Assembly (NCBI GenBank): GCA_951812855.1
Contig: OX638337.1
Span: 1,560,001 to 1,592,000 of the forward strand
Source of the DNA: an uncultured Lentisphaeria bacterium
GTDB lineage: Bacteria > Verrucomicrobiota > Lentisphaeria > JABSQK01 > JAJFLO01
Direction: 5' to 3'
Length of the DNA stretch: 32,000 nucleotides
Made by a program: the position numbers and the translations under genes. Below the pieces are notes generated by a model. That model worked only from the letters and a program-made list of their open reading frames with translations, did not search any database and was not told the DNA's origin. Of this stretch, positions 1 to 32,000 are shown one piece after another (the first letter of the stretch is position 1; the number at the start of each line of letters is the position of its first letter).

Positions 1-148
1 CCGAGCCATCACAATTTTTATTCTGGCTATACGTTTTTCTGCATCTTTCTTCTTTATCAACACCAGCAACAACCACATAGCCTGCATTCGCAAGACCACA
101 GGTCATTCCACCAGCGCCACAAAACAAATCGATCACAAATTTCCTCAT
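1..148 (-). CDS. DNA (cytosine-5)-methyltransferase, first 49 codons only (gene continues beyond the left edge)
   Basis: My reverse-strand translation from ATG at 146-148 gives MRKFVIDLFCGAGGMTCGLANAGYVVVAGVDKEERCRKTYSQNKNCDGS. DLFCGAGG is SAM-binding motif I (FxGxG) of C5 DNA methyltransferases. The start lies 2 nt after the stop (151-153) of the upstream ORF. Absent from the ORF track because it is truncated. Confidence 0.8.
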   Translation of the reverse strand, partial: MRKFVIDLFCGAGGMTCGLANAGYVVVAGVDKEERCRKTYSQNKNCDGS

Positions 149-150
149 AG

Positions 151-2499
151 TCACGATCCGTCTTCGCCACCTAACACATTAATGATTGAAAGTATATAAG
201 GTGCCATCGCCTGCGAACTTTTTTCTGCCTGTGAATCTGCATCGTCTGGATTTTCTGTTTCATCATAATGTCTATACACAGCCAAAGTTAAAAATCCGAG
301 GCATATTCTAAAGCGATTTTCATTCAATTTTATGGCCGCTTCATCGTTTCCTAATCTCATTTCTTCTAAACGTTCATGGTCTCTATTTACATAAACCATT
401 AGCCCTTCTTCTGAGTTAATGACTTTTGCTCCAGATTTTTCATCGAAACCGTATTCATCCCAATTAGATTTTTCTGCCCATTGCGTAGGGTCGGCTATTT
501 GTGGCTTCTCTGTGTTTTTTGTATCAGATTTTGTTGTGCCCCCAGATTTTGCAGGATTTTCTTCGGGTGTGATCTTTATCTTTATAGGGACTGTTAAAGG
601 AACAGGTCGCGGGCCGTGATCGTCAAAACCAATTTCAAAATCGATAACATCGCCAACTTGTTTATGTTTTGGAACCGAAACAGTAAATGTTGCCGTTCCA
701 TTGCGCAGGCTGGCGCTTCTTGGCAGATCTGCACTCGTCAATGAACACTTCACCCAGCCAGGGCTGTTGGTTCTGGAAAGATAATCATCGGCGGCATCTG
801 TGCCACATTTTATTTTTCGGTTTGCATTGACGGGAACTTCTTTTAAAAAATATTTATTTTGCCCTTCTTTGACAGGAGTCAAATTCAGAGGGTTTAAAAA
901 AGTAGGGAATTTCTTTCCTTCATACAACTCTGTTCCTCTTGGAGTTTTTATCGTTTTAATCGCCGCATTTCCAAAACCAAGAAGTTCTTTTATCATAGGA
1001 TCTCGTGCAATAAAATCGTTAAGCATTTTTTGGGTTTCTTCATCATTTTCAATTTTTTCTTTTGCCCGCCGCAGGCGAATAATTTTTGCGTATTGTTTTA
1101 GTTTAGAATCGTCTTTCAAGCGATCTTTTACCAATTTTTTCAACTCTCGGGATAGGTTGTTAATTATCATCCGCTCACGATCACCCATAAATATTGTTAA
1201 GGCATCTCTGTTCATTTCCTCACATTGAACGTTAATGATAAGGTGATTTTGAAGATCTCCGAGCTTTACGCTGTTCAGCAAGCCCGCATTTTCTGTTGCG
1301 TGAGTTTGGCCGTTGATAGTGTAAAATACACGCTTCCTGCTGTTCTCCATATAGTTGGGAAGTTTGCTAACGCCTGTAGCGATAATTCTAACTTTTCCCA
1401 ATTCAGGATTGGATAAGTCATCTTCGACCAAATGAACAAATTCAGTGGTTCCTTTTGCTGGAGCCTCAGTTGGAATTTCCGGATCTTGATTAGAAGGATC
1501 TGCAAACTCGGCATTGAGTATCACACTCATACCGCTAAATGTGCGATCTGCGATACCTTGTGCTCTGCGTTTTCCTTTCCCTTGTGTTAGTTTGGCATCA
1601 AAATCATATAAGCGAATTGGCAATGCACAATCCAAAAGATTCAGATTCAGCGCGTAATAAAGCCCGAAATCAACACCATGCGCGCCATCTCCTATGTCGT
1701 AATCAAACAATCTTACAACCGAACCTTGTGCTATCAATCCAATTTCCTTATCACCAAAAGACGGTATTGTGGAGGCTTTGAATTGTGGAATTTTGTCATC
1801 AGGTGCCAAATATTCGACGGTTGGCAGTTTTTTACCCTCCTTTATTTTCGGGACGCGAATCAAACTCCAGCCCCAGCTATCAGAATTTCGTTTTTTGCTG
1901 ACTATCAGTTTATAGTGCGGCTTGTCCGATTCTGAGCAAAACCGGATTGAACCGGTTGACCCCATATTGAACTTTCCCTGAACAAAGCCAATACCTTCTT
2001 TATTATTTTCACTCAGACTCATGAATGTGTCAGGAAATTCTGCTGGTAACTGACCTTCGCCGAAATCTACGACCGTAATGGTTGGCGTTTTCTTTTTCTT
2101 CTTGCCTCTCTTTATGCCAATTAAAATGCTCTTTTCTGCCAGCTCCCGCTGTTCGGTTGAACCTAAACTGGATAATTTTCCTTCATTTACGTTGTAAAAT
2201 TGCCGCACAGCTTCCTGCATGGATTGCGGTGCATTTTCGCCTGTTAAATCCGTTATTCCAGCCTCGTAGGCCTTGCGACACAAAACGGCATCAATAGCGT
2301 TTGTAATCAATTCAGTTAATGCTCCTACCGCGTTTGATTGTTGATTTGAAATAGTATCCCAATTCTTTTCTCGCTTGCCGTATGGCTTCCAGTCGTTGTC
2401 GTCGTTGAAGTTTTCAGCATCAATAATTTTCTGCACATCCTCCGTAGTAAAGGCTTGCAGCAATTCAGTCAGAACCTTTTTTGATTGGCTTTCTTTCAT
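151..2499 (-). CDS. GHKL (Bergerat-fold) ATPase, MORC/HATPase_c_3-like, with a ~600-aa uncharacterised C-terminal region
   Basis: 782-aa ORF. N-box ELITNAIDA (~aa 63-71), G1 box VVDFGEGQ (~aa 143-150) and G2 box GKFNMGSTGS (~aa 175-184) occur in canonical order. I recognise no TM segment, kinase H-box or nuclease motif in the rest. Appears translationally coupled to the downstream methyltransferase. Confidence 0.65.
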   Translation of the reverse strand: MKESQSKKVLTELLQAFTTEDVQKIIDAENFNDDNDWKPYGKREKNWDTISNQQSNAVGALTELITNAIDAVLCRKAYEAGITDLTGENAPQSMQEAVRQFYNVNEGKLSSLGSTEQRELAEKSILIGIKRGKKKKKTPTITVVDFGEGQLPAEFPDTFMSLSENNKEGIGFVQGKFNMGSTGSIRFCSESDKPHYKLIVSKKRNSDSWGWSLIRVPKIKEGKKLPTVEYLAPDDKIPQFKASTIPSFGDKEIGLIAQGSVVRLFDYDIGDGAHGVDFGLYYALNLNLLDCALPIRLYDFDAKLTQGKGKRRAQGIADRTFSGMSVILNAEFADPSNQDPEIPTEAPAKGTTEFVHLVEDDLSNPELGKVRIIATGVSKLPNYMENSRKRVFYTINGQTHATENAGLLNSVKLGDLQNHLIINVQCEEMNRDALTIFMGDRERMIINNLSRELKKLVKDRLKDDSKLKQYAKIIRLRRAKEKIENDEETQKMLNDFIARDPMIKELLGFGNAAIKTIKTPRGTELYEGKKFPTFLNPLNLTPVKEGQNKYFLKEVPVNANRKIKCGTDAADDYLSRTNSPGWVKCSLTSADLPRSASLRNGTATFTVSVPKHKQVGDVIDFEIGFDDHGPRPVPLTVPIKIKITPEENPAKSGGTTKSDTKNTEKPQIADPTQWAEKSNWDEYGFDEKSGAKVINSEEGLMVYVNRDHERLEEMRLGNDEAAIKLNENRFRICLGFLTLAVYRHYDETENPDDADSQAEKSSQAMAPYILSIINVLGGEDGS

Positions 2500-2577
2500 T
2501 AGACCTCATTTTCCTTCGCTGATTATTGGAATGTGCAATTTAGCTGTCAGTTCAGTGGCGGAAACAAGAATTCAATT

Positions 2578-2790
2578 TTATAGAACAACGTTAATGCTAA
2601 AGAATACTTCAAGTAGCTGATCCTTTGTTAAGGCATTGTTGAAAGATATTTGTGCATTAAATTTTGCTTTAGGATGGCTCTCATTTAACCCATCTAAAAC
2701 TTGATGTCTTGACAAAATGTATTGTTCAATATCATATTTACTTTCTGTAGATGGAACGTGAAATATATTTGCCACATTCCCTTTCACCAC
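2578..2790 (-). CDS. hypothetical small protein (GTG start; possibly a gene fragment)
   Basis: 70-aa ORF with no ATG start. The open frame extends 13 codons further upstream to a TGA. No recognisable motif. Same strand as the GHKL gene and 78 bp upstream of it. Confidence 0.3.
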   Translation of the reverse strand: MVKGNVANIFHVPSTESKYDIEQYILSRHQVLDGLNESHPKAKFNAQISFNNALTKDQLLEVFFSINVVL

Positions 2791-2852
2791 AACTTTTCCA
2801 TTGAATTGAGAGGCGGTCGGTAAATTATATTTTCAAAGGGGTGTCCGCTATT

Positions 2853-3170
2853 TTATTGTGCGACAAACATAAACTCGCCAGGGGGTGCCCGCCACATGAA
2901 AGCGTCGTCATTCACTGAGATTTCCACGATTACGAAATGTGATGATCCTTTATATATTATTTTTGCGCAGCCTTTATAGTCATATTCACTATTCTTAAAT
3001 ACTAGAACATTATCAACTTTCAAATTGTACTTTTGATAGCCTGAGTCTTCATTCAGGTATTCTTGCATTGATTTTTTGACCATTTCCCCGATATCTTCTC
3101 TTGATGTTCCACATCCAGACATTACGGCACTGATCATCATGCTTACGATTACTTGCATTACTTTTCTCAT
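2853..3170 (-). CDS. small lipoprotein, unknown function
   Basis: From Met14 of the 118-aa ORF the sequence reads MRKVMQVIVSMMISAVMSGCGTS, a signal peptide with lipobox (MSGC). AAGGA lies about 7 nt upstream of this ATG (3168-3170). Confidence 0.6.
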   Translation of the reverse strand: MRKVMQVIVSMMISAVMSGCGTSREDIGEMVKKSMQEYLNEDSGYQKYNLKVDNVLVFKNSEYDYKGCAKIIYKGSSHFVIVEISVNDDAFMWRAPPGEFMFVAQ

Positions 3171-3244
3171 TTTTTCCTTTCGAAATATTTTCCAAATACC
3201 AGATTGCATTCACTTTCTAGTCTGGATCTCGTTGTCGGCGAATC

Positions 3245-3442
3245 CTAAAGAGAAAAATACAGTATCTGTTGTTTTCTCAATTTCTGAAAACAACCATCAA
3301 ATTGATTGTGCCAGAAATACGGGTCCTGACCCTCATCGAAGACAACCAGTTCCGCATCAATCTTCTTGGAAAATTCCAGATAATCTTCAGGTGTCATATA
3401 CACCACTTTCAACGGATCCTTTTTGTCGTGCAGTTTCTCCAA
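3245..3442 (-). CDS. hypothetical small cytoplasmic protein
   Basis: 65-aa ORF opening with TTG. The first ATG is codon 16 (3395-3397). It lies 13 nt downstream of the lipoprotein gene stop. No recognisable domain. Confidence 0.35.
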   Translation of the reverse strand: MEKLHDKKDPLKVVYMTPEDYLEFSKKIDAELVVFDEGQDPYFWHNQFDGCFQKLRKQQILYFSL

Positions 3443-3457
3443 TGAATTATTGACCTA

Positions 3458-3946
3458 CTACTTCCGACATTTATAAATCCCATTTGGCTTTTCAGTACCT
3501 CCTTCGGGTGTTGAAGAAAAATCATAGAATAGACCTGTTCCGTCAGGTTTTATAATAAATGCATAGTCAGAGCCATTTGGACCCCAATCCCAGCGATGGT
3601 TTATACCTTTACGTTGATAGTCAGTGAATTCACCTGAGTAGCTACCATCATATAAAATAAAGCCTACCGATTTTAAATTTGGATTGTTAAACAAGCCAAC
3701 CTCAACTAACGTGTCTGTGTTATATACATAATCCTTGCATTTCCATGTAGTAAACTTACCCAATCTAGCTTCAATATAAGTTTCACCTCCAAGTATTATT
3801 GAGCGAGTCCCTGAAGGAGTTGTAGAAGGAATCGTAGAAGGAATCGTAGAAGGAATCGTAGAAGGAATCGTAGAAGGAATCGTCGCACATGAGGCCAGAA
3901 ATAGAGTGATCGATACAATGCCAATGCTTGTCAATGTTTTCTTCAT
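3458..3946 (-). CDS. lipoprotein with (TIPS)5 repeat linker, unknown function
   Basis: MKKTLTSIGIVSITLFLASCA is a signal peptide plus lipobox (LASC). It is followed directly by TIPSTIPSTIPSTIPSTIPSTTPSG and then a ~110-aa Trp/Tyr/Gly-rich globular part with two Cys. Confidence 0.75.
   Translation of the reverse strand: MKKTLTSIGIVSITLFLASCATIPSTIPSTIPSTIPSTIPSTTPSGTRSIILGGETYIEARLGKFTTWKCKDYVYNTDTLVEVGLFNNPNLKSVGFILYDGSYSGEFTDYQRKGINHRWDWGPNGSDYAFIIKPDGTGLFYDFSSTPEGGTEKPNGIYKCRK
3822..3881 (-). repeat. perfect 12-bp tandem repeat x5 (gtagaaggaatc), in frame, encoding TIPS x5
   Basis: Five identical contiguous units counted at 3822-3833, 3834-3845, 3846-3857, 3858-3869 and 3870-3881. A sixth degenerate unit precedes them (ggagtt variant, TTPS). 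Confidence 0.95.
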
Positions 3947-4309
3947 ATTTATTCTCGTAATTCTGAGAGCCTAACGACCGAACTCAGCGGCTGTCGTCAG
4001 GCAGTCCGCTGGAGTGGTTTGTTATACGTTGTATTTTGCCTGGCTTTCCAATAGCGTTAATTGTTCCTGTGTTTCAGTTTGGTTATTCTTCTTTGCATCA
4101 TTAAATGCACTATTATTATTACCATATTTCTCATTTACAGCCTTCGCAAATTTCTCAATTGTGCCTTCATGGTGTTTCAAAAACTATCTGCTATTTTTTT
4201 CAAGTGCTATTTGGGTCGTGCCTGATCATGGAGGGTCGGATTCGAGCAAACCATATGTTCCCATACGTATTGGAAGGCAGTGTAGTTAAAAGCATCCGGT
4301 GGGTTTAAT

Positions 4310-5713
4310 TTACATATGCAGTGCTCGTCCGGCTGTTGCCATTAATGCTGCTTCTTTTAATGATTCAGTAAAGGTTGGATGAGCATGAACAATTCTTCCT
4401 ATATCTTCGGCCGATGCCTTAAATTCCATTGCAACGACTGCTTCGGCGATCATGTCAGAGCATCTTGGTCCAATCATATGTATTCCAAGAATTTCGTCTG
4501 TTTTCTGGTCGGACAATACCTTCACAAAACCGTCAATCTCACCCAGGGCCCTTGCTCTACCACTGGCTTTAAACGGAAAGTTCCCGGTTTTGTAGTTAAT
4601 TTTACCGGCTTTTAGTTCTTCCTCAGATTTGCCAACGGAGGCGACTTCAGGCCAGGTATAAACAACACTGGGAATAACATCATGGTTTAATTCAGGTTTT
4701 TCTCCGGCAATAAATTCCGCTGCTGCAACGCCGTCTTCTTCTGCTTTATGAGCTAACATCGGGCCTGCAATAACATCGCCAACAGCATAGATGTTTTTAA
4801 CAGATGTCTGCAACCTGTTATTGACATTGATTCGTCCCATTTTATCTGCTTTTAATCCAATCGCGTCAAGGTTTAATCCGCTGGTAAAGGGGCGTCGGCC
4901 GATTGAGACTAATGCGTGGCTGCCTTTAATTGTGATACTGTTCCCGGATTTTTCTTCAGCTGTTACTGCCACGTCTTTGCTGCCGGCTTTGATGGCGGTA
5001 ACGTTAGTGTTTAAATGGAATTTAAAGTTCAATTTTTTTAAACTCTTTTGTAAAACGGCTGCTAACTGGCGGTCCATCACAGGGATAATCGAATCAAAAG
5101 ACTCAATGACCGTTATATTTGCACCCAGGCGTCCATATACTGAACCAATCTCCAGGCCAATAACACCACCTCCAATAATAATTAACTCTTCTGGTACTGT
5201 TTTCAGGCTTAACGCATGAGTTGATGATATTATTTTTTTCCCGTCAAATGGAGCAAGAGGCAGTGGAGTCGGCTCAGAACCGGTGGCAATTATCGCGTGT
5301 TTAAAGGAGATAGATTCACTGTTATTTTTTTGCGTAATTTTGATCGTACTATTATCAATAAATGATCCCAATCCTGCAAAACGCGTAATTTTATTCTTCT
5401 TAATCAGGTAATCAATGCCGGCTGCTGTTGAACTGATGACATTTTCTTTTCGTGCCAGCATTTTGCCGAAATTGAGCTTAATTTCGGGAATTTCAACGCC
5501 ATGATCAGCGAAACTGTATTTGGCAAGGTGATAATACTCTGATGAATCTAACAGGGCTTTAGATGGAATGCAGCCGACATTAAGACATGTTCCGCCAAGG
5601 GCGGTATGTTTTTCGATTAATGCTACGTTAAATCCTAATTGAGCTGAGCGAATAGCTGAGACATATCCGCCGGGTCCCCCACCGATAACGGCGATATCAA
5701 ATGTTTTAGGCAT
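4310..5713 (-). CDS. lpdA: dihydrolipoyl dehydrogenase (E3)
   Basis: 467 aa. FAD motif VIGGGPGGY, redox-active disulfide GGTCLNVGCIPSK, NAD motif IIGGGVIGLE, C-terminal HAHPT interface motif. Confidence 0.95.
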   Translation of the reverse strand: MPKTFDIAVIGGGPGGYVSAIRSAQLGFNVALIEKHTALGGTCLNVGCIPSKALLDSSEYYHLAKYSFADHGVEIPEIKLNFGKMLARKENVISSTAAGIDYLIKKNKITRFAGLGSFIDNSTIKITQKNNSESISFKHAIIATGSEPTPLPLAPFDGKKIISSTHALSLKTVPEELIIIGGGVIGLEIGSVYGRLGANITVIESFDSIIPVMDRQLAAVLQKSLKKLNFKFHLNTNVTAIKAGSKDVAVTAEEKSGNSITIKGSHALVSIGRRPFTSGLNLDAIGLKADKMGRINVNNRLQTSVKNIYAVGDVIAGPMLAHKAEEDGVAAAEFIAGEKPELNHDVIPSVVYTWPEVASVGKSEEELKAGKINYKTGNFPFKASGRARALGEIDGFVKVLSDQKTDEILGIHMIGPRCSDMIAEAVVAMEFKASAEDIGRIVHAHPTFTESLKEAALMATAGRALHM

Positions 5714-5855
5714 GATTATTCCATTTGCTAAACTGGTTAGATAATAATGATACGTGTTATAAGGTTGCTAAAAAATAATCTTATAACTAAAATTCTTCTT
5801 GTAAACGTATGTCTGGTATGAGTGTACACCAGGAATGATATTCAATCCGGTCTGA

Positions 5856-7262
5856 CTATAAATTCAACAGCATTTTAACCGGATCCTCACACTGTTGTTT
5901 GATCTTTACAAGAAATCGGACAGCGTCTGAACCGTCAACAAGGCGATGATCATAGGTCAACGCTAAATACATGATAGGCCGAATGGTAATTTCGCCGTTG
6001 ACGACAACAGGTCGTTCTACAATATTATGCATCCCCATGATTGCACTTTGAGGAGCATTTACAATGGGTGTAGAAAGCATTGACCCGAACACGCCGCCAT
6101 TGGTTATAGTAAATGTCCCGCCAGCTAATTCACTTATAGTTAACTTATTGTCACGCCCTTTGGCTGCTAATTCCAATATGGTTTTTTCAATCTCAAACAA
6201 ACTTAAAGATTCAGCATTGCGAATTACCGGGACAACTAATCCTTTGGGAGTAGAAACAGCGATTCCGACATCACAATAATCAAAATATGTAATCGACTCA
6301 TGGTCCATCTGGGAATTAATGATTGGGAATTGGTTAAGTGCCTGACATGCTGCTTTGGTGAAAAAAGACATGAAGCCCAGATTGACATCATGGGTTTTCT
6401 TAAATTCATCTTTATGCTTTTTTCGAATGTCCATAATCGCTGACATATCCAATTCGTTAAATGTTGTCAGGAGAGCTGCAGACTGCTGTGCATGAATCAG
6501 GCGTTGTGCAATTGTTTTTCTCATCCGAGATAATTTGTCTACATTAGATGATCTGTTAAACTGGGTATGATCATTCAAATTGCTTGAGGATTCGGTTGAT
6601 TTTGTTAGAATCTTACTCGGAATTTTTTCTTCCTTAACCTTTTGCTCCTGATTTGGGTCAGATTCAGTATCACCCGATTTTCGTAAGAGTGTGGTTGTTT
6701 CGTCGGGAGAAACTACCGGGAAGCCAGATTCATAAAAATTCATGAATTTATGCTTCGAGGAGGTTATCGCATCCTGTTTGTCACGCTCCTGGATAAAGTT
6801 AATGACATCTGCTTTTGTGATACGTCCACCTTTACCAGTTCCTTTAATTTCAGTGGAGGAAATATTATTTTCGGCCATTAATTTTCGAGCCGCCGGTGAT
6901 GGAATTGATACGTCATCAAATAGATCCGAATCATTGCCGTTACTATCATCTCTTACAACTGCAGGTTCTGAAATTTCCTTTTTTACGTCTTCTGGTTTAT
7001 TAACTTTGCTTTCGGCTTCTCCACTTGCGGATGTGTCGATAAAACCAACGGCTTGTCCGACCTTCACGGTTTCACCTTCATTTACGGTGATGGTTAATGT
7101 TCCCTCTGCTTCAGCGGTAACTTCAAGTGTTGCTTTTTCGGTTTCTAATTCAAGAACCGGATCATCCATGGCGACATAATCGCCATTTTGCTTAAACCAT
7201 CTGGCGATGTTACCTTCGGTAACCGATTCACCAGTTACAGGTACAATGATATCTACTTTCAT
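5856..7262 (-). CDS. sucB: dihydrolipoamide succinyltransferase (2-oxoglutarate dehydrogenase E2)
   Basis: Lipoyl domain with LETEKA lipoyl-lysine motif, E3-binding domain ([14 protein letters not shown]...[13 protein letters not shown]), catalytic domain ending in [18 protein letters not shown]. Start taken at Met8 (MKVDIIVP, 7260-7262) rather than the ORF-track Met1. Confidence 0.88.
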
Positions 7263-7767
7263 TTTATGTGGTCCTTTATGCACTTAAACTAACGTTATTA
7301 TTATTACAAAATAAGCTCCTGGCTATATAAAAAATTTATTATGCATACTGAACAGGCGGCAATGGTTCCTGAATATACCCGGGGTACGAAGAATGACATT
7401 ACATGTTGAACGCCTGCCCGGAATAAGGTTGTCAGAAATATCGTATTTCTGTTCCTGAAGAGCTTCATTTTCTATAACAGCATACGCCATAAATTGACTC
7501 TCATTCTGATAATAAATTTAATTTTCAATATGGATATTAGGTTATTTCGCATCAATTTTGAGCATTAAATTTTAACCTGTCACATTATCTCTAACCCACA
7601 TAGTTATCAAGAGAATGCTTGAAAAAGTTGGAATCATTACAAGAGTGATTTATTTTGTACTGTCCAAGACTTAGAAAGTTTCATAACCGAATAAGTCGGA
7701 ACAGGAACCCGGTCTTTATATAACAATGTTATCTGAGTGTTTTAAATCGTAAAAGAGGATTACAATC

Positions 7768-9705
7768 ATGTCAGAACCTATTTTTAAACCGATAAAAGAG
7801 TTTCAGGCTCAATCTTTTGTAAACAGTTTTGATCAATATAAATCATTATATGAAGAGAGCATAACAGATCTTGATGGATTATGGGAAAAAATAGCGAAAG
7901 AATATGTCACATGGTCCAAGCCGTTTTCCAGGGTGAAGGAGTACAATTATCACGATGCAGATATCAAATTCTATATAGATGGCAAGACTAATGTCAGTTA
8001 TAACTGTCTGGACAGGCATCTTGAAACACGTGGTGATCAAATTGCAATAATCTGGGAAGGTAATGAGCCTGGAGTTGATAAAAAGATAACATATAAACAG
8101 CTTCATCATGATGTTTGCCAGTTCGCAAATGTATTGAAGTCAAATAATGTAAAAAAAGGAGATCGGGTTACGATATATATGCCGATGATTCCTGAACTCA
8201 CAATTGCAATGCTGGCATGTGCACGTATTGGTGCAATTCATTCTATTGTTTTTGGTGGATTCTCTGCGGATTCGCTTAGGGGAAGAATTATTGACTGCCG
8301 GTCAGACACTGTCATCACATCAGATCAATTGTTACGGGGTAGTAAAATTATCCCCATGAAAGAGACCGTTGACAGTGCTGTTGAAGATCTGGATTTCGTA
8401 CAATCAGTATTCGTCTTTAAACGAACCGGTAGTGAGATCCCCTGGACAGATGGGCGCGATAAATGGTGGCATGACGAAATGTCTGTTGCAGAGACGAACT
8501 GTTCAGCAGAAGAAATGGACGCTGAAGACCCGCTTTTTATTCTCTATACTTCTGGTTCAACTGGTAAACCTAAGGGGGTAATGCATACCACTGGAGGCTA
8601 CAACGTATACACAGCGTTTACCCATAAATTAATATTTGATTACCACGATGGAGATATTTATTGGTGCACAGCTGATATTGGCTGGGTAACTGGACATTCA
8701 TATATCGTTTATGGTCCACTGACTAACGGAGCCACCACAATAATGTTTGAAGGGATACCCACATATCCAGATCCTGGTCGATTTTGGCAAATTGTGGATA
8801 AGTGGCAGGTCAATACGATATACACTGCACCCACGGCGATCAGAGCCCTGGCAAAGGCGGGGTTGAATTATGTTAAACCCTATAAGCTGGACAGTTTAAA
8901 ATTACTCGGGACAGTAGGAGAACCGATAAATCCTGAAGCCTGGATGTGGTATTGGGAAAATATTGGAAAAAAACGATGCCCGATTGTTGATACCTGGTGG
9001 CAAACTGAAACGGGTGGTATTCTTATCTCTCCGCTGCCGGGAGCAGTTCCTCAAAAACCGGGTTCTGCGACATTGCCATTTATTGGTATTAAACCTGTAA
9101 TTCTTGAACCTGAAAATGGCAGGGAATTGGAAGGTGAATGTCAGGGGGTATTGGCATTTAAGGATCCATGGCCGTCTCAAATGAGAGGTGTTTATGGAGA
9201 CAAATCTCGATTTAAGGAAACCTACTTTGTCCAGTATCCCGGATACTATTTTACAGGTGATGGTTGTCGAAGGGATGCAGACGGATATTATTGGATCACG
9301 GGTCGGGTCGACGATGTCATTAATATATCCGGGCATCGGCTGGGCAGTGCTGAGGTCGAGAGTGCACTTGTCTTGCATAACGATGTTGCTGAAGCAGCGG
9401 TTGTGGGCTCTCATCATGATATAAAAGGCCAGGGAATATATGCGTTTGTGATTTTGAATGAAGGGATTGTCGGGAACGATGAATTGCATAATGAATTAGT
9501 GCAGTTAGTCCGAAAGGAAATCGGGCCTGTTGCATCGCCGGATGTCATTCAATTTACTCCAGGTCTTCCAAAAACACGTTCAGGGAAGATTATGAGGAGG
9601 ATTTTACGGAAAATTGCAGATGATCAAATTGATGAGATTGGAGATGTTTCAACTTTGGCAGATCCGAGTATTGTAACTGAACTCGTTAAAAACGCAACGG
9701 CATGA
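7768..9705 (+). CDS. acs: acetyl-CoA synthetase
   Basis: 645 aa. AMP-binding signature [21 protein letters not shown]-terminal [27 protein letters not shown] upstream of the ATG. Confidence 0.97.
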
Positions 9706-9958
9706 TTGAAATTCGGGAAGTATCTTTATAGCTCTCAAAATCAGCAGGTGCATTTGCACCTTGCAACACCCCTGAGACATCCATTAATTTTGCTTCTTCC
9801 ATGGTTGAAATGGTTAGAAGTAAAACGAAGAAACAGAGTAATAGAGACATCGCGTCTCTCATCGTCATCATCCATTCGGGGCATGTCAGTTCCGCTTTTT
9901 TTCTTTTGGGGGGTGGTTCTTCTTCGGTTTCCAATGATGTCGGACAGTCTTTGGTCAT
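9686..9958 (-). pseudogene. MotB/OmpA-type stator protein, N-terminal fragment only
   Basis: The 90-aa ORF contains CPEWMMTMRDAMSLLLCFFVLLLTIS. This matches the conserved MotB N-terminal TM/plug pattern (PEWM.T..D.M.LLL.FFVLLL). The whole peptidoglycan-binding C-terminal domain is missing, and the ORF reads 20 nt into the antisense of the acs 3' end. Confidence 0.45.
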
Positions 9959-10047
9959 AGATTAAATTGAATATTACTAAACAGAAATCAGATGATTGTA
10001 AGACGTTTTCGAAAGGACGTTAAGCTTCCTCTTTTATTTTAAGTCGA

Positions 10048-10293
10048 TCATCCGGGCAGAGAAAGACCTTTAATTTTTCTCCAACGATTTTTGGGCTGTC
10101 TCCTGCATGTACTGATAAAATTCCACTTAACAGCATTTAAGGTTTTTTGGGTGACGTTGAATACGGCCTTTACTTTATCAAGAGGAAAGGCAATCGATAT
10201 TGCCGCAACTGTACCGCCCAGTGTTACACATGTGGAAGGAATATCGACAAATGATCCAGCCGATCCACCGGCAACGATCGGAATTTACTTCAT
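10048..10293 (-). pseudogene. MotA/PomA-type proton-channel protein, N-terminal fragment with in-frame stop
   Basis: My translation is ATG AAG TAA, then IPIVAGGSAGSFVDIPSTCVTLGGTVAAISIAFPLDKVKAVFNVTQKTLNAVK... This closely follows the MotA/PomA N-terminus (GG..G.F.D.PS..I..GGT.AA..I.FPL..L...F). It ends after ~78 codons, so about 170 codons of a normal MotA are absent. Confidence 0.5.
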
Positions 10294-10315
10294 ATAAGGT
10301 TTAAGCTATTGGGAT

Positions 10316-10361
10316 CTGTTATAATAAATAGAAATGTAATTCAAATGTAATATTATAACAG
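10316..10361. promoter_or_regulatory. 11-bp perfect inverted repeat (CTGTTATAATA / TATTATAACAG) flanking two AAATGTAAT direct repeats
   Basis: Arms at 10316-10326 and 10351-10361. The 24-bp spacer holds AAATGTAAT at 10332-10340 and 10343-10351 (11-bp phasing). The element lies between the motA relic and yjbQ. Confidence 0.3.
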
Positions 10362-10434
10362 AACTCAAGGAAACAATCAGAGTCCGTTCAAAACGCTCTC
10401 ATAACTTAACAACAATTATTTCAATAGGAATTGT

Positions 10435-10869
10435 ATGAATTGGTACCAAACATCGTTCAAATTAGCCCCAAAACCCCGTGGGTTTCATTTAGTTACAAAC
10501 GAAATATTAAATCATATCAGTGACATTTCAGCGTTTAAAATTGGAACTGCTCATATTTTTATTTGTCATACTTCAGCCTCGTTAACATTAAATGAAAATG
10601 CATCGCCAGATGTGCGACAGGATATGGAATGTCATTTTAATGCGGCTGTTCCTGAAAACGCGTCATTTTATACTCATATTTTTGAAGGTCCGGATGATAT
10701 GCCTGCACACATTAAGTCAACATTAATCGGGAATAGTATTTTGATACCGATTACCAACGGCAGGTTTAATTTAGGTACCTGGCAGGGAATATATCTTTGT
10801 GAACATAGAGATTCAGGAGGTGCACGAAAAATAGTTGCAACACTGTCAGGAGCATCTAATAAGGATTAA
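10435..10869 (+). CDS. yjbQ: YjbQ/UPF0047 family protein (secondary thiamine-phosphate synthase enzyme)
   Basis: 144 aa. Family pattern HTSASLTLNENASPDV, PAHIKSTL, NGRFNLGTWQGIYLCEHRD. Confidence 0.88.
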   Translation: MNWYQTSFKLAPKPRGFHLVTNEILNHISDISAFKIGTAHIFICHTSASLTLNENASPDVRQDMECHFNAAVPENASFYTHIFEGPDDMPAHIKSTLIGNSILIPITNGRFNLGTWQGIYLCEHRDSGGARKIVATLSGASNKD

Positions 10870-10921
10870 CAGCAGACAATCACAAGAAATATTTTTTTTA
10901 AGGAACGAATTATAATTTTTC

Positions 10922-11518
10922 ATGTCAAACGAAGAGAATAATCAGGATAAATCGGATAGAGAACTGATTACCTTAATCATCGATGGCGATATGGATGCAA
11001 TGGGTGATTTGATGGCACGGCATTCGTCAAAAGCCTACCAGATCAGCTATTCAATTCTCGGAAATAAAAATGATGCTGAAGAAGTAACTCAAGATGCATT
11101 TATCAAGGTTTATAGAGCATTGGCAAATTTTAGAGGAGATTCTGAATTTTCAACATGGATGTATCGTATTGTTGTTAATCAGGCACGAAATAAATATCGA
11201 TGGAACAAACGGCGTGGATCTCAGGTAAATATAAGTATAGATAAAGATACGGAAACAGATGATGGATCAAGTATTCCGTTTGATTTACCAGATACCGGTA
11301 AAAAACCTGACCATGAGATAATTTTTAAAGAATGGGAAGGTGAAATTGCCGAGGAAATCAAAAAACTCCCTGCTGTAAATCGTGAGGCTTTGATGCTAAG
11401 AAATGTCAAACATCTTTCTTATGAACAAATCGCTGAATTGCTGGATTGCAAAATTGGTACCATAAAGTCAAGAATCGCACGTGCTCGAGAAGAACTGAGA
11501 AAGCGGGTGAGCAGGTAA
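10922..11518 (+). CDS. ECF-type RNA polymerase sigma factor (sigma-70 family, group 4)
   Basis: Region 2 (DAEEVTQDAFIKVYRALANFRGDSEFSTWMYRIVVNQARN) and region 4 HTH (LSYEQIAELLDCKIGTIKSRIARAREEL). Confidence 0.9.
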   Translation: MSNEENNQDKSDRELITLIIDGDMDAMGDLMARHSSKAYQISYSILGNKNDAEEVTQDAFIKVYRALANFRGDSEFSTWMYRIVVNQARNKYRWNKRRGSQVNISIDKDTETDDGSSIPFDLPDTGKKPDHEIIFKEWEGEIAEEIKKLPAVNREALMLRNVKHLSYEQIAELLDCKIGTIKSRIARAREELRKRVSR

Positions 11519-11580
11519 AGGCAAATAGAATTATCGTGTAATTAAATGATATCGATCAATAACTTGTATTAATATTTATT

Positions 11581-12555
11581 ATGGAAAAGAAGATAAAAAT
11601 GAAAAATGATTGCCCATTTTTTGATGATTTGAGTGCGTGGTATGATAAGGAAATATCAGATAACTTCCAGGCTCATGTTGATGAATGCGATGAGTGCCTG
11701 GAGACGTTAAAGAGCTTTGAATCCTACGACCGTTTAATTACCACCAATGTTGCTGCTAACTCAATTCAATTGGAACAAATTAAGAATAATTGTTTGGAAG
11801 AACTGAGTAAGGAACACACGAGCGATTCACCAATATTGCCGATTCCTATTTGGGTAAAAATCGCAGCATGTGCCATGCTCATAGGTCTAATTGTTGTTCT
11901 AAATGATCAGACTGATAATCTCGATTCAAATCAAATAGTACATGCTCCGGTGGCCGCCCCTGTTGGTGGCAGTGATGGTCAACAAAGTGAAATTACCAAT
12001 GATGCAATAAAAGAGGGAGATAATCTATTTCATAATGTCAAGGATGTGGATAAACCAAATGTGGTTAAGGAAGAAATGACGGAAGTAATCGCCGGCAGGA
12101 AAATGCATAAAGCTGAAGCACCAGATTTATTGACAAAACAGCATAATAATATGGGGAAGAGTCAGTTGGCTTTGCCTTCAATGCAACTTGTCGGATTTGG
12201 CTATGACGGTGCTAAACGATCTGGAAGTTCAAGAATACTGAATGTCAAAAATGATAATGTTGCTGATTATGTTCATCATGTATGGTTGGTGAAAGATCCT
12301 TCAGTACCATTACAGACATTAAAAAAGATATTACCAAATCAGAGAGGTGTGCTGGATGAATTGATTAGCGAATACCAGGATCGATATCATCTTCAGTTCA
12401 ATATCGTTGATAGAAACCTTCAAATTTTAGTCGATCATTTTGATGAATTGGGATTTCAATTACTTCGCCCCGACAATCCACAGCCTGGGTCCGATAATGC
12501 GGTTAAGTTTGCTGACAAATTTGTAAAATACGATGTTGATTTTGTAAAAGAATAA
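11581..12555 (+). CDS. anti-sigma factor, zinc-finger (HxxxCxxC) type, single TM, ~220-aa extracytoplasmic domain of unknown fold
   Basis: Directly downstream of the ECF sigma gene. N-terminal HVDECDEC motif. One TM helix (IWVKIAACAMLIGLIVVL). Confidence 0.7.
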   Translation: MEKKIKMKNDCPFFDDLSAWYDKEISDNFQAHVDECDECLETLKSFESYDRLITTNVAANSIQLEQIKNNCLEELSKEHTSDSPILPIPIWVKIAACAMLIGLIVVLNDQTDNLDSNQIVHAPVAAPVGGSDGQQSEITNDAIKEGDNLFHNVKDVDKPNVVKEEMTEVIAGRKMHKAEAPDLLTKQHNNMGKSQLALPSMQLVGFGYDGAKRSGSSRILNVKNDNVADYVHHVWLVKDPSVPLQTLKKILPNQRGVLDELISEYQDRYHLQFNIVDRNLQILVDHFDELGFQLLRPDNPQPGSDNAVKFADKFVKYDVDFVKE

Positions 12556-12644
12556 TTAAGTTGCAACCCTATCGTTCAGAATGCCCTGCTTCAATTCTGC
12601 ATATCTCATTAACGTTGTTAAGTCAATATTTAGAACAGGCAATA

Positions 12645-13088
12645 CTAATTTTTACTTTCTACCAGGATTGTGACCGGACCGTCATTCACGATGTTAACAA
12701 TCATGTGCGTGCCAAAAACACCCGTTGAAACCCTTAAATTGTATTTATTAAGCATCATTACAAATTGTTCATACAAGGGTTGTGAATGTTCCGGTGGTGC
12801 TGCATTTATAAAATTGGGACGTCGACCTTTGCGGCAATCAGCATATAATGTAAACTGTGAGACGATTAAAAGGTCGGCGTTTATGTCAATCGCAGATAAG
12901 TTGAATTTTCCTTCTGCATCACTGAATATTCGCAAATTGACACATTTATCGGCTAAATACTTCGCGTCTTCGGTCGTATCCTCACATTGAATTCCCAGAA
13001 GTATAACCAATCCAATATCTATCTCTGAAATTATTTTTCCATCTACCGTAACGTTTCCTGATTGCACTCTCTGTATTAAAGCTTTCAT
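12645..13088 (-). CDS. dtd: D-aminoacyl-tRNA deacylase
   Basis: 147 aa. MKALIQRV start, SQFTLYADCRKGRRP signature. Confidence 0.95.
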   Translation of the reverse strand: MKALIQRVQSGNVTVDGKIISEIDIGLVILLGIQCEDTTEDAKYLADKCVNLRIFSDAEGKFNLSAIDINADLLIVSQFTLYADCRKGRRPNFINAAPPEHSQPLYEQFVMMLNKYNLRVSTGVFGTHMIVNIVNDGPVTILVESKN

Positions 13089-13206
13089 ATAAGATTGAAA
13101 TTTGGTTTGGAAAATAATTAACAGGCCTGAAATTCTATTTTCGCAATATCAAAACACTGCGTGGATAAAGGTATACAAAACGTTATAAACGTTAAACAGA
13201 CACCAA

Positions 13207-13560
13207 CTATATATCCATGCCCAATTCAAGCCGTGTGGCTTCATTAATACAGTCCATAGACCACGGGGGTTCCCAAACAACATCAACATTGACATTCGTT
13301 ACTCCGTCCAGCCCCGCAAGGGTATATTTTACTTCTTCAAGTAACTGTGGACCATAAGGACATGCCGGTGTGGTAAAGGTCATCTCCAAATCTAATTTCC
13401 CATTGTTATTTTGGACTGTATAAATCAATCCTAAATCAACAATGCTGATACCCAGGTCGGGATCTTGAATAGGATGAAGAATCTCTAAAATTTCATCTTT
13501 GGTTAGACGACAGGTTTCCTGGTCTTTCGATTGATCATCATCCGATTTGGAATAAAACAT
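13207..13560 (-). CDS. sufT: DUF59/MIP18-family Fe-S assembly protein (SufT-like)
   Basis: 117 aa. DPDLGISIVDLGLIY and TTPACPYG motifs. Last gene of the suf cluster. Confidence 0.85.
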   Translation of the reverse strand: MFYSKSDDDQSKDQETCRLTKDEILEILHPIQDPDLGISIVDLGLIYTVQNNNGKLDLEMTFTTPACPYGPQLLEEVKYTLAGLDGVTNVNVDVVWEPPWSMDCINEATRLELGMDI

Positions 13561-13615
13561 AACGTCATCCTCAATTTTTTTTAAGAGTTAAATATTTTAG
13601 CGTAAAGCGAGAAAA

Positions 13616-14030
13616 TCATTGTATCTGTGGATTAATTCTTTTTTTTAAAAAAGATGCTGGCGTAACACTATATATAAAGTTTACCAATTGATCATGAAAA
13701 TGAAAAATGGGTTCTTTAATATTACAATTCCTCTCATGGTGACAGACATAATTTTCACAGGTTCACCGAGTGATATGGATTGGTCCATCTGTGGCTTCAA
13801 TAACATCACCCATTACGATATCTGCCAGGCTTTTTTTCAGCTTGTAATTACTTTTTACTCCTTGAGTTGATAGCTCTGGCCAGTGCCTGGAGAACTCTTC
13901 CTGAAGCGTCACATGAAATGTGATATTTATCAGAAATTTCTCTGGAGTTTGTGACATCGTCTGATTTCAATTTAGCAATATGCAGCAGTGCAATTAATCC
14001 ATATTCAATTTTCTTGTTTAATTTAATCAT
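13616..14030 (-). pseudogene. Rrf2-family (IscR-like) transcriptional regulator, interrupted by one frameshift and one in-frame TGA
   Basis: Three collinear pieces. (1) 14030-13851: MIKLNKKIEYGLIALLHIAKL...REISDKYHIS...VLQALARA (Rrf2 wHTH). (2) In the +1 frame: LSTQGVKSNYKLKKSLADIVMGDVIEATDGPIHITR, then TGA at 13763-13765. (3) In the same frame as piece 2: TCENYVCHHERNCNIKEPIFHFHDQLVNFIYSVT..., stop at 13616-13618. Together about 137 codons, normal Rrf2 length. The ATG lies 5 nt after the sufU stop. Confidence 0.7.
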
Positions 14031-14035
14031 AGTTG

Positions 14036-14488
14036 CTACTCCGTTGAAATCGTCTGATGAGCCCCGTTAAGTGCAGCATGCAGTGTATGCCATGCAAGTG
14101 TTGCACATTTTATTCGCATGGGAAATTGAGAAATACCGGACAAGGCCGCGAGATTACCCTGTTTCAGGATATCGTCTTTATCTTTTATTTTACCGGTCAG
14201 CATATCATGAGCCGCGTGGAAAACAGCTTCAGCCTCTAATTTGGTCTTCCCTTTTAACTTGTCTGTCATTATTGATGCGGATGCCTTTGAAATGGCACAG
14301 CCTGAACCGGTAAAACTGATATCTTCAATGATATCATCTTTGATACAGAGGTAAATCGTCAGTTTGTCTCCGCACAATGGATTGTAACCCTCAAGGTGTT
14401 GTGTTGGATTTTCCATCTGCTTAAAATTTCTGGGTGATTTATTATGATCTAAAATCATTTCCTGATATATATCATTCAAATTTGACAT
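14036..14488 (-). CDS. sufU: SUF-system NifU/IscU-like Fe-S scaffold / sulfur acceptor
   Basis: 150 aa. YNPLCGD, GSGCAISKASAS and IKCATLAW motifs (the three conserved Cys of SufU/IscU). Confidence 0.9.
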   Translation of the reverse strand: MSNLNDIYQEMILDHNKSPRNFKQMENPTQHLEGYNPLCGDKLTIYLCIKDDIIEDISFTGSGCAISKASASIMTDKLKGKTKLEAEAVFHAAHDMLTGKIKDKDDILKQGNLAALSGISQFPMRIKCATLAWHTLHAALNGAHQTISTE

Positions 14489-14646
14489 TACCCCCTCTTG
14501 CTTATGTATTTTTTACTCTCAGACTTATCTGTTTTTGATCTGTCGTCCAGTCTGGAAAACAGTCTTTATGAAAGGTGCAAATTTTAGAGTTTCAAATCCT
14601 GTTTTCAATATTCATATTGGCTGTTTTTAATTTTGTAAATCATTCA

Positions 14647-15885
14647 TTAGCTAAAAATCCTGAATAGATTTGGAATTGATTCTGCAAAATAATCAATTTC
14701 ACTTTTCGTATTATAAAACGCCAATGAAACTCTGGCAGTGGCGGTAAGCCCTAATCTTTCCATTAAAGGCTGAGTACAGTGATGCCCTGCACGAATAGCG
14801 ATTCCATTATGATCTAATATTGTGCCAATATCATGAGGATGAATATCCCCGCACAAAAAAGAGATTACGGCAGTTTTATCGGCAGCAGTGCCAATGATTT
14901 TTAATCCATCAATATTAGACAACGTGTTTGTTGCGTACTTAAAGAGGTCATGTTCATAATGAGCAATTACATCCAGTCCAATCGTATTGATGTAGTCTAC
15001 TGCGGCACCGAGACCGACGACACCGGCAATATTGGGAGTTCCTGCTTCAAATTTATTTGGTAAAACATTATAAGTTGTTTTTTTAAATGATACTGAACGA
15101 ATCATATCACCTCCACCTTGATAAGGCGGCATTTTTTCTAATAAATGTTTCTTGCCATATAAAACTCCAATTCCAGTTGGACCATATAGTTTGTGACCGG
15201 AAATTGTATAAAAATCACAGTCTAAATCCTGAACGTCGACCATCATGTGAGACGTGGATTGAGCACCATCAACAAGAACTGGAATTTCATGTTCATGGGC
15301 TTTATGTATAATTTGCTTAATGGGATTGATCGTTCCCAGAGAATTAGAGATGTATACGATAGAAATGAACTTTGTTCGTGGACAAATTAATTTTTCAAAT
15401 TCGTCGAGTAATAATTCTCCTTTATCATTTATCGGTATAACTCGGAGTTTTAATTTTTTTTCATCGCATAGTTGCTGCCAGGGAACGATGTTTGAGTGAT
15501 GTTCCATTTCTGATAAAATAATCTCATCGCCTTCCTCAAGGAACTGCCTGCCGTAGCTGTTGGCGACGAGATTAATTGCTTCGGTTGTACCGCGAACATA
15601 AATAATCTCATCGGATTCCTTCGCATTGAGAAATGTTTTGACTTTCTCCCTGGTTTTTTCATAAATTGCTGTCGCCGTTTCGCTAAGTGTATGAACGCCT
15701 CTGTGGATATTTGCGTTATCATATTTGTAATATTGGCATACAGCATCAATGACTTTTTCAGATTTTTGTGTCGTTGCTGCGTTGTCAAAATAGATCAGTG
15801 GTTTTCCATTTATTTTTTTTGATAAAATCGGAAAATCACGTCTTATTTGATTAACATCAAACGGGGTTTGTGGAATTTTTTTCAT
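14647..15885 (-). CDS. sufS: cysteine desulfurase, SufS subfamily
   Basis: PLP-dependent class V aminotransferase. NAATTQK, HRGVH, SGHKLYGPTGIGVLYG (PLP lysine), RAGHHCTQP (active-site Cys). Start taken at Met27 (MKKIPQTPFD, 15883-15885). Confidence 0.93.
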   Translation of the reverse strand: MKKIPQTPFDVNQIRRDFPILSKKINGKPLIYFDNAATTQKSEKVIDAVCQYYKYDNANIHRGVHTLSETATAIYEKTREKVKTFLNAKESDEIIYVRGTTEAINLVANSYGRQFLEEGDEIILSEMEHHSNIVPWQQLCDEKKLKLRVIPINDKGELLLDEFEKLICPRTKFISIVYISNSLGTINPIKQIIHKAHEHEIPVLVDGAQSTSHMMVDVQDLDCDFYTISGHKLYGPTGIGVLYGKKHLLEKMPPYQGGGDMIRSVSFKKTTYNVLPNKFEAGTPNIAGVVGLGAAVDYINTIGLDVIAHYEHDLFKYATNTLSNIDGLKIIGTAADKTAVISFLCGDIHPHDIGTILDHNGIAIRAGHHCTQPLMERLGLTATARVSLAFYNTKSEIDYFAESIPNLFRIFS

Positions 15886-16136
15886 TATTGAAATGAATTT
15901 AAGAGTGATTAGACGGTTATAGCTAAACTGTACAGACGGAACTTTCCTGTGAAAGTTCAACATGCTATAGAAAACAATCGAATTGCAGTCCCCTGTTCAG
16001 TCTGATTTAGCTTAGTATTCTATTCAGAAAGAACTCTGGGCAGTGTTGTTTCCTTTGAGTCGTTGAATTTTATGCTTTTTACGTGATGCAATTACTATGG
16101 ACTAATACTAAATGATAACTCAAAATTACTAAACTG

Positions 16137-17432
16137 TTAAAGAAGTTTATAGACCTCTTCTTTTAAGGATTCAATCGTAATTCCGTCAATGACATCTGCA
16201 GCAAACGCTTTCGTTAACATTGCATATGCAGACTTATAATCGATACCTCGTGATCGAAGGTAAAACATTGCCTCGTCATCAAGTTGTCCAATGGTTGCTC
16301 CATGCGTACATTTTACATCGTCTGCAAATATTTCTAATTCGGGTTTTGTATTGATTTTCGCATCATCAGATAATAGAAGAACCCGGTTTGTTTGTTTCGC
16401 ATCTGTTTTTTGTGCATCCTGGTGAACATAAATTTTACCGTTAAAAACTCCTGAAGACTTGTCATCAAGAATTCCTTTAAAGACTTCCCAACTTCGACAA
16501 TTTGGTTTTGCATGATCAATGCGCGTACGGTTATCGATCTGCTGATTACCCTTTCCCAGGTAAAGACCGTTCAATGTACATTCAGTATTTTCATCGCCTA
16601 AGAAAACGTGTACGTTATTCCGGTTAACACGACTGCCACATGCAATTGTACATGATGTAAACTGACTGCCCTGATGTTGATAAGCATATACTGTTCCGAC
16701 ATGATGGGCAGAATCGGATTCCTTTTGCAATTTATAATGATTGACAATGGAATTTTTATCGACCATAATTTCAGTAACACTGTTCGAAAAATAATCTGCA
16801 CAATCGCCCACATAGCTTTCAAGAATTGTGGCGTGGCAGTTTTCGCCGATTGTGACTAAATTATGAGGGGACACTGTCACTTTGTCTGTACCAGTAGTTA
16901 AATATAATATATGGATTGGTTTTGTCAGTGTCGTATTATCCGGTATTCTTATATAGGCACCATCGGTTAATAACGCTGAATTAAGTGCTGTAAAAGCATT
17001 CTTCTCAAGTTCTGCATGTTTAATAAGGGTATTGTCAAATGGAAGTGGACCTTCCTTTGCAGATAATGACGAAAGAGATCCCATTTTCAGCTCTTTTCCG
17101 CCTGTTTTAAAATCTGAAAGGTCCTCGCTCATCCTGCCGTTTATGAATACAAGCATATCGGCATCAGTGTTGTTTAACTTATAGTTATCGATTTGAGAAT
17201 TCATCGCAGAGACGTTTGACGTTGTTCCGGGAATAGCGAATTTATTTCCATAAATAGAGGATAAATTAAAAAAGCGCCATTCTTCATTTCGATTTGAGGG
17301 AAAACCGATTTCTTTTAACTTTGCTATACCGTTTGCCCGAACATTTGTCAGCCATTCTGGAGCAGAGTTGCTTTTATACAATTTGTCATATTCGTTTTGA
17401 ATATGATCTATAAATTCACGGCTGCTTTTCAT
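16137..17432 (-). CDS. sufD: Fe-S cluster assembly protein SufD
   Basis: 431 aa. SufB/SufD beta-helix family with C-terminal PELEIFADDVKCTHGATIGQLD. 4-nt overlap with sufC. Confidence 0.9.
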   Translation of the reverse strand: MKSSREFIDHIQNEYDKLYKSNSAPEWLTNVRANGIAKLKEIGFPSNRNEEWRFFNLSSIYGNKFAIPGTTSNVSAMNSQIDNYKLNNTDADMLVFINGRMSEDLSDFKTGGKELKMGSLSSLSAKEGPLPFDNTLIKHAELEKNAFTALNSALLTDGAYIRIPDNTTLTKPIHILYLTTGTDKVTVSPHNLVTIGENCHATILESYVGDCADYFSNSVTEIMVDKNSIVNHYKLQKESDSAHHVGTVYAYQHQGSQFTSCTIACGSRVNRNNVHVFLGDENTECTLNGLYLGKGNQQIDNRTRIDHAKPNCRSWEVFKGILDDKSSGVFNGKIYVHQDAQKTDAKQTNRVLLLSDDAKINTKPELEIFADDVKCTHGATIGQLDDEAMFYLRSRGIDYKSAYAMLTKAFAADVIDGITIESLKEEVYKLL

Positions 17433-18208
17433 ACGGTCGACTCCTCTGCAGACTGTAAACTGTCAGCTTCGTTTTTTATTCGATCGTAACCCTCATCTTC
17501 AAGTTTATGGGCAAGTTCTTTTCCCCCTGATTTTACAATTTTCCCATTATAAAGGACGTGAATGAAGTCTGGAGTAATATAATCTAAAAGTCGCTGATAG
17601 TGGGTGACAACAATGACCGATTTTTCTGGATTTTTGAATTGTGTCACACCAGATGCAACAACCTTTAATGCATCAATATCCAAGCCGGAATCGGTTTCGT
17701 CCAGGATCGCAAGATCAGGATTTAAGACTTGCATTTGAAATATTTCATTACGTTTTTTTTCACCGCCGGAAAAACCTTCATTCACGGCCCGATTGATAAG
17801 ACTTTGATCAATACCCAGGATATCCATCTTCTCACGTATGGTTGATAAAAATTCCATGGCATCTAATGGTGGTTGGCCTTTATGATCACGAATTCCGTTT
17901 AACGCTGATTTCAAGAAATAAGTGCAGCTGACTCCGGGAATTTCTACCGGGTATTGAAAGGCCATAAATATTCCTTCTCCGGCTCGGATTTCGGGGTCCA
18001 TATCCAATAGATCATTTCCCTTGAAGTTAATTGAACCTTCAGTTACTTCATAGGTCTCTCTTCCGGCTAATATTTGTGCCAGTGTACTTTTCCCAGATCC
18101 GTTTGGACCCATTATCGCATGAACTTCACCTTTGTTGATTGTAAGGTTAATGCCCCTAAGTATTTCCTTATCTTCAATCCTTGCCCACAGATTCTTAATT
18201 TCAAGCAT
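17429..18208 (-). CDS. sufC: Fe-S cluster assembly ATPase SufC
   Basis: 259 aa. Walker A GPNGSGKST, ABC signature FSGGEKKR, Walker B LAILDETDSGLD. Confidence 0.97.
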   Translation of the reverse strand: MLEIKNLWARIEDKEILRGINLTINKGEVHAIMGPNGSGKSTLAQILAGRETYEVTEGSINFKGNDLLDMDPEIRAGEGIFMAFQYPVEIPGVSCTYFLKSALNGIRDHKGQPPLDAMEFLSTIREKMDILGIDQSLINRAVNEGFSGGEKKRNEIFQMQVLNPDLAILDETDSGLDIDALKVVASGVTQFKNPEKSVIVVTHYQRLLDYITPDFIHVLYNGKIVKSGGKELAHKLEDEGYDRIKNEADSLQSAEESTV

Positions 18209-18337
18209 GAAAAATATCTCCAGTAATTTTTTAGTTTTTATTCAGGGGGTTGTTTATGGCAGTCATTGGGTTGTCCGCAACAATCTTCCAATGAGTTTGC
18301 ACGCTGTGCCAATTACAATTCTATTGATGGTATCCTT

Positions 18338-19810
18338 TTATCCAACACTGCCTTCCAGGCTTACTTCAAGAAGTTTTTTTGCCTCGACAGCAAATTCCAT
18401 TGGTAACTCTTTGAATACTTCCTTACAAAAACCGTTGACGATCATTGAGACTGCATCTTCAGCTGAAATTCCCCGTTGCTGACAGTAGAAAATCTGATCT
18501 TCTCCAATTTTTGAGGTTGATGCTTCATGTTCAACTTGAGAGGTCGTATTGCCGACGTCAATATAAGGGAAAGTATGAGCACCACACCGATCACCAAGAA
18601 GCATAGAATCACATTGTGTATAATTCCGTGCATTTGAGGCATTTTTCAGTACTTTTACCAACCCGCGATAAGAATTTTGACCCTTGCCTGCAGAAATTCC
18701 TTTTGATACGATATTACTTCTGGTATTCTTCCCCATATGGACCATTTTTGTTCCAGTGTCAGCCTGTTGCATATTGTTCGTTAATGCAACTGAATAAAAT
18801 TCACCGATTGAATTGTCACCTTTTAAAATGACACTCGGGTATTTCCAGGTTATTGCAGAACCGGTTTCAACCTGAGTCCAGGATATCTTTGAATTATTAC
18901 CCTCACAGCGGCCGCGTTTAGTTACAAAATTATAAATGCCGCCGTTTCCATCTTTATCTCCGGGATACCAGTTTTGCACAGTTGAATATTTTATTTTCGC
19001 ATTTTTGTGGGCGATAAGTTCAACCACAGCAGCGTGAAGTTGATTTTCATCCCGCATCGGTGCTGTACAGCCTTCCAGATAACTGACTTCACTATCTTCA
19101 TCTGCAATAATCAGTGTTCGTTCAAATTGGCCTGTTCCTGCGGTATTTATTCGAAAGTATGTTGACAATTCCATTGGGCATTTCACGCCTTTGGGAATAT
19201 AACAGAATGACCCGTCCGTAAATACGGCAGAATTTAAACTTGCGAAAAAGTTGTCCCGGTAAGGGACGACAGTACCCAAATACTTTTTAATTAAATCCGG
19301 GTGGTTTGTAACTGCTTCTGAAAATGAACAAAAGATAATCCCCATCTCTTCCAGCTTCTCCTTAAACGTTGTCGCAACTGAAACACTGTCGAACACGGCA
19401 TCTACAGCAACACCTGACAGCCGTTTTTGTTCTGCTAAAGGGATTCCCAATTTTTCATACGTTTTGATTAATTCCGGATCGACCTCATCGAGACTGTCTA
19501 ATGTTTGCTTTTTCTTAGGGGCTGCATAATAAATAATATTTTGATAATCAACCGTTTTATAATTGACATTCGACCATTCAGGTTCTTCCATAGTTTGCCA
19601 ATGTTTAAAGGCATTTAATCGCCATTCCAAAAGAAACTCAGGTTCATTTTTTTTCATTGAAATAAATCTGATAATTTCTTCTGAAAGCCCCGGGGGTGCA
19701 GTATCCATTTCGATATCAGTAACAAAACCGAATTTGTAATCCTGTTTTGTATATGCTTCAACGATATCCTCGGTGTCATTATCTTTTTCTGTTGTCAGTA
19801 TTTCACTCAT
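18338..19810 (-). CDS. sufB: Fe-S cluster assembly protein SufB
   Basis: 490 aa. Typical SufB blocks ([51 protein letters not shown]). Confidence 0.97.
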
Positions 19811-19912
19811 TTGCGGCTCTTAATATCCTTATAATATGCAATTGATTAAGTTTACGGAAAAAATAAGTACATCAGTAAATAAAATGATTTGTATTTATTC
19901 TACCTACATAAG

Positions 19913-19931
19913 TACGACATAATTTGTCGTA
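19913..19931. promoter_or_regulatory. candidate operator in the sufB promoter: TACGACA-taatt-TGTCGTA
   Basis: Perfect 7-bp inverted repeat centred ~112 bp upstream of the sufB ATG. The octamer ATAAGTAC occurs twice (19863-19870 and 19908-19915), the second copy overlapping the left arm. Confidence 0.3.
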
Positions 19932-20136
19932 TTTCAAATTTAATTTTATTATAGTATTGATTTTATGAGGGTGAGAACTCAGTCAATCTTAAAAACAAAG
20001 GAATACACTGTCCAGACGATCCTTAAAAACGATTTAATATATTTGTATTCAATATGTTATGTATTATATTGAGTTAATGAAATAACCGAAGAATTAACTG
20101 TATGCCCAAAGGCGTCGTCGTCGTCCATCAGGTTAT

Positions 20137-20430
20137 GTGAAAGCCCGGAAGGCTGCCCTAAGAATTCGCACGATTACAGGCCGTCTGGCCCGAGAACCTG
20201 ATCGCAAGCTGCCCCCGGAGCAGTTAAATCATGATAACGAACAGCTTGCACTCTTCAATAAGGTATTGAATCAGAAGAAGCAATTACGCCGTCGGTCAGC
20301 TATAGAACCTGTTATTGGACATCTCAAGCATGATTTTCGTTTATCGGGGAATTCCATAAAGGGAACCAGAGGCGATGATAGTAACGTTCTGCCGCCCGCT
20401 GCCGCACACAATATCAAAAAATGGATATGA
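20137..20430 (+). mobile_element. IS5-type DDE transposase, C-terminal ~95-codon remnant
   Basis: RRRSAIEPVIGHLKHDFRLSGNSIKGTRGDDSNVLPPAAAHNIKKWI matches the conserved C-terminal block of IS5-family transposases (R.aIEP.IGHLK.D.RL.RN.LKG..GD.iN.LLAAAA.N..K). There is no ATG (GTG-opened frame), the catalytic core is absent, and conserved positions are degenerate. The segment is visibly more GC-rich than its flanks. Confidence 0.7.
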
Positions 20431-20540
20431 AACGCACAGCATTTTTTGCACTTGATTATAAAATTATTAAAATTCTCAATCGCAATACCACCTTATGCCA
20501 ATCCATAAACCCATGAAAATACTTTTTAAGAATCGACTAT

Positions 20541-21209
20541 TTAATTGACGGTTGATTGATCCTGCTGCCCCAGAGCACCGATAATAATGAGATCATAACG
20601 CCTGTACTGATTTTTTTCATCTGTTTCCAATAAATCAGTTGATTGTTTGTTATCCGGATTTGTATAAGATTGATCGTTGAGAACTAGTGTTGGTATCATT
20701 CGTTTACCGCTGTTAATTCGTTCTGTCTCATCAGCTGCCCAACTATTTTTGTCAACATCAATGAAGGCATAATTAATTCTGTTGTCGTTCAGAAATGTTT
20801 TCGCACGTTGGCCGTCAGGGCACCAATCCGCTCGGTATAAAAATAATTGACCAACACGATTAATCCCTGATAATTGAGCCAGTCTTGCATTATCGGGATT
20901 TGTAACGCTTTTATTATTTATAATGAATATTGGAATAATTCGTTGCCGGCTTAGATGACGTTGAAGATCTTTGTCGTAAGCATAAAGAATATTTCTCATA
21001 TCGCCAGACGATAATTTTTTCGTTACCCTGCACTTCCCTTCGTTTTCCAGACGTGCAAGAGCTGATTTGAATACCTTTTCCTCTTTATTCGTAGGTACTT
21101 GCTTCACGATATCATCTGGGTTCAGACGTTTATTGTGTGATCGCCGATCTTTAACAATTATCCTCAATAATGATTGCTTTTCAAGTACTTTATCGGGGTA
21201 GACAATCAA
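20541..21209 (-). pseudogene. tandem glutaredoxin/NrdH-like domain protein, truncated at the start of a fused FAD/NAD(P)-binding domain
   Basis: TTG-opened 222-aa frame. The second domain reads LFLYRADWCPDGQRAKTFLNDNRINYAFIDVDKN...GKRMIPTLVLNDQSYTNPDN (Grx-like fold, monothiol CPDG). A degenerate first copy reads RIIPIFIINNKSVTNPDNARL. The frame ends ...YDLIIIGALGQQDQSTVN*, the first strand of a Rossmann GxGxxG motif and then nothing. Confidence 0.5.
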
Positions 21210-21272
21210 CGACTAACTGACGTCGCCAATTGTTGATTCCAGGTGGGAGTTTTGCCAGGTCTACGCCTTTTG

Positions 21273-22061
21273 TTAATTGGCATGATGGATAGACTCTGAA
21301 AGTTCACGGATCTTTTTGATTAGCGGAGCTTCATAGTTTTTCATATTGTCACGAATGGTATTTATTATAGAACTGCCAATGACAATACCATCTACAGTTT
21401 CTATAACTGATTCGATTTGAGCGGCCTTGGAAATGCCAAACCCCAATGCGATTGGTAAATCTGTCTGTGATTTAATTTCTCTAGTATGTTTTGTGACAGT
21501 TTCTTCAATATTCTCCCGTTCACCAGTTACGCCTCGAATAGAAATTTGATATACAAATCCGGTTGCAGACTCCAGTATACTTTTCATTCTGTCAGAATTT
21601 GTAGATGGTGAAACTAACTGAATAATGTGTAGTCCGCATGAGTCTGCATCAGGGCGAATTTCGGACTGTTCTTCAAATGGCAAATCAACGATCAGCAGAG
21701 CATCTCCTCCAGATTCTTTGACATTCGCTACAAACGGTTTAATTCCCATGTTATAAACTGGATTTAAATATCCAAAAACAACAACGGGATTTGTATCATT
21801 ATTTACTCTGAATTTCCTGAGAATTTCAAAATAATGGTCTCGTTTAAAGCCTTTATCCAGAGCAATTTGTGACGATATCTGAATTGAAGGACCATCCGCT
21901 GCCGGGTCCGAAAACGGATATCCCAGTTCAATGATATCTACTCCGTTATCCACCAGTATATTCATGAGTTTCAATGTATCATCGACTGATGGGAACCCGG
22001 CTGTAATATAGGCAACAAATACTTTAGCTTTTTCGCTAAATATTTTTTTAATCCTGTCCAT
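21273..22061 (-). CDS. trpA: tryptophan synthase alpha chain
   Basis: 262 aa. ELGYPFSDPAADGPSIQ and GFGIS motifs. Follows trpB by 7 nt. Confidence 0.95.
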   Translation of the reverse strand: MDRIKKIFSEKAKVFVAYITAGFPSVDDTLKLMNILVDNGVDIIELGYPFSDPAADGPSIQISSQIALDKGFKRDHYFEILRKFRVNNDTNPVVVFGYLNPVYNMGIKPFVANVKESGGDALLIVDLPFEEQSEIRPDADSCGLHIIQLVSPSTNSDRMKSILESATGFVYQISIRGVTGERENIEETVTKHTREIKSQTDLPIALGFGISKAAQIESVIETVDGIVIGSSIINTIRDNMKNYEAPLIKKIRELSESIHHAN

Positions 22062-22068
22062 ATTATTT

Positions 22069-23265
22069 TTACTTTTCGCTTAAATATTGGTTCACAGACT
22101 GCATATCTTTATCACCTCGACCACTTACGTTGACAACGATGATATGATTATTGGGAAGTGACGGTGCTGCTTTTATGGTATGAGCAACAGCATGACTTGA
22201 TTCAAGTGCAGGAATTATTCCCTGGATTCGTGTTAATTCCAAAAACGCATTGACCGCTTCTTCATCGGTTACAGAAACATATTGAACGCGATGTTTGTCA
22301 TGCAGCCAGGAATGTTCCGGGCCGACTCCTGGATAATCGAGTCCGGCACTTATTGAGTGAGCATTGCAAATCTGACCATCTTCGGTTTGGAGTAAATAGG
22401 TTTTACTCCCATGCAAAATGCCTACTTTTCCACCGGATATACTCGCGGCGTGCTGCGACGTATTTAATCCAAAACCTGCTGCTTCAACGCCAATAAGTTT
22501 TACTGAATCTGTTGGAATAAACGGTGTAAATATACCAATAGCATTGCTTCCTCCTCCCACACAGGCAATAACGGTATCGGGCAGGCGATTTTCCTTTTCC
22601 AGTATTTGCTGTTTTGTTTCCTCTCCAATAATTTTCTGAAATTCTCTGACAATTATTGGGTAAGGATGTGGACCGGCAGCTGAGCCAATGACATAAAATG
22701 TATCGTCGGATGTGGCAATCCATTCACGCATTGCTTCATTCATGGCATCTTTTAATGTTTTTGTACCACTGTGAACAGGGATAACTTTCGCACCTAACAT
22801 GTACATCCGCTTAACATTTTCTTCCTGTCGCTTCATATCTTCTTCCCCCATATAAACATCGCAGGAAAATCCGAATATTGCGGCTGCTGTTGCGGTTGCA
22901 ACGCCATGTTGTCCTGCACCTGTTTCTGCAATGAGGCGTGATTTTTTCATGCGTTGAGCGAGTAATGCCTGTCCCATTGTATTATTAATTTTATGTGCAC
23001 CTGTATGGTTCAGGTCTTCGCGTTTCAGGTATATTTTTGCACCTTGAAGTTGTTCCGTTAATCGTTCAGCATAAAATAGGGGAGAGGGACGACCGACAAA
23101 TTCTTTCAAGTAAAATGTTAAGTCTTTTTGAAATTCTCTGTTATTCCGGGCGGTGTTGAAAGCCGTCTCGATCTCAGACATTGCCGGCATCAATGTTTCT
23201 GCAATATATTGACCGCCATACTTGCCGAATCGACCGTTAAATTTATTTGTATTGTCTGTATTCAT
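22069..23265 (-). CDS. trpB: tryptophan synthase beta chain
   Basis: 398 aa. [11 protein letters not shown] (PLP lysine), [14 protein letters not shown]. Confidence 0.97.
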
Positions 23266-24064
23266 GATACTGATTTACTGAAATAAAAGATCGTATAGTT
23301 TCATCTGGTGATTCACTCTTAATCAGTGCTTCACCAATTAAAAATGTGCGAATACCTTCATCCCACAGTGTTTTAACTGCCTGATTTGTTTTTAGCCCGG
23401 ATTCTGCAACAATTATTGATTTATTATCGATGAGTTCAGCTAACTCCAATGTGTTAGACTCCGAAGTTTCAAATGTTTTTAAGTTCCTGTTGTTAATTCC
23501 AATGAGATCACATTCAACTTCGTTCAAGACATATTTTAGCTCATCATGCGAATGGACTTCTGCGAGTACATCCATCTTCAATTCATGTGCTGTATTCGCC
23601 AAAGCTGCTGCTTCTTTTGCTGTAAGAATGGACATGATTAGAAGGATACAGTCAGCATTTAATGCACGACTTTCGTAGATTTGATACTCATCAATAATGA
23701 ATTCTTTTCGTAAAATTGGTAATTTTGCATGATTAAAAGCGTCGATTATATCGTTGTTTTTAGCAAAAAAGAATTTGCTGTCAGTCAGTACTGACGCGGC
23801 TGCAGCGCCGCCGCGTTCATATAATTTTATTTGATTTTTGACTTCTAAATCAGGGCGAACTTTTCCCAGTGACGGGGATCCGCGTTTAAATTCTGCAATT
23901 ATTGCAGGGTGGCTCTTTCCGATATGCTTCAGTGACGTTGTAAAATTTCTGGAACCGATATCAAAGTTAATTTTTGAGATTAAATTCTTAGTGCAAATTC
24001 GTTCTTTACTCCTGGCTATTTCGTTTTTCTTAGAAGCGATTATTGTGTCTAAGATCGTATTCAT
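23243..24064 (-). CDS. trpC: indole-3-glycerol phosphate synthase
   Basis: 273 aa. [35 protein letters not shown]. 23-nt overlap with the trpB start. Confidence 0.92.
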
Positions 24065-24218
24065 TTTTCATTGTTTTTGCTATGGTTTTAATTTTTTAGA
24101 TATAAGCGTGTCTAATGTAGGTCTGATTAATCTGATTTTCAAAAGAGACTTCTTACATGCAGGTTATTCGGGGGATTCAGAATATATCAATATCGACAAA
24201 TGATTAATTAAACAGTCT

Positions 24219-25637
24219 TTAAATAGAGTTAATGTGATCTATTATTAATTCCAATTTCATTCCACGAGATCCTTTAAGTGCGACCGTATCGGAGTGTTCC
24301 AGGTTTGGCAGTAAATATTGACTGAGTGCTTGAATAGAATCAAATGTTAAAAAATTAAACGATTTTGAAGCATTCTGCATTCGCGGTCCGACAAGCAGTG
24401 TTTTAACGCCGGTTAACTCCTTTGAAACCTGTTCTAATATTCGTTTGTGATACTGAGCTTCACAGTCTCCTAATTCGAGCATATCTCCAAGTATTAAATA
24501 AACTGTTCCTTTTAGTTGATGTGTTGAAATCAGTGATTTTAGCCAGGATATAAATGCCGTCATACTATCCGGGTTCGCATTGTAAGCATCATTAATGATA
24601 CACAGGTCTCTAATATATTTTACGTCCATTCTCATACCCGGCATTGAGAAAGATGCAAGAGCCCTGGCGATATTTTGTTTATCAAGATTTAAGAAATTCC
24701 CTACAGCAAACGCAATACATGTGTTCAATGCGAGGTGCACACCGCTGAGATTCCATGAAATACTAACAGCGATGGGTTTCTCACGCTCTATAATCTCAAA
24801 CTCTGAACGATCAAGAGTCTCATGGATATAGTTTAATTTATAATCAGCCTCAACTTCCCCGCCGAATGTGACAATAGATAACGTTTTAGTTAATGACTTG
24901 ACATGATGATTACCGGCCAATGGATAAGGAATAATAGCCGATTGCGTATTTTTAGAAGACGATAATATTGCGGTTTTTTCTTTCGTCACACCCTCTATAT
25001 CACCCAATTTTTCAAGATGCACAGGACCTGTATTTGTAATAATACTAATATCAGGCATAACGATTTCTGTGAGAATTTTGATCTCTCCAGGCGTATTAGT
25101 TCCAAGTTCAATGACAAGATATCGATGATCTTTATTTAGTTTCAGCAAATTTTGAGGGACACCAATTTGGTTATTGGTATTTCGAAAACTTGTTAATACA
25201 GGTCCATCAGTACAATGGCGGATTATATGGCCTAAGATCTCTTTGGCAGTCGTTTTTCCACTACTGCCGGTTACCGCGATGACAACTAATTTGTTAAATC
25301 GTGATCTGTGAGCCTTTGCTAAATTTTGACAGGCTGTCAATGTGTTATTAACGATTAGACAGGGAATGTCTTTTTCGTCAATAATTTTTTTTATTGCATC
25401 TGTATTTTTCTCGATACAAACAGCCGACGCTCCAGAATCAATTGCATTTGAAATGAAATTATGACCATCAAATGTTTCGCCTGACAGGGCAAGAAACATG
25501 TTTTTTTCAGGAAACCGACGCGTATCAGTGCTGATTCCTGAAATTCCACAATCATTAAAACGACTGGAATGGGGATTATACCAGGACCCACCCGTATAAT
25601 TTTTCAGATCCTCCCATGAAAATTGAATCATGCTCAT
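24219..25637 (-). CDS. murF: UDP-N-acetylmuramoyl-tripeptide--D-alanyl-D-alanine ligase
   Basis: 472 aa. ISTDTRRF...FLALSGETFDGHNF, P-loop VTGSSGKTT, DAYNANP. Confidence 0.92.
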   Translation of the reverse strand: MSMIQFSWEDLKNYTGGSWYNPHSSRFNDCGISGISTDTRRFPEKNMFLALSGETFDGHNFISNAIDSGASAVCIEKNTDAIKKIIDEKDIPCLIVNNTLTACQNLAKAHRSRFNKLVVIAVTGSSGKTTAKEILGHIIRHCTDGPVLTSFRNTNNQIGVPQNLLKLNKDHRYLVIELGTNTPGEIKILTEIVMPDISIITNTGPVHLEKLGDIEGVTKEKTAILSSSKNTQSAIIPYPLAGNHHVKSLTKTLSIVTFGGEVEADYKLNYIHETLDRSEFEIIEREKPIAVSISWNLSGVHLALNTCIAFAVGNFLNLDKQNIARALASFSMPGMRMDVKYIRDLCIINDAYNANPDSMTAFISWLKSLISTHQLKGTVYLILGDMLELGDCEAQYHKRILEQVSKELTGVKTLLVGPRMQNASKSFNFLTFDSIQALSQYLLPNLEHSDTVALKGSRGMKLELIIDHINSI

Positions 25638-25749
25638 TTTTAATGTAATAATTAGTTTTTAAATTGTATGTTAAGGGTTCAGTTTAGCCATTGAAATCCC
25701 ATAAATATAATTCACGCAGATATAATCGTTACGAATTTCCTTTATTATT

Positions 25750-26505
25750 ATGATTACTTCATTAAAATCTTATCTCTGGCAAACTCGAAGTGGTACGTAT
25801 GGATTCTTAAGTGCGTTACCATTATTTATACTGTATGAAGTCTTGATAGTAAGATATAATCCGAATAACAATTCTATGATCCGGGTCGGTGCAGATATTT
25901 GGGTCAAAGAGATGCTTATGACTGCAGGGCAGGGGGATCATATGGTGATGGGGTTGATTATACTACTGATGGGGGGGCTGATTTTTTTTGTCGAACGGAA
26001 AAAAAATATTAAGATAAAAATGCAGTATTTCTACTGGATGCTTATTGAAAGTTTATTTTATAGTATTTTTTGTGCGTTTACAGTCACAAAAGCAGTTTCC
26101 TTTTTATTTACTCATATTCCGGGTGTCATCATGCTGCCTCTTCAAATCAGTTCTGGAATTGAGGAGAGTAGTTTTGGTCTTCAAATTGCATTATCCATCG
26201 GAGCAGGACTTTATGAAGAACTCTTTTTCCGGGTAATTTTAGTTGGCGGACTTTTTTTCATTACGAGTCGGTTCTTCATTGTTCAGAAAGTCTCTTATAC
26301 CATTGCAGCTGTGATTGGATCATTGATTTTTAGCGGTGTTCACTATATAGGCACATTGGGTGATGAATTCACATTGCAGTCATTTATGTTTCGATTTTTG
26401 TTTGGTTTAGTATTGAACGTTGTTTATATACTTAGAGGATTTGGTATAGCTGCGTGGTCTCATTCAATATATGATATTTTAGTGACAGTGGCAATGAATC
26501 GATAA
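25750..26505 (+). CDS. CPBP-family (CAAX/Abi) intramembrane glutamic protease
   Basis: Polytopic membrane protein with the three CPBP motifs: YEELFFRV (EExxxR), FSGVHY (FxxxH), WSHSIYD (HxxxD/N). Confidence 0.85.
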   Translation: MITSLKSYLWQTRSGTYGFLSALPLFILYEVLIVRYNPNNNSMIRVGADIWVKEMLMTAGQGDHMVMGLIILLMGGLIFFVERKKNIKIKMQYFYWMLIESLFYSIFCAFTVTKAVSFLFTHIPGVIMLPLQISSGIEESSFGLQIALSIGAGLYEELFFRVILVGGLFFITSRFFIVQKVSYTIAAVIGSLIFSGVHYIGTLGDEFTLQSFMFRFLFGLVLNVVYILRGFGIAAWSHSIYDILVTVAMNR

Positions 26506-26510
26506 TTTAT

Positions 26511-26530
26511 TCATTGTTCGGTGACAATGA
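26511..26530. terminator. short hairpin between the convergent CPBP and recR genes (TCATTGT-tcggtg-ACAATGA)
   Basis: Perfect 7-bp inverted repeat in the 25-bp gap between the two stop codons. AT-rich and without a clear U-tract, so weak. Confidence 0.25.
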
Positions 26531-27139
26531 TTAAAGCAGTGGCCTTCTTGAATCCAGTGCCATGGCCATTGTTGCTGAATCTGCATAGGTAAGATCTGAA
26601 CCCACAGGAATGCCCAGGGCAATTCTGGAAATATTAAGCTGAAACTGGTCTTTTAATTCGTTTGCCAGATAAACCGCTGTTGCTTCACCCTCAACATCCG
26701 GGCTGGTTGATAATATAATCTCCCTGATATTATTTTCTTTAATGCGATCAATAAGTTGATTTATCCTTAAATTTTCAGCATGAATATTTGAAAGAGGATC
26801 AATTTTACCACCCAGGACATGGTATAATCCGTTGTACCGGCCGCAGTTGTCAATGGCGGCTATTTGCTGAGGGTATTCGACGACACAGATTACGTCATTA
26901 TTCCGCTTAGGATTGAGGCAAACTTCACAAAGTTCTTTTTCGGCTAAATTTCCGCAGATGTCACAATGAGTAACCTTTTCTTTTAATGTAGATATTTGTT
27001 CCCCGAGCCTTCTCAAATCGTCAGATTCCCAATCAAGTAAAGCCAGAGTAAGACGCTCTGAAGTACGTTTCCCGACACCGGGAAGGGAACTTAATGATTG
27101 GGATAATTCTTTTATTGGGATTGGATAATGGTTAGACAT
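26531..27139 (-). CDS. recR: recombination protein RecR
   Basis: 202 aa. HhH (LPGVGKRTSERL), C4 zinc finger (CDICGN...CEVC), Toprim (VVEYPQQIAAIDN...). Confidence 0.96.
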   Translation of the reverse strand: MSNHYPIPIKELSQSLSSLPGVGKRTSERLTLALLDWESDDLRRLGEQISTLKEKVTHCDICGNLAEKELCEVCLNPKRNNDVICVVEYPQQIAAIDNCGRYNGLYHVLGGKIDPLSNIHAENLRINQLIDRIKENNIREIILSTSPDVEGEATAVYLANELKDQFQLNISRIALGIPVGSDLTYADSATMAMALDSRRPLL

Positions 27140-27370
27140 TCTGATAAAGTCGGATATTATTCGCAGTTCCTGAATATTTTCAGAAGACGTCTAAAATTTT
27201 GAATCAGGAGTTTTAGGGTTTGTGGAACATTCAAATAAAGAATCGATATATATTTGTTTAGCCTCTTCAATTATATGCCAGTCTGTGTAAGTATCCAGCA
27301 GAACCCGTTAAATTATTAAACAATTGCAGCAGATTAAATTAATTATATCAATTGAGAAATATTATCAAGT

Positions 27371-28879
27371 ATGTATCTAAAATCATTAAATGAGAAAATA
27401 CGGTGTATGCTGTTGTTGATATGTTTGATTCTGCTACTCCAGACATTTTTGATGAATCAGGCAGTCGGGGCTGAAATCAGTCCGGACAGAGTTAGAAAAA
27501 GTTTGGTAAGGATCCTCTGCACAACTCAATCTCCAGATTATCAAACACCCTGGAATCCGGGCAGGATTGGACGGGGTGTCGGGAGTGGATTTATAATATC
27601 AGATTCAAGAATTATGACGAACGCCCATGTCGTAAGCAATGCTAAATTTATCCACGTTGATAAAGATGGGGATTCGAAAAAATATGCGGCCGAAGTTCTA
27701 TTCATCGCCCATGATTGTGATTTAGCAATTCTTACCGTAAAAAACCATGGTTTTTTTAACGGGACGGAGGTGCTTTCAACAGGAGGGATTCCAGAGATGC
27801 ACTCGAATGTAACAGCCTTTGGTTATCCTATTGGCGGTGATCGCATGTCAGTGACGCGGGGTGTTGTCTCTCGGATAGAATTTAGAATTTATTCACATTC
27901 AGGATTAGATTCTCATTTAACGATTCAGATTGATGCTGCGATTAATCCTGGAAATAGCGGAGGTCCAGTCATTCAAAATGGAAGAGTTATTGGAGTTGCT
28001 TTTCAGGGATATAGTGGTGCGGTTGCCCAAAACACCGGGTATATGATTCCAGTACCTGTTATGAATCGATTCTTGAAAGATATAGAAGATGGTAAATATG
28101 ATGGATATGTTGAACTTGGAATTCATTATTTGAATCTGCAAAATCCCAGTTATCGGGAGAAACTGAATTTTAAATCTGAAACTGGCAACGGTGTTGTTAT
28201 AACTGAAGTTGTTAAAGCTGCCTCGGCGGGCGGTAAATTAAAAATTGGAGATGTTCTTTTAAAGATAGATGGCCATTCAATTTCAAGTGACGGGCATATT
28301 GTTCTTGACGGCGAGTATGTACAGCTTGAAGAAGTCGTTGAACGCAAGTTTCATGGTGATAGAGTTACCTTCTCACTGTTAAGGGACGGGAAGTTGATAT
28401 CCGTTGTGGTAGAACTGAAAGGCGCCTGGCCGTATTCGATATTAGCAAATAAGTATAATGTGAGACCTGAATTTATTATGTTTGCCGGATATTTATTTCA
28501 ACCGCTGGATCGAAATTTTCTGAATGCTTATAAATCTAAAGATTTGGATCTTAATTATCATTATAGTCACTTTGTAAAAAATGAATTATATCTGGAACGC
28601 CCGCAAATTGTTGTATTAAGTTCAATAATGCCTGATCCTGTTAATAGTTACGGCAGCGAATTTGTGAATTCTATTATTGATGAAATTAACGGCATCAAAA
28701 TTAAATCGCTTCGGGATGTTGCTGAGGTTTTTGGTAAAAAAAGTGAATTTTACGTCGTTAAATTTCTGAATTCGGGTAAACCACTGATAATTGAAGAGCG
28801 TTTAGTAGATGCTGCCCAAACGAGAATTAAAAACCAATATAATGTTTTTGAAGATTCTTATATCAACCATTCGAACTAA
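27371..28879 (+). CDS. secreted trypsin-fold serine protease with PDZ domains (HtrA/Deg family, Deg9-like architecture)
   Basis: Signal peptide (..NQAVGA|E). Catalytic His in TNAHVV, Asp in HDCDLAIL, Ser in NPGNSGGPV. PDZ-like region (GVVITEV...GDVLLKIDG). Confidence 0.9.
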   Translation: MYLKSLNEKIRCMLLLICLILLLQTFLMNQAVGAEISPDRVRKSLVRILCTTQSPDYQTPWNPGRIGRGVGSGFIISDSRIMTNAHVVSNAKFIHVDKDGDSKKYAAEVLFIAHDCDLAILTVKNHGFFNGTEVLSTGGIPEMHSNVTAFGYPIGGDRMSVTRGVVSRIEFRIYSHSGLDSHLTIQIDAAINPGNSGGPVIQNGRVIGVAFQGYSGAVAQNTGYMIPVPVMNRFLKDIEDGKYDGYVELGIHYLNLQNPSYREKLNFKSETGNGVVITEVVKAASAGGKLKIGDVLLKIDGHSISSDGHIVLDGEYVQLEEVVERKFHGDRVTFSLLRDGKLISVVVELKGAWPYSILANKYNVRPEFIMFAGYLFQPLDRNFLNAYKSKDLDLNYHYSHFVKNELYLERPQIVVLSSIMPDPVNSYGSEFVNSIIDEINGIKIKSLRDVAEVFGKKSEFYVVKFLNSGKPLIIEERLVDAAQTRIKNQYNVFEDSYINHSN

Positions 28880-28895
28880 TGTCAGGTTCCTGAGA

Positions 28896-30392
28896 ATGTT
28901 ACTGTCAAACTATATAAATCAACCTAAGTTTTTTCAGGTCTTTTTGATATTTTCCATGATGCTGCCAGTCATTCAGGCAGAGAATGTTGATAAATTAAAG
29001 CAATCAATGGTTCGTGTGTCAGTAACGAGTCAATCCTACAGCTTTGTTCGCCCATGGGAGAAGAAACGGCCAGAGTCGAAACGAGGTATTGGTGTTATTA
29101 TTGAAAAAAATTTAATACTCGTCACAGCAGCTTTAGTCGAAAATGCGACCTATCTGGAACTCGAGAAATTGGAGACCGGCGAAAAAAGTCCCGCAAAAAT
29201 TATAGCAGTTGACTATTCTGCAAATTTGGGTTTAATCGCCCCGGTAAGAGATGACTTTTTATGTAGCAATTGTAAGCCAATACCGATCACAAAGAAGAAG
29301 TCTAAAATCGGAGACACATTTTCAGTTTGGCAGTTTGAAGAAAATGGTACGCCGATTGTCGGAAATGCTACATTAAAATCGGTTCATGTAGAAAGTTACC
29401 CGTACAATCGTGGTTCATTGCTGGTTTTTGAAATCAAGGTTTTATTGTCCCGGGCAGGAGGGAGTTATACACTGCCAGTTCTCTGTAAAGGTAAATTGGC
29501 AGGATTGATGATGCGGCATAATCAGGGAAACGAGACGATGACCTTGGTGCCGTCTCCAATTATTATACATTTTATCACAGATTATAATGATGGTAATTAT
29601 AATGGATTCCCCAGAGCCGGATTCGGAGTTTTAAATTTAGAGGATCCTCAGACCCGGCGATATTTAGGTGCGGATCATCATGATTCTGGAGTTTATGTTG
29701 AGAAAGTTCAGCCTGGAAGTGCTGCATTCGAAGCAGACCTCAAAGTTGGTGATGTCCTGTTGGCTATAGGAGATTACACTATTGATAAATTCGGACAATA
29801 CAAAGATCCGGACTTTGGCAAATTGTTATTGTCACACCTTGTGACAGCGTGCTCATATGTCGGGGATTTTCTGAATTTCCGAATTTTAAGAGACAAAAAA
29901 GAAATAGATTTAAAGCTGAAGTTGAAACCGTTTAATTCTGAAGAATACGCAATTCCCCCATTCAAAGTAGATAAAAAACCCAAATATACGATTGTAAGTG
30001 GTCTTGTTTTTCAAGAACTTTCCCGAGAATATTTAAGAGAATGGGGGGCTAATTGGTTTACCTCAGCACCTCAGGAATTTGTCTATTTCGATATCAACCA
30101 ATGGGAATTAATTCCATTAGGTCAGAAGTTTGTCTTTTTAAGTCAGGTTTTACCTTCTGAAGGTAATATTGGTTATCATAATCTGCGATTTTTACGTGTT
30201 ACTGAAATTAATGATATGCCAATAAATCGGATAGAGGAGATCGACGACGCAATTGCTAAAAATTCTACTCCGTACATTAAGGTTGAATTTGAAAGTTCAC
30301 CCAGGGTTATTTATCTGGATGCGAAACGTCTTGAGAATGAAAATGAAAAAATTCAGGAGCGCTACGGGATATCCAGCCTGACTCAGTTTTGA
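28896..30392 (+). CDS. secreted Deg/HtrA-like paralogue lacking the catalytic His and Asp (predicted pseudoprotease) with PDZ domain
   Basis: Start at Met30 of the ORF-track frame (MLLSNYINQPKFFQVFLIFSMMLPVIQA|EN, signal peptide), 17 nt after the upstream stop. Collinear with the upstream protease, but TNAHVV becomes VTAALV and DCDLAIL becomes SANLGLI. The PDZ block is retained (GVYVEKV...GDVLLAIGD). Confidence 0.75.
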   Translation: MLLSNYINQPKFFQVFLIFSMMLPVIQAENVDKLKQSMVRVSVTSQSYSFVRPWEKKRPESKRGIGVIIEKNLILVTAALVENATYLELEKLETGEKSPAKIIAVDYSANLGLIAPVRDDFLCSNCKPIPITKKKSKIGDTFSVWQFEENGTPIVGNATLKSVHVESYPYNRGSLLVFEIKVLLSRAGGSYTLPVLCKGKLAGLMMRHNQGNETMTLVPSPIIIHFITDYNDGNYNGFPRAGFGVLNLEDPQTRRYLGADHHDSGVYVEKVQPGSAAFEADLKVGDVLLAIGDYTIDKFGQYKDPDFGKLLLSHLVTACSYVGDFLNFRILRDKKEIDLKLKLKPFNSEEYAIPPFKVDKKPKYTIVSGLVFQELSREYLREWGANWFTSAPQEFVYFDINQWELIPLGQKFVFLSQVLPSEGNIGYHNLRFLRVTEINDMPINRIEEIDDAIAKNSTPYIKVEFESSPRVIYLDAKRLENENEKIQERYGISSLTQF

Positions 30393-30461
30393 TAACACGT
30401 ATTACGATCAACGTCTTAAATTTTTTCTTTCAATAATGTTTCTATATCCATTTAGAATTTA

Positions 30462-30935
30462 TTATGTTTTCGCAGGTTCCCTGAGCAGACAGATTCCTGA
30501 TACCCCTAGAATAATCAATATGATGCCGAGCGAAAATCGATTAAATTCGGACCATTTTGGGCCGGGTTTAAGTCGTGAATCCTGTGGATTTTCGGGATTA
30601 TAATACACAACAACAGATTTTCCAATTTGATTGTCACTGATTGTTTTATAGGCGACTTCTTTTCGAGAGCTTTTCATACCAAAGCCGGGAACCTGCATAG
30701 TTGATTTATCAGTGTAGTTTATGTCATTGACACGGTATTTGTAATAGACTAACGGGATATACATCCGTCGTTCGATAACCTCATTATGGATGATCGTTCC
30801 TGTTATTGCAGGCCATTTTTTTCGTTTCATTCCATCCAGTATGTTGCTTAACTCCAGTCTCATCATTATCATGCCGGCGATGATAATTGCGAAAAGGACG
30901 CCTGAAATTTTTAATTTGTTTTTTGAATTACTCAT
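30462..30935 (-). CDS. DUF3592-family membrane protein
   Basis: N- and C-terminal TM helices flank a soluble domain with the DUF3592 pattern (W..ITGTI...Y.P.V.Y.Y.V....Y....G..V.VYYNPENP). Confidence 0.7.
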   Translation of the reverse strand: MSNSKNKLKISGVLFAIIIAGMIMMRLELSNILDGMKRKKWPAITGTIIHNEVIERRMYIPLVYYKYRVNDINYTDKSTMQVPGFGMKSSRKEVAYKTISDNQIGKSVVVYYNPENPQDSRLKPGPKWSEFNRFSLGIILIILGVSGICLLREPAKT

Positions 30936-31269
30936 TAATATTCATACATCGTGTTTTAAATATAAAAAACTGATGAAATTGGTATACAGACAGTTTATAT
31001 AAAGCCAAATCAAATCATTTAACTGTGAGATTTTCAATTCAAATGAAATTATATAAAAATATATGATACTGTACCACCCTGCGTTCCTTGCAGCTGTCAG
31101 TTTATTATCGTTATTTACCAACATATAAGTTTGTAAAGGAAGACGTTATAAAGCAAGTGAAGTTTGATATTACGCACGATAATTCGGAATTTGAGATCAT
31201 TATTCAGTAGTGTCTGAATAACTTTGGAATTTAATAATGACTCTTAGAATAAGATTCTTATAAACCCGT

Positions 31270-31306
31270 AGGTATATCAATAAATTCACAATTTATTGAT
31301 ATACCT
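31270..31306 (-). terminator. perfect 16-bp inverted repeat with 5-nt loop, overlapping the NIF3-gene stop codon
   Basis: aggtatatcaataaat (31270-31285), tcaca loop, atttattgatatacct (31291-31306). The stop codon (31293-31295) and last 4 codons lie in one arm. The stem is AT-rich and no clean U-tract follows, so terminator function is uncertain. Confidence 0.35.
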
Positions 31307-32000
31307 GTTCTATTCTTTCTAAAACTGCAAGTATGCCGGGTACTTCGGTTTTGTAATGACCGCAGGTAATTACAGTCATATCCAATTCCTTAATAATATG
31401 GTAATAGGTATGATCCCCTTCACCGGTTATTAAGCAGTCCAGCCCTAATCGTTTACATTCGTAAATTGCACTTAAACCTGACCCGGATATAATACCGATT
31501 CTCTTCAATTTTTTATCATTAAAATCGTAAACTCTGGATTGGGTTTTTAGCTTTTCATCAAGCATATCAGCAAGTTCCGTTGATGTACCGGGGCTGCTTA
31601 GGTCTCCATATACACCTATTTCAACATTTGCATATTCAGCAAAGCAGGTCTGATTTTCCAGATTGACTGCCTTTGCAATTTGAGAGTTATGACCCAGTTC
31701 ACGGTGGGCATCAAGAGGTAAGTGAGAAGCATATAAAGAAATTTCGTTTTGAAATAATACTTTGAATCGGGATGCAATATTGCCTGTAAAAAATTTTATT
31801 CCGTCACCCCAGCTTTCACCGTGGTGGACAAGAATAAAATCGGCTGATTTCTTTATGGCCTGCTGGTATAATTCTAAACATGCATCAACCCCGCCAATTA
31901 CTCTTGAAACACTTGATTTACCTTCTATCTGCAGACCGTTATTTGACTTATCTTCTGGAATTGCCTGATTATTTAATAAATCATCGAGATAGAAAGTTAA
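31293..32000 (-). CDS. NIF3-family dinuclear metal centre protein (GTP cyclohydrolase 1 type 2 homologue), N-terminus beyond the right edge
   Basis: The frame is open from base 32000. My translation is LTFYLDDLLNNQAIPEDKSNNGLQIEG...FILVHHGESWGDG...SLYASHLPLDAH..., joining the track ORF (MLDEKL...ITGEGDHTYYH...GHYKTE). The ORF track shows only the part after an internal Met. Confidence 0.85.
   Translation of the reverse strand, partial: LTFYLDDLLNNQAIPEDKSNNGLQIEGKSSVSRVIGGVDACLELYQQAIKKSADFILVHHGESWGDGIKFFTGNIASRFKVLFQNEISLYASHLPLDAHRELGHNSQIAKAVNLENQTCFAEYANVEIGVYGDLSSPGTSTELADMLDEKLKTQSRVYDFNDKKLKRIGIISGSGLSAIYECKRLGLDCLITGEGDHTYYHIIKELDMTVITCGHYKTEVPGILAVLERIEQVYQ

Follow-up and report, generated by a model that had tools for sequence, protein, structure and literature searches.

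The analyzed DNA, 32,000 nt of contig OX638337.1 from an uncultured Lentisphaeria bacterium (positions 1,560,001–1,592,000; the whole stretch is referred to here as the window), carries at one edge a gene for a large GHKL-type ATPase followed immediately by the start of a gene for a C5 DNA methyltransferase. The locus raises the question of whether these genes form a restriction-modification (R-M) system and, if so, which part is played by the ATPase. GHKL ATPases encoded beside methylases were predicted to be restriction components in 2008 and, to our knowledge, almost none of them has been tested. The sole validated case, Shedu type I-D, has an obvious nuclease, whereas the family of the 782-aa protein described here has no known effector domain. 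That family is large (~700 clusters; 412 reference species, from both prokaryotic domains), and a minimal unit of two genes and one promoter would offer an easy experimental entry point to the questions it opens: how an ATP-driven clamp might discriminate methylation, and what does the damage in a system with no visible nuclease.

The ATPase gene (782 codons, ATG start) occupies positions 151–2499 of the minus strand, including the stop codon at 151–153. This TGA is separated by 2 nt (CT) from the ATG (146–148) of the downstream methylase gene, whose first 49 codons lie in the window (1–148, minus strand), read MRKFVIDLFCGAGG, contain motif I (DLFCGAGG), and match PF00145 (DNA_methylase) with E = 1.9e-9. 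The best σ70-like match, CTGACA-17-AATAAT (10/12 consensus positions; 2522–2550, minus strand, corresponding to 3069–3097 of the recovered contig region), lies ~22 nt upstream of the ATPase ATG and is a candidate operon promoter by consensus match only. The 2-nt junction and the promoter-like site both point to a single ATPase-methylase operon. The original prediction had described the 782-aa reading frame, its three Bergerat motifs in order, the 2-nt gap, and the methyltransferase start, all of which were found as described, but it also took the pair for the right-hand end of a larger system extending left of position 1. That idea is ruled out by the recovered contig region (L001; window coordinate = 5619 − L001 coordinate), which holds the remainder of the methylase and no further system gene. 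Past the methylase come a 75-aa SNF2-like fragment, encoded on the opposite strand, and then unrelated modules (SLATT+TIR, RDD, DUF6978, and DUF1828/1829). The TIR gene partnered with the SLATT gene is ThsB-like, is located ~2.7 kb to the left (L001 8155–8553), and is not conserved beside ATPase homologues. No remnant of the Vsr gene, the small 75-aa partner, or the second GHKL gene of related loci was found at the window's locus. A 70-aa upstream ORF (2578–2790) was considered as a conserved partner or controller and rejected, being unrelated to the 75-aa partner of the relatives and having no Pfam match. The ATPase and methylase genes are a complete two-gene module and not the end of a larger system. 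The module bears no compositional sign of recent transfer, with a GC content (~0.40) similar to that of its flanks; a lower value (0.33) is confined to the SLATT/TIR segment. The proposal that the islet at 2.5–4.3 kb belongs to an accessory island abutting lpdA is plausible.

The full methylase (388 aa; L001 5471–6637) extends ~1.0 kb past the window edge and matches PF00145 with E = 3.8e-48, so the left neighbor is the full-length methyltransferase that the original prediction needed. Alignment to the catalytic blocks of M.HaeIII revealed a complete set (FxGxG, PCQ, ENV, QxRxR, and GNAxP), and on these motifs the enzyme is classed as a catalytically complete, Dcm-type methylase. A motif-complete methyltransferase thus adjoins the putative R gene, as is expected of a Type II R-M system. 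Assignment of methylase specificity from solved relatives was attempted and set aside, the relatives being too distant.

The ATP-binding domain of the ATPase (approximately residues 37–330; 1510–2391, minus strand, with boundaries taken from the secondary structure of a model) is defined by invariant columns and by its fold. Motif I (ELITNAIDA, residues 63–71, E63-x3-N67-x2-D70; 2287–2313), motif II (VVDFGEGQ, residues 143–150, D145-x-G-x-G149; 2050–2073), and motif III (GKFNMGSTGS, residues 175–184, G175-K-F-N-M-G-S-T-G183; 1948–1977), all on the minus strand, were checked on the sequence. A conserved column within the same domain (minus strand) supplies motif IV (G210-x-S/T212, with S212 in the window protein), so that motifs I–IV of the GHKL superfamily are present in the required order. 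E63, N67, D70, D145, G147, G149, G175, K176, N178, M179, G180, and G183 show no variation across 43 homologues, and the same residues are conserved in ≥90% of a set of 71 family members with identities as low as ~27%, so the motifs are not a chance resemblance; G210 and T212 also reach ≥90% in the 71 members. Across residues 340–440, family-wide conservation is confined to N396, G397, Q398, F437, and R441. On the conservation in the 71 members, the residue that contacts the phosphate may lie in the N396-G-Q398 loop (1306–1314, minus strand) or be R441.

Placement of the protein in a named family was less successful. Pfam HATPase_c_3 (PF13589), the MORC/paraMORC profile with which the protein had been linked, scores 17.7 bits (E = 0.004) against a gathering threshold of 25 bits; it reaches E ≤ 0.01 in 12 of 43 homologues (best, 1.4e-5), and profile-profile comparison with a bona fide HATPase_c_3 family gives a probability of 2%. 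Membership is not borne out by these values. The precomputed Pfam field is empty in all but one of the 120 homologues listed, NCBIfam offers no equivalog, PADLOC has no usable model and none of its REase profiles matches, and a PDB profile search returned no solved structure related by sequence. Matches to PADLOC PDC-S06 (E = 5e-4) and Pfam Com_YlbF in a helical segment were treated as compositional because seven other members have no PADLOC match and Com_YlbF occurs in only 1 of 43. Within the GHKL superfamily the ATPase stands far apart, and a model capturing its family is absent from Pfam, NCBIfam, and PADLOC.

Structure prediction was more informative. The full-length AlphaFold2 model (pLDDT 79) contains the α/β sandwich of the Bergerat fold, and Foldseek aligned it over 410–500 columns with Hsp90, TRAP1, HtpG, TopoVI-B, and MutL (probability 1.00, E 9e-11 to 5e-6). 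There were 62 matches at E ≤ 0.001, and all 50 listed belong to the Hsp90/TopoVI-B/MutL class; TM-scores are only about 0.3. The model therefore supports a GHKL fold with a MutL/Hsp90/TopoVI-B-like middle domain, the resemblance extending across some 470 residues. This predicted transducer (S5-like) domain spans approximately residues 340–430 (1210–1482, minus strand; boundaries approximate) and resembles the corresponding parts of Hsp90 (N+M), TopoVI-B, and the MutL N-terminal domain, in alignments that run over 450–490 columns. It is followed by a helical segment (approximately residues 431–506; 982–1209, minus strand) containing the family-wide R441, and by an Ig-like β-sandwich (approximately residues 536–645; 565–894, minus strand) with conserved T567-D568...Y573..R576..G581. 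A small α/β unit and a long helical hairpin (approximately residues 669–779; 163–495, minus strand) with conserved N705-x-D707-N708 complete the protein. In a separately predicted C-terminal model (pLDDT 84), the Ig-like domain had only generic Ig/cadherin-type matches (Foldseek against PDB and BFVD), and no significant Foldseek match was obtained for the α/β unit and hairpin. The modeled hairpin is a candidate dimerization domain. The original statement that ~600 aa contain no recognizable domain holds for Pfam, PADLOC, NCBIfam, and PDB sequence searches; the predicted structure does resolve the region into middle, helical, Ig-like, and hairpin units.

A hidden nuclease in residues 200–782 was sought by Pfam, NCBIfam, PADLOC, PDB profile search, and Foldseek (full and C-terminal models), and none was found; only GHKL/transducer and generic Ig-like matches were returned. 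A β-hairpin and helix at residues 691–715 were considered as an HNH (ββα-Me) finger and rejected, with no conserved histidine and only N705, D707, and N708 conserved. Given this outcome, restriction is a function that we infer for the protein.

The ATPase has at least 397 homologues, and at E ≤ 1e-30, the family comprises 703 clusters of uniform length and fixed 780-aa architecture; in all, it counts roughly 2,200 clusters. It occurs in 412 of 185,579 reference species, in Bacteria and Archaea and patchily across phyla. Plasmid copies exist (distant, all annotated hypothetical), and no phage-borne copies were found. The family is horizontally scattered with its architecture fixed. Within the window's clade, 23 of 28 loci have a methylase of the same family directly downstream, at a fixed position and with translational coupling. 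Pairwise identities of ATPase and Dcm correlate (r = 0.74, a value reached in 0 of 2000 permutations), and this co-divergence may have co-transfer alone as its cause. At one locus (L002), the two-gene unit stands alone among housekeeping genes (transketolase and GAPDH), which indicates that the pair moves as a unit. ATPase genes have also decayed: in L007 (frameshift) and L025 (truncation), the ATPase gene is inactivated and the adjoining methylase is retained, and in L018, it is disrupted by an IS, with no methylase found nearby. Decaying R genes commonly show the pattern of L007 and L025, with the M gene kept. At six to seven related loci, Dcm is followed by a 541-aa GHKL-HEPN protein; it is this protein, and not the 782-aa family, that is matched by PADLOC PDLC03419 and PDLC03485 ("REase_II," GHKL-containing).

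Outside the clade, linkage to methylases weakens: the flanking genes scanned in the distant clade include ~11 methylases, and most loci there have none. Distant members pair instead with N4/N6 methylases, HNH, SIR2, PIN, or a conserved 75-aa protein; the coupled partners include the 75-aa protein (18 loci), PIN (9), and a 338-aa protein (7), in addition to HNH and SIR2. Around them lie defense-type neighbors and coupled partners of the effector type (HNH, SIR2, PIN, Mrr, Type I R-M, and AAA_15/21); in the family, HNH neighbors occur in L051, L055, and L025. Two intact ATPase genes (L009 and L017; 54–55% identity) are solitary, lying beside rpoZ/spoT with no methylase in 8-kb flanks, so the ATPase is not necessarily lethal when no methylase is linked. 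The conserved methyltransferase linkage that the original prediction relied on is thus found in the window's clade, where the genes co-diverge, but does not extend to the family as a whole.

The reading we prefer, at a probability of roughly 0.45, is that the pair is a complete, self-contained R-M-type module in a variable chromosomal region, in which the ATPase is a mobile, methylation-linked defense component. It is supported by the invariant GHKL motifs, the fold match, the operon, the complete methylase, the clade linkage and co-divergence, the isolated unit in L002, the patchy spread and plasmid copies, the defense-type neighbors, the decayed ATPase genes, and published precedents (PMC2292703, PMC12137116); it is weakened by the lack of an effector domain, the solitary copies, and the weak linkage in the distant clade. 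In such a module, the ATPase would act as a dimer, by analogy with other GHKL-plus-transducer proteins, with the C-terminal hairpin holding two subunits together and ATP binding making the N-terminal domains close as a clamp around DNA. Host DNA would receive its 5-methylcytosine mark from the methylase, and the ATPase would act on DNA lacking the mark. Since the ATPase has no recognizable nuclease, damage would have to come from a novel active site formed by conserved motifs of the C-terminal region (T567-D...Y573..R576; N705-x-D-N708), from a nuclease supplied in trans, or from the ATP-driven trapping of DNA as such. In relatives, the ATPase gene adjoins a gene for Vsr, HNH, SIR2, or a GHKL-HEPN protein, none of which is present at the window's locus. 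If phage defense is the function, a widespread system has been missed by current defense finders.

An unlikely competitor treats the ATPase as a standalone defense sensor with swappable partners, comparable to Shedu/paraMORC3, with Dcm co-travelling or secondarily recruited and not the self-marking half of a system. The intact solitary copies are what it would lead one to expect, as are the variable coupled partners, the absence of a methylase from most distant-clade loci, and neighbors typical of defense islands. It accounts poorly for a clade methylase that keeps its coupled position and co-diverges with the ATPase, and for a two-gene unit found by itself between housekeeping genes.

Rather improbable in our estimation is a role in very-short-patch repair, with the ATPase as a MutL-like helper that stimulates Vsr at the T:G mismatches produced by deamination of 5-methylcytosine. 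The module would then limit the mutational cost of its methylase, foreign DNA would not be attacked, and the ATPase would be a mobile MutL analogue. Vsr is carried by 15 of the 28 close-clade loci (PF03852, E = 6e-24), and in many its gene comes after the ATPase gene and before Dcm, the stop of one frame overlapping the start of the next; the predicted fold is like that of the MutL N-terminal domain, no nuclease is built into the ATPase, which co-diverges with Dcm, and a functional interaction of MutL with Vsr is established (cited in PMC2292703). However, the window's module has neither Vsr nor a remnant of it, and members accompanied by N4/N6 methylases, HNH, SIR2, PIN, or nothing face no problem of 5-methylcytosine deamination. 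Many ordinary R-M systems also have Vsr alongside their C5 methylase, so it is not specific to this ATPase, and patchy, mobile spread is atypical of repair genes.

A longer shot dispenses with the nuclease altogether: the dimeric ATPase would be a methylation-reading clamp that topologically traps or compacts DNA lacking the 5-methylcytosine of its partner, blocking replication or expression without cutting. In a variant of this proposal, the conserved T-D...Y..R motif of the Ig-like domain would cleave DNA through a new kind of site, such as a topoisomerase-like tyrosine. The clamp would parallel eukaryotic MORC action in prokaryotes, with the logic of R-M but no restriction.

It is very improbable that the ATPase is an accessory of the methylase, loading, targeting, or regulating Dcm in an epigenetic role and not opposing it. 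The operon, the co-divergence, and the missing effector domain are compatible with this, and eukaryotic MORC proteins, which act in methylation-linked silencing (PMC8277788), provide a precedent. Yet Dcm-type C5 methylases work autonomously, some family members have no methylase or are accompanied by unrelated methylase classes, and decay of the ATPase with retention of Dcm (L007 and L025) fits an antagonist better than a required component. A housekeeping role, with the ATPase as a divergent form of MutL, of Hsp90/HtpG, of a topoisomerase subunit, or of a sensor kinase, although suggested by the best fold matches, is effectively refuted, in keeping with the original prediction, by the lack of Pfam or NCBIfam matches above threshold and of any PDB sequence relative, by the low TM-scores, by the scattered taxonomy, and by the absence of a kinase dimerization/His domain, a Toprim/TopoVI-A partner, and MutL C-terminal endonuclease motifs.

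Returning to the preferred R-M-type reading, the module can be compared with several known systems. Like classical Type II systems of the Dcm type, it consists of two adjacent, co-oriented genes, one encoding a motif-complete C5 methylase; in relatives, Vsr is often attached and R-side genes are inactivated beside a kept M gene. It differs in that the R-side protein is probably ATP-dependent and that an endonuclease domain went undetected by every sequence and fold method used. The ATPase shares with MutL a predicted GHKL-plus-transducer fold and the company of Dcm and, in relatives, Vsr. E. coli MutL, too, carries no nuclease; the RE-fold nuclease that it activates is a separate one. Unlike MutL, the family has no sequence-level kinship to it and no MutL C-terminal domain, is mobile and patchy where MutL is universal, and has no Vsr in the window's module.

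The best functional precedent for a GHKL defense protein is VcSduA (Shedu type I-D, paraMORC3), in which a GHKL ATPase is fused to a DUF4263 PD-(D/E)xK nuclease and phage defense was shown by experiment to depend on residues of both the ATPase and the nuclease (PMC12137116). Both are single large GHKL-headed proteins found in defense islands and predicted to form clamp-like dimers. The 782-aa ATPase has no DUF4263/PD-(D/E)xK signature or fold, and VcSduA is independent of a methylase, whereas the window's clade is coupled to one.

The closest published description is that of Iyer, Abhiman, and Aravind (2008), who predicted GHKL+S5 families in R-M operons with Dcm and Vsr (PMC2292703). The ATPase resembles the prokaryotic MORC and paraMORC1–5 proteins of that study in its N-terminal GHKL domain with intact ATP motifs, its predicted MutL/TopoVI-B/Hsp90-type middle domain, its operons with cytosine methylase and Vsr, and its sporadic occurrence in Bacteria and Archaea; occasional HNH neighbors recall paraMORC1 in particular. 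It departs from them in missing the HATPase_c_3 threshold and in having no SF-II helicase or RE-fold partner in its module. The GhXhhpXXRhl motif of the S5 domain of MORC proper (PMC2292703) was not noticed among the conserved columns of the family, and no MORC gene was seen next to its members. The C-terminal Ig-like and hairpin units match none of the extensions described for paraMORC2–5: there is no family-wide E or H in residues 340–440 for the ExxxH motif that paraMORC2 has in the C-terminal portion of its S5 domain, no Pfam or PADLOC match and no conserved D...(D/E)xK for the RE-fold of paraMORC3/Shedu type I-D (DUF4263, E-D-ExK), no TIR in the ATPase for the C-terminal or neighboring TIR of paraMORC4, and no conserved histidine in the C-terminal 250 residues for the HxH of paraMORC5. 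The "distinct conserved C-terminal extension" of paraMORC1 (PMC2292703) is, by description alone, compatible with the family. The ATPase family with its Dcm partner is a variant of the "GHKL ATPase in R-M operons" theme, itself already known.

The ATPase is encoded on the minus strand at 151–2499 of the window by an ORF of 782 codons with an ATG start. As the original prediction held, its three Bergerat-fold motifs, ELITNAIDA (residues 63–71), VVDFGEGQ (143–150), and GKFNMGSTGS (175–184), could be read directly in the order expected for the ATP-binding fold. Its TGA stop (151–153) is separated by 2 bases from the ATG (146–148) of the methylase, whose frame on the same strand reads MRKFVIDLFCGAGG... 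and crosses the window edge; the in-window start matches PF00145 (C5 DNA methylase; Pfam, E=1.9e-9). The best promoter-like site of the region (10/12 consensus positions) lies at 2522–2550 on the minus strand, ~22 nt upstream of the ATPase start, and this candidate promoter fits an operon running from ATPase to methylase. The GC content of the pair (~0.40) is the same as that of its flanks. L001, a 21-kb metagenome contig recovered by exact-sequence look-up of the ATPase protein, is a valid leftward extension because it contains the exact reverse complement of window 1–2499 (window coordinate = 5619 minus L001 coordinate). On L001, the left neighbor proved to be a complete, full-length methylase of 388 aa (PF00145, E=3.8e-48), in which FxGxG, PCQ, ENV, QxRxR, and GNAxP blocks are seen and which aligns to M.HaeIII. 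Beyond it lie, in order, an SNF2-like fragment of 75 aa encoded on the other strand, small ORFs without annotation, a SLATT_1/DUF4231 and ThsB-type TIR pair, an RDD protein, a DUF6978 and DUF1828/1829 pair, and then gmk and dsbD. Remnants of the accessory genes of relatives (Vsr, a 75-aa partner, and a second GHKL protein) were sought in the window and L001 and none was found; the module in this genome is therefore complete as two genes and is not, as had been proposed, the right-hand end of a larger system.

The 75-aa SNF2-like ORF just past the methylase end (L001 6632–6859, minus strand) matches the SNF2-related domain at its C-terminal end only (PF00176 positions 228–288 of 290; E=6e-5, below the cut-off), has no PDB sequence match, and may be what is left of a helicase gene. 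Operons of the MORC type typically have SF-II helicases as partners. The adjacent, co-oriented SLATT_1/DUF4231 (two-TM, 139 aa; E=8e-23) and ThsB-type TIR (132 aa; E=7e-21) genes at L001 7733–8553, ~2.1–2.9 kb past the left edge of the window, lie in a segment of lower GC (0.33) and look like an independent two-gene defense module beside the ATPase–methylase pair. The overlapping genes for the DUF6978 (135 aa; E=1e-36) and DUF1828+DUF1829 (255 aa) proteins at L001 9556–10727 belong to the same variable region. Inside the window, the "orphan islet" that separates lpdA from the ATPase gene consists of a 70-aa ORF (2578–2790) and two predicted lipoproteins, neither with a Pfam family: a small one at 2853–3209 and one of 162 aa with a LASC lipobox (3458–3946, minus strand), whose gene carries a 12-nt tandem repeat (5.9 copies, 3813–3883) encoding (PSTI)n. 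At 10922–12555, the gene for an ECF-type sigma factor (198 aa) precedes one for a protein of 324 aa that matches no Pfam family and may be the anti-sigma partner of that factor. Ordinary housekeeping genes (lpdA, sucB, acetyl-CoA synthetase, suf operon, and a Mur ligase) make up the remainder of the window, and no tRNA genes are present.

The ATP site was examined across the family. E63, N67, D70, D145, G147, G149, G175, K176, N178, M179, G180, and G183 show no variation across 43 homologues and stay at 90% conservation or above in 71 family members with identity down to ~27%, so the Bergerat motifs are not due to chance; the ATPase has an intact GHKL site. Positions conserved family-wide outside this site are N396-G-Q398, R441, T567-D568...Y573..R576..G581, and N705-x-D707-N708. 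The MORC-like identity originally proposed could not be demonstrated through HATPase_c_3: the Pfam model scored 17.7 bits against a cut-off of 25 and reached E≤0.01 in only 12 of the 43 homologues, and profile–profile comparison with a genuine HATPase_c_3 family gave a probability of 2%, though motifs II and III align in register. The sole NCBIfam match, far below threshold, was to an unrelated competence-regulator model (E=0.015), a single weak PADLOC match in a helical segment was not reproduced in seven other family members, and no PDB sequence was found with the family profile. No curated Pfam, NCBIfam, or PADLOC model captures the family, and targeted literature searches found no published description of it.

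A full-length AF2 model (pLDDT 79, pTM 0.64) was matched by Foldseek to Hsp90, TRAP1, HtpG, Topo VI-B, and the MutL N-terminal domain with probability 1.00 (E 9e-11 to 5e-6 over 410–500 aligned columns). The core is thus predicted to comprise a GHKL domain and a MutL/Hsp90/TopoVI-B-like middle/transducer domain. The C-terminal 258 residues, modeled separately (pLDDT 84), are predicted to form an Ig-like β-sandwich (residues ~536–645), a small α/β unit, and a long helical hairpin (residues 720–775). When this model was searched against PDB and BFVD, nothing beyond generic folds of the Ig/cadherin type came up (E ~1e-4), and no nuclease fold or signature was found. Of the hidden domains suggested for this protein, a transducer-type middle domain is predicted and a nuclease was not found; the C-terminal region is conserved.

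At least 397 relatives were returned by a word-indexed search; the best 120 are unnamed or "hypothetical", carry a Pfam domain in one case only, and are nearly all ~780–800 aa, a few being shorter partial sequences. An exhaustive HMM search gave 2,202, 1,490, and 703 clusters (at 50% identity) at E≤1e-3, 1e-10, and 1e-30, respectively, almost all with members of 750–830 aa matching end to end and without fusions. Reference genomes of 412 species contain a member, with hosts including Proteobacteria, Bacteroidota, Bacillota, Chloroflexota, CPR lineages, methanogens, and haloarchaea. Eight members are plasmid-borne, distant, and every one a "hypothetical protein"; phage-borne members were sought and none was found. 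The family is mobile and patchy.

Neighborhoods were compared at 79 loci by calling ORFs, clustering or searching the flanks, and annotating representatives with Pfam. In the close clade (≥43% identity; 28 loci), a C5 methylase of the window's family lies directly downstream of the ATPase in 23 loci; the exceptions mostly involve broken genes or the end of a contig. Between pairs of loci, ATPase identity correlates with that of the accompanying methylases (r=0.74; 0/2000 permutations that high); in this clade, the two genes form an operon and their proteins co-diverge. Vsr (PF03852) is present in 15 of the 28 loci, typically between ATPase and methylase, the stop codon of one gene overlapping the start of the next, and a conserved, unannotated 75-aa protein lies just upstream of the ATPase in 8. 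Downstream of the methylase in L006, L012, L013 (12065–13690), L022, L023, and L024 is a second GHKL protein of ~541–567 aa with HATPase_c_3 (E=9e-23) and HEPN-type Hypoth_Ymh (E=4e-22) domains, matching the PADLOC "REase_II" and PD-Lambda-3_B/Aga_HEPN profiles; two unrelated GHKL ATPases therefore flank one methylase there, and a seventh locus retains a short fragment only. Elsewhere in the clade, a bare ATPase–methylase unit adjoins transketolase and GAPDH (L002), intact solitary ATPase copies (54–55% identity) adjoin rpoZ and spoT (L009 and L017), and the ATPase gene is frameshifted (L007) or interrupted by a DDE transposase (L018). In L025, ATPase residues 1–380 are kept (63% identity), and the position of the C-terminal half is taken by a gene for an HNH_2 endonuclease (253 aa, PF13391 E=1e-12), with a Dcm of the same family (59% identity) directly downstream (8001–11234 for the whole arrangement). 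Either the R-side gene has been swapped naturally or a mobile HNH gene has inserted.

The expected linkage of homologues to methylases, firm in the close clade, was weak in the distant clade (~27–34% identity; 51 loci), where six N6_N4 methylases, five divergently transcribed C5 methylases (Alphaproteobacteria), and a few Type I or Dam methylases were found. Methylase coupling is specific to the close clade and not general to the family. Tightly coupled partners in the distant clade are the 75-aa protein (10 loci), PIN (8), an unannotated 338-aa protein (7), a HARE-HTH protein (3), HNH (2–3), and SIR2 (1), with the defense-island genes Mrr, Type I R-M, and AAA_15/21 frequent in the vicinity. 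Directly downstream of the ATPase relative lie a SIR2_2 gene in L038 (4769–5806) and HNH endonuclease genes in L051 (10356–11345) and L055 (3179–3883), followed in L051 by a Type I HsdM that carries a fused ADP-ribosylglycohydrolase domain. The ~75-aa partner, directly upstream of the ATPase gene at 18 of 79 loci in both clades (e.g., L016 7727–7951, L010 622–858, L038 2216–2440, and L057 7745–7978), often overlaps the ATPase start codon and carries the motif K-F-x-x-L-A-x-x-R-V...L-I-G-N-L-S-N-x-x-x-Y-x-Y; no Pfam family covers it, and the window does not contain it.

Collectively, the ATPase–methylase pair is a conserved, co-evolving R-M-type module, complete as two genes. Methylation-linked defense is a tentative reading, with a probability of about 0.45. 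The ATPase would clamp DNA as an ATP-gated dimer, the methylase would mark self DNA, and DNA without the mark would be the target. No nuclease is recognizable in the ATPase or encoded beside the pair at this locus; the effector could be an active site hidden among the conserved C-terminal motifs or a nuclease recruited in trans (relatives have Vsr, HNH, SIR2, or GHKL-HEPN next door), or the system might act without a nuclease, e.g., by DNA entrapment. Solitary copies and variable partners would suit a sensor ATPase independent of the methylase, with swappable partners, an unlikely reading against which the fixed, co-diverging pairing of the close clade counts. A MutL-like helper of Dcm/Vsr very-short-patch repair is slightly less probable still, given the absence of Vsr here and the non-C5 contexts in the family, despite the frequency of Vsr in relatives. 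That the ATPase is a methylase accessory factor is improbable, and a housekeeping GHKL role highly so.

In its clamp and self-marking logic, the defense reading follows what was put forward for the MORC/paraMORC proteins found in R-M operons (PMC2292703), and it is encouraged by VcSduA (a GHKL-nuclease fusion, paraMORC3/Shedu I-D), in which both activities are needed for phage defense (PMC12137116). Mobile R-M-like operons in which a GHKL-plus-transducer ATPase neighbors Dcm and Vsr are likewise known from comparative genomics (PMC2292703), and the general idea of a GHKL ATPase in R-M operons is 18 years old. Membership of the named families fails wherever tested: the ATPase is below the HATPase_c_3 threshold and lacks the ExxxH motif of paraMORC2, the RE-fold of paraMORC3, the TIR of paraMORC4, and the HxH motif of paraMORC5. 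The description of paraMORC1 ("distinct conserved C-terminal extension", HNH neighbors) is compatible, and the ATPase is not a demonstrable MORC/paraMORC member. What is new is a GHKL family that is large and unannotated and whose C-terminal architecture is distinctive in lacking a nuclease, here in minimal two-gene form; the locus is an attractive, tractable candidate for a defense system missed by current finders.
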